Shown: positions 1 to 37,602 of the stretch, piece after piece
How positions within the stretch are numbered: the first letter of the stretch is position 1
Layout of the letters: every line of letters starts with the position of its first letter
Assembly: GCA_016202875.1 (NCBI GenBank)
Contig: JACQNX010000047.1
Coordinates: forward strand, 1 to 37,602
Origin: Candidatus Aenigmatarchaeota archaeon
GTDB lineage: Archaea > Aenigmatarchaeota > Aenigmatarchaeia > GW2011-AR5
Length of the DNA: 37,602 nucleotides
Direction: 5' to 3'
Notes under the pieces: model-generated
What the model was told of the DNA's origin: nothing
Database searches by the model: none
The model's input: only the letters and a program-made list of their open reading frames with translations
Translations under genes and position numbers: made by a program

Positions 1-1
1 G

Positions 2-58
2 CTCTACAGGTCCGAGATCGAGGTGCAGGCTGATAAGATAATAAAGAACGACGAATAG
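2..58 (+). CDS. 3' end of a gene running in from the left edge, possibly an OB-fold protein
   Basis: Manual translation LYRSEIEVQADKIIKNDE* with TAG at 56-58; YxxEIEV resembles the last strands of OB folds. Only 18 codons are visible. Confidence 0.4.
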   Translation, partial: LYRSEIEVQADKIIKNDE

Positions 59-451
59 TTATTTGCGAAGTATAAGAAGATGAGTTGCATCTTCACTGAA
101 ATGATATCTTCCGTTCAACAAGCTCCCTCTAAATTCTAAACTATCAGATTCTGTTAACTTGTAGGTACCTGAGTCGACCCTTTTTACGAATCCTCTGTTT
201 CCTGACATAGGGCCTTCGTATGTTAAGTAACGCCGTCTTATTAGTTCCTTAGGATCTATGACTATGGCTGCCTGAAGACTTCTCAACACTTCAGTGGTTT
301 CTATTTTGTCTAATGCCAATTGTTCTGAGCCCTCTCCTTCTACGATTTCTAAAAGTATGTCATAGTGATTTGGTTTTCCTAGATAGTCGTAATGAAAAAG
401 AATAGCATATCGCAGCCAGACATCTACTAGTGGAAAGGGGTTAACTGCCAT
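59..451 (-). CDS. Stand-alone LigD 3'-phosphoesterase (PE)-like domain protein, possibly degenerate
   Basis: RYAILFH...HYDILLE and RRRYLTYEGPMSGNRGFVKRVDSGTY...FRGSLLNGRY follow the LigD-N/PE pattern (FVVxxH..HYDxxLE; HxxxYLxYEG...G.V..xDxGTY). Start uncertain (451 or 475). Confidence 0.65.
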   Translation of the reverse strand: MAVNPFPLVDVWLRYAILFHYDYLGKPNHYDILLEIVEGEGSEQLALDKIETTEVLRSLQAAIVIDPKELIRRRYLTYEGPMSGNRGFVKRVDSGTYKLTESDSLEFRGSLLNGRYHFSEDATHLLILRK

Positions 452-501
452 GTTATATGGATTCCTATAAAGCATAAAAACATATTCTCCAAGAACATGC
501 T

Positions 502-1242
502 ATGAAAGCGATTATACTTGCCGGCGGCTATGCGAAGCGCCTGTGGCCGCTGACAAAAGAGCAGGCCAAGCCGCTGGTAGATATAAATGGCAGGCCTATT
601 ATTTCTTTCATACTCGATAAGCTAGACAAATCAAATATAACAGAGATCATTATTTCAACCAATTCCAAATTTCAGCACGATTTTGAAAAATGGCTTCGCA
701 CTCAGAAATACGCAAAACCAGTAAAAATAGTTGTTGAGAACAGCAACCACGAAGGCGAAAAGCTGGGAGCTATTGGCGGAATACGATATGTACTTGAGGC
801 TTGCAACATCGATGACGATTGTCTGATCATATCAGGGGATAATTTTTTTGATTTTGATATATTGACATTCATTTCTTACTACGAGAAAAAGCGCACTGTA
901 GTGAATGCTGTATTCGATGTCGGGGATGCAAAGGAAGCAAAACGCCTTGGCGTTGTTGTTCTGGAAGGCGAACGTATTGCGGATTTTGTCGAGAAGCCGG
1001 AGAAGCCGCCTACGACACTTGCAAGCACGGGCTGCTACTTATTCCCAAAAGAAACACTTCGACTGTTTGCCAGCTATCTCAACGAGGGCAACAACAGCGA
1101 CGCGCCTGGATTTTTCCTGCAGTGGCTGCACAAGCGCCAGCCAGTCCACGCATTTATATTCAGCACCGCATGGTTTGATATCGGAACTCCGGAAAGCCTG
1201 GAAAGGGTGAGGAGATTTGTCGAGAGGGGCGTGACACTATGA
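502..1242 (+). CDS. Sugar-phosphate nucleotidyltransferase (NTP_transferase family)
   Basis: N-terminal ILAGGYAKRLWPLTKEQAKPL, GDN, FVEKP and WFDIGT motifs. Confidence 0.93.
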   Translation: MKAIILAGGYAKRLWPLTKEQAKPLVDINGRPIISFILDKLDKSNITEIIISTNSKFQHDFEKWLRTQKYAKPVKIVVENSNHEGEKLGAIGGIRYVLEACNIDDDCLIISGDNFFDFDILTFISYYEKKRTVVNAVFDVGDAKEAKRLGVVVLEGERIADFVEKPEKPPTTLASTGCYLFPKETLRLFASYLNEGNNSDAPGFFLQWLHKRQPVHAFIFSTAWFDIGTPESLERVRRFVERGVTL

Positions 1243-2333
1243 CGAACAAAAAAATATTATTCCTCTACAATGGCGGCACTATAGGACAAGTCCCAGAGAA
1301 TCGCGACGGGCAGATAGTTCTCGTTCCTCCGCGAGACAGCGAAATATTTAGGGTCGCTTGCGAGCCGACTATTGAAAAGCTGAAGAAGGACATGGACGTG
1401 ACATTCGAGTTTGTAACTGCCAAAGACAGCACCAACATGACACCCAATGACTGGGAAAAGCTGATATTCAGGATCAAGAAAGCACAAGATGAAGAAGGGT
1501 ATGATGGCGTCGCAATCGCTCACGGAACTGACACGCTGGCATATACTGCAACTGCACTTGCACTCGCGCTGCACGGAAGAGATCCAGAGAAAAGCGGGCT
1601 AAGGATACCTGTCTGCATTACAGGTGCCCAGAATCCTATTTATCAGGCTGGAGGAGACGGCAGGTTTAATCTGGAAAACTTGTTCCGGACGCTTGATGCA
1701 GCAATTGATGATGGCATTGCAGATGTACTAGTCAATTTCTGGAACAGGGTCTTATTGGGCTGCAGAACGCTAAAGCTAAGCGAGCGAAATTTTGATGCAT
1801 TCCAAAGCCCATCCTATCCGAACATCGGCTTTATTGATGCGCAGGGAGTCCACATGGAAAGCTCGCTGGCACGAAAAAAAGAAAACGCAGCGGACAAGCT
1901 TAATCTGGCGCCGAAATTTGGCAGGGGTGTTATAAGCTTCGAGCTAACGCCGGGTATTGACCCTAACGTGGTGCTGGGATTTATTACTAACGGCGGCATA
2001 TCTGCTATGATTCTAAAATCTCTGGGTGAGGGAAATGTCTGCAACGAAGGGCAGTACAATCTTCTCCCTGTTATCAAGCAGGCAACTGAAGACTACATGA
2101 TCCCTATATTTATTACAACCAAGTTTGCAGGAGGTAGCGCTGTGGCAGCGCATTATGAGGTCGGGATCGCGGCTATAAAAGCCGGAGGCATCGCATGCTT
2201 TGACCACACTGACGTGGCTGTTGACGTGAAAGTGAGGTGGCTGATAGGCAATGGCATCTGCCAGAATATCGGAGATTTCAGAAATGCGATGAGAATTAGT
2301 TTTGCAGGCGAGGTCAAGCTGCCTAAAGCATAA
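1239..2333 (+). CDS. ansA: L-asparaginase type I family protein
   Basis: GGTI, DSTNM, HGTDTLAYT and TGAQ asparaginase motifs; ATGA overlap with the upstream gene. Confidence 0.85.
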   Translation: MTNKKILFLYNGGTIGQVPENRDGQIVLVPPRDSEIFRVACEPTIEKLKKDMDVTFEFVTAKDSTNMTPNDWEKLIFRIKKAQDEEGYDGVAIAHGTDTLAYTATALALALHGRDPEKSGLRIPVCITGAQNPIYQAGGDGRFNLENLFRTLDAAIDDGIADVLVNFWNRVLLGCRTLKLSERNFDAFQSPSYPNIGFIDAQGVHMESSLARKKENAADKLNLAPKFGRGVISFELTPGIDPNVVLGFITNGGISAMILKSLGEGNVCNEGQYNLLPVIKQATEDYMIPIFITTKFAGGSAVAAHYEVGIAAIKAGGIACFDHTDVAVDVKVRWLIGNGICQNIGDFRNAMRISFAGEVKLPKA

Positions 2334-3722
2334 TTACTTGTGCTCCGGGACCAGCTCCAAACCGTGCTTTTCCATCTCTTCTTTCAGGTAATCGAGAAAC
2401 ATCTTCTGAATGTCATTTTTGTCTTTTTCTGTAACGCCCTCTACTGTCAGGCGGATGTAAGGAGACGTGTTAGACGCCCGCAAAAGTGCCCATCCGTTTT
2501 CGAGGTCGACTCGCAGGCCATCCATTGTATTCACATTCTTGAATTCTTTGGCAGCTTTGCCAGCAATGGTTTTTATAATTCCGAATTTTATCCTGTCGGG
2601 GCACTCAAAACTGACGCGCGCAAACGGGTATTTTGGCACCTGTTTCTTGAATTCCGAGAGCTTTTCGCCGCGCTCGGAAAGAATATACGCTGCATAGAGC
2701 CCTACTATTGTGGCATCGTCAAACGGTATAAAATGCGGGAGGCAGTAGTGCGCTGCTGACTCGACTCCAAAAACAGCATTGTGCCTGTGCACAGCATCCA
2801 TAAGAAATGTATGCCCCACAGGAACCCTGATAACTTTACGGCCGAATTTTCCGGCTATCAAGTCTATTGCCTTCGTGCATTCAACATTTGCCACGATATC
2901 GCCTTTCTGCGTCTTTAGCAGTTCTGAGAGGATAAGATATGAAGTCTCCTCCGGCGAAGTAAAACTGCCCTTGTCGTCCACTAATGCTGTCCTGTCGCCG
3001 TCTCCGTCATACGCAATGCCAAGGTCGAAACCGCCCTCAACAACATTTTTTTTCAACTCTGCGAGGGCGAAATCCTGGGGGTCGGGCAGGCGGTTCGGAA
3101 AAGTCCCGTCAATTTCCCCGAAAACTACCCGGGTCTCTAATCCAGCTTCCCGGAACAGCTCGGGCACAATCAATCCTGCGCAGCCGTTTCCGCAGTCTAA
3201 AACAACTGAAGTCGCCCTGTGAAAACGCACCTTAGACAGAAGGAAATTTTTATAGTCTGCAACTATTTCTTTAGGGTTTTTAACTGCACATTTTCCGCTG
3301 CCTGCTATAAATTTCCCCTTAAAAAATGTGTCCCGTATTTCCCTGTTTGTTTCGTCTATGAACCCTATGCCATTCGCATGAAAGAACTTGATGCCATTCC
3401 ATTCCTTGGGCAGATGGGAACCGGTGATGTACGCATATGTCTTTTTTTCTTGCCATGCATGGTACATTCCTGCGCCAAGCGGCAACATCCCCGCATCCTC
3501 AATGCTGAAACCGGATGACAAAAATCCTTTTACAAAGGCCTCTTTGAGCTTCTGGCTGTGCAAACGGACATCGCGCCCCAAGACTATATCTTGATGGATA
3601 TACGAACCAAATGCCTGGCCTATTCTGTGCATGATCTCCGGCGTCAGGTCCTGCCCCACAACTCCGCGGATATCATAACTCCTGAATATGCTGGATACAT
3701 TTTTTAGTGAATCGTTACCCAT
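2334..3722 (-). CDS. Phosphomannomutase/phosphoglucomutase
   Basis: FRSYDIRG, TGSHLP (phosphoserine loop), DGDGDR (metal loop), GVESAAH, RASNTSP. ATG at 3722 preferred to the track's alternative start at 3764. Confidence 0.93.
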   Translation of the reverse strand: MGNDSLKNVSSIFRSYDIRGVVGQDLTPEIMHRIGQAFGSYIHQDIVLGRDVRLHSQKLKEAFVKGFLSSGFSIEDAGMLPLGAGMYHAWQEKKTYAYITGSHLPKEWNGIKFFHANGIGFIDETNREIRDTFFKGKFIAGSGKCAVKNPKEIVADYKNFLLSKVRFHRATSVVLDCGNGCAGLIVPELFREAGLETRVVFGEIDGTFPNRLPDPQDFALAELKKNVVEGGFDLGIAYDGDGDRTALVDDKGSFTSPEETSYLILSELLKTQKGDIVANVECTKAIDLIAGKFGRKVIRVPVGHTFLMDAVHRHNAVFGVESAAHYCLPHFIPFDDATIVGLYAAYILSERGEKLSEFKKQVPKYPFARVSFECPDRIKFGIIKTIAGKAAKEFKNVNTMDGLRVDLENGWALLRASNTSPYIRLTVEGVTEKDKNDIQKMFLDYLKEEMEKHGLELVPEHK

Positions 3723-3753
3723 AGCAATCCCTTGTTTTATTTTGTAATAGCTG

Positions 3754-3836
3754 TTTTGGTGCAAAAATCAAAATATCTGGCTGAAACGTTGGCAAAATAG
3801 TATTAAAAGATTTCACATGGCTTTTTTGGTGCAAAA
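3754..3836. promoter_or_regulatory. Two identical quasi-palindromic boxes TTTTGGTGCAAAA in a divergent promoter region
   Basis: Exact 13-mers at 3754-3766 and 3824-3836 (TTTTG-N3-CAAAA), 70 bp apart, between the PMM and aminopeptidase starts. Confidence 0.55.
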
Positions 3837-3926
3837 GTTAAAATCTCTGCCTTTACGATATGTCGCAATAAAACGATACTAATAAAAAGTTCATAAAAAG
3901 AATAAAGCACAATGAGGTGTTAAAAG

Positions 3927-6434
3927 ATGTGCAGGTTTTCTGACAGGTTAATTTTCGGGAATATGGTACCGGATCCGCGCTTTGCCCTCCCTGGTGCAAC
4001 GCCGCAGTATGCACCGCACCGTGACTTCAAGACAGAACACATAAAGCTGGAATTCTCTTTTGACATAGCAAAGAAGACCGTGTTTGGCAAGAGCGCAACG
4101 ACGGTAAAAATGCTTGTGGATGCACACAAGCTCGTTTTTGATGTAGTAAATATGAAAATCAATTCTGTAAAAGACCGTGCTGGAAGGGACTATAGGTATG
4201 ACTATGATGATGCAAAGATTATTATTTATCTGGACAGGACAGCAACTGCAGGGGAAATATTTGACATCATGATTGACTATAAAATCATTAAGCCAAAGCT
4301 GGGTGTTTACTTCATTGAACCTGACAGACCTTATCCCAAGAAGCCTGTGCAGATATATACACACAGCGAAGCAGAAGAGGCACGATACTGGTTTCCATGT
4401 CATGACAGTCCGCATGAAAAATGCACTACAGAGATGCTTATCACTGTGGCTTCTGACTTCTTTGCGCTTTCCAATGGCGCTTTGGTAAATGTTTTAGAGG
4501 ACAGGAAAGGCGGCAAGAAAACATACCACTGGAAAATGCGGCACCCTCATTCTTCTTACCTTGTTATGTTTGCTGTGGGCAGGTTTATAGAAATCAAGGA
4601 GGAATGGGATGGCATACCAATAACATATTATTGTGAAAAGGGGCGAGAGGCTGATACAAGAAGGGCGTTTGGAAAGACGCCGAAGATAATGGAGTTCTTT
4701 TCAAAGAAGATAGGTGTGCGATACCCATATGAAAAATATGCGCAGGTTGCTGTGGCAGATTTTATATTTGGCGGCATGGAGCACACAACAGCGACGACCC
4801 AGACTGACTTAATTCTCCATGATGAAAGGGCACATGAGGAGACGTGGCATGACAACCTTGTTGCTCATGAGCTTGCGCACCAGTGGTTTGGCGACTTACT
4901 GACGTGCAGGGACTGGGCGCATGCATGGCTTAATGAAAGCTTTGCATGGTACTTTGATGCATTGTTTGTAGAGCATGACAAAGGAGAAGAAGAATTCTTG
5001 TATCATATGTACGAAGATGCAAAAGTTTATTTTGCTGAAGACAAAGATCGATACAGAAGGCCTATTGTGACAAACATCTTCTTTGAGCCCAGCGACATAT
5101 TTGACAGGCATCTCTACGAAAAAGGCTCTTTGGTCCTCAATATGCTAAGACATATATTGGGCACTGCGATGTGGTGGAAGTGCATAAATCACTATGTTGA
5201 AAAGAACAAGAACAAGACAGTGGAAACAGAAAACCTTATTGAGGCAATAGAAGAAGTTTCTGGCAGGAACATGAAGAGGTTCTTTGACCAGTGGATTTAC
5301 GGAGCAGGGCACCCTGAACTTCAGGCCCAGTACTACTGGGATGACAAAACAAAAGAAGCTGTGATCAGGATAGCGCAGGTGCAGAAAACAGACGACCAGA
5401 CTCCACTATTTGCATTGCCCTTGACAATAGAAATAATAACAAAGGAGGGCAGAAAGAAGTTCACAGAAATTCTGGAAGAAAAACAAAAACAGTTCAGGTA
5501 CAAAATAAATTCTATTCCTTTTGATGTGAGAATTGATCCAGACAATGCCATTTTGAAGAAGATGGATTTCATCAAACCAAAATCCATGTGGCTGTATCAA
5601 CTGGAAAATGATTCTAATATTTTAGGAAGAATCGCAGCTGCTCAGGAAATTGCGAAACTGGGTAATAGAGAGGCCGTAGAGGCCTTGGCAAAGCACTTTG
5701 AGAGGGAAAGATCCTGGGGTGTGCAGGCTGAGACTGCTCTTGCTCTTGGGACTATAAAAACCGATGCTGCCTTAAAGGCGCTGCAGAAGATGATGGGGGT
5801 GAAACATCCGAAAGCGAGAAGGGCTGTTGCTGCAGCATTGGGCGAATTCAAAACAGACAGGGTCATGGATGCTTTGAAAACACTTGTTTCTGACAAGAAC
5901 AGCTATTTTGTCCCTGCGGAAGCTGTGAAAAGTATAGGAAAAACCAACCACGACTCATCGTTGCAGCTGCTGAAGAGATACCTGCCCTTGGAATCATGGA
6001 ATGACGTTATTAAAGCAGGGGTTCTGGAAGGAATAGCACAACTACAGACAGATGAATCTATACAATTACTGAAAGCGCATGCAAAATACGGTTATCATTA
6101 CAGGTCCCGAATGGCTGCAATAAGAAACCTCGGGCTTATAGGAAAGGGCAGAAAGGATGTTCTGGACTTGCTCATTGAATTTACAAAAGAAGATTTTGCC
6201 CTTGTCCAGCTGGTGTCTGTCATTGCTCTGGGGGATCTGGGAGATGAGCGTGCTATACCTTTGCTGGAGGATATGACAAAAGGGCACAGAGATGGCCGCG
6301 TAAAGAGACAGGCGCATGAGGCAATAAGAAAGATATACACATGGCTTGATACTGACCTCGAAACTGCTGAAATAAAGGAACGGTATGAAAAATTGAAGAA
6401 GGATTTTGAGGCGCAGAAGAAACGTGCAAGTTGA
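3927..6434 (+). CDS. pepN: M1 family aminopeptidase with C-terminal HEAT-like repeats
   Basis: GGMEH exopeptidase motif, HELAHQWFG...NESFA zinc motif (HEXXH-X18-E), YEKG, and repeated A..ALG helical repeats; GAGGTG RBS upstream. Confidence 0.93.
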   Translation: MCRFSDRLIFGNMVPDPRFALPGATPQYAPHRDFKTEHIKLEFSFDIAKKTVFGKSATTVKMLVDAHKLVFDVVNMKINSVKDRAGRDYRYDYDDAKIIIYLDRTATAGEIFDIMIDYKIIKPKLGVYFIEPDRPYPKKPVQIYTHSEAEEARYWFPCHDSPHEKCTTEMLITVASDFFALSNGALVNVLEDRKGGKKTYHWKMRHPHSSYLVMFAVGRFIEIKEEWDGIPITYYCEKGREADTRRAFGKTPKIMEFFSKKIGVRYPYEKYAQVAVADFIFGGMEHTTATTQTDLILHDERAHEETWHDNLVAHELAHQWFGDLLTCRDWAHAWLNESFAWYFDALFVEHDKGEEEFLYHMYEDAKVYFAEDKDRYRRPIVTNIFFEPSDIFDRHLYEKGSLVLNMLRHILGTAMWWKCINHYVEKNKNKTVETENLIEAIEEVSGRNMKRFFDQWIYGAGHPELQAQYYWDDKTKEAVIRIAQVQKTDDQTPLFALPLTIEIITKEGRKKFTEILEEKQKQFRYKINSIPFDVRIDPDNAILKKMDFIKPKSMWLYQLENDSNILGRIAAAQEIAKLGNREAVEALAKHFERERSWGVQAETALALGTIKTDAALKALQKMMGVKHPKARRAVAAALGEFKTDRVMDALKTLVSDKNSYFVPAEAVKSIGKTNHDSSLQLLKRYLPLESWNDVIKAGVLEGIAQLQTDESIQLLKAHAKYGYHYRSRMAAIRNLGLIGKGRKDVLDLLIEFTKEDFALVQLVSVIALGDLGDERAIPLLEDMTKGHRDGRVKRQAHEAIRKIYTWLDTDLETAEIKERYEKLKKDFEAQKKRAS

Positions 6435-6742
6435 TATTGCTTTTAGAACAGCAAAAGGCATTTAAAGTGTCAAATTAATAACTATCACAGGTGTAAGGTG
6501 TGCGGATAGGAAAAAATACAGCCCATTCATGGAATTTTAATAGGCTTGTCTGCACATTGCTAGGCCTGAAGTGTTCTAATCTCAAATCTGAAATTATCAC
6601 ATACTGATTTGGGATGATTCTGTTTCTGGCGGCTAACAGAAGACCATGTTGCGCCTCGGGTAAGACCAATGGCTTTGGATTGTTTGTTTGTGTTCAGTGA
6701 GAAAGCTCGTAGTAAAAATTAACAAAAAGAGAGGCGATAACG

Positions 6743-6886
6743 ATGTCGGTGCCAAAATGCTGTGGTGTTGAAATGGGGGTAAATGTGGAAACTGGCAAAT
6801 TTGTAGAGGTCCAGTGCAAAATGTGCGGAGATGTAGTATTCGTCAAGAAGGGCGAAACAAACAAACCGCAGATGCTGGATGATTAA
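6743..6886 (+). CDS. Small zinc-ribbon protein (47 aa), absent from the ORF track
   Basis: Manual translation MSVPKCCGVEMGVNVETGKFVEVQCKMCGDVVFVKKGETNKPQMLDD*; CC...CxxC; RBS-like GAGGCGA at 6731-6737. Confidence 0.75.
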   Translation: MSVPKCCGVEMGVNVETGKFVEVQCKMCGDVVFVKKGETNKPQMLDD

Positions 6887-6987
6887 GCTAGGATATGCTT
6901 CGTTGGCTAATGCTATTGTTAATGCCTGCCAACCGTCTTTTTCCCTGTCATGAGATATTTATTAAATCTAAAATCCAGTTAGTTATC

Positions 6988-8046
6988 ATGCTGTCTTTTC
7001 GCGGTTTATTGAAAGGCGTTGATGCCGTTGTATTGCGCAATGACGAATCACACATGGATGAAAATGTTTTCTATTTACTGGAGGAAAAGCCCAGCACTGC
7101 CACGATGTTTCTTATTTTAAAGAAAAACAGCATACCTGTGCTTTTTGTTTCGGAGCTTGAACTAGGCAATTACACGCATAAAAAACATGTCCGTGTAGAA
7201 AAGCTTGACAAAGAGTCGTTGGCTAAAGAACTGGGAAATATAAAAGGGAAAATCGGCCTGAACTTTGAAACGCAAACTGCGAACCAACTGAAAAGACTAA
7301 AGAAATTCATAAAAGCACAGCAGGTTGATATTTCTTCATATTTTGAGAAAGCGCGGGAAGTCAAAACGCAGGCTGAAATCAAAAAAATCAAGACCGCATG
7401 CAGGATTACTGCAGAGATTTTTGACAGGGTGCAGGATTTGATGAAAATATGCAGAACTGAAAAAAACCTTGCCCTTAAGTTAGAGTTTGAAGCAAGAAAT
7501 AATGGGGCTGATGCTGCCGCATTTCCTCCCATAATTGCTTCTGGGATTTCATCGGCTATACCACACTACGCCACAGCAGACAAAAAAATTTCTGAGGGGT
7601 TTCTTGTTGTTGATTTTGGCGTTGTTTACGATGGCTACTGTTCTGATATAACAAGGACTTTTTTTGTCGGGATGCCAAATGCCTATCACAAACATATGTT
7701 TGCTGCTGTGTACAACGCAAAAGAGGCTGCAACAAAAATGTGTTTTGCAGGCACAGAAGCAAGGAAGGTCCATAATGCTGCTGATTCTGTTCTAGAAAAG
7801 AATTTTGGTGAAAAGATGATTCACGCTGTTGGCCATGGCCTGGGGTTGAAGGTGCACGATTTCCCGCAGGGGATAAATGCAAATGCACCATTTACATTAA
7901 AGGAAAATATGTGCATCACTGTAGAGCCTGGCTACTACAAAAGAAATTTTGGCGGGGTGCGCATAGAAGATGATGTTATAATAAAAAAGGGAAAATGCAG
8001 GGAGCTGACAAAAGCGGAAAAGGTGCTATTTTCGCTAAAAATTTAA
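6988..8046 (+). CDS. pepQ: Xaa-Pro aminopeptidase/dipeptidase (M24 family)
   Basis: PHY, VDFG, GYCSDITRT, HAVGHGLGLKVHD, TVEPGYY, GVRIEDD motifs. Start at ATG 6988, about 25 nt after a TTTATTAA box. Confidence 0.92.
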   Translation: MLSFRGLLKGVDAVVLRNDESHMDENVFYLLEEKPSTATMFLILKKNSIPVLFVSELELGNYTHKKHVRVEKLDKESLAKELGNIKGKIGLNFETQTANQLKRLKKFIKAQQVDISSYFEKAREVKTQAEIKKIKTACRITAEIFDRVQDLMKICRTEKNLALKLEFEARNNGADAAAFPPIIASGISSAIPHYATADKKISEGFLVVDFGVVYDGYCSDITRTFFVGMPNAYHKHMFAAVYNAKEAATKMCFAGTEARKVHNAADSVLEKNFGEKMIHAVGHGLGLKVHDFPQGINANAPFTLKENMCITVEPGYYKRNFGGVRIEDDVIIKKGKCRELTKAEKVLFSLKI

Positions 8047-8056
8047 TTCCTAGCCT

Positions 8057-9232
8057 TTAACCTTCTAATTGTTCGAAGTTTTCGCCTTTCAGCTCTTCCA
8101 AAGTTAAAATCTTCACGCTGCCTGAACGCACGCGTTCGCGGTAGCCCATTCCAACTACGTACTCTACAGTTCTGCGGGATGCGAGATCAACAATGGACTG
8201 GTTAACTTTTCCGTCAAAGATTATTGCATAAACAGTTGTGAACTCCGGCAAAATGTCTGCCAACTCCGAGAGGGGGACTTTTGATATCACCTGCAGCTCC
8301 CTGTCCACGAGACAGGCTGCGCGCGTGCCTATAAGATCTTCAAGGATTTTTACAAATGCCTCTTTTTCTGAGGCGTCTATCTCCTGCACTTCTTCAGAAA
8401 CGTCTTCGATGGGCTTGTTCAATGCCTGATCTACTGGGGCACGCTCGCGCAGGGCTTTGAATATCTGTTTTTTCGTGAGCTCTTCCACTTCCTTGCCCGG
8501 CTCCGCCCATGCTACGTAATCTATCTCTGCAACTGCGAGCAGTTTTTTTAAATCAAGATTGCCACCACGGTCGCCGTCCAAAAATGCTGTTGTTGTTTTT
8601 TCTTTTGTTAGGCCAATTACTGCCTGCGGGATTTTGCTGCCTTCAATGGCGATGACATTCCTGATGCCGTTCTTTAGAAGGTTTATCACATCAGCCCGGC
8701 CTTCAACGATAATAATATCGTCTGATGTGTGGACGTCAGGGCCGCAGCTGAGGCCGTTAAAATTAGAAACCTCCCAGGAGCGCACAGACTCTTTTATCAT
8801 CTCTGATATCTTTTGCGTGTCCGGCATGCCGGTGTCCATCATTGCGCGCAGGATTTCCTTTGCCCTTTCAACAACATAACGCCTCTTCTGGCTGCGGACA
8901 TCCTCAACTTTAACTATGTCTATTTTTGCCTCGCAAGGGCCGACTTTTTCTATTGTTTCCATGGATGCTGCGATGAGGGACGTTTCGCTTGCGTCCAGGC
9001 TGGACGGGATTATGATATCCGCAAAGGCTTTGCCTTTGTTTGATTTCACATTTACCTCTATTCTTCCTATACGGCCTGTGTGCTGCAGCTCGCGCAGATC
9101 GAGATCCGCGCCCAGGAGCCCCTCTGTCTGGCCGAAAATAGCGCCGATTATATCAGGCTTTTCCACTATACTTGTTGCATGCATTCTGGCATGTATCAAA
9201 TACTTTGCAAAATTCTGGGCCAATTTGGCCAT
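8057..9232 (-). CDS. dnaG: Archaeal DnaG-type primase (TOPRIM; exosome-associated in studied archaea)
   Basis: VEKPDIIGAIFGQTEGLLG, VEGRADVINLL, FLDGDRGG, GKEVEEL; GAGGTGG RBS before ATG 9232. Confidence 0.96.
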   Translation of the reverse strand: MAKLAQNFAKYLIHARMHATSIVEKPDIIGAIFGQTEGLLGADLDLRELQHTGRIGRIEVNVKSNKGKAFADIIIPSSLDASETSLIAASMETIEKVGPCEAKIDIVKVEDVRSQKRRYVVERAKEILRAMMDTGMPDTQKISEMIKESVRSWEVSNFNGLSCGPDVHTSDDIIIVEGRADVINLLKNGIRNVIAIEGSKIPQAVIGLTKEKTTTAFLDGDRGGNLDLKKLLAVAEIDYVAWAEPGKEVEELTKKQIFKALRERAPVDQALNKPIEDVSEEVQEIDASEKEAFVKILEDLIGTRAACLVDRELQVISKVPLSELADILPEFTTVYAIIFDGKVNQSIVDLASRRTVEYVVGMGYRERVRSGSVKILTLEELKGENFEQLEG

Positions 9233-9448
9233 AAATACCACCTCTTTTCTTGGGGATGGCAGAAACAGGCCTACGCAGATGGTGCGAATATAAAATCTGT
9301 TTTCAAATACATCGACACACCGATTAACTATAAAACATCAAGACCTATTCTGTCACCAATGGCTGCCTAAGGCGGCCATCTATAAAGTAATGGCATGGAA
9401 ATGCTTTTAAGGCTTTTTCAACGCCCTTTTTCGGCCAAAAATAAAAGA

Positions 9449-9871
9449 TCACACTTTCTGTATAATGGTTTCAGAAATGGAGAGCAATGACTTGATCCTG
9501 CTTTCTGCTGTTTTTCTCATTATCGGGAATATGTTCTGCAGATAAAACTCTGTGAATAACTCTGTGAAGAAACCGTGCTCCTGGATGCGCGATATAAATG
9601 AGGCAACGATGTCTGCGCGCAGATGGTTGCGGCTGCTGTTCTCTCCTGCAAGATAAAACGTGATTTTCAGGTACGTGTAGCTGTCGAGATGCTGGACGAG
9701 CTCAAAGACGACGTCGCTCCTGTGGAAAGGGCCGTCTGTGGAATAGGAGTTTTCCTTCTCGATTACTTTTCCCCTGCCGGACATGCGGCGCATGAATTCA
9801 AGCGATGTGTAATAAGGGTCTGTGGAGTTTCTGGTTATGGTCTTTGTTACCAGGTTTTCTTCTATCTGCAT
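9449..9871 (-). CDS. Hypothetical protein
   Basis: 140-aa ORF filling the gap in a run of minus-strand genes; no motif recognised. Confidence 0.75.
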   Translation of the reverse strand: MQIEENLVTKTITRNSTDPYYTSLEFMRRMSGRGKVIEKENSYSTDGPFHRSDVVFELVQHLDSYTYLKITFYLAGENSSRNHLRADIVASFISRIQEHGFFTELFTEFYLQNIFPIMRKTAESRIKSLLSISETIIQKV

Positions 9872-9903
9872 GCATGTTAATTCTAAGAGGCGGGATAAAA
9901 AGG

Positions 9904-10326
9904 TTATTTTGCCTTTGTTTCAAAATATATCAATTTGTAGCCGCCATCCACACAACCTAACTTCTGTACCAACCTTTCAGAGGCTGTGTTTTGGAGTCCT
10001 ATGCCAGCATAAACTATAGGTACACCGAATTCTTCAAATTGCTTCAAACATGCTCTTGTTAGACTTTCACCTATGCCCTGATTTCTATAACCCGGATCTA
10101 CAACCAATCTCCCCATATAACCGTAAAAAATCCCACCGTCATCAAAGCCGCTTATGAATCCCACTACTTTGCCATCTCTTTCTTCGACTAGATGATATCT
10201 TCCGAATCTTTCGAGTCCCCTTTTGAATCGTTCTTCGGTAAAAAATTCTGAAGTAGTCATGTTTTCAGATAGCAAGAGTTCTCTCACTCTTTTAAAATCT
10301 TCTGCTCGTGCATTTCTTATCAACAT
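9904..10326 (-). CDS. GNAT family N-acetyltransferase
   Basis: IRNARAED, LVVDPGYRNQGIG (motif A), NTASERLVQKLG (motif B). Start moved to ATG 10326 to avoid overlap with the CBS gene. Confidence 0.9.
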   Translation of the reverse strand: MLIRNARAEDFKRVRELLLSENMTTSEFFTEERFKRGLERFGRYHLVEERDGKVVGFISGFDDGGIFYGYMGRLVVDPGYRNQGIGESLTRACLKQFEEFGVPIVYAGIGLQNTASERLVQKLGCVDGGYKLIYFETKAK

Positions 10327-10357
10327 GCAACAGAAATTAGTAAGTAAATTTAAAAAC

Positions 10358-10882
10358 TTATTCCCTGCACTCGGCGCAGATGTACTCGCCATCCGCTTCT
10401 TCTACGGAATCAGAGTAATTGCCGCAGGACTCGCAGGCGACGAGATTCTCAGGTTCCTCTGGCATGGCTGATGAACCTATTTTCATCCTTTCCAGCAAGA
10501 TCTCGAAGAGCGCCGGCTCTATGCGCAGGATGTCGTTATTTGTTATAATGCCGACAAGCTTGCTGCTGTCGAAAACAAGGATTTTTTCAACCCTCTTGCT
10601 GACCATGAGCTTCGCTGCTTCCTCGATGGTCTTGCCGGGCTCTATTGTGACAAGGTCTGTGGACATAACATCTTTGGCTGTTTCGCCAATTCCGGATGCG
10701 ACGTGTTTGTAAACTATGTCGGATGTTGTGACTATGCCTTTCACATTTTTTTCGCCTGTGACTACTACGGAGCCGATGCGCTCGTCGCGCATGATCTGGG
10801 CTGCTTTTTCTATAGAATCGTCCATGTCCACTTTTTTAATATTCGTTCTCATGACTTCGCCTACAAGAGCTGAAAATCTCAT
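10358..10882 (-). CDS. CBS-pair protein with C-terminal zinc ribbon
   Basis: Two CBS repeats (VGEVM...GIVTTSDI; DVMS...GIITNNDI) followed by CESC...CAEC. Confidence 0.92.
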   Translation of the reverse strand: MRFSALVGEVMRTNIKKVDMDDSIEKAAQIMRDERIGSVVVTGEKNVKGIVTTSDIVYKHVASGIGETAKDVMSTDLVTIEPGKTIEEAAKLMVSKRVEKILVFDSSKLVGIITNNDILRIEPALFEILLERMKIGSSAMPEEPENLVACESCGNYSDSVEEADGEYICAECRE

Positions 10883-10918
10883 AGCAGTTATTTATCTGTC
10901 CAAGGATAAAAAGGTGAT

Positions 10919-11296
10919 ATGCTTCGCAGTTATAGGAAAGGTTATGTTGCCGAACTTAGCTTGGTACATATACTTTCTCAAAATGGTTTTATGGTCATCA
11001 GAACGCCTCGCAGCGGAAGAATCAATCTCGCAAGCCCGGACATCATTGCGGCAAAAAACGGCAAGCTAATCGTCATTGAGTGCAAATCGCGTGCAGAGGC
11101 GTTCACTGTCGAAAAGGGGCAACTGCAAGAACTCAGGGAATGGCAGGATAAGGCAGGGGCACTTCCCTATATCGGATGGAAGATTGCGCGCAAGGGGTGG
11201 ACGTTTCTGCACCTTAAGGACGTGGAAGATAACAGGGGGAATGTCGGGAAGAAATTTGCTCTGGAGAAGGGGATGACACTGGAGAAGATCTTGTGA
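10919..11296 (+). CDS. hjc: Archaeal Holliday junction resolvase Hjc
   Basis: KGYVAE..L...GFMVIRTPRSG...PDIIA...IECKS, a PD-(D/E)xK pattern; AGGTGA RBS. Confidence 0.88.
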   Translation: MLRSYRKGYVAELSLVHILSQNGFMVIRTPRSGRINLASPDIIAAKNGKLIVIECKSRAEAFTVEKGQLQELREWQDKAGALPYIGWKIARKGWTFLHLKDVEDNRGNVGKKFALEKGMTLEKIL

Positions 11297-11384
11297 GACG
11301 ATATTGACTTATTGCCATCTCCCACCCAGACGGAAGGCGCGCGAAATACAAATATTAATAAATTACTTTCTCTATAACTATATC

Positions 11385-11681
11385 ATGAAGAAAACATATT
11401 GGATGGTTGGGATTGTTGTTTTTATAATTGCCTCCGCATTAGTATATTTCTATTATTATTCTCAGCAAACTAATAAAACAAAATGTGAATTTATGAATTC
11501 AGAAAATTGTGATAAATCTTGCAAAATTGATGCAGATTGTAAGCCGTCATTTGGTTTTTGTGCCAATATAAACGAAGAGGTTTATCTCCCTACAAATGTA
11601 TTTCCTGCATACGAAATAGTTACTTGTAAATGTGAAAATAATAAATGCGTTGGCATTCCTACTGGAAGGGCAGCAATATAG
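11385..11681 (+). CDS. Membrane-anchored small protein with eight cysteines
   Basis: MKK plus hydrophobic signal anchor, then C..C..CKIDADC..C..CKC..C (8 Cys); AT-rich. ATG 11385 preferred. Confidence 0.75.
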   Translation: MKKTYWMVGIVVFIIASALVYFYYYSQQTNKTKCEFMNSENCDKSCKIDADCKPSFGFCANINEEVYLPTNVFPAYEIVTCKCENNKCVGIPTGRAAI

Positions 11682-11768
11682 ATGCACCCCTTAAACTTAT
11701 CGCAAATGGCAAAATCACGACGCCTTTATAAAGTTTTTTTCTGAATGCAGATTCTAAGAATGATGCAT

Positions 11769-13025
11769 ATGAACAGCGCAATACCCAGATTTTATGAGAT
11801 GCCACTGGACCGGAGACTGAAAACTGTCCAAGAATTTTCTGGTCTGGATGATAATGAAATTGCACTGCTGAAACAGGAATGTGCTCTGGACAACAGCATA
11901 GCAGAAATCATGATAGAGAATGTTATAGGAACAACGCATTTGCCTGTTGGCATAGCGACATATTTTCTTATTAATGACAAAGATTATCTCATACCGATGG
12001 CAATTGAAGAGCCTTCTGTGGTAGCGGCGGCGTCGCATGCTGCCAAACTTGCGCGCCTTTCCGGCGGATTCAAGGCAAAGAGCACTACGCCTGTAATGAC
12101 AGGGCAAGTACAGATAAAAAATGTACATGATTTTGATATAGCTGAGGAAACTATTCTGAAAAGCATAGACAGCATTAAAGCTCTGGCAAACAAACAGGAC
12201 TCCACGCTTGTGAAAAGGGGTGGCGGACTTGTTTCTGCGGAATGCCGAAAATTAGAAACGGAAAGGGGCGACATGCTTGTTGTTCATCTTAACATAGATG
12301 TCAGGGATGCGATGGGCGCGAATGCTGTGAATACAATGTGTGAAAGTGTTGCTCCATACCTCGAAGAACTAACAGGCGGCATTGCTTCAATGAAGATCAT
12401 CTCGAACCTTGCGGCACAGAGGCTTGTCACTGCGGAGGCTGTATGGAAAAAGAATGAGCTGGGGGAAGAACTGATAGAGGGCATTTTAGATGCGTATGCA
12501 TTCGCCAAAGCGGACCCTTACAGGGCAGCGACGAACAACAAAGGTATAATGAACGGCATTGATGCTGTGCTCATAGCAGCAGGGAATGACTTCCGCGCTG
12601 TAGAATCAGGCGCACATTCTTATGCCTGCATGTCTGGAAGGTACCAGCCGCTCGCACACTACAGAAAAAACGAAAATGGAGATCTTGTGGGGAGGATAGA
12701 ACTTCCCATGGCTGTTGGTATTGTGGGTGGGGCAACAAAAACAAATCCCATTGCGCGTATTGCCTTGAAAATTCTTGGTGTGAGAAGTGCTAATGAGCTT
12801 GGTGAAATATCTGCGTGCGCCGGGCTGGCAAACAACTTCGCTGCTGTGCGGGCTATTGTGAAAGAAGGAATCCAGCATGGTCACATGAAGTTGCATGCAA
12901 AGAATATTGCGATTATTGCTGGCGCGCAGGGCGATAAGGTACATCAACTTGCAGAAAGGATGATAAGAGAAAAAATGGTCAGTGTGTCACGGGCTGAAGA
13001 GCTGCTGAAAGAGATGGGACACTAG
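11769..13025 (+). CDS. mvaA: HMG-CoA reductase, class II
   Basis: ENVIG, EEPSVVAA, DAMGANAVN, ATNNKGIMNG, GNDFRA, GHMKLH class II motifs. Start uncertain (11745-11769). Confidence 0.94.
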   Translation: MNSAIPRFYEMPLDRRLKTVQEFSGLDDNEIALLKQECALDNSIAEIMIENVIGTTHLPVGIATYFLINDKDYLIPMAIEEPSVVAAASHAAKLARLSGGFKAKSTTPVMTGQVQIKNVHDFDIAEETILKSIDSIKALANKQDSTLVKRGGGLVSAECRKLETERGDMLVVHLNIDVRDAMGANAVNTMCESVAPYLEELTGGIASMKIISNLAAQRLVTAEAVWKKNELGEELIEGILDAYAFAKADPYRAATNNKGIMNGIDAVLIAAGNDFRAVESGAHSYACMSGRYQPLAHYRKNENGDLVGRIELPMAVGIVGGATKTNPIARIALKILGVRSANELGEISACAGLANNFAAVRAIVKEGIQHGHMKLHAKNIAIIAGAQGDKVHQLAERMIREKMVSVSRAEELLKEMGH

Positions 13026-13141
13026 TTTACTGCAGGGCTCGTAGCTGTGCTTGGCTGCCTGCTTGGTTGACCCTAAAACAGCCCTAGAACTAGCGTTTTC
13101 TGCAGGAAAAGGCACTTCCAAGCACAATGCCGCACAAATGA

Positions 13142-14089
13142 CTAAGTTCTGTGCAAGGCCAAAAATTCTTTCGTTTGCCTGAAGAATTCTTTTAGCGTGA
13201 ATTCTGCAAGTTTTTTTGGTGCATCTTTCTCAACCGAGTCAATCAAGGACTGAAAATAGCGCTCTTTTTTTGCCGAAATGTTAAGTAACGGAAATCCCTC
13301 ATCCAGCAAAGTCTTATTCAATATCAGTCTGCATATTCGCTTGTTTCCGTCAAGAAATGGATGCGCTTTGTAAAGATTATAATGTGCTAAAGCCGCCTTT
13401 TCAATTGGATTCAGTCTTGTCAATTTATACCACTCAACAAACCCATCAATCAACCTGTTCAGTCTAGTATAATGCGGCGGTCTGTAAGCGATTTCTTTTC
13501 CAAGAGGATTTTTGGTATCCTGCATGTGCAAATAGACTTGTTGCTTCCTTAGTTTACCTGGAGTTTTTTCTTCAAAGCTTGCCATTATTGTCTTATGCAA
13601 ATCGAGCAAATATTTTTTGTCAAGTATATGGTTTTCTTTTATTGATTCGACAGCTTCTAGCATGTTTTTGCTGATCTGTTCGCGCGTGTTTAAATGCCTG
13701 TTTTTTCCAAAAGCGTTCTGGACATCTCTAAGGCTGACACTAACGTCCTCTGTTGTAAGTGTGGTCAGAGTAAAAAGAATTGTACTGTCAACTTCGTACT
13801 TTCGCTTTCGGGCGCCCGAAAGGGAGGCGAATATATTGTTAAAAGCGTCGCGAAAAAGCAACGCTTTTATCAGGTCGTCTTTTGAAATCAATTTGTTGTC
13901 ATAATGCTTTCCTGCTAATTTTGATATTATTTTCGATTTGAATGGATCTTCTATTTTTGCTACTTCACTTTGCAATGGTTTTTTCGTACCTATATATTTG
14001 CTGAATGTCTTTGACTTGTTCGAAACGAAATAGCTTAGGTCGAGGTAGTAGTATTTTTTCCCGCTAATGGTTTTTGTCCTCAGTGCCAT
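13142..14089 (-). CDS. Fic family protein with an N-terminal beta-sheet putative DNA-binding domain
   Basis: HPFLDGNKRICR Fic motif; N-terminus RTKTISGKKYYYL...FSKYIG. Confidence 0.88.
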   Translation of the reverse strand: MALRTKTISGKKYYYLDLSYFVSNKSKTFSKYIGTKKPLQSEVAKIEDPFKSKIISKLAGKHYDNKLISKDDLIKALLFRDAFNNIFASLSGARKRKYEVDSTILFTLTTLTTEDVSVSLRDVQNAFGKNRHLNTREQISKNMLEAVESIKENHILDKKYLLDLHKTIMASFEEKTPGKLRKQQVYLHMQDTKNPLGKEIAYRPPHYTRLNRLIDGFVEWYKLTRLNPIEKAALAHYNLYKAHPFLDGNKRICRLILNKTLLDEGFPLLNISAKKERYFQSLIDSVEKDAPKKLAEFTLKEFFRQTKEFLALHRT

Positions 14090-14095
14090 GCTCTA

Positions 14096-14180
14096 TTTAG
14101 GCTGATAAAAATATTTAAAACTATCAGCCTAAATTTTCTGTTGATTAGGCTGATAAAAGCCTCCAAGGTTATCGGCATAA
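14096..14180. promoter_or_regulatory. Two tandem inverted-repeat operators over the fic promoter
   Basis: TTTAGGCTGATA-N14-TATCAGCCTAAA (14096-14133, perfect arms) and TTAGGCTGATA-N14-TATCGGCATAA (14145-14180, 2 mismatches). The minus-strand TATA box TTTAAATA (14112-14119) lies in the first spacer. Confidence 0.75.
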
Positions 14181-14310
14181 ACGTATTCGTTGGATCAGTC
14201 AGTACCTCCGAAAGTGACCCGCAGCTGTGCTTGCTTATGGATTTGGCTCTTTGCAGGATAATCGTGGGCTATTAGTGGTTGAATCATAATTAGCAGAATT
14301 CGGTACCTGA

Positions 14311-14643
14311 TTATTCTTTTATGACCCTGCAAATAGAATTTTCAACTTCCGTTATCTTTTCTTTTTTGATCTTGCCTGCTCTGTATAGAATTAGACCCAG
14401 ATCGGCGGTAAATATCTTTCTTGGCCTTACATAGCTTGTTATTTTTAGTTTGCCTTCTCGAAAGTCTTTATATCTTAGCTCGATGGTTTCTGCGCCTTTT
14501 TTTGCTTTGCTTGTTATCTGGCACAGGATTACGTCTCCATATTCTCCTTTTGCTACAACGGCAGCAGGCCGCCTTTTGCTTGCCGAAAGGTCTGAGAAAG
14601 GAAAAGGCAAGACAACAACATCGCCTTTTACAAATCCTTCCAT
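14311..14643 (-). CDS. mazF: Type II toxin, PemK/MazF family endoribonuclease
   Basis: KGDVVVLPFPFSDLSASKRRPA...CQITS...L..TSYVR pattern; overlaps the antitoxin stop. Confidence 0.92.
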   Translation of the reverse strand: MEGFVKGDVVVLPFPFSDLSASKRRPAAVVAKGEYGDVILCQITSKAKKGAETIELRYKDFREGKLKITSYVRPRKIFTADLGLILYRAGKIKKEKITEVENSICRVIKE

Positions 14644-14876
14644 GCTTCATCTTCCTCTTTTGTGCTCCAGCTCTTTGCAAGAGCCTTTTCGCTGAGCAAA
14701 GCAGCGATGCGGCCGCTTTTTATGCTCTTTAGCGGCCTCAATTCTATACGGTCATCAAAAGCCAGCACAGCTATTTTAGAGCCTTCTTTGAACCCCTCTA
14801 GATCTCTTATGTCCTTGGGTATGGCTATCTGTCCCTTTTCTGTTATCTTTGCGGTCTTCACTTCTATGAGTCCCAT
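14628..14876 (-). CDS. AbrB/MazE family antitoxin
   Basis: AKITEKGQIAIPKDIR..G..EG swapped-hairpin motif and C-terminal W..KEEDEAWKDL; AAGGTGAA RBS before ATG 14876. Confidence 0.9.
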   Translation of the reverse strand: MGLIEVKTAKITEKGQIAIPKDIRDLEGFKEGSKIAVLAFDDRIELRPLKSIKSGRIAALLSEKALAKSWSTKEEDEAWKDL

Positions 14877-14885
14877 CTTATTCAC

Positions 14886-14918
14886 CTTACAAGTAAGATA
14901 TGTAAGAAAGTATATAAA
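14886..14918 (-). promoter_or_regulatory. Toxin-antitoxin promoter with CTTAC/GTAAG operator repeats
   Basis: CTTAC-AA-GTAAG (14886-14897), a further GTAAG (14902-14906), and minus-strand TATA box TTTATATA (14911-14918). Confidence 0.55.
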
Positions 14919-14947
14919 GATTATTGTGTAAAGAAATACAACACATG

Positions 14948-14971
14948 GGGCCCGTCATCTCGTTATGGTGG
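14948..14971 (+). repeat. 24-bp direct repeat, copy 1 (GGGCCCGTCATCTCGTTATGGTGG)
   Basis: Identical to 15587-15610. Confidence 0.9.
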
Positions 14972-15084
14972 CCAGTTAAGTTAATTACGCATGTAATGGT
15001 TGCGTGCTGTCTATTGTTTTTCAGGCCCGACGCTATCCTTAAATAGTAGCAACTATATAGTAGTAAATAATCTTGGGTGATTGT

Positions 15085-15528
15085 ATGTCTGATGACCAAC
15101 ATTTTGGGCACGTAGTTGTCATGAGAATTGAAAACGACTGGCTTATTCCAGATGTAGTAGGAGATACTTTTGTGAGCGGCGAAATGCCAAAATTTCTTAG
15201 TTCGTATGCACGCATCGGAGAAAGTCGTACCAATTTCTATTACCTTATAAGAGAATTTGGTGCCCCAAATCCGACCGCTAGTAAATTTCTCATTCACGGT
15301 CTGGCAACCCCCTGTAAGATAAGTGACGTCGCGCTTCATGTACCCGAAGGGCAAGAACCCAACTCGCATATAACAGACTCTAGGGGCAGGAAATTTTATC
15401 GAAGAGAACTTGTAAGACTGAGCGACGGAAGTCAATTGGCAGGTGTTTATATTCCAGAAGACTTTATTCAAGAATATGCTACGAAATGTGCTCTACCTCG
15501 TGCTGTCCAAGGTAAAAATTCTGAATAG
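15085..15528 (+). CDS. Hypothetical protein between 24-bp direct repeats
   Basis: 147-aa ORF with GGTGA RBS (15076-15080) before ATG 15085; no family recognised. Confidence 0.72.
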   Translation: MSDDQHFGHVVVMRIENDWLIPDVVGDTFVSGEMPKFLSSYARIGESRTNFYYLIREFGAPNPTASKFLIHGLATPCKISDVALHVPEGQEPNSHITDSRGRKFYRRELVRLSDGSQLAGVYIPEDFIQEYATKCALPRAVQGKNSE

Positions 15529-15586
15529 TTGGGCATTTGCAAACTTTTTCTTTATAAATTTAATATAGGAATACTTGTTATTTACT

Positions 15587-15610
15587 GGGCCCGTCATCTC
15601 GTTATGGTGG
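15587..15610 (+). repeat. 24-bp direct repeat, copy 2
   Basis: Identical to 14948-14971; lies 3 nt beyond the stop codon of the SpoIIM-like gene. Confidence 0.9.
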
Positions 15611-15613
15611 TGT

Positions 15614-16432
15614 CTAGAAAACTGCTTCCGTGTAAGCTGCTGCCACGATCAGCATTTCTGCTGCGAGCAAGAGGACAAGAGAGTCGAAGAGGATCTTGTT
15701 GAACTCTCTGCTGCCTGCTTTTTCACGCAGGATTCCTACAGAGAGGATGCCGCCTGCGAGGCCTGCGATGAAATACGCTACTATCTCAGGGATGCCGTGC
15801 AGCGCGATTGAGCCTAAGCCTACCGGCACGCCGTAGAGATAAGCAATAGGGCTTGAGAGTCCTGATTCTATAAAAGACCTGATCAGAAGGCCCACATAAA
15901 CTGCTATCACAGAGGCGTTCCATGCCAGAATAAACACTGCTCCTGCGCCGAATGCCACGGACAGGACAAACATCAGGACCATGACCTGTGTATTGTTGAG
16001 GAGAAAGCGAACAAAATCTGCATTCTCTGTGGTGCTGGCAGTAATGTAGGAAAAGCTCTTCAGGGTCTCTGTTTGCAGTGAGAAAGCAGGCTCTGCGTCT
16101 GCATAGAAAATAAACAGGAAGCTCATTGCTATTATTATGCCCAGAAAGAATGCGGAAAAAGAATATATGAGTTTCTGATGCCTGGCAAACAAATTGCCTT
16201 GCATTTTTCTTTCTGCTGCCTGGTCTTCCTTTTCCTCCTCAATTTCAAAGAGCTTCTGGAAGAACGGGACGAAAATGATGGTAAGGAATGCGACAGACAA
16301 AATTGAAGACTGTTCTGGGAAAATGCTCACTGAGAAAAGAACAGAAATGAGTGTGTAGATGAATGCCACGAGAAATATTTCCCAGGGCCTGTCTTCTGCC
16401 TGTTTGGGGTTGAGAATAGATTCAAGCACCAT
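15614..16432 (-). CDS. SpoIIM/DUF95 family integral membrane protein
   Basis: Multiple TM segments, FLLNN, ILAWNASVI, LHGIPEIVAYFIAG. Confidence 0.85.
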   Translation of the reverse strand: MVLESILNPKQAEDRPWEIFLVAFIYTLISVLFSVSIFPEQSSILSVAFLTIIFVPFFQKLFEIEEEKEDQAAERKMQGNLFARHQKLIYSFSAFFLGIIIAMSFLFIFYADAEPAFSLQTETLKSFSYITASTTENADFVRFLLNNTQVMVLMFVLSVAFGAGAVFILAWNASVIAVYVGLLIRSFIESGLSSPIAYLYGVPVGLGSIALHGIPEIVAYFIAGLAGGILSVGILREKAGSREFNKILFDSLVLLLAAEMLIVAAAYTEAVF

Positions 16433-16547
16433 AGAAAGTTATTGGAAGAAGCGGGCTATAAAGATTACATGCAGAACGATGTTAATTTGAACTTGCCATA
16501 ACCTGAAGAGCGAACCCTTTAAGTTCTTTTCTGCGACATTCTTTCAG

Positions 16548-17585
16548 ATGGCGATAGGCATTGCCGGGTACGGGGCTTACATTCCGCGCTTCAGGATCAA
16601 GGTTGAGGAGATTGCCAAAGTATGGGGCATGGACGCTAACGCAATAAAAGATGGGCTGCTTGTTGAGGAGAAGAGCGTCCCAGATCAGGATGAGGACACG
16701 ATAACAATAAGTGTGGAGGCTGCGCGGAATGCTCTTGCGAGGGCTGGCATAGAGCCGAAACTCATTGGTGCTGTTTTTGTTGGGAGCGAGTCACATCCGT
16801 ATGCCGTAAAGCCTTCTGGAACAGTTGTGGCAGAAGCGCTTGGGATTGGGACAAATTACACTACTGTAGATACAGAGTTTGCGTGCAGGGCTGGGACAAC
16901 TTCCATGTACATCTGCTATGGTTTAGTGAAAGCTGGCGAGATAAAACATGGCTTGGCTATCGGAGCAGACACTGCTCAGGGGCAGCCAGGCGATGCACTT
17001 GAGTACACAGCTGCTGCAGGCGGAGCTGCTTTTATTGTTGGGCAAGAACCGCTGGCAGAGATAGAAGCATATTTTTCATTTACATCGGATACACCAGATT
17101 TCTGGAGACGTGAGGGGCAGGACTATCCTAAACATGGCGCGCGATTCACAGGTGAGCCTGCTTATTTCAGGCATGTCGTAAGCGCGACAAAGGGGTTGAT
17201 GGAAAAGACAGGACTAAGGCAGCAGGATTTCAACCATGTTGTGTTTCATATGCCTAATGGGAAATTCCCGGTGCGGGCTGCAAAGCTGCTTGGGTTTGAT
17301 ACAAGGGCACTAGAACATGGGCTTATTGTTTCAAAAGTAGGCAATACATATTCTGGCTCCTCACTTCTTGGTCTTACCAGTGTCCTGGACAATGCGAAAC
17401 CTGGCGAGCGCATCCTAGTGACATCTTTTGGCAGTGGTGCGGGGTCAGATTCATTTTCTTTTGTTGTGACAGACAAAATTCTGGAAAGGCGTGACAAAGC
17501 ACCAAAAACAGAAGACTATATCAAACAGCGGAGCTATGTTGATTACGGGATTTACGCAAAGCTGAGGGGGAAACTGAAGGTGTGA
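16548..17585 (+). CDS. Archaeal HMG-CoA synthase
   Basis: [18 protein letters not shown] (catalytic Cys), [33 protein letters not shown]. Confidence 0.96.
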
Positions 17586-17588
17586 AGA

Positions 17589-17888
17589 ATGGCTGTTAGC
17601 AGAACAAATATATTTGATGAAAAAAGGGTGGCGGTGGCCAGTAAGGGCTACAAAAATATGGAGCGTGCATTATTGTCCGCAGGCATGTCTTATCCAACAA
17701 TAACAAATATCATGTCGGAAGTGCGTGGGCAGACTATGGTAACGTGCACGTTTGAGGAAGATGAAAATCCTGTGATAAGAGAGATAACGTTTGAGAAGAG
17801 AGATCAAATCGGTTCAGCTAACCTGTTCGCTGTCGGCATCAGTTACTATGGTGAAAGGCGGCCTGAAGTTTACGAGGTTGTGATATGA
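17589..17888 (+). CDS. Hypothetical protein, paralog A1
   Basis: 99-aa ORF 3 nt after the HMGS stop; aligns by eye with 18103..18393. Confidence 0.78.
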   Translation: MAVSRTNIFDEKRVAVASKGYKNMERALLSAGMSYPTITNIMSEVRGQTMVTCTFEEDENPVIREITFEKRDQIGSANLFAVGISYYGERRPEVYEVVI

Positions 17889-18085
17889 CGGCTGAGCTGA
17901 CTGTGCACGAAATTTCGTTTATTGGAAAAATAGTTGAAGGGGGGAAATTCTCTGAACAAGAAATAGGTGAATCGTTGCGGCAGAAAGGGTATGTAGAGCT
18001 GAGAGATGGTTTTTATGCCCTGACAAAAAACGGGCAGGATATTGTAAATCTTATACTGGCTGAAACTCCGGAGTACGTGATGTGA
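17885..18085 (+). CDS. Small hypothetical protein B1, possibly winged-helix-like
   Basis: ATGA overlap with the upstream gene; LRQKGYVELRDGFYALTKNG resembles a wHTH wing (L..kGyv......y.LT.kG). Confidence 0.7.
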   Translation: MTAELTVHEISFIGKIVEGGKFSEQEIGESLRQKGYVELRDGFYALTKNGQDIVNLILAETPEYVM

Positions 18086-18102
18086 AAATATGAGGTGTAA
18101 CA

Positions 18103-18393
18103 ATGGGAGAGGTAGCCCGCACAAGAAAGTTTGAGGAACGGACACGCAACGCACTTTATGATGAAATGGTAGGGGCATTGCAAGATGGTGGTATTGATTA
18201 TGAAACTATTTACGATATGCTGGAAGAGTTTTATGGGTTGGGTAAACGGGAAGCAGGTTACGCATTTGATGATGAAGATTATTCAGGTACTATAGAAGAG
18301 GTTCGTTTGGAAAGAGTTGAGGAACAGGCTGCAGATGTTACAATTTATTATCGCAATGGAACAAACAGAAAATTTATTGGTGTTAAATTATGA
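18103..18393 (+). CDS. Hypothetical protein, paralog A2
   Basis: 96-aa ORF with GAGGTG RBS; aligns by eye with 17589..17888. Confidence 0.78.
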   Translation: MGEVARTRKFEERTRNALYDEMVGALQDGGIDYETIYDMLEEFYGLGKREAGYAFDDEDYSGTIEEVRLERVEEQAADVTIYYRNGTNRKFIGVKL

Positions 18394-18476
18394 GAAATGT
18401 AGCTGTTATTGGAAAAATAGTTGGATGGAAGAAACTGCCTGAACAAAAACAGGCAGGAAAATGTATGGATCAGTGA
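18390..18476 (+). pseudogene. Truncated relic paralog of B1 (28 codons)
   Basis: MRNVAVIGKIVGWKKLPEQKQAGKCMDQ*; shares TTATTGGAAAAATAGTTG and downstream near-identity with 17919-17960; same ATGA coupling as A1-B1. Confidence 0.55.
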
Positions 18477-18512
18477 TAGAATATAGGAAAATAGAAGTTT
18501 AAGGTGCTTAAA

Positions 18513-18965
18513 ATGATTGAGATTTACTTGATTGGAGAAGAAGGAGAAAGACAACAAGCTATGCAAAATGCTACAGGTTTTCTTCCCAGGCCGCTAAATG
18601 AGAATATGCTTAATTATCTTTTTTCTGATAAACACAGATCGGTTTTTCTTGTCTTATGTCGGGGCGTGTATCGAAGAGGTGCGTATCGTATGCATTTAAG
18701 TCCTGATGTTGAGGTCTGCTCTGATGCTGACATTCTTGATCAGTATTTCTATGCAAATGGCTTTAATGATGTTTATTTTCTTGAAAACCCGCGAGAGGCG
18801 CTTTCTATGCTTAGAGACAAGAAATGTAGAACAGATGTCATAATAGCGAGTATGGCGCATTCAGAAATAAACGGCCCTGAACTTGCCGAAGAAATAAGAA
18901 AATGGAAAAATGAAGGAGCAAATGCTATGAAACGTAAAACACAAACTAGGATGCGAATACAATGA
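18513..18965 (+). CDS. Hypothetical protein with a partial, degenerate receiver (REC)-like domain
   Basis: ENPREALSML...DVIIASMAHSEINGPELAEEIR mirrors REC EAL..L...pDliilD..mP.mdG.el...ir, but the phosphoacceptor Asp position is Ser. AGGTG RBS before ATG 18513. Confidence 0.6.
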   Translation: MIEIYLIGEEGERQQAMQNATGFLPRPLNENMLNYLFSDKHRSVFLVLCRGVYRRGAYRMHLSPDVEVCSDADILDQYFYANGFNDVYFLENPREALSMLRDKKCRTDVIIASMAHSEINGPELAEEIRKWKNEGANAMKRKTQTRMRIQ

Positions 18966-20131
18966 AAAACGCAGCAGTAGTCGGAATCGGGCAAACGAAG
19001 TTCGGCGAGCACTGGGACAAGTCGCTCAAGGATATGATATGCGAGGCATCGCTTGCTGCTGTTGCGGATGCAGGCGTTGAGAAGCAGGAGATAGAGAGCA
19101 TTTACATCGGAAACATGTCTGCAGGACGGTTTGCTGGACAGGAGCATTTGGGCGCGCTTGCTGCTGACTGCATAGGGGTGAGTGTGCCAGCGACGCGGTA
19201 CGAGGCTGCTTGCGCTTCGGGCAGTGTTGCGTTCAGGAATGCCTACAATGCTGTTGCAGCCGGGCAGGAAAAGCTGGTGCTTGTCATAGGCGTGGAAAAG
19301 ATGACTGATGTTGCTGTGCCCTCTGCTGTGCTGAGCTTGGCTGCTGCAGGAGACCAGGAGTGGGAAGCTTCTTCAGGCCTGACATTTGCTGGTGCTTACG
19401 CCCTGATTGCGAGAAGGCATATGCATGAGTTCGGCACGACCAAGGAGCAGCTTGCAGCTGTGGCTGTGCAGAACCACAGTAATGCTGTGGGCAATCCTTA
19501 TGCCCAGTTTCCTGTTGCTGTGAAAATGGAAGATGTCCTGAATGCGAACATGATTGCTGAGCCTCTAGGTCTTCTGGACTGTTCGCCGATAACAGACGGG
19601 GCTGCGGCTGTTGTTATTGCTGAAGAAAGTATAGCTAAAAAGCTGGGCAATGCGCCTGCATGGGTTCTTGGCTCTGGGCAGGGTGCAGACACACTGGCTC
19701 TGCACAGCCGCAAATCGCTCACAGAGATGCTGGCTACAAAACAGGCTGCGAAAAAAGCGTTTGAGCAGGCTGGTGTGCAGAGAAAGGATATGGATGTTGT
19801 GGAAGTTCATGACTGTTTTACAATTAATGAGATTATTGGTTTAGAGGATTTAGGCTTTTGTGAAAAAGGAAAAGGCGGCAAATTTGTTGAGGACGGAAAG
19901 ATAGAAAAAGGTGGTGAAGTTCCTACAAACACGCTCGGCGGACTAAAGGCATGCGGTCATCCTGTGGGCGCGACTGGAGTGAGGCAGATTATTGATATCA
20001 CAAGGCAGCTCAGGGGCAAGGCTTACAATCAGGTTAATGGCGCCCGGTACGGGCTGAACCTGAATATTGGAGGCTCTGGGGCGACGGCGGTTGTGAATAT
20101 TTTCGGAAGTGATGTGCCAGATGGGGGATGA
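18962..20131 (+). CDS. Acetoacetyl-CoA thiolase (archaeal type)
   Basis: GIGQTKFGE, EAACASG, GVEKM, CSPITDGAAA, EVHDCFT, GHPVGATG. Confidence 0.95.
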   Translation: MKNAAVVGIGQTKFGEHWDKSLKDMICEASLAAVADAGVEKQEIESIYIGNMSAGRFAGQEHLGALAADCIGVSVPATRYEAACASGSVAFRNAYNAVAAGQEKLVLVIGVEKMTDVAVPSAVLSLAAAGDQEWEASSGLTFAGAYALIARRHMHEFGTTKEQLAAVAVQNHSNAVGNPYAQFPVAVKMEDVLNANMIAEPLGLLDCSPITDGAAAVVIAEESIAKKLGNAPAWVLGSGQGADTLALHSRKSLTEMLATKQAAKKAFEQAGVQRKDMDVVEVHDCFTINEIIGLEDLGFCEKGKGGKFVEDGKIEKGGEVPTNTLGGLKACGHPVGATGVRQIIDITRQLRGKAYNQVNGARYGLNLNIGGSGATAVVNIFGSDVPDGG

Positions 20132-20409
20132 AAAAAATGCCGATTACAAAGGAATATGTTGACAGATTAAAACTAAAGCCTTATGAATCTATAGCAGTTA
20201 GAGAGGGGGAAAGAACTTACCTTGGCCATTATATGATGCATTCTGATAGTCATATTCATGTATTTTATGATGCAGTTCCTGATGAACACGTTTCTCATGT
20301 AGGGGCTCCTTATACACATAGATTAAATGAAATCGATGACGTCTATCCTGTAATAAAAGATGTAAGAAGAACTGAGGCAGCATTAGTTTGGCCAGAATTA
20401 GGTGATTAA
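20128..20409 (+). CDS. Hypothetical protein between thiolase and DUF35
   Basis: 93-aa AT-rich ORF with ATGA overlap; its 3' end supplies the GGTGA RBS of the next gene. Confidence 0.7.
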   Translation: MKKMPITKEYVDRLKLKPYESIAVREGERTYLGHYMMHSDSHIHVFYDAVPDEHVSHVGAPYTHRLNEIDDVYPVIKDVRRTEAALVWPELGD

Positions 20410-20411
20410 AA

Positions 20412-20813
20412 ATGCCGCACAGATCAAGCGTTGCACAGCCGTGGAGGATGCAGGCAAGCAGGTACAGGCTTGCGGGCAATGAGTGTGTGATCTGCAAGAA
20501 TGTGGATTTCCCTCCCAGAAGGATTTGCAGTAAGTGTGGGGGGCATGATTTGGTGGAAAAGCAGCTGGCAGGAGAAGGGATAATAGAAACGTTTACGATT
20601 CTGCACACTGCGCCGGAGGGGTTTGAGGGGACAACGCCTTATGCTATCGGGCTCATAAGACTGAAAGAGGGGCCTGTTATCACTGCGCGGCTTGTTGGAG
20701 ATTTTGAGAAGATTGGGATTGGGAAGAGTGTAAAGGCTGTTTTCAGAAAAGTTTATGAGCATGGTGAAGGCGGGCTTATACACTACGGATTCAAATTTGA
20801 GATTGTTGAATAA
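20412..20813 (+). CDS. DUF35 Zn-ribbon/OB-fold protein (thiolase-HMGS scaffold)
   Basis: CVIC...FPPRRICSKC, PEGF..PYAIGLI.L.EG, FRK...G.IHYGFKF; operon context with HMGS and thiolase. Confidence 0.93.
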   Translation: MPHRSSVAQPWRMQASRYRLAGNECVICKNVDFPPRRICSKCGGHDLVEKQLAGEGIIETFTILHTAPEGFEGTTPYAIGLIRLKEGPVITARLVGDFEKIGIGKSVKAVFRKVYEHGEGGLIHYGFKFEIVE

Positions 20814-20823
20814 CGGTGAAAAC

Positions 20824-21243
20824 TTATAGAAGTGGTCCAAGCAAATGCTGAAATCCTTCTGGCAAGCGGTGTTTGTACTGTTTCAGCACATGTAAACCGA
20901 CTCCACTAATGCCTACAACTACATTATAACCACTTCCATCATCTAAACTAGCTTCTAAACATAAACCACATCCGCCTGCGCAGTAGATTCCACCTTCATT
21001 AGGGTCGCTAAGGGCTCTTCTCATTTCATCAAATCTATAAGACGGCGACAGAGCAGCTTCCCATGGAAAATCGTTTGGTGTACATAAGTTTGCACATGCT
21101 CTATCATCGTATGCAACAAAAAAATAAACCTTATCTATTCCAGCTTTCGTTAATGCTAATCTTGCTTTATCTGTTTTTATACTTTTTACTGGAATAAACC
21201 CTTCAGGCTCTGCAAGAGCCATTTCTGCGATATGCCAGCTCAT
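20824..21243 (-). CDS. Hypothetical protein with Cys clusters
   Basis: 139-aa ORF containing CANLC and CAGGCGLC; no family recognised. Confidence 0.7.
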   Translation of the reverse strand: MSWHIAEMALAEPEGFIPVKSIKTDKARLALTKAGIDKVYFFVAYDDRACANLCTPNDFPWEAALSPSYRFDEMRRALSDPNEGGIYCAGGCGLCLEASLDDGSGYNVVVGISGVGLHVLKQYKHRLPEGFQHLLGPLL

Positions 21244-21294
21244 TCTTACAACTTGATAATTAGTTTTATAAAGCCATGTTTAACAAAAATACTT

Positions 21295-21565
21295 AACTCC
21301 AACTAAAACCAAGAAACCCTGCAAATTTTATGGAAACCAGACACCTTGATTTCTTGTGGAGGATGTTATTTGTGTTGGTTGCTTGTGGGCTTTCACGAAA
21401 AACGGACAACCTTCCTTTCTTATAACGATGTTATTTGAGGTATATTTATATGGCAGGTTGCAGGAGAAAGGAAGGGGTGTTGGCGATTTTTGAACATATA
21501 TGTTAAGAAACCTTGGTTTCTGATAGAGATAAGTTTATATATGCTGGAAGAGAAATAGGGGTGTT
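21295..21565. other. Probable replication origin (oriC) with ORB-like boxes upstream of cdc6
   Basis: About 370-bp non-coding gap before cdc6. ORB-like boxes against TCCAnnnGAAAnnAAGGGGT: TCCACAAGAAATCAAGGTGT (minus, 21341-21360), TGCAGGAGAAAGGAAGGGGT (plus, 21459-21478), TCTATCAGAAACCAAGGTTT (minus, 21508-21527), with weaker ones near 21298, 21407 and 21545; AT-rich stretches between them. Confidence 0.8.
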
Positions 21566-21612
21566 AGTGTTTTTATTTTTGTTGAACATTTTCATACAGG
21601 TGTGGGTGTGGA

Positions 21613-22872
21613 ATGGAATCAGTGACTACTACAACGGCAAATAACACATCACATATAGCACCGAGCATATCAGCTAATATCTTTTCTCAATACATACAGA
21701 ACGAAGGCGTATTCAAGGATAAAAAATTCCTTTCCTCTTCATTTATTCCACAAACAATACCACACAGGGAACAGGAAATACAGCACATAAGTTCTATGCT
21801 TGCCCCTGTCCTGAAAGGATACAACCCCAACAATGTCTTCATATACGGGACATGTGGAACAGGGAAAACAATCTGCACAAAATTTGTTCTTGGCCAGCTT
21901 GCGGATATCTCCAAAAACAAGGTCACAACACTTTATGTAAATTGCAAGATGAAAAAGGTTGCTGATACAGAGTACCGGCTGTTTGCACAGATGCTTAAAG
22001 ACCTGAATGAATTTGTGCCGGACACAGGGCTGCCCACCGACGTACTTTACAGGAAGTTCTTTGCCAGGATAGAAGAAAGAAAGATGCCTGTAATCATAGT
22101 CCTGGATGAGATAGACGTGCTGCTGAAAAAAGTAGGAGACGAGTTTCTTTATAACCTCACACGCATTAACACAGAGCTGGTAAGGTCGCATGTCACTGTC
22201 ATAGGCATAACAAACGACCTTGCGTGCAGGGATCGGTTAGATGCGCGGGTAAAGTCATCACTGTCAGAAGAAGAGATCATGTTCAAGCCGTACAATGCTG
22301 TGCAGTTAAAAGATATTCTTGGATTTAGGGCCACGATGGGATTCAGGGAAGGCGCTATTGAAGACGGAGCTCTGAGCAAGTGCGCGGCGCTTGCTGCGCA
22401 GGAACATGGAGATGCGCGCAGGGCTTTGGATCTGATGCGAGTGGCTGGAGAGGTAGCAGACCGTCTTGGTGAAAGGGTGGTCACAGAAAAGCATGTAGAC
22501 ATGGCAGAACAGAAGATAAGTTTAGACCGTATTACTGAGGCTGTGCGCATACAACCTAAACAATCACAGGCTGTCCTGTACTCTGCCCTGTTGCTGGAAA
22601 AAAGGAATAAATCACAGAAGAAGTGGACTGACTCACGTCTGCTTACGGGCGATGTTTATAATTCCTACAAAACTGTATGCGAGAAAGGCGGCATGAAAGC
22701 GCTGACACAGAGAAGGGTGAGCGATCTCATAAGCGAGCTGGACATGCTTGGCATAATAAATGCAAGGATTATTTCAAAAGGCAGACACGGCAGGACGCGG
22801 GAGATATCACTGGACATGGCAGAAACCACACTAGAGAAGGTTGAGAAACTCCTCATGGACAGGTTTGAATGA
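21613..22872 (+). CDS. cdc6: Orc1/Cdc6 replication initiator
   Basis: IPHREQEI, Walker A GTCGTGKT, Walker B VLDEID, HGDARRALDL, winged-helix LTQRRVSDLISELDMLG...GRHGRTR. Confidence 0.97.
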   Translation: MESVTTTTANNTSHIAPSISANIFSQYIQNEGVFKDKKFLSSSFIPQTIPHREQEIQHISSMLAPVLKGYNPNNVFIYGTCGTGKTICTKFVLGQLADISKNKVTTLYVNCKMKKVADTEYRLFAQMLKDLNEFVPDTGLPTDVLYRKFFARIEERKMPVIIVLDEIDVLLKKVGDEFLYNLTRINTELVRSHVTVIGITNDLACRDRLDARVKSSLSEEEIMFKPYNAVQLKDILGFRATMGFREGAIEDGALSKCAALAAQEHGDARRALDLMRVAGEVADRLGERVVTEKHVDMAEQKISLDRITEAVRIQPKQSQAVLYSALLLEKRNKSQKKWTDSRLLTGDVYNSYKTVCEKGGMKALTQRRVSDLISELDMLGIINARIISKGRHGRTREISLDMAETTLEKVEKLLMDRFE

Positions 22873-22935
22873 TGATCCTGCTGGGAAAGAAATAAGAGTT
22901 TTTCCCAAACTTTACAAAAATAAGGCGACATTTTC

Positions 22936-24036
22936 ATGGCAAACGCGGGGGCGGTGGAGATATTTTTCAAAAAAGGCAGGCTCCTTACCCCTGAGGCCCT
23001 TCGCTACCTGGAAAACAAGAATGCCGAGAACTTTTTATCAGAGAGCTCTGATCTTGTTGTGGATGTAGAAGACCTGCTTGCCAGGGAAGACAAGATACAC
23101 ATAATCAGAAACATAACAGGGAAAAAGAGCGAGGTCACCACAGCTGATATTGTTCGCTTTTACAATTCCAAATACGAGAAAATGAAAAACATAATTCTCT
23201 CACGCATGCAGAAGAATTTTATCTCGATAAACAAATTAGATACCCAGAGGAGCGAGGTTTGTGTCATCGGCATAGTCAGAGACATTAAGGGCAACGAAGG
23301 GAAGAAGAATATAGAGCTGGAAGATTCAACAGGGTCTGTAACAGTTGTGTTTGAGCCCAACCTTATAGAAGACCTGGAACTGGATGATGTTGTTGCTGTA
23401 CAGGGCATAGCTGCTGGGAAGGTTATGTTCGGCAAAAAAATACTATTTCCAGATGTTCCGCTACGGCAGCCGACAAAAGGCAGTGGGAAGGCATGCTTTA
23501 TCTCTGACCTGCATTTAGATGAGGCACCAAAGCAGGATCTGGAAAAATTTCTGCGCTGGCTTGAGGGGCAGGATACAAGATACCTTTTCGTAGTCGGCGA
23601 TATCGGCGACATCAATATTTTTGAATACCTGGTTGATGCTTACTGCAGAGATAAAAAGGTATTCGTAGCGATGGGCAAAGACGCAGAGGAGATGCCTGGC
23701 TTTCCATCAGAGCTCAAATCAAAAAATGTAATCGCTCTCAGTAACCCCGCACTGGTTGAAATAAATGGCATCAAAATCCTGGTTATAAACAATTTTGACA
23801 TCAAAATGTTGAGGAAAAGGCACCTCGGCAACATAAAACCCATACTTGAAGAAGACTTCATGGCACTAGAAGAACTGCCTGATATTGTGCATTGCGGGCA
23901 CAGCCATGAGGCGAGCATAAATAATTACAAATCCACGACAATAATTAATGCCGGCTCTTTACTCACAAATTTCAGACCGGTAATAGTGGACTTTGCCACG
24001 CGTGAATGCATGCAGGTCGATGTTGCAGGTTTGTAG
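22936..24036 (+). CDS. PolD small subunit (DP1)-like protein, shortened, exonuclease probably inactive
   Basis: DP1-type N-terminus (KGRLLTPEA), OB fold (IGIVRDI...ELEDSTG...DDVVAVQG..FPDVP) and phosphoesterase fold with SDLH, GD, RHL and GHSH, but GNHD replaced by GKDA and HG by NF. Confidence 0.85.
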   Translation: MANAGAVEIFFKKGRLLTPEALRYLENKNAENFLSESSDLVVDVEDLLAREDKIHIIRNITGKKSEVTTADIVRFYNSKYEKMKNIILSRMQKNFISINKLDTQRSEVCVIGIVRDIKGNEGKKNIELEDSTGSVTVVFEPNLIEDLELDDVVAVQGIAAGKVMFGKKILFPDVPLRQPTKGSGKACFISDLHLDEAPKQDLEKFLRWLEGQDTRYLFVVGDIGDINIFEYLVDAYCRDKKVFVAMGKDAEEMPGFPSELKSKNVIALSNPALVEINGIKILVINNFDIKMLRKRHLGNIKPILEEDFMALEELPDIVHCGHSHEASINNYKSTTIINAGSLLTNFRPVIVDFATRECMQVDVAGL

Positions 24037-24077
24037 ATTTATAGTGATTTGCGCAGCAAATAAATGAGGGTGATTAT

Positions 24078-27000
24078 ATGAAAATGCAGATAGTTGATGT
24101 GGATTATTTTTTAAACACAAACAAGCCAGTTGTGAGAATTTTTGGCAGGTCGCAGAATGGCAATGCTGTCTGCATCCTGTACGACCAACTGCTTCCCTAT
24201 TTTTATGTCAAATGTTCTGAAGAGCAGGCTGAAAGAATTAAGGGAATAAAAGAGGTGCGCAGCGTAGAAGACGCAGAGATGTACATACCAATAGGATATC
24301 AAGAAAAAAAGACCCTCCTCAAGAAAATCATTTTACTAAACCCGCAGGATGTGCCAGAAACACGGGACAGAATATCTGCTCTTGGTATCAGAGAGGTGTT
24401 TGAGGCGGACATCATGTTTAAATACAGATTTATGATTGACCATGGTCTTTTTGGCATGCAGTGGATAGATGCAGAATGCACAAAAGCCAACACAAAAGTT
24501 GCAAAGGTGCCGGCTTACTGTGCAACCACAATAAAACCAGTAGAACAAACAGGCAACGCAGAACTTAGAATACTCTCTTTTGACATAGAATGCGTTTCAG
24601 ATGATATCAAGAGAGCGCCTGACGCAAAGAAAGACCCTATAGTCATGATATCCATGGCATTCCACCCTGCGTACAAAGGCAAGAAAAATATTGTTTTTGT
24701 GGCCAAGCACGTTCTAGGAGAAAATACCAAGGGATTTGGTTCAGAAAAGAATATGCTAGAAGAATTTGTAAAGCTTATTGATGACTACGACCCTGATATA
24801 ATCACAGGTTATAATATCAACAATTTTGACTTGCCTTATTTAATGGAGAGGCTTAAGCACAATAAAATTCCCCTCAACATAGGACGATCGGACAAGCCTA
24901 TGTTCGGCAGGACAACGGGCATGACTACAGAGTTCGTAATACCTGGCAGGGTTGTTTTTGATCCTTACCAGATATTAAAGCGCGACCCATGGCTGAAATT
25001 CCAGCGCTATGACCTCAACACAGTGGCAAAGAAAATGCTGAATGAAGAGAAACACAATGTTGAATACAGCGAGATGGCAGCTCTTTGGGCGGGTTCGCGA
25101 GAAGGGCTGAGCAGATTTATAGAGTACGCACGAAAGGACGCTGACCTTTCATTAAGGCTGGTTGTAGAGAAAGGCCTGATGGACAAGTTCTACGAACTTT
25201 CAAAGATTTCTGGCGTTCTCCTGCAGGATGTTTTCGGAGGACAGACACGTCGGGTGGACACCATGATACTGCATGAATTCAAGAAAATGGACTTTGTCAT
25301 GCCGCTCAATCCCTCAAAATCAGACCTTATCAGAAGAGCAAAGGAGCGCGATAAAGAAGGGCTCAAGGGCGCAATAGTCATGGAGCCTAAAAAAGGACTG
25401 CACGCAGACGGCTGTGTCATTGTTCTGGATTTCAAGAGCTTGTACCCTTCGATAATGAGAACGTACAACATATCACCCGATACTTTATTACAGCAGGGCA
25501 ATGCACCACATGAGACATCGCCAACAGGGGCAAAATTTGTAGCTGCAGGAATACAGCAGGGCATTTTGCCTTCTCTGCTAACACAGCTTATAGAAACACG
25601 AAGCAAGATTAAAAAAGAAATGAAGGCCGCATCCGGCGAGAAGAAGAGGATTCTTAATGCAAAACAGCTCGCAATAAAGGACATGTCGAACAGCGTGCAT
25701 GCAAGCACAGATATAGTTGTTCAGGAACCTACAGGCAACTTGCACGTGTGTGAGATAGAAACGCTTTTCAACGAACTGGTGAAGGAGCACCCTGTAAAAA
25801 AAATCGGAGATACAGAGGTAATAGAACTTGACAGATGGCAGACATTAAGCGTAGATGGCAATAAATCATGCTTCAAACCTATGTACGCTATATCAAGGCA
25901 TAAGCATGCGGGCGAATTGACAAGGATCAAGACAGCAATGAGCGAAGTTATGATTACAGATGACCACAGCATCATGGCTATGGCAGGGAGGCAATCAAAC
26001 AGACAAAGAGAAAGCCAGTTTGATGGGCTTGTGGAAAAAGGCGGCAAGGAGGTTTCTGAAGAAGATATCATAGCTCAAGTCAGAAAAGTCTGTCTGCCGG
26101 AAAACGACGTTACATTTAACTGGCTTGAATTTTTAAAGACTTTACCAGAAGAAGAAATTTTAGATATATGTTTGTATATCCCTAAAAGCCTGCAGCTGAA
26201 TAAAAAAGGCTGGCTCAAAAACAGAGTAAAGATGCTTTCTGCATTCAATGGACCGGCAGATTCAGCAACTTTGCAGACGATTGTTGAACGACGTATACTG
26301 AGAAGCTCGGAGGGTGTTTTGATAAATAGAACAGGCTTAACAACAGTCGGCAATTGTGGCATTGTACCTGTATATGAGCCCACAGAAGACGGAGAGGCGC
26401 TGATCGATTTCTACGAAGATTTTACATATGCCAAGGAAGAACCACTGTATTACACACTTCCGATTACAGCTGCACAGAAACTGCCCAAATTTATTGAGCG
26501 GCATTCATTCGTGGCTGTCGGCGGAGCGCATCAAGGCCGCAGAAAGGTTCCTATTCACCTGCCTGTTACGGACGAACTTGCAGAACTTATAGGATGGTTT
26601 GTAGCAGAGGGCAGTACGTACAAGCGGGGTAATTCTTTCAGGTCAACAATATCCAATACAAATAAAAGCCATATCAGACGTATAACGTACCTGATCAAAA
26701 AATGTTTTGGTTACGACGCACGTATATTTAATAAAGATATAACAATGAACACAAAGCTGTTATATCTGTTCTTCAGGCATCTGTGCGGCTCATCCTCTTA
26801 TATGAAACAGGTACCGGATTTTATACTTAATTCCAACACGAAGATCCGCGAAGCATTTATGAAAGGTTACTATAGCGGCGATGGCAATGTAAAAGTGCAC
26901 CGTATTAATACAGTGAGTAAAACTCTGGCTGCACAGTTGAACGTCATGCTAAAAGAGTTCGGTGGCGTGCAGTATAATTATTTTGACGGGCTATACCGCA

Positions 27001-28244
27001 TATCAAGAAGACAGACTTCACACGGGAACAAAATAGTTTCCGGCGATCTTTTCGGGCAGAGGCCAAAGATATCACGATGCGCGTCTTCTGAATACGTGTA
27101 CGACCTTTCTGTCCGCGATACAGAAATGTTCGTAACTGCACAGGGCACAGTCTTGCACAATTCATTCTACGGATATTGTGGGTACACACGTGCGCGACTA
27201 TACAACATAGATGTCGCTGCTTCTATCACTGCGTATGGAAGAGAGAATTTGCAGAAAACGAAGAAACTCATAGAAGAAAACTTTGATGTAGAGGTTATTT
27301 ATGCGGACACAGATTCCGCATTTCTCAAAACAAAGACAATAAACTTAGATGAGGCAAAAAAAATAGGCGAAGGTATAGCCCGGTTTGTCACAGATAATCT
27401 GCCAGGCTATTTGGAACTGCAGTTTGAAAAAATATACAGGACGTTTATCATCCTTACAAAGAAAAGATATGCAGGGCTCAAGTACGAACTTGCAGGCGAT
27501 ACATGGACCAATGAAATAGAGATGCGTGGCATAGAGACTGTGAGAAGAGACTGGTGCCCGCTGGTTTCGCAGGTGATGCTAGATGTTCTGGACATTCTGC
27601 TTAAAGAAGGGGATTTGCAAAAAGCCATCGATGTTGTCAAAGATGTATTAGAAAAACTCCGCCATAACCAGATAGACTTGGACAGGCTTACAATAATAAA
27701 AGGCATTACAAAACATGTTGACAGCTATGAGGGACTGCTGCCACACATTGAACTGGCAAGAAAAATGACCATGAGAAACCCTCAGGCAGCACCAAGAATA
27801 GGAGACAGAATAGGATTTGTTATTATAAGGGGCAACCAACTGCTCTCAAAACGAGCTGAGGATCCGGAATATGTCAAGAAAAATAACATAGAAATTGATT
27901 CTGATTATTATATTCATAACCAGTTGCTGCCACCACTGGAAAGGATATTCACGTCGGTTGGCGTGGAGAAGAGCGAGATACTGGGCAGCGGCAGGCAAGT
28001 CAGCCTCGGAGATGTTATGAACGGCACAAAACGAAAAATGAAACATGACATAGACGTTCGGTATGACCATGCAGACAGCACAGATAAAAAAGAACAGCCG
28101 CTGCAGGGCTGGGAAGCGTTTGTGTGCAAAAAATGTGCCAAGAGTTTCAGGTCAATCCCGCTTCAAGGATCATGTGAATGCGGCGGCGAAATACTAATGA
28201 GCTATCATGGATCTGTGAGCAACAGGGCTGTTATTAACCAGTGA
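24078..28244 (+). CDS. polB: Family B DNA polymerase (intein-containing precursor) with a C-terminal DP2-like Zn finger
   Basis: Exo motifs FDIE, YNINNFD, YARKD; Pol motifs DFKSLYPS, K...N|SFYG, YADTDS, KKRY; C-terminal CKKC...CECGG. 1388 aa, 898 aa after intein removal. Confidence 0.96.
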   Translation: MKMQIVDVDYFLNTNKPVVRIFGRSQNGNAVCILYDQLLPYFYVKCSEEQAERIKGIKEVRSVEDAEMYIPIGYQEKKTLLKKIILLNPQDVPETRDRISALGIREVFEADIMFKYRFMIDHGLFGMQWIDAECTKANTKVAKVPAYCATTIKPVEQTGNAELRILSFDIECVSDDIKRAPDAKKDPIVMISMAFHPAYKGKKNIVFVAKHVLGENTKGFGSEKNMLEEFVKLIDDYDPDIITGYNINNFDLPYLMERLKHNKIPLNIGRSDKPMFGRTTGMTTEFVIPGRVVFDPYQILKRDPWLKFQRYDLNTVAKKMLNEEKHNVEYSEMAALWAGSREGLSRFIEYARKDADLSLRLVVEKGLMDKFYELSKISGVLLQDVFGGQTRRVDTMILHEFKKMDFVMPLNPSKSDLIRRAKERDKEGLKGAIVMEPKKGLHADGCVIVLDFKSLYPSIMRTYNISPDTLLQQGNAPHETSPTGAKFVAAGIQQGILPSLLTQLIETRSKIKKEMKAASGEKKRILNAKQLAIKDMSNSVHASTDIVVQEPTGNLHVCEIETLFNELVKEHPVKKIGDTEVIELDRWQTLSVDGNKSCFKPMYAISRHKHAGELTRIKTAMSEVMITDDHSIMAMAGRQSNRQRESQFDGLVEKGGKEVSEEDIIAQVRKVCLPENDVTFNWLEFLKTLPEEEILDICLYIPKSLQLNKKGWLKNRVKMLSAFNGPADSATLQTIVERRILRSSEGVLINRTGLTTVGNCGIVPVYEPTEDGEALIDFYEDFTYAKEEPLYYTLPITAAQKLPKFIERHSFVAVGGAHQGRRKVPIHLPVTDELAELIGWFVAEGSTYKRGNSFRSTISNTNKSHIRRITYLIKKCFGYDARIFNKDITMNTKLLYLFFRHLCGSSSYMKQVPDFILNSNTKIREAFMKGYYSGDGNVKVHRINTVSKTLAAQLNVMLKEFGGVQYNYFDGLYRISRRQTSHGNKIVSGDLFGQRPKISRCASSEYVYDLSVRDTEMFVTAQGTVLHNSFYGYCGYTRARLYNIDVAASITAYGRENLQKTKKLIEENFDVEVIYADTDSAFLKTKTINLDEAKKIGEGIARFVTDNLPGYLELQFEKIYRTFIILTKKRYAGLKYELAGDTWTNEIEMRGIETVRRDWCPLVSQVMLDVLDILLKEGDLQKAIDVVKDVLEKLRHNQIDLDRLTIIKGITKHVDSYEGLLPHIELARKMTMRNPQAAPRIGDRIGFVIIRGNQLLSKRAEDPEYVKKNNIEIDSDYYIHNQLLPPLERIFTSVGVEKSEILGSGRQVSLGDVMNGTKRKMKHDIDVRYDHADSTDKKEQPLQGWEAFVCKKCAKSFRSIPLQGSCECGGEILMSYHGSVSNRAVINQ
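25692..27161 (+). mobile_element. Intein with LAGLIDADG homing endonuclease in PolB motif B (490 aa)
   Basis: Interrupts KDMSN|SFYG; starts SVHAST, block B ITDDHS, LAGLIDADG-like LIGWFVAEG and FMKGYYSGDG, block F YVYDLSV, ends VLHN followed by Ser+1. Confidence 0.95.
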
Positions 28245-28343
28245 ATAGGCAACCTGTATCGTGTTATTGTTGGTGTCAGTCCCTCTATGGCACTACGTAC
28301 AAGATCAGCAAATCTTAAATACAAGAGCGAATAATGAAAATGT

Positions 28344-28538
28344 ATGGCCAACAGGCACATCAAAGTTATCAACGGAAGAAAATATTACTATGAATCCATA
28401 AGAAAAGGGAAAAAAGTAACCAGCAGATACCTGGGGCCAGTGGGCGAGAGGAAAAGAAAGCTAAGAGAGGCACAGCAGCCGCAGGAACTAGTTCTTGAGG
28501 AACAAGAAATAAGGCCAGAAGAAAATTATATTGGATGA
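28344..28538 (+). CDS. Small basic protein, putative beta-sheet nucleic-acid-binding domain
   Basis: HIKVINGRKYYYESIRKGKKVTSRYLGPV; TATA-like CTTAAATA at 28314-28321; resembles the N-terminus of the Fic protein in this window. Confidence 0.75.
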   Translation: MANRHIKVINGRKYYYESIRKGKKVTSRYLGPVGERKRKLREAQQPQELVLEEQEIRPEENYIG

Positions 28539-28681
28539 GGTTGGTGTGTTACCAATTAGCAGCTTCTAGAGGAAGTGCATTTTTAAGCTGATCTTGATAT
28601 TCCAACAATTTCTTTGGGCGTTAGTTTTAAAAGGGTTGTGCGCCAAACGAATGCATAAAATACTGTAAAGAGGTGCAAAAC

Positions 28682-28858
28682 ATGGCAGAACTTCTTGTGG
28701 TAAGAAGCAAAGTAAGGGAACTTGCAAAGAAAAAGAAAATGAACATGGGTGCTGATGCTGCTGACGCACTGAGCAAAGAAGTTGCCCGTCTTGTAGAGAG
28801 GGCATCAGAAAGGGCCAAGGCGAACAGAAGGTCAACGATCAAGGGCAGAGACGTGTGA
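28682..28858 (+). CDS. Prokaryotic histone-fold protein, short type with truncated alpha3 (58 aa)
   Basis: MAELLVVRSKVRE...DALSKEV..LVERA.ERAKAN.RSTIKGRDV with the histone RxTxxxxD signature ending one residue after the Asp; GAGGTG RBS. Confidence 0.88.
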   Translation: MAELLVVRSKVRELAKKKKMNMGADAADALSKEVARLVERASERAKANRRSTIKGRDV

Positions 28859-28867
28859 ACTACTTTT

Positions 28868-30055
28868 TCAAAACGGATAGTAAAAAATTATGGTTGGCAC
28901 CAGCAGGACAGCCATCATAACAGACATTTTTATTTTTGAAAGATACGCAAAAATACCCAGGCTTGCACAAACCGCAAAAAGAAGCAGGCCGTAGACGCCT
29001 GTGAACACAATGACCATTGCAAACACAGCAATGAAGACTATTTTAGACACTATGACGTAATTTATCTTTTCGATAATATGCAAAAACACCTTTGCCAGCC
29101 TTAATGCGGCGAGCGCCGAAACAGCGCCTGCAAATAAGGCGACGAAAAGCACCAGGAACACGTCTGGGAGAGAGAGCGAAAGGAAATTATCTATTATCAC
29201 CGCCGCCCCGCTCCTTGTCTTGCCTATAAGCCATAATGAAATAACAGAGATTATTATATTTGATGTTGCCAGGGCGCCCAATGTGAGCAGGAAAGATTTT
29301 TCATTCTTATCAACTGTTGCCAGGGACGCCACCTGACTGGTGCCAACACCGGGCAGAAGACCGGAAAATATACCGCCCAATGAACCGAATATCACAGAAC
29401 GCTTTATCAAACGCCTGGAGATGTATTCTTCAGGCTTCTGCTTTCCTATGATGATGCCCCTCTTCCTGAACTGCATGGCAAGCACGCTCGCGCCAAACAT
29501 ACCAGACAGCACGGGGAACAGCATTACTGTGCTGTCAAGCGGCAGGCGCTGCAGGGACAAGCCTATTACACCGGCGAAAAGAAAACACACACCTGACAGC
29601 AATTTTTTGGCCCCCTCTTCTGTAAGTATCATGTAGAGAGAAATACCCAAAAGCAGGAAAAACAGTGCTGGCTGCAGGAAGCCGTAGATAAGGGGAAAGA
29701 CGATAATAATTACAGGAAACAGCACCGCAAGCACGGCAACAGCGAGCAGACCTCCTGTAACAGCGAGCTTCACTGCCTGATAGCCGCGGCCTTCGAGCAG
29801 CATCCTATGGCCCGGGTTGACAGATAGCTCTGTGCCTTCTTCAGGCGCGCCGAAGAGAATAGAAGGAAGGAAATCTACAATCGCATTGGACACGGCCATA
29901 GCAACGACAAAGCAGATCAGATTCTGGGGCGCTGCAGATACGGAAAACAGCAGCGGCGTAAGAAGTATGAGGAAATTCGGATGCAGCCCAGGCACTAAAC
30001 CGAACACTATGCCAACAAAAATTCCCAATAAAGCAAAAAGCAAGAACTCTAACAT
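28868..30055 (-). CDS. TctA/DUF112 family membrane protein
   Basis: GLVPGLHPN, PSILFGAP, PGHRMLLEGRG, GLLPGVG, RSG; many TM helices. Confidence 0.88.
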   Translation of the reverse strand: MLEFLLFALLGIFVGIVFGLVPGLHPNFLILLTPLLFSVSAAPQNLICFVVAMAVSNAIVDFLPSILFGAPEEGTELSVNPGHRMLLEGRGYQAVKLAVTGGLLAVAVLAVLFPVIIIVFPLIYGFLQPALFFLLLGISLYMILTEEGAKKLLSGVCFLFAGVIGLSLQRLPLDSTVMLFPVLSGMFGASVLAMQFRKRGIIIGKQKPEEYISRRLIKRSVIFGSLGGIFSGLLPGVGTSQVASLATVDKNEKSFLLTLGALATSNIIISVISLWLIGKTRSGAAVIIDNFLSLSLPDVFLVLFVALFAGAVSALAALRLAKVFLHIIEKINYVIVSKIVFIAVFAMVIVFTGVYGLLLFAVCASLGIFAYLSKIKMSVMMAVLLVPTIIFYYPF

Positions 30056-30092
30056 AAAAAATCTTTAAATCCGAAGGTAATAAAATGATAGC

Positions 30093-30410
30093 ATGTTTGG
30101 CAAAGATCCGAAAAAAATTGAGCAGATGATGAAGAAGCTCAACATCAACACGAGAGAGCTGGATGCGAGCGAAGTCACAATCAGGACAGACTCAGGAGAC
30201 ATAATCATCGAAGCGCCGGAAATAATGATCATGACAATGGGCGGCCGCGACGTGTACCAGATAACAGGCCAAGTGAGGAAAGGCCCGAAAGAAGAGGATG
30301 TCAGGACAGTGATGGAGCACACAGGAAAGGACAGGACAGCAGTCGAGAAGAAGCTGGAAGAGCTGAACAACAATCTTGCAAAGGCGATAATGGAACTGAA
30401 GAAGGAGTAA
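30093..30410 (+). CDS. nac: Nascent polypeptide-associated complex protein
   Basis: P.KIEQMMKKL.I...EV.I...P......GRDVYQITG followed by a UBA-like EEDV..VMEHTG...LAKAIMEL tail. Confidence 0.92.
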   Translation: MFGKDPKKIEQMMKKLNINTRELDASEVTIRTDSGDIIIEAPEIMIMTMGGRDVYQITGQVRKGPKEEDVRTVMEHTGKDRTAVEKKLEELNNNLAKAIMELKKE

Positions 30411-30428
30411 TAGAAAGCAGGTGTTACA

Positions 30429-30665
30429 ATGAAAGACGTTTTGCGAAATAAGATGCTTGCAATTGCGTTGCTGCTGATAGGCATAATTTTCATCGTCGAA
30501 GCTTCTGCTGTCATGTACGTGCTGGGGCTGCTCCCACCCTTTATTTTGCAATCAAACCCACAAGTTGCGCAATTCGTGTCCGTCGGGTGGGGCTATGGGA
30601 TGCTGAAACTTCTTGTCGGGCTTATAGCTGCTGTGTCTGCTGGGGCAATTATTTTTTCACGCTAG
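30429..30665 (+). CDS. Small membrane protein (2 TM), hypothetical
   Basis: 78-aa ORF with two hydrophobic segments; AGGTG RBS. Confidence 0.72.
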   Translation: MKDVLRNKMLAIALLLIGIIFIVEASAVMYVLGLLPPFILQSNPQVAQFVSVGWGYGMLKLLVGLIAAVSAGAIIFSR

Positions 30666-30752
30666 ATAGGTTTTTATTGATTTCCCAGAAAAGATAATGC
30701 ATGGAACTATTCTAAATATACTTCATTCTGAGAGCGTAGGGAGACTGGTATT

Positions 30753-32219
30753 ATGTGCGGAATTATAGGAATTTACAATTTCACCGGTGAGAATATCGTA
30801 AAAACGGCGGCAATAGGGCTGCTAGGCGTACAAAATCGCGGGCACGAAGGAGCAGGTTTAGCCTTTTTTGATGATCATGCGTTCAGGTCTTTTAAAGAAT
30901 TCGGCTATGCGCACGAATTGTTTAAGGACAAGGAACTTTATAATGGCAACATAAATCTGAAAGATGTTGTCGGTGCAACTAGATATTCAACCCAAGGCGG
31001 TACTGATAAAAACAATTTACAGCCACATACTGTTAGAAATATTGTCCTTGTTCATAACGGCAATCTTATTAATACACATGAATTAAGGCCGCGATATGAT
31101 AAGCGATTTGGTGGCGAATACGATCTGCAAGGCACAACAGATTCCGAGCTTCTTGCCGCTATTTTTGCTGATTCAACAGACCTCATAGAAGGCGCGGAGA
31201 AGTGCGCGCGTGAGGCACTGGGCGGTTACAGTATTATTGTGATGAATGATCGAGGCGAAATGCTCCTTGCAAAAGATCCACAAGGATTTTGGCCTTTAGT
31301 TTATGGTAAACACAATGGAACATTTTACGCAGCTTCTGAAACGAGCACACTGCAGACATGGGGCTTTCGCAATGCTGAAATACATCACATCCAGCAGGGC
31401 GAATATGTCTTTTTGGATTCTAAAGCGCCTTTGGATGCAGAACAAATAAAAACCAATAGAGTTGGCGTAGTCAGAGAAAGCACGCCATGCTATTTCAATG
31501 ATATCTATTTCGGCAGGCCGTCATCAGTCAATGGGTCTAAGAGCAATCACTTTATAAGAAAAGAATTAGGAAGGATACATGCAAGACGTGACAGAGAAGA
31601 AGGCATTCGGGCTGATGCAGTTGTTCCAATAATGCATTCCGGGCTTTCTTATGCTGTAGGCTATGCACAGGAATCCGGATATCCACTAGATACTCTGCTA
31701 GACATCAATCACTCAATAGGGCGTATATACATCTCGCCTGACGGAAAGGGAGAAGACAGTTACTTAGGCTTAACCCTGACACGAGACGAATTAACGAGAA
31801 TCAAGCATGTGCCCATGGAACCAGAGCTTGGAGGAAAACGAATCGTGCTGACAGACGATTCAATAATAAGAAGTGTCGCATGTAACGCATTGGTGGAAGA
31901 GTTATTCAATGCAGGAGTTGCTGAAATTCACCTAAGGATAGGCTCCCCGCCTATACGATACCCATGTGCTTATGGTCAAGATTTTTCTACTAGAAGAGAA
32001 CTGGCAGCTGCCAGCGCAGAAAAAGAAATTGGTTCAGGGGAGCAAGGTCTTATAGAAGAATACCTAGCTAATGCACTGCACGTAACAAGTTTGCGTTACA
32101 GCACTATTGAAGATTTAAAAAAGACTGCAGGGCGTGGCATTTGCACAGCATGTTTAGATGGAAGTTATAAACCGGAATTGCCAGACACAGCCCAATTCAG
32201 AAATGCGCTGGCACTATGA
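30753..32219 (+). CDS. purF: Amidophosphoribosyltransferase-like protein (diverged)
   Basis: MCGIIG (Ntn Cys), QNRG, RYST, HNGNL, DSE, ASE; PRT loop LTDDSIIR; Cys residues in PCYF, PCAYG and CTAC. Confidence 0.85.
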   Translation: MCGIIGIYNFTGENIVKTAAIGLLGVQNRGHEGAGLAFFDDHAFRSFKEFGYAHELFKDKELYNGNINLKDVVGATRYSTQGGTDKNNLQPHTVRNIVLVHNGNLINTHELRPRYDKRFGGEYDLQGTTDSELLAAIFADSTDLIEGAEKCAREALGGYSIIVMNDRGEMLLAKDPQGFWPLVYGKHNGTFYAASETSTLQTWGFRNAEIHHIQQGEYVFLDSKAPLDAEQIKTNRVGVVRESTPCYFNDIYFGRPSSVNGSKSNHFIRKELGRIHARRDREEGIRADAVVPIMHSGLSYAVGYAQESGYPLDTLLDINHSIGRIYISPDGKGEDSYLGLTLTRDELTRIKHVPMEPELGGKRIVLTDDSIIRSVACNALVEELFNAGVAEIHLRIGSPPIRYPCAYGQDFSTRRELAAASAEKEIGSGEQGLIEEYLANALHVTSLRYSTIEDLKKTAGRGICTACLDGSYKPELPDTAQFRNALAL

Positions 32220-32224
32220 TACTT

Positions 32225-33814
32225 CTACTTCTTCAAAAACTTCTCCACGATCACGCTGAATGCCGGCCTTGCGATCAGCACGCCGACGAGTACGCCGATC
32301 ATAGTCACTATCGCAAAGCCGCGGAGCAAACCGAAACCAAAGATTGTCAACGGTATCATGACAGCTATCATAGTCCCTGCAGAGCCGAATATAATAAAGA
32401 AAGCGCGCTTGAATCTTTCCTTCAATGTTTCAACGTGCGCTTCGCCGCCACGGAGGGCCTGGTCTATTATAATGATCTGCGAATTCACACCAGTGCCTAC
32501 TGTGGCGATAATGGCAGCAATGGCTGCCAGGTCTATTGTCCAGCCAATGGCTGTGGCCAAGCCTAAAATAATCAACACTTCACTTAAGAACGTAGCTACC
32601 ATTGGAATTACAAGGCGCAGCCGCCTGTAGCGCAACAGCACTATGACAACTACGCCTATTACTGCACCCAAACCCGCGAGCAACGCGCTCTTTATGAAGC
32701 CGACACCAAGCGTAGGGGATATTGTGTCTATGCTCAAGACTTCTATCGCCGTTGGCAAGGCGCCGGAGCGCAGGATTGCCTGCAATCTTGCTCTTTCACG
32801 CGCCGCTTCCTGAAAAGAGTCTGCACCACCTGAAATGCTTATTTCTGTTTCAGCACGTCCTTTTAGTGTGGAGGCGATGTTAAGCGTGTCAATGATTTCA
32901 CCATCGAGATAGAGCGATATCTGCGCGTCCAGATAGTTCCCGAGAGATGCTGCGTTTTTCGTGACTTTTGCAAAACGCTCTGCGCTCTCTGGGCTTATCT
33001 GTATCCCGAATGACCACTGGAAACCATTGCCCAAGTTTTCTATGCGCGAGCGCTGTGGATCAAAGAATACTGTCCTGATGTCAGAACCGGAAAATATAAT
33101 GGCTGTAAGATTTGCCCTGCTGCCACTACGGTTGTTGTAGACAAATTCTATGTGATCAATAACAAAGGAATCTCCAGGCTTTACCGTTTTATTCCCGATA
33201 GTCGCAACAGAGTCTGAAAATGTTATATTGTACTTCTTATCAAGATTGAGAGACGAAGCAGCAAATGTTATTTTTCCTTCGAACTTCCCCTGGGTCTGCA
33301 ACAAGTCAACAAGCTCCTGCTTATTGCCGCCAGCAATACTGATCTCAATAAAATTTTCCTTGTTTACACTCACAGTGCGAAATGCGGCTTCCCGCAGACC
33401 GAAGACATTTATCCTTGTCTGCAGAGTGGACTTGACCTGTTCTGCGACCTCAGGACTGCTGTCATTCAGTTTTATCAATGCACGGACTCCGCCTTTTATA
33501 TCAAGCCCAAAACGGAGATTGGTTGGCTGGACTTCTTCGATATCAATGCCCAGCGTGCCGTTTGCCCTTACGAATATGGCGCCTTTGTCTGTTTTAAGCT
33601 TCACAATGCCGGAATAAGTTTTGTCAACAAACTGCGGTGTAAACTTTTCGCCGTTAACCTCATAAACAACTATGCCGACTTTCAGCTGTTCTGGCGCATC
33701 TTTGCCGATAAAGGAAATTCTATAGCCAGCGGGATTCAGGTTGGGCCCTATAAGCACAATAGCTATGACAATGAACAGGAGCCACAACAGCACTTTGTAG
33801 TTTTTCAGGATCAT
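32225..33814 (-). CDS. secD: Protein translocase subunit SecD
   Basis: FGLDIKGG, LQTRINVFGL, LRSGALP, ISPTLG, IDLAAIAAII..VGTGVNSQIII, LRGFA. ATG 33814 overlaps the secF TGA. Confidence 0.92.
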   Translation of the reverse strand: MILKNYKVLLWLLFIVIAIVLIGPNLNPAGYRISFIGKDAPEQLKVGIVVYEVNGEKFTPQFVDKTYSGIVKLKTDKGAIFVRANGTLGIDIEEVQPTNLRFGLDIKGGVRALIKLNDSSPEVAEQVKSTLQTRINVFGLREAAFRTVSVNKENFIEISIAGGNKQELVDLLQTQGKFEGKITFAASSLNLDKKYNITFSDSVATIGNKTVKPGDSFVIDHIEFVYNNRSGSRANLTAIIFSGSDIRTVFFDPQRSRIENLGNGFQWSFGIQISPESAERFAKVTKNAASLGNYLDAQISLYLDGEIIDTLNIASTLKGRAETEISISGGADSFQEAARERARLQAILRSGALPTAIEVLSIDTISPTLGVGFIKSALLAGLGAVIGVVVIVLLRYRRLRLVIPMVATFLSEVLIILGLATAIGWTIDLAAIAAIIATVGTGVNSQIIIIDQALRGGEAHVETLKERFKRAFFIIFGSAGTMIAVMIPLTIFGFGLLRGFAIVTMIGVLVGVLIARPAFSVIVEKFLKK

Positions 33815-34656
33815 CTGTTTTTCCTCTCCATGTACAGCCGCAGAATTCCTGCATTGGTAAACCATGTTGCAAATACATCAACAATTAAGCCAATAATAAG
33901 CACCAGTGCGATCCGCTCAAGCACAAAAGAACCGGCGATAAAATACAGTGCAACCAATGCAGCCAGTGTGGTAGCAGTCATGACAAGACCGGTTTTCATG
34001 CCATTTGTAATCCTTTCAAACATCTGCAATTCGCGGGAACGCAGCATGTTAGTTGTCAGCAGAATGTCTGTGTCTACAGAATACCCAATCAATGTCAACA
34101 GGGCGGCGATAACGGGAAGCGAGAGCTCTATATGCAGCACGTTCATGATACCAAGTGTTATGCCGATGTCTACAATCACAGAAAGAATGACAATGCCTGA
34201 CGGCACGGGAGAACGAAATATTGCAAAGACCACAATAGCCATGAGAATAAATGCCACTACGAACGCCAGTACTGCTTGCTGGAAAAATATTGCACCAAGA
34301 ACAGGGCCGATAGTGCGCACAGTAGGTTCGCCTTCAAAATTGACGATTGTTTTAAGCGTTTCAATTGCCTGGGTTTCATTTGCACTATAAGGCAGACTAA
34401 TCTGAAGCGTTTTTGTAATGCCTGATATTAGCTGGACCTTTGCACCAGGAATTGCATTTTCTAGTGCCTGAATATCAGCATCCCTGACAGTTACACTGAT
34501 CTGCTTGCCGCCTGTGAGTTCAACGTCCCTTTCCAGGATAAAGCCTGTTGTCAGTGCTGTGTTGGCCAAGACCATAATGGATATCACTAAAGCAATCAGC
34601 GGCAGCCACATGAGCTTTTTCTGGTGCTTATCAACAATTCCAAATATCGAGAGCAT
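33811..34656 (-). CDS. secF: Protein translocase subunit SecF
   Basis: DVELTGG, IGPVLG, FRSPVPS, AALLTLIGYSVDTDILLT, TWFTNAGIL. Confidence 0.94.
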   Translation of the reverse strand: MLSIFGIVDKHQKKLMWLPLIALVISIMVLANTALTTGFILERDVELTGGKQISVTVRDADIQALENAIPGAKVQLISGITKTLQISLPYSANETQAIETLKTIVNFEGEPTVRTIGPVLGAIFFQQAVLAFVVAFILMAIVVFAIFRSPVPSGIVILSVIVDIGITLGIMNVLHIELSLPVIAALLTLIGYSVDTDILLTTNMLRSRELQMFERITNGMKTGLVMTATTLAALVALYFIAGSFVLERIALVLIIGLIVDVFATWFTNAGILRLYMERKNR

Positions 34657-34715
34657 TTTTGGTCACATTAAAGAACTCTTATCAATTATTTAAGTTTAAA
34701 ACAGTTTTAATTCTA

Positions 34716-35804
34716 ATGCATGATGTTATTTTTGTAGGCGGTGGCGTTGCCGGCTGCTACACAGCAAGCCTGCTTCCAAAGCATTTGGACACGCTGGTGC
34801 TGGAAAAGAACAAAAAAATCCAGCTAAAAGACAGTGGAATCGTTTCTACACATTTTGATTCTTTTATCCAAGAGCCCAGACTCATTAAAAACCGCGTGGA
34901 TGAGATAGAATGCATATCACCTTCAGGGAAAGTGTTCTCGCTGAAGCGCGAAGACCCTTTTATTTACATTCTAAAAAGGAAGAAATTTTCCCGTTATCTG
35001 AGACAGAAAGCAAAAGAACGCAGCACCTTTAAGTGCGAGAATGTCCTAGAAGTTATCCAGAGGAAAGACTGCGTTACTGTGAGAACAAACGAAGGCGAAT
35101 ATGACGCAAGAATAGTTGTAGGGTGCGATGGTGCGAACTCTCTGGTGCGCAGGGGCATGGGCATCAAGCCACCTGTTTTGTCTGTAGGCATGATGGTAAA
35201 GACAAAAGAGAAGATGGCTGAAAAAATACAGGTGTTCTTTAATAAATATTATTCTCCAGACTATTTTGCATGGATCATCCCACAAAACCATGAGTACGGG
35301 CTCATGACAGCCATACGTCCAAGGGAATACATAAATTATTTTGCTGCCAGCCAGCACCTGCCTGAAGGAAAAATGTATGCCTATCTTGTTCCAATGGGCA
35401 TAACAAGAAGCTATGGCAACAGGACTTTATTAGTAGGGGACGCGTGCGGGCAAAACAAGCCACTGACGGGGGGCGGCATCATGTTCTCGCTCACTGCTGC
35501 GCATATTGCTGCAGAGATAATAAAAGATGCATTTCAGACAAAAACATTTTCTGCCGCCTTTCTCTGCCATTATGAAAGAATGTGGAAGTCACAGTTGCAG
35601 AAAGAAATAAACAGGCAAAAAATTGTAAGAAAAATATACAGGAAACTCACAAACAATGACGTAGACAAGCTGTTTGATGACTTTGGCGCGCATATAGAGA
35701 CGCTGACAGGGTTTGATTATGACAGATTCAGTCTTTCTTCGAGCAACTTGCCGAGGTTGAAACTCTTTAAGTTTGCTATTTCACATGCACGGCATTTACT
35801 TTGA
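34716..35804 (+). CDS. Geranylgeranyl reductase family FAD-dependent oxidoreductase
   Basis: DVIFVGGGVAG, GCDGANS, PDYFAWIIP (PxxYxWxFP-like), VGDACGQNKPLTGGGI. ATG 34716 preferred. Confidence 0.88.
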   Translation: MHDVIFVGGGVAGCYTASLLPKHLDTLVLEKNKKIQLKDSGIVSTHFDSFIQEPRLIKNRVDEIECISPSGKVFSLKREDPFIYILKRKKFSRYLRQKAKERSTFKCENVLEVIQRKDCVTVRTNEGEYDARIVVGCDGANSLVRRGMGIKPPVLSVGMMVKTKEKMAEKIQVFFNKYYSPDYFAWIIPQNHEYGLMTAIRPREYINYFAASQHLPEGKMYAYLVPMGITRSYGNRTLLVGDACGQNKPLTGGGIMFSLTAAHIAAEIIKDAFQTKTFSAAFLCHYERMWKSQLQKEINRQKIVRKIYRKLTNNDVDKLFDDFGAHIETLTGFDYDRFSLSSSNLPRLKLFKFAISHARHLL

Positions 35805-35852
35805 AACTTCTCTACGAATGACAATCTTATAAAGATTTAACATGAATCTCAA

Positions 35853-37028
35853 ATGATGATGAATTTTTCTACTATGCTGAAAAAATACTGGCCTACAATT
35901 ATTATCCTTGCAATAGTAGTGCTCGGGCTTTATGTAAGGATTTTTGACTATAAATTCCCTTACCTGCGCAACATAGACTCGTATGCATTCACAAGGCAGA
36001 TTGAGGATGTTGCCAACAATGGTTACTTGCCGCAGCACGATGACCTTTCTCTTGCGCCGGCAGGACAGGACAGGCCTCTGGGCAGAGACCTCTATGTTTA
36101 CATAATGGCATATGGATTCAGTTTTGTGAGGTTCTTCAGTCCTGGCTACACACTGTTTCAATTCCTGATATGGGCGCCTGCGCTCATGGCGGCGCTCATG
36201 GCCATACCTATGTACTATATAGGCAAAATACTCTATGACAGGCGGGCTGGGATACTGGCTGCGTTTTTTATTGTATTTGACATATCAATACTTTCCAGGA
36301 CACTTGGCGGAGACCCTGACAATGACACATCTGTCCTCCTGTTCCCTCTAATAGCTATTGCCTTATTCTTGCTTGCATACAAATACACCAATGAAAAAGG
36401 CTTCACAAAAAAAGGCATTCTTTATACAATTCTGGCTGGAATAGGACTTGTGGCATGGGGCTATATATGGAGTGGCTTCTGGTTTGTGATATGGCTCATA
36501 GCAGGATTTCTTATTGTCAAGATAATCATGAAGCTAGTTAAGAGCAGAAACATAACAGGGATAAAAGAGATGAAGCGGCCCATATTTGTATTCATTGCGA
36601 TGATTGTAATATTCTTTGTACTCACTGTGCCGTTTTTGGGGCCGAGGGTCATTACAGAAACAGTGCAGGGGCCGTTCTCTTTCGGCGATATTAAAAGCGA
36701 AGAGAACAGAGAATTCCCCAATGTTTACGTTTCTGTGGCTGAGCTACAGACAGGTGGAGGAGTACGCGAGATTGTCCAGAGAACAAACATATACCTATTT
36801 GTTTTCATGATCTTTTCATTGGTATATCTGGCTGTTTCAGCACTTATGAAAAGGAAAGAGCATATTGATACTTTTATACTTCTGCTGATATGGTTTGTGG
36901 GACCACTGATTGCAACTGGTATAGGCATCAGGTTCGCTATTTTGTTTTCAGCACCCATTGCTATAGGGTCAGCGATATTGGTTTCCAAAATATTCAGAAT
37001 AATTGACGGCGAAGGAGTTGCAGAATAA
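35853..37028 (+). CDS. aglB: Oligosaccharyltransferase AglB/STT3, N-terminal membrane portion (split gene)
   Basis: IDSY (first catalytic Asp loop), SRT..G.PDND (DxD), VSVAEL (SVSE/TIXE-like), IRF; stops before the WWD domain. Confidence 0.85.
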   Translation: MMMNFSTMLKKYWPTIIILAIVVLGLYVRIFDYKFPYLRNIDSYAFTRQIEDVANNGYLPQHDDLSLAPAGQDRPLGRDLYVYIMAYGFSFVRFFSPGYTLFQFLIWAPALMAALMAIPMYYIGKILYDRRAGILAAFFIVFDISILSRTLGGDPDNDTSVLLFPLIAIALFLLAYKYTNEKGFTKKGILYTILAGIGLVAWGYIWSGFWFVIWLIAGFLIVKIIMKLVKSRNITGIKEMKRPIFVFIAMIVIFFVLTVPFLGPRVITETVQGPFSFGDIKSEENREFPNVYVSVAELQTGGGVREIVQRTNIYLFVFMIFSLVYLAVSALMKRKEHIDTFILLLIWFVGPLIATGIGIRFAILFSAPIAIGSAILVSKIFRIIDGEGVAE

Positions 37029-37602
37029 ATGGTTAATAAATATCTGGGAAGCGCTATTGGCAGTATCGTTATTATGACAGCAGTTTTCCTTATACATACT
37101 GTTTTATCGTTTCCATTAAATTATACAATAGGCTTTGCAGCGGCGTTTCTGGTTTATATTCTGGCTTTTTTCTTTGTCACCAAGAAAAAAAGTTTCACAG
37201 AGAAAAATTTCACAGACATAACATTCCTGCACCTCACTGGTGTGGCAATTCTGCTCGCATTTGCCTTCTTTAACATGACATTTCTATTTGTAGTACTTAT
37301 TGTACTTTCAATAGCATTCGTCGTAATGAAGGCGTTTTCTATCAGGGATCTTCTAAAGACACTGTTCATGTTTATCGTTGTCTTTATAGCAGCGACAACA
37401 TCTTTCCAACCTGCTGTTGCAATATCATCTGGCCAGGGGACAGTGCTCAGCGACAACTGGTGGAACTCGCTGAACTGGATAAGGAACAACACAGATACAT
37501 GCGCTGTGGTGGCCACATACTGGGATCCTGGACATTTCATTACAGGCATTGCCAAAAGGGCTGTTGTCTTTGATGGTGCGTCACAGAATGCGCTCTGGAA
37601 TA
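37029..37602 (+). CDS. aglB: AglB/STT3 C-terminal portion (partial, runs off the window; absent from the ORF track)
   Basis: Open from ATG 37029 to the edge: several hydrophobic segments, then DNWWNSLNWIRNNT...VVATYWDPGHFI...R..VFDG, the WWDYG-equivalent at 37518-37532. Confidence 0.85.
   Translation, partial: MVNKYLGSAIGSIVIMTAVFLIHTVLSFPLNYTIGFAAAFLVYILAFFFVTKKKSFTEKNFTDITFLHLTGVAILLAFAFFNMTFLFVVLIVLSIAFVVMKAFSIRDLLKTLFMFIVVFIAATTSFQPAVAISSGQGTVLSDNWWNSLNWIRNNTDTCAVVATYWDPGHFITGIAKRAVVFDGASQNALWN

Follow-up and report, generated by a model that had tools for sequence, protein, structure and literature searches.

A family B DNA polymerase with a DP2-type zinc ribbon beside a decayed DP1 homologue in an Aenigmatarchaeota archaeon

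Known polymerases with a DP1-family partner

The closest described relatives of the locus presented here come from the same phylum. The B6-aenigma1 group of family B DNA polymerases (PolBs) carries a DP2-like zinc motif and is found where DP2 is absent, together with an inactive "Aenigma" group of DP1 proteins, and a parallel with eukaryotes was drawn explicitly by Kazlauskas et al. (2020, NAR, PMC7544198). Binding of DP1 to the PolB-DP2CTD in Aenigmatarchaeota has been reported from AlphaFold3 modeling and yeast two-hybrid (Y2H) assays on proteins of the phylum, not on the pair described here (PMC12680538, 2025). In Baldrarchaeia, too, DP2 has been lost and DP1 kept, and a PolB (PolB3-DP2CTD) is fused to a DP1-binding, DP2-derived C-terminal domain (CTD); this CTD is full length and eukaryote-like, whereas that of Aenigmatarchaeota is shorter and termed "degenerate" (PMC12680538). 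Eukaryotic Pol delta, alpha, epsilon and zeta are likewise PolBs with a C-terminal metal-binding element tethered to an inactivated DP1-family subunit.

We analyzed a 37,602-nucleotide stretch of DNA (JACQNX010000047.1, assembly GCA_016202875.1), hereafter the window, from a member of the Aenigmatarchaeota, and found no essential difference from the B6-aenigma1 system: the PolB ends in a single Cys-rich motif of the Cys4 type that most resembles DP2 zinc finger III, no DP2 was detected, and the DP1 homologue departs from the catalytic motifs and is predicted to bind the tail. The eukaryote-like design of this proposed PolB-DP1 replicase is real here, yet already described for Aenigmatarchaeota. 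A preliminary description of this DNA had allowed that the domain fusion may not be new; the fusion is indeed known, but so is the PolB-DP1 idea as a whole, which is in print (PMC7544198, PMC12680538). The main texts of these two papers give neither the cdc6-DP1-PolB order beside ORB-like repeats, which their supplements may show, nor the motif-by-motif decay of DP1 or the motif B intein of this copy.

Gene order and the candidate origin

The locus comprises an orc1/cdc6 gene, a compact DP1 homologue and a PolB gene, all transcribed in a single direction (Table 1). The initiator has the AAA+ domain, lid and C-terminal winged helix of Orc1/Cdc6 and exceeds the NCBIfam cut-off of TIGR02928 by a wide margin (409 versus 181 bits). 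Scans of the window for tRNA and Rfam families gave no match, nor did Pfam searches with two small ORFs that follow PolB.

Table 1. Features of the replicase locus, in window coordinates
Feature	Position	Strand	Description
Intergenic region, candidate replication origin	21244..21612	.	upstream of orc1/cdc6; ORB-like repeats
ORB-like repeat	21341-21354	-	AGAAA-N4-6-GKTGT
ORB-like repeat	21406-21420	-	AGAAA-N4-6-GKTGT
ORB-like repeat	21465-21480	+	AGAAA-N4-6-GKTGT
ORB-like repeat	21551-21564	+	AGAAA-N4-6-GKTGT
orc1/cdc6 replication initiator	21613..22872	+	419 aa; Pfam Cdc6_C, Cdc6_lid, AAA; TIGR02928
Compact DP1/B-subunit homologue	22936..24036	+	366 aa; profiles, phmmer, motif alignment, fold
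Family B DNA polymerase (PolB)	24078..28244	+	1388 aa encoded, 898 aa after predicted splicing
Intein	25692..27161	+	PolB residues 539-1028, 490 aa; Pfam/TIGR models, intein-less relatives
PIP-box-like motif QVSLGDVM	27996..28019	+	PolB residues 1307-1314; motif search
PolB C-terminal extension	28020..28241	+	PolB residues 1315-1388; DP2 models, tail profile

Archaeal origins carry inverted ORB repeats that flank an AT-rich unwinding element beside orc1/cdc6. The 369-bp intergenic region upstream of the initiator gene lies within a kilobase bin of GC 0.38 and holds four ORB-like repeats, inverted with two on each strand, the inner pair flanking an AT-rich stretch at ~21430-21455. An exact repeat search found two copies, and a fuzzy search followed by a pattern search revealed the rest; these four repeats themselves served, post hoc, to define the pattern. 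All four matches to this post hoc pattern in the window fall in the intergenic region, with 0.56 expected and four reached in 0 of 100 shuffles, and across the 815-kb assembly, where the same post hoc pattern has 25 matches, the region is their only cluster. The pattern carries over weakly to relatives, with 9 matches in 13.3 kb upstream of cdc6 in 23 related loci versus 16 in 172.9 kb elsewhere (~7-fold). No GC-skew switch was found at the region upstream of orc1/cdc6. The three genes and their order thus stand as first described, all on the + strand, whereas the origin that heads them is plausible rather than proven.

The gene order is mostly conserved in relatives, as the synteny survey proposed in the preliminary description shows. 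Among 55 DP1 loci, cdc6 lies directly upstream on the same strand in 51, and PolB lies directly downstream on the same strand and within 2 kb in 41 (within 500 bp in 37), so that the cdc6-DP1 linkage is the tighter of the two. In the remaining loci PolB is convergent with DP1 (three), upstream of it (one), 6-18 kb away (two) or on another contig (eight, at least three of them at contig ends). Thermococcales likewise have cdc6 and DP1 beside the origin, and since the linkage of cdc6 and DP1 at oriC is widespread and ancient in Euryarchaeota (PMC2643942), this arrangement could in part have been inherited. PolB had also been said to occupy the place that DP2 has in the Thermococcales operon. In family f13, a DP2-retaining sister family within the same class, DP1 and DP2 are unlinked (on different contigs in the four genomes searched) and no cdc6 was found within ~1.3 kb upstream of DP1 in the loci fetched, and we therefore treat "DP2's slot" as an analogy with Thermococcales rather than a demonstrated replacement in situ.

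The polymerase, its zinc ribbon and the DP1 homologue

The PolB matches Pfam DNA_pol_B (367 bits) and DNA_pol_B_exo1 (140 bits) as well as intein and LAGLIDADG domains. It retains all three proofreading motifs, as first claimed (Exo I FDIE168, Exo II N246..FD, Exo III Y350..D), along with polymerase motifs A (D451..SLYPS) and C (DTDS1077), and motif B reads KDMSNSFYG once the intein is removed, which places the protein in family B. In pairwise comparisons its N-terminal half scores best with Thermococcales and Pyrobaculum PolBs (E 2e-57), followed by Pol delta (1.5e-47) and Pol alpha (9e-25). The intein interrupts motif B itself (KxxxNSxYG) and is of class 1, running from Ser539 (Ser1) to H1027-N1028 with S1029 at the +1 position; it matches Pfam Intein_splicing, the LAGLIDADG_3 endonuclease and the TIGR models for intein N and C termini. 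Its boundaries were set by comparison with L016 and L017, two relatives that have no intein and show an uninterrupted KDM(A/S)NS(Y/F)YGY. The thumb domain is followed, ahead of the C-terminal extension, by a PIP-box-like sequence, QVSLGDVM, that may be a PCNA-binding motif; the tails of relatives have an invariant G-x-G-x-Q core and a recurring Q-x-x-[LI]-x-[DE]-[ILVM]-[MLVF].

In the C-terminal extension (~74 aa), a basic linker leads into a Cys4 zinc ribbon of ~20 residues (C1350, C1353, C1366 and C1368). Residues 1347-1380 match the NCBIfam models of DP2 (PRK14714, E 1.4e-5), and the tail gives the sole TIGR00354 match in the genome. A tail profile built from 21 sequences, in which the four Cys, a Pro and a Gly-Gly pair are invariant, was compared with PDB chains; only DP2 chains fall below E 1e-3, these being 3 of the 16 matches listed at E <= 10 (6knb_B, 6hms_B and 6t8h_B, E 4e-6 to 4e-5; 6knb_B residues 1127-1159 at E 3.9e-6), and the match to the Pol epsilon CTD (5vbn_B) is not significant (E 2.5). 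The ribbon motif is near-identical to that of archaeal PolD, EF-C-x-KC-x3-YRR-PL-x-G-x-C-x-CGG. The preliminary description likened the extension to that of DP2; homology holds for zinc finger III, while the rest of the DP2 C-terminal domain is unmatched, the tail lacking the ~165 residues that follow finger III in DP2. Such a short, single-ribbon tail agrees with the "degenerate" CTD reported for Aenigmatarchaeota (PMC12680538) and differs from the eukaryotic PolB CTD, in which CysA and CysB motifs are combined with a helical bundle. The Cys4 ribbon and its P-L-x-G loop are kept in 24/24 fetched PolB tails. Shorter matches in family f3 had hinted that its PolBs have no tail, a reading we rejected, as the ribbon is present there and only its flanks are missing.

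In the DP1 homologue, which belongs to the DP1/B-subunit family, a helical domain at the N terminus is followed by an OB fold and a calcineurin-like phosphodiesterase domain (Pfam Metallophos_2) of reduced length. NCBIfam DP1 models score far under their cut-off (159 versus 445 bits), and phmmer finds P. abyssi DP1 at E 2.7e-17. An AF2 model (pLDDT 88.4) has P. abyssi DP1 as its best Foldseek match (TM 0.73), the same OB plus phosphodiesterase fold as in the small subunit of archaeal PolD (P. abyssi and T. kodakarensis; 6hms, 6t8h, 6knb), ahead of the B subunits of Pol epsilon, delta, zeta and alpha (TM 0.54-0.66); identity in these structural matches is 21-23% to DP1 and 13-15% to the eukaryotic subunits.

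The phosphodiesterase domain of DP1 has five motifs (DxH, GDxxD, GNHD, H and GHxH), which we located by alignment with canonical DP1s. Motif III has become GK-D and the His of motif IV is Asn, residues otherwise kept by every canonical DP1 in the alignment, and the domain has lost three insertions present in canonical DP1s; motifs I (DxH), II (GDxxD) and V (GHxH) are retained. The His of motif III is missing in 25/25 Aenigma-type DP1s aligned, and their remaining metal ligands vary, as expected once catalytic constraint is gone. The protein therefore lacks the full five-motif set of an active DP1, and because motifs III and IV are lost we presume from the sequence that it is catalytically dead. 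The loss of nuclease residues first noted is in this respect borne out, but it is partial, and the intact motifs I, II and V may leave some residual metal binding or activity.

Multimer modeling of the pair, which the preliminary description had called for, places the PolB ribbon on the OB domain of DP1 with a score of 0.75, against 0.00 for the best of three controls; the score mark used was reached by 58/80 solved complexes and 2/110 mismatched pairs. The runs share at least 88% of contacts, with a partner pLDDT of only 61, and the predicted interface on PolB comprises residues 1358-1364, 1371-1374 and 1382-1386, with the P-L-x-G loop at its center. This pass may reflect likeness to PolD rather than binding of this pair, since PolD DP1-DP2 complexes are already solved. 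The zinc ribbon is thus the predicted DP1-binding element.

A proposed two-subunit replicase and its alternatives

Taken with the conserved adjacency of the two genes and the absence of a detectable DP2 or second DP1, the multimer result supports the original proposal of a PolB-DP1 heterodimer, and we consider it highly likely that this DPANN archaeon has no PolD catalytic subunit and replicates with such a two-subunit enzyme. Synthesis and proofreading would then both reside in PolB, proofreading being retained as in Pol delta and epsilon, whereas in PolD synthesis depends on a two-barrel DP2 core that is absent here, and the PolD small subunit has none of the three deletions or the motif III and IV losses of this DP1. 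The catalytic subunit would be the proofreading-proficient PolB, matured by splicing out its 490-aa intein, and its last ~40 residues would be what remains of DP2 zinc finger III, docking on the OB domain and preceding helix of the shortened, disabled DP1. As PolB proofreads, DP1 would no longer do so and may have been retained in a structural role or as an adaptor. Connecting the polymerase with other parts of the replisome is a task of DP1 N-terminal domains and of eukaryotic B subunits, and the conserved N-terminal domain of this DP1 probably shares it. Because DP1 and PolB directly follow orc1/cdc6 beside the likely origin, initiator and replicase are probably co-expressed, presumably by co-transcription.

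The host assembly (815 kb, 85 contigs) is 77.7% complete; within it PF03833 has 0 matches to the DP2 core and TIGR00354 matches the PolB tail only, so that no canonical PolD holoenzyme was recovered from this incomplete assembly. PF04042 (DNA_pol_E_B) gave zero matches on this genome and missed even the DP1 homologue, so that it has no value for detecting DP1 here; with a custom profile, canonical DP1s among its members, a single DP1-family gene and no second DP1 were found. A canonical DP2 could in principle sit in the unassembled ~22% and be the real partner of DP1, leaving the PolB ribbon incidental, and DP2 does occur in 8/151 sampled genomes of the phylum. At this degree of completeness, the absence of DP2 from the genome itself rests mainly on relatives, and these make a hidden DP2 barely credible: the DP2 N-domain was found in 0/61 sampled genomes of the order, including 0/14 of those at least 90% complete, whereas a DP1 homologue is present in 54/61 and in 14/14 of the high-quality ones. 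The DP2-bearing genomes are those of family f13 (7/7) and one f18 genome, and they encode a canonical DP1 of 450-494 aa with all five motifs intact rather than the short form. In the four f13 genomes searched with the tail profile, DP2 frames or short ~205-aa frames matched and no PolB did; the f18 genome also has a PolB with the tail. It is very improbable, too, that the main replicase is a different PolB paralogue and the CTD-bearing one an accessory enzyme or one derived from a mobile element. Many relatives do carry a second, CTD-less PolB (27-36% identity), the PolB gene hosts an intein, and a mobile-element origin has been suggested for the B6 group (PMC7544198), but that paralogue is patchy while, among the 61 genomes of the order, most match the CTD-bearing PolB strongly, the host assembly yielded a single PolB, and its gene lies close to the initiator gene and the candidate origin.

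A reading in which the DP1 homologue acts with Orc1/Cdc6 as an adaptor at the origin or CMG, forming no stable complex with PolB, and the cluster is an inherited origin-proximal island, seems improbable. It draws on the closer association of DP1 with cdc6 than with PolB, on the Cdc6-DP1 interaction proposed in Euryarchaeota (PMC2643942), and on family f3, where PolB tails are truncated and several PolBs have moved away from DP1. However, the invariant P-L-x-G loop at the predicted interface persists even in f3, a Y2H interaction is reported for the phylum (PMC12680538), and an adaptor role and PolB binding are not mutually exclusive. As to how the PolB-DP1 pair arose, PolB may have recombined into a DP2 gene that followed cdc6 and DP1 beside the origin, so that zinc finger III would be all that survives of DP2; the dead DP1 would persist because the DP1 N-terminal domain connects PolB with the CMG helicase and the ribbon is held by the OB domain. 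We regard this in-place swap as doubtful: support was sought in f13, but DP1, DP2 and cdc6 are unlinked in the loci fetched, and against the PolB-tail profile the DP2 ribbons of f13 score 21-29 bits, no more than Thermococcales DP2 (27-30 bits). Were it true, the oriC-cdc6-DP1-PolB cluster would be a genomic fossil of the type of event by which eukaryotic PolBs acquired a DP2-derived CTD.

What the locus adds is modest: a conserved cdc6-DP1-PolB order, ORB-like repeats preceding cdc6, a graded loss of DP1 active-site residues, predicted interface residues usable for mutagenesis, and one DP2-retaining sister family that is a possible internal comparator in the same class. The window is a clean further example and opens no new question. 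The replicative polymerases of eukaryotes are built as a PolB docked through a DP2-derived zinc element on an inactivated DP1, and a living archaeal lineage with such a design bears on the origin of the eukaryotic replisome, a significance already recognized and partly tested in 2020 and 2025.

Gene cluster and candidate origin

The orc1/cdc6, DP1 homologue and PolB genes occupy 21613-28244 in a single direction, at the coordinates given in the preliminary description. The DP1 gene begins 63 bases after orc1/cdc6 and is followed by PolB after a gap of 41 bases. Judged from its sequence, orc1/cdc6 is clearly an initiator gene.

Features of the replication cluster in the window
Feature	Position (nt)	Strand	Description
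orc1/cdc6	21613-22872	+	419 aa; TIGR02928, 409 bits (cut-off 181); Pfam Cdc6_C, Cdc6_lid
DP1 homologue	22936-24036	+	366 aa; OB fold, calcineurin-like phosphoesterase (Pfam)
PolB	24078-28244	+	1388 aa; family B polymerase (Pfam)
Intein in PolB	25692-27161	+	Residues 539-1028 (490 residues); Pfam/NCBIfam models, intein-less orthologues

Mevalonate-pathway genes lie just upstream of the cluster (11745-13025, 16548-17585, 18962-20131 and 20412-20813; HMG-CoA reductase, an HMG-CoA-synthase-like protein, thiolase and a DUF35-type OB/zinc-ribbon protein), and the window also encodes a Toprim-domain protein (archaeal DnaG-like; 8057-9241, minus strand) and a Fic-domain protein (13142-14089, minus strand). 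The 620-bp stretch 3' of PolB (28245-28867) holds just two small ORFs, 28344-28538 (64 aa) and 28682-28858 (58 aa, rich in Lys, Arg and Ala), neither with a Pfam match. tRNA and Rfam scans of the whole window gave no match.

The 369-bp region upstream of cdc6 sits in a kilobase bin with a GC content of 0.38. Four repeats of the form AGAAA-N4-6-GKTGT, two on the minus strand and then two on the plus strand, precede the gene, the inner pair flanking an AT-rich stretch; we take them to resemble the consensus of the origin repeat ORB. Because the pattern was written after the repeats had been seen, its counts in the window and assembly are flattering: these four are all the matches in the window (0.56 expected; 0 of 100 shuffles reached four), and they form the sole cluster among 25 matches in the whole assembly. 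At 23 related loci its density upstream of cdc6 is ∼7 times that elsewhere (9 matches in 13.3 kb versus 16 in 172.9 kb). Similar 9-mers, TCCACAAGA among them, turn up in 8 of 24 such regions. No GC-skew switch was seen. We rate the region a plausible replication origin, as had been proposed.

The DP1 homologue and the PolB tail

NCBIfam DP1 models match the DP1 homologue far below their cut-offs (159 versus 445 bits), and phmmer aligns it with the DP1 chains of P. abyssi and T. kodakarensis at E values of 2.7e-17 to 6e-15. The best fold match of its AlphaFold2 model (24 relatives, pLDDT 88.4) is P. abyssi DP1 (TM 0.73, 21-23% identity), followed by the B subunits of Pol epsilon, delta, zeta and alpha (TM 0.54-0.66, 13-15% identity). 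Aligned with canonical, motif-intact DP1s from a family in that class which keeps DP2, the protein reads MGK-D at motif III in place of PGNHD, has Asn for His in motif IV and lacks three insertions of the canonical phosphodiesterase domain. The earlier claim that it had lost nuclease residues therefore holds for motifs III and IV and not for motifs I (DxH), II (GDxxD) and V (GHxH), which are retained. The motif III His is missing from 25 of 25 short, decayed DP1s of this lineage (Aenigma-type), and the other metal ligands differ between genomes, as relaxed catalytic constraint predicts. Strongly conserved in the same proteins are the linker between the OB and phosphodiesterase domains (PD-P-R-P--G), LSNPA, MLKKR-LG, PDIV and the N-terminal helical domain, which spans residues ∼1-50 here.

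All three proofreading motifs said to be kept by PolB were located (Exo I, FDIE168; Exo II, N246..FD; Exo III, Y350..D), together with polymerase motifs A (D451..SLYPS) and C (DTDS1077). Motif B, unbroken in intein-less orthologues as KDM(A/S)NS(Y/F)YGY, is split by an intein that starts with Ser, ends in His-Asn, is followed by a +1 Ser and contains a LAGLIDADG domain. This intein is patchy in the order (G032, G047, G058, G046, G003 and G028 against the other genomes) and absent from the closest relatives (loci L016 and L017), which points to its recent acquisition or loss. Elsewhere in relatives, other long frames also give intein-like matches. By pairwise score, the N-terminal half of PolB lies closest to the PolBs of Thermococcales and Pyrobaculum (E 2e-57), with Pol delta next (1.5e-47). 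A second PolB paralogue (27-36% identity; e.g. on contigs G007:C2, G026:C8, G017:C25 and G032:C2), with matches that end short of the tail, occurs in many genomes of the order; the window's own assembly yielded one PolB gene and no such paralogue.

Beyond the thumb domain, PolB continues with a PIP-box-like QVSLGDVM (1307-1314), a basic linker and a Cys4 ribbon (C1350, C1353, C1366, C1368). Residues 1347-1380 are matched by three NCBIfam DP2 models (best E 1.4e-5), and this tail is the single match in the whole assembly to TIGR00354, the full-length DP2 model. When a profile of 21 tails was run against all PDB sequences, DP2 chains alone fell below E 1e-3 (T. kodakarensis 6knb_B 1127-1159, 3.9e-6; P. 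abyssi, 3.6e-5), sharing the motif EF-C-x-KC-x3-YRR-PL-x-G-x-C-x-CGG; the next match was adenylate kinase (0.029), and that to the Pol epsilon C-terminal domain was not significant (2.5). These matches indicate that the extension is zinc finger III of DP2 and little else. The DP2-type extension of the preliminary description is accordingly borne out for this finger and not for the rest of the DP2 C terminus: DP2 runs on for ∼165 residues after it, whereas the PolB tail does not. The ribbon is kept in all 24 PolB tails fetched. PolBs of family f3 (L036-L039, from G011, G025, G022 and G018) end right after it, without the basic linker or the GWEEF and ..SYHGS flanks; several f3 genomes have PolB relocated away from DP1 or oriented convergently to it.

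Gene order and distribution of DP2

Gene order was counted at 55 DP1 loci from 54 genomes (G057 counted twice; the row for an N-terminal fragment in G006 left out). Directly upstream of DP1 on the same strand lies cdc6 at 51 of the 55, and PolB follows directly on the same strand within 2 kb at 41 (within 500 bp at 37). Elsewhere PolB adjoins DP1 convergently (3 loci), lies upstream of it (1), shares its contig at a distance of 6 kb or 18 kb (2) or is on another contig (8, at least three of these DP1 genes being at a contig end). In Euryarchaeota the linkage of cdc6 and DP1 beside oriC is old, and in P. abyssi the island at the origin comprises cdc6, DP1 and DP2 (PMC2643942). The cdc6-DP1-PolB order goes without mention in the main texts of PMC7544198 and PMC12680538, whose supplements or FigShare neighbourhood file may show it, and a further full-text literature search found no other paper on it.

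The window's own assembly (815 kb in 85 contigs, 77.7% complete) gave no match to the DP2 N-domain (PF03833), and a profile that included canonical DP1s found one DP1-family gene there and no second. Some relatives in the family are assembled into 2-5 contigs. Across the order, the DP2 N-domain is present in 0 of 61 sampled genomes (0 of the 14 that are at least 90% complete), and the DP1 homologue in 54 of 61 (14 of 14 high-quality ones). Among 151 genomes sampled from the phylum, eight have the DP2 N-domain: 7 of 7 in family f13 and 1 of 31 in family f18. The f13 genomes (L047-L055; G065, G075, G085, G147; same class) encode a canonical DP1 of 450-494 aa with its motifs intact. In the four searched with the tail profile, the matches were DP2 frames (1124-1605 aa in three) and short adenylate-kinase-sized frames, with no PolB among them. 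In the f18 genome G140, a degenerate DP1 that has lost all five phosphodiesterase motifs stands immediately upstream of a PolB (L054, C11), and a PolB tail with the Cys4 ribbon is matched by the tail profile on a separate contig (L057, C30); a further contig, of 3 kb, holds a canonical DP1-DP2 pair (L044/L056, C64) and is possibly a contaminant of binning.

PolB had been described as sitting in the slot of DP2. Replacement in place is not supported by f13, the DP2-retaining family, in which DP1, DP2 and cdc6 are unlinked at the loci fetched. The ribbons do not help such a swap either, f13 DP2s scoring 21-29 bits against the tail profile and Thermococcales DP2s 27-30.

Predicted complex and relation to published work

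Multimer prediction with the DP1 homologue (24-row alignment) and the PolB tail (21 rows) scored 0.75, against 0.00 for the best of three controls. It passes a mark that 58 of 80 solved complexes and 2 of 110 mismatched pairs also attain; the runs share at least 88% of their contacts, and the partner pLDDT is 61. The predicted interface joins the helix before the OB domain and the OB domain itself (DP1 residues 63-80, 113-116, 129-133 and 149-150, plus 303) to the RS-IPLQG loop (1358-1364), 1371-1374 and 1382-1386 of PolB; the P-L-x-G part of this loop is at 1361-1364. Since PolD DP1-DP2 complexes have been solved, the pass may reflect likeness to them and not binding of this pair.

Kazlauskas et al. 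2020 (PMC7544198) define the B6 PolB group, including 'B6-aenigma1' PolBs whose single zinc motif most resembles the DP2 C-terminal domain, report that most Aenigmarchaeota lack DP2, describe an inactive 'Aenigma' DP1 group and propose that PolB took the place of DP2 there, either paralleling the eukaryotic design or as its precursor. PMC12680538 terms the Aenigmatarchaeota domain 'degenerate' and reports, from AlphaFold3 and yeast two-hybrid, that DP1 interacts with PolB carrying the DP2-type domain in Aenigmatarchaeota as well as in Baldrarchaeia. The initial observation is right and its reading as a PolB-DP1 replicase sound; yet it re-derives from sequence a system published in 2020 and 2025.

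The enzyme is best read as a two-subunit PolB-DP1 replicase. PolB would carry out both polymerization and proofreading, and the presumably dead DP1 would serve as a docking or adaptor subunit held by the zinc finger III relic of DP2. Both genes are probably expressed from the cluster next to the initiator gene and the candidate origin. For the DP2-to-PolB swap, family f13 offers a natural point of comparison within the class.

Follow-up and report, generated by a model that had tools for sequence, protein, structure and literature searches.

A shortened DP1 homologue with a degraded active site, encoded beside a zinc-tailed family B DNA polymerase in Aenigmatarchaeota

The orc1/cdc6, DP1-like and PolB genes

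The window (the whole stretch of 37,602 nucleotides of Candidatus Aenigmatarchaeota DNA that was analyzed) contains, on its forward strand, an orc1/cdc6 initiator gene followed by the gene of a DP1-like small subunit and that of a family B DNA polymerase (PolB). The main features of these three genes are as follows.

21613..22872, + strand: orc1/cdc6 initiator gene, 419 aa (Pfam Cdc6_C, E 1.1e-27; Cdc6_lid, E 3.3e-23; AAA)
22936..24036, + strand: DP1-like small subunit, 366 aa, frame intact, with a helical N-terminal part, an OB fold and a degenerate phosphoesterase domain
23257..23409, + strand: OB fold core of the DP1-like protein, aa 108–158 (Pfam PF01336, E 1.3e-6)
24078..28244, + strand: family B DNA polymerase, 1388 aa including the intein (Pfam DNA_pol_B, E 1.7e-109; DNA_pol_B_exo1, E 8.2e-41)
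25692..27161, + strand: intein with a LAGLIDADG endonuclease, PolB aa 539–1028 (TIGR intein N- and C-terminal models; Pfam LAGLIDADG_3 and Intein_splicing)
28104..28241, + strand: C4 zinc ribbon at the PolB C-terminus, aa 1343–1388, with Cys 1350, 1353, 1366 and 1368, DP2-CTD-like

The PolB gene begins 41 bp downstream of the DP1-like gene, and the row of three, with orc1/cdc6 first, is conserved: orc1/cdc6 lies upstream of the DP1-like gene in all 12 loci examined, and PolB immediately downstream of it in 29 of the 35 genomes that carry it. A search for related loci with the single DP1-like protein returned 8 loci, and its homologues at 46–55% identity are named Candidatus Aenigmarchaeota or Aenigmatarchaeota.

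A genome search detected this PolB as the only one in the genome. Its sequence contains FDIE (168), NINNFD (246), YARKD (350), DFKSLYPS (451) and DTD (1077), which we take to be the 3'-5' exonuclease and polymerase motifs. The intein sits within the K..NS|FYG motif and corresponds to a gap in the alignment with an intein-free ortholog. At the other end of the chain, residues 1348–1380 match the C-terminus of DP2 (NF011302, E 1.4e-5; TIGR00354, E 1.1e-4), and all 29 tails examined in the PolB of relatives carry the C4 motif. This family B polymerase thus ends in one zinc motif of the DP2 type.

DP2 itself was not found in this genome (77.7% complete) with PF03833 or full-length TIGR00354, the sole match being the PolB tail; nor did PF03833 find it in any of the order's 41 genomes, of which 13 are of high quality. 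The lineage has a degraded-site DP1 (see below) and, by these searches, no DP2. One family of the phylum does have DP2, in seven of its seven genomes. Its DP1 is canonical, with all motifs and loops, in the four of these seven genomes that were examined, and its PolB occurs only in the tail-less form. Within the phylum, lineages with DP2 thus pair a canonical DP1 with a tail-less PolB, whereas lineages without DP2 pair a short DP1 lacking the motif III His with a tailed PolB. A sequence-only reading of the DP1-like gene had been made outside this context: it mentioned neither the adjoining PolB-DP2CTD fusion, nor that DP2 is not found, nor that the system has already been published for Aenigmatarchaeota.

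A search of the region upstream of orc1/cdc6 for replication-origin repeats gave one inverted pair of TTTTTGTTRAACAT, at 21276–21289 (−) and 21576–21589 (+). These are two matches where 0.09 would be expected, and two or more arose in 1 of 100 shuffles. The exact pattern was found in none of 52 other loci, many of which do not extend over the region upstream of orc1/cdc6.

A DP1 homologue with an eroded active site

The 366-aa protein is a DP1 homologue, with similarity far beyond chance. Pfam places Metallophos_2 at residues 187–344, C-terminal to the OB fold. The NCBIfam DP1 equivalog NF003118 matches with an E-value of 1.7e-46, although far under its curated cut-off, and the solved chains of P. 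abyssi DP1 align with an E-value of 2.7e-17 (HMMER). The AF2 model has a pLDDT of 92.3, and its best Foldseek match is P. abyssi DP1 (9f2a_A; E 1.8e-26, TMq 0.72, 22% identity). With an OB fold joined to a calcineurin-like phosphoesterase fold, and with its significant similarity to DP1, the protein belongs to the DP1 / B-subunit superfamily. The next Foldseek matches are eukaryotic B subunits (TMq 0.56–0.67, 13–15% identity), and these lower values rule out that the protein is nearer to the eukaryotic B subunits than to DP1.

We aligned the protein to 54 canonical DP1 of 450–640 aa, using MAFFT with --auto and --add. The phosphoesterase motifs map as follows.

23503..23514, + strand: motif I, SDLH, aa 190–193, kept in the alignment with the 54 canonical DP1
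23596..23601, + strand: motif II, GD, aa 221–222, kept; the canonical loop of ~20 residues after GDxxD is missing past aa 226
23671..23685, + strand: degenerate motif III, MGKDA, aa 246–250, in place of PGNHD (aligned as MGK-D)
23785..23793, + strand: motif IV position, INN, aa 284–286; the canonical YHG His (H500 of P. abyssi DP1) is N285
23896..23907, + strand: motif V, GHSH, aa 321–324, kept in the alignment with canonical DP1

KRHLG (aa 294–297) is also retained. In motif III, Lys takes the place of the metal-ligand Asn and the proton-donor His is missing; together with the motif IV His, these are the residues by which the protein falls short of the set of an active PolD DP1. The placement of N285 at the motif IV His is the same in the alignment with the 54 DP1 and in the HMMER alignment to P. 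abyssi DP1. The metal ligands of the latter are described as D363, H365, D407, N453, H500, H563 and H565 (PMC4996933). Against this set, the pattern of the present protein is DHDK-NHH, with five of the seven ligands (D191, H193, D222, H322 and H324) and five of the eight catalytic-site residues retained. Four larger deletions relative to canonical DP1 remove ~31 columns after residue 48, ~20 after 226, ~23 after 288 and ~13 after 349, and the median length of the DP1-like family is 363 aa, compared to 503.5 aa for canonical DP1. The sequence-only reading had described a shortened DP1 homologue of 366 aa in which SDLH, GD, RHL and GHxH are kept, the loop after GD is deleted, PGNHD reads MGKDA and YHG reads NNF. 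The open reading frame, the profile and structure matches and the alignments bear out this description in each of its parts.

Each of the eight catalytic-site residues is kept in at least 49 of the 54 canonical DP1. The motif III His is present in all 54 and in none of 117 members of the DP1-like family, in which the remaining site is eroded to very different degrees: retention of metal ligands ranges from 7/7 down to 0/7. All seven ligands, with the His gone, are kept in 35 of the 117 members, which are scattered on deep branches of the tree. Within the clade of the 366-aa protein, 28 of 29 members keep at most four of the seven ligands, and the 366-aa protein, at 5/7, is the least eroded. 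A congener with 81% identity has the pattern DHAK-NHH, the bridging Asp being lost, and sister genera have 0–3 of the eight catalytic-site residues left. On a FastTree tree, well-supported branches force at least three independent changes that dismantle the site, and parsimony gives 11. Over the whole family, the ligand columns are about as conserved as the average column (0.651 versus 0.614).

It is possible, although we hold it somewhat unlikely, that the Aenigmatarchaeota represent a natural intermediate series from an active DP1 to a eukaryote-like B subunit, in which a single loss of the His left the two-metal site intact in many lineages, to be taken apart later on several separate occasions. 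Should the intact sites be under selection, a subunit without the His would keep a metal-dependent role, either structural or in holding the primer 3' end, with which the clade of the 366-aa protein would have learned to dispense.

Erosion of the site is not accompanied by decay of the gene, which is under strong purifying selection. Its dN/dS is 0.133 relative to the closest relative, at a dS of 0.79 (compared to 0.073 for cdc6 and 0.088 for the N-terminal part of PolB), and a ratio of this size indicates that the gene is not decaying. The gene is present in 35 of the 41 genomes of the order and in 13 of the 13 high-quality ones; these 35 orthologs are full-length and free of stops, at 41–81% identity. 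Among the 117 family members, 28 positions are at least 97% conserved. That the intact frame argues against simple decay had been proposed from the sequence, along with a call for dN/dS among relatives, and the computed ratio agrees with it.

The DP1-like protein as a probable partner of PolB

A complex of the DP1-like protein with the PolB tail, predicted from custom alignments, scored 0.76, with 0.00 for the best of three controls; 116 of 157 solved complexes reach this mark, as do 2 of 215 mismatched pairs, and it may reflect likeness to similar complexes already solved (DP1 with the DP2 CTD; the Pol alpha and Pol epsilon B subunits with their CTDs) and not binding of the 366-aa copy. The prediction runs had a contact agreement of at least 92% and a partner pLDDT of at least 74. 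On the DP1-like protein, the predicted interface consists of residues 113–116, 129–134 and 149–150. As a set, these residues are no more conserved than random ones (0.650 versus 0.614; 2311 of 10000 random sets reach 0.650). Only E129, D130 and D150 of the OB fold stand out; they are at least 98% conserved among the 117 members and lie within the groove predicted for the PolB tail. The DP1-like subunit is proposed to dock on the zinc ribbon through the loop RSIPLQG (PolB aa 1358–1364). PMC6355029 describes two Arg of the zinc-ribbon loop placed in the groove. The loop has the form FRS[IV]P in the genus of the 366-aa protein instead of the family form YRRMP, so one of the two groove Arg is missing in the genus.

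We conclude that the 366-aa protein is very probably an Aenigmatarchaeota-type degenerate DP1 that has no proofreading activity and serves as a B-subunit-like accessory subunit of the adjacent PolB. After intein splicing, PolB would perform both synthesis and proofreading. The RSIPLQG loop of its zinc ribbon would plug into the acidic groove (E129, D130 and D150) between the OB and phosphoesterase domains, as the Zn-III loop of DP2 does in PolD. By analogy with eukaryotic B subunits, the DP1-like protein could then act as a scaffold tying the polymerase to other parts of the replisome, and the leftover DxH, GD and GHxH residues would be relics. A structural subunit without 3'-5' exonuclease activity is also what the sequence-only reading had proposed. 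Its first half is in keeping with the dN/dS, the presence in 35 of 41 genomes and the predicted complex with the PolB zinc-ribbon tail, and its second half agrees with the absence of the proton-donor His and of two metal ligands out of seven.

Alternatively, the DP1-like protein could still be a nuclease or phosphoesterase, whose surviving metal site (D191, H193, D222 and H324, plus H322) and another proton donor would provide the polymerase with an additional, weaker activity in editing or end processing. Since five ligands are left, binding of one metal or a weak residual activity is possible. All seven are present in 35 of the 117 His-less members, over deep branches, and P. abyssi DP1 is reported to bind both metals even when its proton-donor His is replaced (H451A; PMC6355029). 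The same substitution, however, abolishes proofreading in P. abyssi, making its PolD exonuclease-deficient (PMC6355029, PMC4996933), and the 366-aa protein has lost two ligands of the second metal as well (Asn to Lys, His to Asn). By residue numbering, the deleted loop after GD would hold the equivalent of the base-binding Y415 of P. abyssi DP1 described in PMC4996933. Moreover, the gene is conserved even though the bridging Asp is gone in the nearest relative and sister genera keep 0–3 of the eight residues, and the ligand columns are only at average conservation. On this evidence, we regard a still-active enzyme as improbable.

A stand-alone metallophosphoesterase unrelated to replication is very improbable. 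The NCBI name of the relatives is 'metallophosphoesterase family protein', and Pfam gives only Metallophos_2 and an OB fold for the 366-aa copy; in contrast, DP1 is the best match in both sequence and fold, and the protein has the architecture of DP1 over its full length. In most relatives the gene sits between orc1/cdc6 and PolB, and association with the PolB tail is both predicted here and indicated for the lineage by a yeast two-hybrid result described in PMC12680538. Finally, although lost catalytic residues, deleted loops and the missing DP2 might suggest a decaying pseudogene left from the loss of PolD, the chance of this is negligible, given the intact frame, a dN/dS similar to those of the adjoining cdc6 and PolB, stop-free full-length orthologs in 35 of 41 genomes, a well-predicted fold (pLDDT 92.3) and the 28 nearly invariant positions; selection and conservation among relatives led us to reject it.

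Comparison with known polymerase systems

Like canonical PolD DP1 (P. abyssi; PDB 5IHE, 6T8H and 9F2A), the DP1-like protein has an OB fold inserted in a calcineurin-like phosphoesterase fold (TMq 0.72), and the groove at the OB-phosphoesterase interface that receives the zinc-ribbon loop, as described in PMC6355029, is the same as that predicted here. It differs from canonical DP1 in being ~140 residues shorter, in having lost the proton-donor His and two ligands, and in having PolB and not DP2 as its probable partner. The Mre11 nuclease shares the same phosphoesterase motifs, H85 of the P. furiosus enzyme being described as the equivalent motif III proton donor (PMC4996933), but Mre11 has neither the OB insertion nor a polymerase partner and is not a close relative.

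The eukaryotic B subunits (Pol alpha p70/Pol12, Pol delta p50/Pol31 and Pol epsilon p59/Dpb2) resemble the arrangement proposed here, as a non-catalytic OB plus phosphoesterase fold on the zinc CTD of a self-proofreading PolB. At 13–15% identity they are distant, and by the account in PMC4996933 they have lost all catalytic residues. The 366-aa protein still has five of the eight, and some of its relatives reach the complete loss (0/8) seen in eukaryotes. The wording of the sequence-only reading, part-way towards the eukaryotic B-subunit state, is therefore apt. The polymerase tails differ too: the eukaryotic CTD combines a helical bundle with two Cys motifs (CysA and CysB), whereas the PolB described here has one C4 ribbon after a variable, gap-rich linker, and the Aenigmatarchaeota tail has been termed a 'degenerate DP2CTD' (PMC12680538). 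According to PMC12680538, only one other archaeal lineage, the Baldrarchaeia, has DP1 but no DP2; yeast two-hybrid binding is described as well for their pair of DP1 and PolB3-DP2CTD. They belong to another phylum (Asgard), and their CTD is described there as full-length and nearer to the eukaryotic one.

The closest system is that of the Aenigmatarchaeota themselves. The same combination of an inactive DP1 and PolB has been described by Kazlauskas et al. 2020 (PMC7544198) and, in 2025, in Nat Ecol Evol (PMC12680538), and the latter gives yeast two-hybrid binding of an Aenigmatarchaeota DP1 to PolB-DP2CTD, with AlphaFold3 models. The inactive DP1 with PolB of group B6 ('B6-aenigma1', one zinc motif) is described with the same phylum, a short inactive DP1, no DP2, a single DP2-type zinc motif and the same proposed role. 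Nothing essential differs in the present locus, the 366-aa copy coming from a clade in which the ligands are also eroding (5/7). Among archaea, the best model for the origin of the two-subunit replicases of eukaryotes (Pol alpha, delta and epsilon) from PolD is a PolB with a DP2-derived zinc tail paired with an inactivated DP1. Because this model is already in print, the DP1-like / PolB locus is a further clear example of it and not a discovery. The system is real, well explained and already known. To it we add a residue-level picture of stepwise erosion, the contrast within the phylum and concrete predicted interface residues (E129, D130 and D150). The erosion series is a modest addition to the published B6-aenigma1 system, whose residue-level detail may in part already be contained in Supplementary Figures S15 and S16 of PMC7544198 and in Fig. 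2b and Extended Data Fig. 6 of PMC12680538.

A short DP1 homologue upstream of a family B polymerase

The 366-residue protein of the window is a homologue of DP1, the small subunit of the archaeal polymerase PolD. Pfam detects an OB fold (residues 108–158) and a Metallophos_2 domain (residues 187–344). The chains of solved P. abyssi DP1 structures match it with E 2.7e-17, and the NCBIfam DP1 equivalogs with E 1.7e-46 at 159 bits, far under their curated cut-off of 445. The AlphaFold2 model, built on an alignment of 69 relatives, is confident (pLDDT 92.3, pTM 0.86). Its best Foldseek match is P. abyssi DP1 (9f2a_A; E 1.8e-26, TMq 0.72, 22% identity), followed by the eukaryotic B subunits of Pol epsilon, delta, zeta and alpha (TMq 0.56–0.67, 13–15% identity). 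Relatives of the protein carry the names Candidatus Aenigmarchaeota or Aenigmatarchaeota. The length and intact frame claimed in the sequence-only reading are borne out by the ORF, which lies in the following row of genes:

21613..22872, + strand, orc1/cdc6 gene (Pfam Cdc6_C, E 1.1e-27)
22936..24036, + strand, DP1-like ORF, intact frame, 366 aa
24078..28244, + strand, family B DNA polymerase (PolB), 1388 aa (DNA_pol_B, E 1.7e-109; exonuclease domain, E 8.2e-41)

The spacers are 63 bp and 41 bp, respectively. Since the remainder of the window carries standard housekeeping functions of archaea (mevalonate pathway, Hjc, SecDF, STT3), this row is chromosomal and not part of a mobile element. Locus tables of the 35 genomes with a DP1-like gene place it directly upstream of PolB on the same strand in 29, and directly downstream in one (G030, contig C1; order reversed). 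The two genes are apart on one contig in two genomes (G028:C35 and G039:C53; 6–18 kb) and on separate contigs in three (G040, G026 and G023). The order DP1-like then PolB is thus not universal among genomes of the order.

Additionally, a Fic/DOC-domain gene (E 1.1e-18) is found near a PemK/MazF-like toxin gene (E 1e-9) at 13145–14643 (− strand), in an otherwise housekeeping region. An inverted pair of TTTTTGTTRAACAT (21276–21289, − strand; 21576–21589, + strand; 2 matches versus 0.09 expected) flanks a 370-bp spacer upstream of orc1/cdc6, where a direct pair of AGGGGTGTT.G.G.TTTT is also located (21473 and 21557). Both pairs may represent origin-recognition-box-like elements belonging to a replication origin. 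None of the other 52 loci, many of which do not cover that region, was seen to contain the exact TTTTTGTTRAACAT pattern.

Erosion of the active site

A search of 1.84 billion representative sequences gave 947 matches at E ≤ 0.001. From the best 150 of these, 54 canonical DP1 sequences (450–640 aa) were drawn and aligned with 117 full-length members of the short family, out of 120 listed (three shorter than 340 aa were excluded). All eight residues of the catalytic site are well kept in canonical DP1, each in at least 49 of the 54 sequences. The state of the window's protein is as follows.

Motifs of the window's protein and its larger deletions relative to canonical DP1
Motif I: SDLH, residues 190–193, kept
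Motif II: GD, residues 221–222, kept
Motif III (PGNHD): MGK-D, residues 246–250, Asn replaced by Lys, His absent
Motif IV His: N285, lost
RHL: KRHLG, residues 294–297, kept
Motif V: GHSH, residues 321–324, kept
Deletion after residue 48: about 31 canonical columns
Deletion after residue 226 (loop following GDxxD): 20 canonical columns
Deletion after residue 288: 23 canonical columns
Deletion after residue 349: 13 canonical columns

The alignment confirms the earlier claims that DxH, GD, RHL and GHxH are kept, that PGNHD and YHG are degenerate and that the loop following GD is deleted. A HMMER alignment to P. abyssi DP1 agrees for motifs I, IV and V. According to the available text of Sauguet et al. 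2016 (PMC4996933), the ligands of P. abyssi DP1 are D363, H365, D407, N453, H500, H563 and H565, with H451 as the proton donor; of the residues on this list, the window's protein has five ligands left, and its proton donor is gone. In the HMMER alignment, the chain index runs three behind the published ligand numbering, so that, by counting, "H451" would be the residue right after the ligand Asn. The four deletions account for the shortening (median length 363 aa in the family versus 503.5 aa in canonical DP1). Going by residue numbers, the first deletion of the phosphoesterase domain would take in Y415, a base-binding residue of P. abyssi DP1, and the last would probably take in F589 and V593.

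The motif III His is kept in none of the 117 family members, and the other seven catalytic positions in 36 to 101 of them. The columns of these seven positions are no more conserved than average (0.651 vs 0.614). Ligand patterns of individual sequences are strongly bimodal, with all seven kept in 35 members and none or one in 19. In a tree from a quick method (FastTree), whose long-branch warning concerns only the outgroup join, members with all seven ligands are dispersed across deep branches. The window's protein falls in a well-supported clade of 29, 28 of which keep at most four of seven ligands; its sister clade comprises eight members that keep all seven. At least three changes of ligand state are forced by supported branches, and 11 by parsimony. 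Further short DP1-like proteins form a second set at greater distance (P0156, P0159, P0161, P0163, P0167, P0173 and similar; 375–400 aa, 26–35% identical). In these, too, the loop following GD is missing and motif III, reading GE.D or GN.D, has no His, but the insertion following motif IV is kept.

A pseudogene is ruled out by dN/dS, stop-free orthologs and conserved positions. Against its closest relative (81% identity, dS 0.79; synonymous sites are saturated in pairs further apart), the DP1-like gene has a dN/dS of 0.133, which argues against decay; the same comparison gives 0.073 for cdc6 and 0.088 for the N-terminal part of PolB. Of the order's 41 genomes, 35 contain full-length, stop-free orthologs, including 13 of 13 high-quality genomes, and 28 positions are at least 97% conserved across the 117 members, none of them a catalytic residue. 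Given the erosion across the family, and since the bridging Asp is already gone from the 81%-identical congener, DxH, GD and GHxH, where they survive here, are best read as relics. The proposed role as a structural subunit, predicted from sequence to be devoid of exonuclease and part-way towards the eukaryotic B subunit, is supported.

The polymerase tail as predicted partner

The window's PolB is the sole family B polymerase found in its genome (78% complete) and contains the motifs of its own exonuclease and polymerase. The sequence-only reading did not bring in this context. The last 33 residues of PolB match the C-terminus of DP2, the large PolD subunit (NF011302 positions 1267–1301 of 1350, E 1.4e-5), and this tail is the sole match of a full-length DP2 model across the whole genome (E 1.1e-4). 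The DP2 N-terminal family was found neither in this genome (77.7% complete) nor in any of the order's 41 genomes. A C4 zinc ribbon makes up the tail; its consensus in the family is W-E-x-F-V-C-x-K-C-x-K-S-Y-R-R-M-P-L-x-G-x-C-E-C-G-G, and it is present in all 29 tails extractable from 30 relatives' loci (one locus yielded none). The ribbon loop (28149–28169; PolB residues 1358–1364) reads FRS[IV]PL in the window's genus (L013–L015) and YRRMPL in most relatives; thus, of the two Arg through which DP2 docks into DP1 in PolD, one is replaced by Ser in three of 29 tails, a caveat for the predicted docking of the window's PolB.

PolB also carries an intein of 490 aa (25692–27161, + strand) with a LAGLIDADG endonuclease, inserted in the K..NS|FYG motif; it begins with Ser, ends with His-Asn and is followed by Ser. 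The same-genus ortholog in G001 is without it, and by open-frame length only G005 and G026 among the relatives have a similarly long PolB. Several relatives encode a second paralog of ∼770–810 aa (G030:C2, G017:C52, G014:C25, G010:C1, G003:C14, G024:C12, G020:C1 and G005:C2; 30–36% identical), whose alignment ends ahead of the zinc tail; no copy was found in the window's genome (78% complete).

The small subunit was folded together with the last 66 residues of PolB, using a separate alignment for each chain. The predicted complex scores 0.76, compared to 0.00 for the best of three controls; of 157 solved complexes, 116 attain the score mark, as do 2 of 215 mismatched pairs. At least 92% of contacts are shared between runs, with partner pLDDT of at least 74. 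The alignments used were our own. Similar complexes have already been solved, so this pass may come from likeness. The loop RSIPLQG (PolB residues 1358–1364), with L1362 as its hub, is predicted to lie between helix 63–80, OB residues 113–116, 129–134 and 149–150, and residues 301 and 303. The predicted interface as a set is no more conserved than random, only E129, D130 and D150 being near-invariant.

Distribution in the phylum and known systems

In a phylum-wide sample of 151 genomes, DP2 was found in eight: all seven of family f13, which belongs to the same class as the window's genome and has kept PolD, and one of the 31 f18 genomes. Four of the f13 genomes were examined (G045, G055, G065 and G127; L054–L057) and encode canonical DP1, with SDxH, GD plus loop, PGNHD, YHG plus insertion, and GHLH. 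In these genomes PolB matches only a distant paralog, with an alignment that ends ahead of the tail, and no PolB with a zinc tail was found in these four. The f18 genome (G120; L058, L059) has a short DP1-like gene plus a canonical DP1–DP2 pair on a ∼3 kb contig, which may be foreign, through contamination or transfer. As the genomes are kin, the contrast represents one or a few events and not a statistic.

The DP1-like/PolB pair of the window is an instance of a published system. In the available text of Kazlauskas et al. 2020 (PMC7544198), the Aenigmarchaeota PolB of group B6 has one ("B6-aenigma1") or two zinc motifs, and DP2 is missing from most of the phylum; it was proposed that DP1 inactivation is affordable as these PolBs proofread themselves, and that such a group may be the source of eukaryotic B subunits. 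A 2025 study in Nat Ecol Evol (PMC12680538, in the parts available) describes the tail in Aenigmatarchaeota as a degenerate DP2CTD, attributes the two-motif forms instead to Baldrarchaeia contigs misassembled into Aenigmatarchaeota MAGs, and reports AlphaFold3 models and yeast two-hybrid interactions of DP1 with PolB-DP2CTD for both clades. Literature searches did not turn up a biochemical assay of an Aenigmatarchaeota DP1. Our additions are the erosion series, whose residue-level detail may already be displayed in figures or supplements of these two papers, the contrast between lineages of the phylum and a predicted interface that can be tested. In PolD, the basic loop of the DP2 Zn-III domain is placed in the acidic groove between the OB and phosphoesterase domains, as described in the available text of Raia et al. 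2019 (PMC6355029); the predicted RSIPLQG site would occupy the same place.

Follow-up and report, generated by a model that had tools for sequence, protein, structure and literature searches.

A family-B DNA polymerase with a DP2-type zinc finger encoded beside a DP1-like gene in a Candidatus Aenigmatarchaeota archaeon

A replication locus with an intein-bearing polymerase gene

The window analysed here, a stretch of 37,602 nucleotides of contig JACQNX010000047.1 (GenBank assembly GCA_016202875.1), comes from a Candidatus Aenigmatarchaeota archaeon. It carries an orc1/cdc6 gene, a DP1 homologue and a PolB gene in that order (Table 1). The Orc1/Cdc6 product matches the Pfam families Cdc6_C (1.1e-27), Cdc6_lid (3.3e-23) and AAA. 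Origin-like repeats were sought in front of this gene, and just two weak 18-nt copies came up, at 21473 and 21557. The product of the second gene is homologous to DP1, it matches the P. abyssi protein in the PDB (2.7e-17) and the Pfam families Metallophos_2 (1.5e-10) and OB fold (1.3e-6).

The third gene ends at a TGA stop codon (28242-28244) and encodes the sole PolB detected in the assembly. The protein matches DNA_pol_B (1.7e-109) and DNA_pol_B_exo1 (8.2e-41) in Pfam, and its translation shows the family-B motifs FDIE, NxxxFD, YxxxD, DFKSLYPS and YADTDS. An intein interrupts polymerase motif B (KDMSN / S...HN / SFYGY); its boundaries were set against intein-free homologues, which read KDMSNSFYGY.

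Table 1. Positions of the genes and protein features at the locus
Feature	Position	Strand	Remarks
Orc1/Cdc6 initiator gene	21613..22872	+	first in the order orc1/cdc6 - DP1 - PolB
DP1-like small subunit, 366 aa	22936..24036	+	OB fold and degenerate calcineurin-like phosphoesterase domain
Family-B DNA polymerase, intein included	24078..28244	+	1388 aa; exonuclease and polymerase domains; Pfam
Intein with LAGLIDADG homing-endonuclease domain	25692..27161	+	aa 539-1028; Pfam Intein_splicing, LAGLIDADG_3
PIP-like box QVSLGDVM, internal	27996..28019	+	aa 1307-1314; aromatic pair absent
Charged linker	28020..28112	+	aa 1315-1345; length and sequence vary in the second half
Zn-finger module, homologue of DP2 zinc finger III and the next strand	28113..28223	+	aa 1346-1382; hhalign, PDB
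Last six residues RAVINQ and stop	28224..28244	+	within predicted DP1 contact (tail residues 83-87)

The C-terminal finger is homologous to zinc finger III of DP2

The tail of the polymerase (aa 1307-1388, nt 27996-28241) consists of QVSLGDVM, a charged linker of 31 residues and EAFVCKKCAKSFRSIPLQGSCECGGEILMSYHGSV...NQ, as an earlier sequence-only reading of this DNA had described it. The linker shows gaps and low conservation at columns 29-42 of an alignment of the tails (A1).

QVSLGDVM had been read as a PIP-like box, placed where typical archaeal PolBs end. The statement about position holds within the phylum: in f13, the one family that retains DP2, the PolB is tail-less in all five genomes examined, and these five frames (762-777 aa) terminate 0-3 residues past a Q-x-x-L-x-x-F at the equivalent site. 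The canonical PIP consensus is Q-x-x-[LIM]-x-x-[FY]-[FYW]. QVSLGDVM keeps the Q and the L and carries V and M in place of the aromatic residues. The PIP reading is supported in part: the box sits at a conserved position, but the motif itself is degenerate. In the alignment of eight tails Q, S and D of the box are invariant, position four is L or I, and the aromatic positions are V, I or L followed by M or V. In tailed PolBs further removed from these, the box closes with F; a more distant tail-bearing PolB carries the label Candidatus Aenigmatarchaeota. The degenerate box may bind PCNA. PCNA (PF00705) was not detected in this 77.7%-complete assembly, a miss that we put down to the incompleteness of the assembly, and was detected in 15 of 21 relatives, including all seven high-quality genomes and one genome of the same genus.

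Behind the linker lie C1350, C1353, C1366 and C1368 in the arrangement CxxC-12-CxC, and the last 89 residues of the protein contain no second motif of four Cys. All four Cys and a P-L-Q-G loop are invariant in the eight related tails. A profile built from these eight sequences was searched against the 177,635 distinct sequences of the PDB, of which 12 reached E <= 10. DP2 takes the first three places (6knb_B, 4.5e-4; 6hms_B and 6t8h_B, 6.7e-4), aligned in the region of zinc finger III (Zn-III) at DP2 residues ~1119-1158. The next match has an E-value of 0.17, which places DP2 ahead by about 250-fold. No chain of eukaryotic Pol alpha, delta, epsilon or zeta was found at E <= 10, the tie of the tail is therefore to DP2 and not directly to the eukaryotic C-terminal domains (CTDs). 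An hhalign comparison of A1 with an alignment of DP2 C-termini (A3) gave a probability of 98.0% and an E-value of 2.1e-13 over 37 columns, joining tail positions 47-83 to columns 19-57 of the 105 in the DP2 alignment. The match reaches past the Cys residues and takes in R-x-x-P-L-x-G and a G-S-V strand. These results support the proposal of the sequence-only reading that the finger was appended from DP2; the outcome it had named as contrary, generic zinc ribbons with no preference for DP2, did not arise.

In a library of 1.84 billion representatives the tail profile matched 44 proteins at E <= 1e-3. A Pfam scan of 19 of these 44 gave 12 PolBs, two DP2s, one C2H2 array, one low-complexity protein and three proteins with no family, and DP2 was the only polymerase family other than PolB among the 19. 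With the tail as a single sequence, phmmer found DP2 in the PDB only marginally (E 0.033-0.086) and ranked it under PRDM9 C2H2 arrays. These arrays were rejected as sums of weak repeats, each stretch having an i-Evalue above 200, and they are gone when the eight-sequence profile is used. Pfam on the tail alone returns just zf-DPOE, below its cut-off (14.4 versus 21 bits); this family scores true DP2s at 23-24 bits and is therefore no specific pointer to the Pol epsilon of eukaryotes.

The borrowed part is the knuckle pair of Zn-III with the next strand only. The tail ends 20 residues past its last Cys; DP2s run for about 60 residues more, to a Q-x-x-L-x-x-F, and the helical bundle and C-terminal PIP box that follow Zn-III in DP2 are absent from the tail. 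The C-x-C form of the second Cys pair, which had been pointed out in the earlier reading, is present in the tail and also in some DP2s; it is no peculiarity of the PolB tail.

The DP1-like neighbour, its linkage and the distribution of DP2

An active DP1 nuclease, a phosphoesterase of the calcineurin-like or Mre11 type, has motifs I-V intact, including the G-N-H-D of motif III. The DP1-like protein departs from this pattern. It retains motifs I (D-x-H), II (G-D-x-x-D) and V (G-H-x-H), its motif III reads G-K-D-A where the DP1s of DP2-bearing kin have G-N-H-D, and the His of motif IV is replaced by Asn. The motif III His is lost from all 12 DP1-like proteins of the order and is present in five of five f13 DP1s. 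Three of the 12 relatives keep the motif III Asn; in this genus both that Asn and the motif IV His are also gone, and in the two same-genus proteins motif II is also without its first Asp. Next to the motifs, two stretches of some 20 and 23 columns are deleted. The main text of PMC7544198 terms the DP1 group of this lineage inactivated. With its nuclease site degraded in this way, the DP1-like protein is therefore probably a non-catalytic scaffold.

The DP1 gene is linked to the tailed polymerase. It lies upstream on the same strand in 38 of the 50 genomes that hold both, at 2.4-4.0 kb from the tail in 37 of these and at 8.7 kb in one. In the remaining genomes it is just downstream (one), a convergent neighbour (two) or on a different contig (nine). 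An Orc1/Cdc6 homologue is found upstream of DP1 in all 11 loci of relatives.

The DP2 N-domain was not detected in this assembly, and as the assembly is only 77.7% complete this miss proves nothing by itself. It was likewise found in none of the 61 genomes sampled from the order, 14 of them of high quality; in the same 61 genomes the tail is present in 53 and a DP1-like protein in 53. Across the phylum DP2 was found in nine of 201 sampled genomes. All eight f13 genomes have it, and one of the 42 genomes of family f18 has a DP2 match, on a 3-kb contig. The pattern is complementary: the tail occurs with DP1 and not with DP2. The tail profile also has matches in all eight f13 genomes, which fall in DP2 frames or in frames of ~205 aa with a lid-like CxxC...CxCGG; since the f13 PolBs are tail-less, a tailed PolB beside DP2 in this family was rejected. 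By appearance, the ~205-aa frames resemble adenylate kinase.

A complex of the DP1-like protein with the tail was predicted with a score of 0.75 (runs 0.74, 0.75 and 0.75; best control 0.01), which, as solved DP1-DP2 complexes exist, may reflect likeness to these in place of independent evidence. Of 80 solved complexes 58 attain the score mark, as do two of 110 mismatched pairs; these counts hold only roughly, since custom alignments served as input. Contacts agreed between runs by at least 87%, and the pLDDT of the partners was at least 62. The predicted interface on PolB comprises R1358-G1364, E1371-M1374 and tail residues 83-87, it uses exactly the conserved loop of the tail, and on DP1 it lies in the OB-fold region. 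For Aenigmatarchaeota, binding of DP1 to a PolB with a DP2-derived CTD is supported by yeast two-hybrid and AlphaFold3 in the main text of PMC12680538, where the two-hybrid experiment used a representative other than the PolB of this window.

Interpretation and comparison with known systems

We think it very probable that the window encodes the replicative PolB of a DP2-less DPANN archaeon of the Aenigmatarchaeota type, in which a fused DP2 Zn-III tethers the adjacent and probably non-catalytic DP1. The catalytic subunit of PolD, DP2, would have disappeared from the lineage, and ~40 residues homologous to its zinc finger III would have been fused behind the original C-terminal PIP-like box of PolB. 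DP2 grips DP1 by Zn-III, and in PolB this finger would tether the product of the adjacent upstream gene, the DP1-like protein. The latter would act as a scaffold, comparable to a eukaryotic B-subunit, and proofreading would come from the exonuclease domain of PolB. The metal of the tail is presumably zinc.

Short ribbons with four Cys are common, and the tail could have arisen independently as a generic zinc ribbon, convergent with Zn-III and serving DNA binding or protein stability. Its weak matches to ShdD, adenylate kinase lids and C2H2 fingers, and the ~205-aa frames, would fit such an origin, as would the RpoP, TFIIE-alpha and Nop10 that HHpred also returns for such motifs according to the main text of PMC7544198. 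We regard this as the least probable of the explanations weighed here, and as already largely refuted by the lead of DP2 over every other solved zinc ribbon (about 250-fold) with an hhalign probability of 98%, by a match that includes R-x-x-P-L-x-G and the G-S-V strand as well as the Cys residues, by the occurrence of the tail with DP1 and not with DP2, and by a predicted DP1 interface that coincides with the conserved loop. The four invariant Cys of a DP2-derived finger, with their unusual C-x-C pair, could also hold an Fe-S cluster, making assembly of the holoenzyme sensitive to redox state, as CysB of Pol delta and zeta binds Fe-S (PMC7544198, main text). The same text describes the homologous Zn-III of DP2 as a zinc site and bona fide DP2s have the C-x-C form too, which makes an Fe-S finger highly improbable. 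The presence of motifs I, II and V, and of the motif III Asn in three of 12 relatives, would be in keeping with a DP1-like protein that keeps some nuclease activity, the complex then being a polymerase with two exonucleases and no scaffold. The loss of the motif III His from 12 of 12 proteins, the further losses in this genus at motifs III and IV, the missing motif II Asp in two of its members, the deletions beside the motifs and the description of the group as inactivated in PMC7544198 render this very unlikely.

The gene order admits a further reading, which concerns how the fusion arose. Origin-proximal genes in Pyrococcus are ordered cdc6-DP1-DP2, and the order orc1/cdc6 - DP1 - PolB(Zn-III) could be the footprint of an in-place exchange of DP2 for PolB, with a nuclease-dead DP1 then as the main link to the replisome. 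A PolB coding sequence may have recombined into the DP2 gene of such a cluster, and the resident DP2 may have survived in its DP1-binding finger alone, so that the tail would be a relic and not a moved domain; as the internal PIP box has lost its aromatic pair in this taxonomic order, the dead DP1 and not PCNA may have become the main replisome link. In f13, DP1 and DP2 lie on different contigs in five of five genomes, and neither cdc6 nor PolB was found in the ~1.5-kb flanks of the five DP1 loci; an in-place exchange is therefore unlikely.

A PolB with a DP2-derived finger and a DP1 is already known from Aenigmatarchaeota. Kazlauskas et al. [quoted passage not shown] As the main texts of the two papers have it, this point was made for the lineage in 2020 and tested by yeast two-hybrid in 2025; the window is therefore a further example with added detail and no new idea. 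The details are the phylum-wide complementarity of tailed PolB and DP2, the tight orc1/cdc6-DP1-PolB linkage, the retained but degenerate internal PIP-like box and the C-x-C knuckle in common with some DPANN DP2s. The main texts of PMC7544198 and PMC12680538 contain no mention of the internal PIP-like box, of a C-x-C knuckle common to some DP2s or of the gene order.

Compared with B6-aenigma1, as set out in those main texts, the locus shares a family-B polymerase with a single C-terminal 4-Cys motif nearest to DP2 Zn-III, genomes without DP2, and a retained and inactivated DP1. DP1 binding is reported for the lineage from yeast two-hybrid and AlphaFold3, and for this locus it is predicted. In domain layout and gene content there is no essential difference. 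With the CTD of PolD DP2 bound to DP1 (PDB 6hms, 6t8h, 6knb) the tail shares F-x-C-x-x-C-x-x-x-[FY]-R-x-x-P-L-x-G-x-C-x(1,2)-C-G-G and the next strand, and the predicted contact with the OB-fold region of DP1. It differs in that nothing corresponds to the ~45 residues with which DP2 continues past Zn-III, its helices and closing PIP box, and in its C-x-C second pair, which is C-x-x-C in the solved DP2s.

Eukaryotic Pol alpha, delta, epsilon and zeta likewise have a PolB core and a C-terminal metal module to which a DP1 homologue without nuclease activity is bound, and in Pol delta proofreading is by the PolB exonuclease, as proposed for this locus. Their CTDs contain two metal motifs, CysA and CysB, whereas the tail has one and lacks both CysA and a helical bundle; in the PDB it matched none of the eukaryotic CTD chains at E <= 10, and zf-DPOE stayed below its cut-off. 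The PolB3-DP2CTD of Baldrarchaeia, described in the main text of PMC12680538, is similar in joining a DP2-derived CTD to PolB in a lineage that has DP1 and no DP2, and it is positive in yeast two-hybrid. By that description the Baldrarchaeia CTD is longer and structurally like those of DP2 and the eukaryotic polymerases, and the Aenigmatarchaeota CTD is shorter.

The PolB tail and zinc finger III of DP2

The last 82 residues of the window's PolB consist, as the sequence-only reading described, of a PIP-like box (QVSLGDVM), a charged linker, EAFVCKKCAKSFRSIPLQGSCECGGEILMSYHGSV and a few residues before a TGA stop. That reading derived the finger from DP2, the catalytic subunit of PolD. A single-sequence search of the tail against the PDB gave only marginal DP2 matches (E 0.033-0.086); PRDM9 zinc-finger arrays, which ranked above them, were rejected because their scores are sums of many weak repeats. 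The tail is common to seven homologous PolBs (59-83% identity). In an alignment of eight tails the four Cys do not vary, nor do a P-L-Q-G loop, C-x-C-G-G and G-S. The profile of this alignment matched 12 distinct PDB sequences at E <= 10, none of them a eukaryotic polymerase chain. The best three were all PolD DP2 (4.5e-4, 6.7e-4 and 6.7e-4, the fourth match being at 0.17), aligned at DP2 residues about 1119-1158. Comparison by hhalign with an alignment of five DP2 C-termini gave 98.0% probability (E 2.1e-13) over 37 columns, pairing tail positions 47-83 with positions 19-57 of 105. The best matches are therefore not just generic zinc ribbons, the alternative that had been set against a DP2 origin.

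Among 1.84 billion representative proteins the profile had 44 matches at E <= 1e-3. A Pfam scan of 19 of these identified 12 PolBs or PolB fragments, matched at the C-terminus, and two DP2s (P0034, P0046); of the remaining five, one was a C2H2 array, one was of low complexity and three had no family. A further match, P0007, had already been identified as PolB, and the other 24 are mostly short fragments.

Tail and DP2 have the finger and the next strand in common and nothing more: the DP2 helices, roughly 45 residues, and the Q-x-x-L-x-x-F box that ends DP2 have no counterpart in the tail. The second Cys pair is C-x-C in the tail, as noted earlier, whereas it is C-x-x-C in the DP2s of solved structures and of f13, a family in the same class as the window's archaeon. 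The tail is not alone in having C-x-C, however: the two best-matching DP2 clusters, one of them labelled Candidatus Diapherotrites at its source, likewise read C-x-C-G-G then Q-G-S-V.

The claim of a PIP-like box holds for its position, with Q1307, S1309 and D1312 invariant in 8/8 tails and L or I at position 4, but the aromatic pair is missing: positions 7-8 are V/I/L then M or V. Position 8 is F in more distant tailed PolBs, and Q-x-x-L-x-x-F is the C-terminal ending of tail-less f13 PolBs and of DP2s, which suggests that the box is a former C-terminal PIP site turned internal, degenerate in the window's order. PCNA is present in 15 of 21 relatives, including all seven high-quality genomes, and was not found in the window's 77.7% complete assembly.

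The PolB gene and its neighbours

Features of the window around the PolB gene
Feature	Position (nt)	Strand	Evidence
Toprim-domain protein, DnaG-like	8060-9241	-	1.1e-8
Hjc Holliday-junction resolvase	10919-11293	+	1.4e-22
Fic/DOC-family gene	13145-14089	-	1.1e-18
PemK/MazF-like toxin gene	14314-14643	-	1e-9
Spacer upstream of orc1/cdc6, 370 nt	21244-21612
Two weak 18-nt direct repeats	21473, 21557
AT-rich palindrome	21487-21510
orc1/cdc6 - DP1-like - PolB	21613-28244
DP1 homologue, 366 aa, directly upstream of PolB	22936-24036	+	P. abyssi DP1 match 2.7e-17; OB fold and metallophosphoesterase domain
Family-B DNA polymerase, 1388 aa	24078-28244	+	Pfam DNA_pol_B 1.7e-109, DNA_pol_B_exo1 8.2e-41
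Intein, 490 aa, with LAGLIDADG domain (PolB aa 539-1028)	25692-27161	+	homologue comparison
Last 82 PolB residues	27996-28241
Small ORF directly downstream of PolB	28344-28538		no Pfam family match

The PolB is the only one in its assembly. Its frame also gives Pfam intein and LAGLIDADG signals; the intein (Ser first, His-Asn last, Ser at +1) is inserted in polymerase motif B, where intein-free homologues read KDMSNSFYGY. P0007 carries an intein at the identical site. PolB frames in relatives are mostly about 890-930 aa and reach 1323-1808 aa in some (for example G005, G032, G033 and G035); within the family, inteins thus seem to be patchily distributed.

The order orc1/cdc6, DP1-like, PolB recurs in relatives, with cdc6 in 11/11 loci and the PolB start in 10/11; the eleventh contig ends before it. 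Fifty genomes of the window's taxonomic order have both DP1 and the tail, and in 38 DP1 lies upstream on the same strand, 2.4-4.0 kb before the tail in 37 (one PolB gene, with or without intein) and 8.7 kb before it in one. In the other 12, DP1 is just downstream (one), a convergent neighbour (two) or on a different contig (nine). The spacer upstream of orc1/cdc6, with its repeats and palindrome, is a possible replication origin. The window of this replication cluster also carries the Toprim-domain and Hjc genes, and the toxin and Fic/DOC genes lie near each other.

DP1, DP2 and the distribution of the tail

DP1, the small subunit of PolD, was aligned as the window protein, 11 DP1-likes of its order and five DP1s of the DP2-bearing f13. 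The His of motif III (G-N-H-D) is present in 0/12 order proteins versus 5/5 f13 proteins. The motif III Asn is retained in 3/12 and the motif IV His in 8/12, the latter missing from the window's protein. The alignment also shows two deletions, one about 20 columns long and the other about 23. The window's DP1-like protein is most likely nuclease-dead. PMC7544198 likewise describes its 'Aenigma' DP1 group as nuclease-inactive.

The tail profile matches 53 of 61 order genomes (44 at E <= 7.8e-15, nine more weakly), among them 14/14 of high quality, and a DP1-like match is found in 53/61. DP2_N is found in 0/61, and it has no match in the window's assembly (815 kb, 85 contigs, 77.7% complete). 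Phylum-wide, DP2_N occurs in 9/201 genomes: 8/8 of f13, and 1/42 of family f18, on a 3-kb contig. In five f13 genomes the PolB frames (762-777 aa) are tail-less and stop 0-3 residues past Q-x-x-L-x-x-F, and the tail profile falls on the DP2 frame itself. In the genomes searched, the distributions of tailed PolB and of DP2 thus complement each other. One cluster of more distant tailed PolBs carries the label Candidatus Aenigmatarchaeota. The f13 DP1 is full-length with intact G-N-H-D, and lies on a different contig from DP2 in the five genomes inspected (G065, G075, G085, G147, G179; loci L027-L052).

In family f3 of the order (G038, G045, G054, G056, G058), where the matching frames measure 841-858 aa or more, the profile matches only the finger, positions about 43-74 (E 1e-4 to 4e-8), suggesting that the PIP-like box and linker differ there. 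DP1 is convergent with PolB in G054, not upstream.

A probable DP1-binding tail

The predicted complex of the DP1-like protein with the last 89 PolB residues scored 0.75 (0.74, 0.75 and 0.75 in three runs), and the highest of three control scores was 0.01; solved DP1-DP2 complexes exist, so likeness to them may explain this pass. The mark is reached by 58/80 solved complexes and 2/110 mismatched pairs, counts that are only rough here since custom alignments were used. Contact agreement was at least 87% and partner pLDDT at least 62. On the tail, the confident contacts fall in three stretches: R1358-G1364, which is the invariant R-x-x-P-L-Q-G loop with L1362 at its centre, E1371-M1374 and N1382-I1386. 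On DP1 they involve residues 63-80 and, in the OB fold, residues 113-150.

According to PMC12680538, AlphaFold3 and yeast two-hybrid indicate that DP1 binds PolB-DP2CTD of Aenigmatarchaeota and not CTD-less PolBs. PMC7544198 had earlier described PolBs of this kind as B6-aenigma1, and the binding test adds to that; the finding is therefore already known, and the window is a further example. We found no mention of the internal PIP-like box and cdc6-DP1-PolB order in the main text of PMC7544198, nor of a PIP box and gene-order conservation in that of PMC12680538; both may be so far unreported, although the supplements of either paper may contain them. Our literature search found no further papers on tailed PolB.

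The predicted complex and the published binding suggest that the tail serves as a DP1 handle. PolB would supply both polymerase and proofreading, DP1 would act as a scaffold, and the tail finger would hold a metal. The window's PolB and DP1 would then resemble the two-subunit PolB holoenzymes of eukaryotes.
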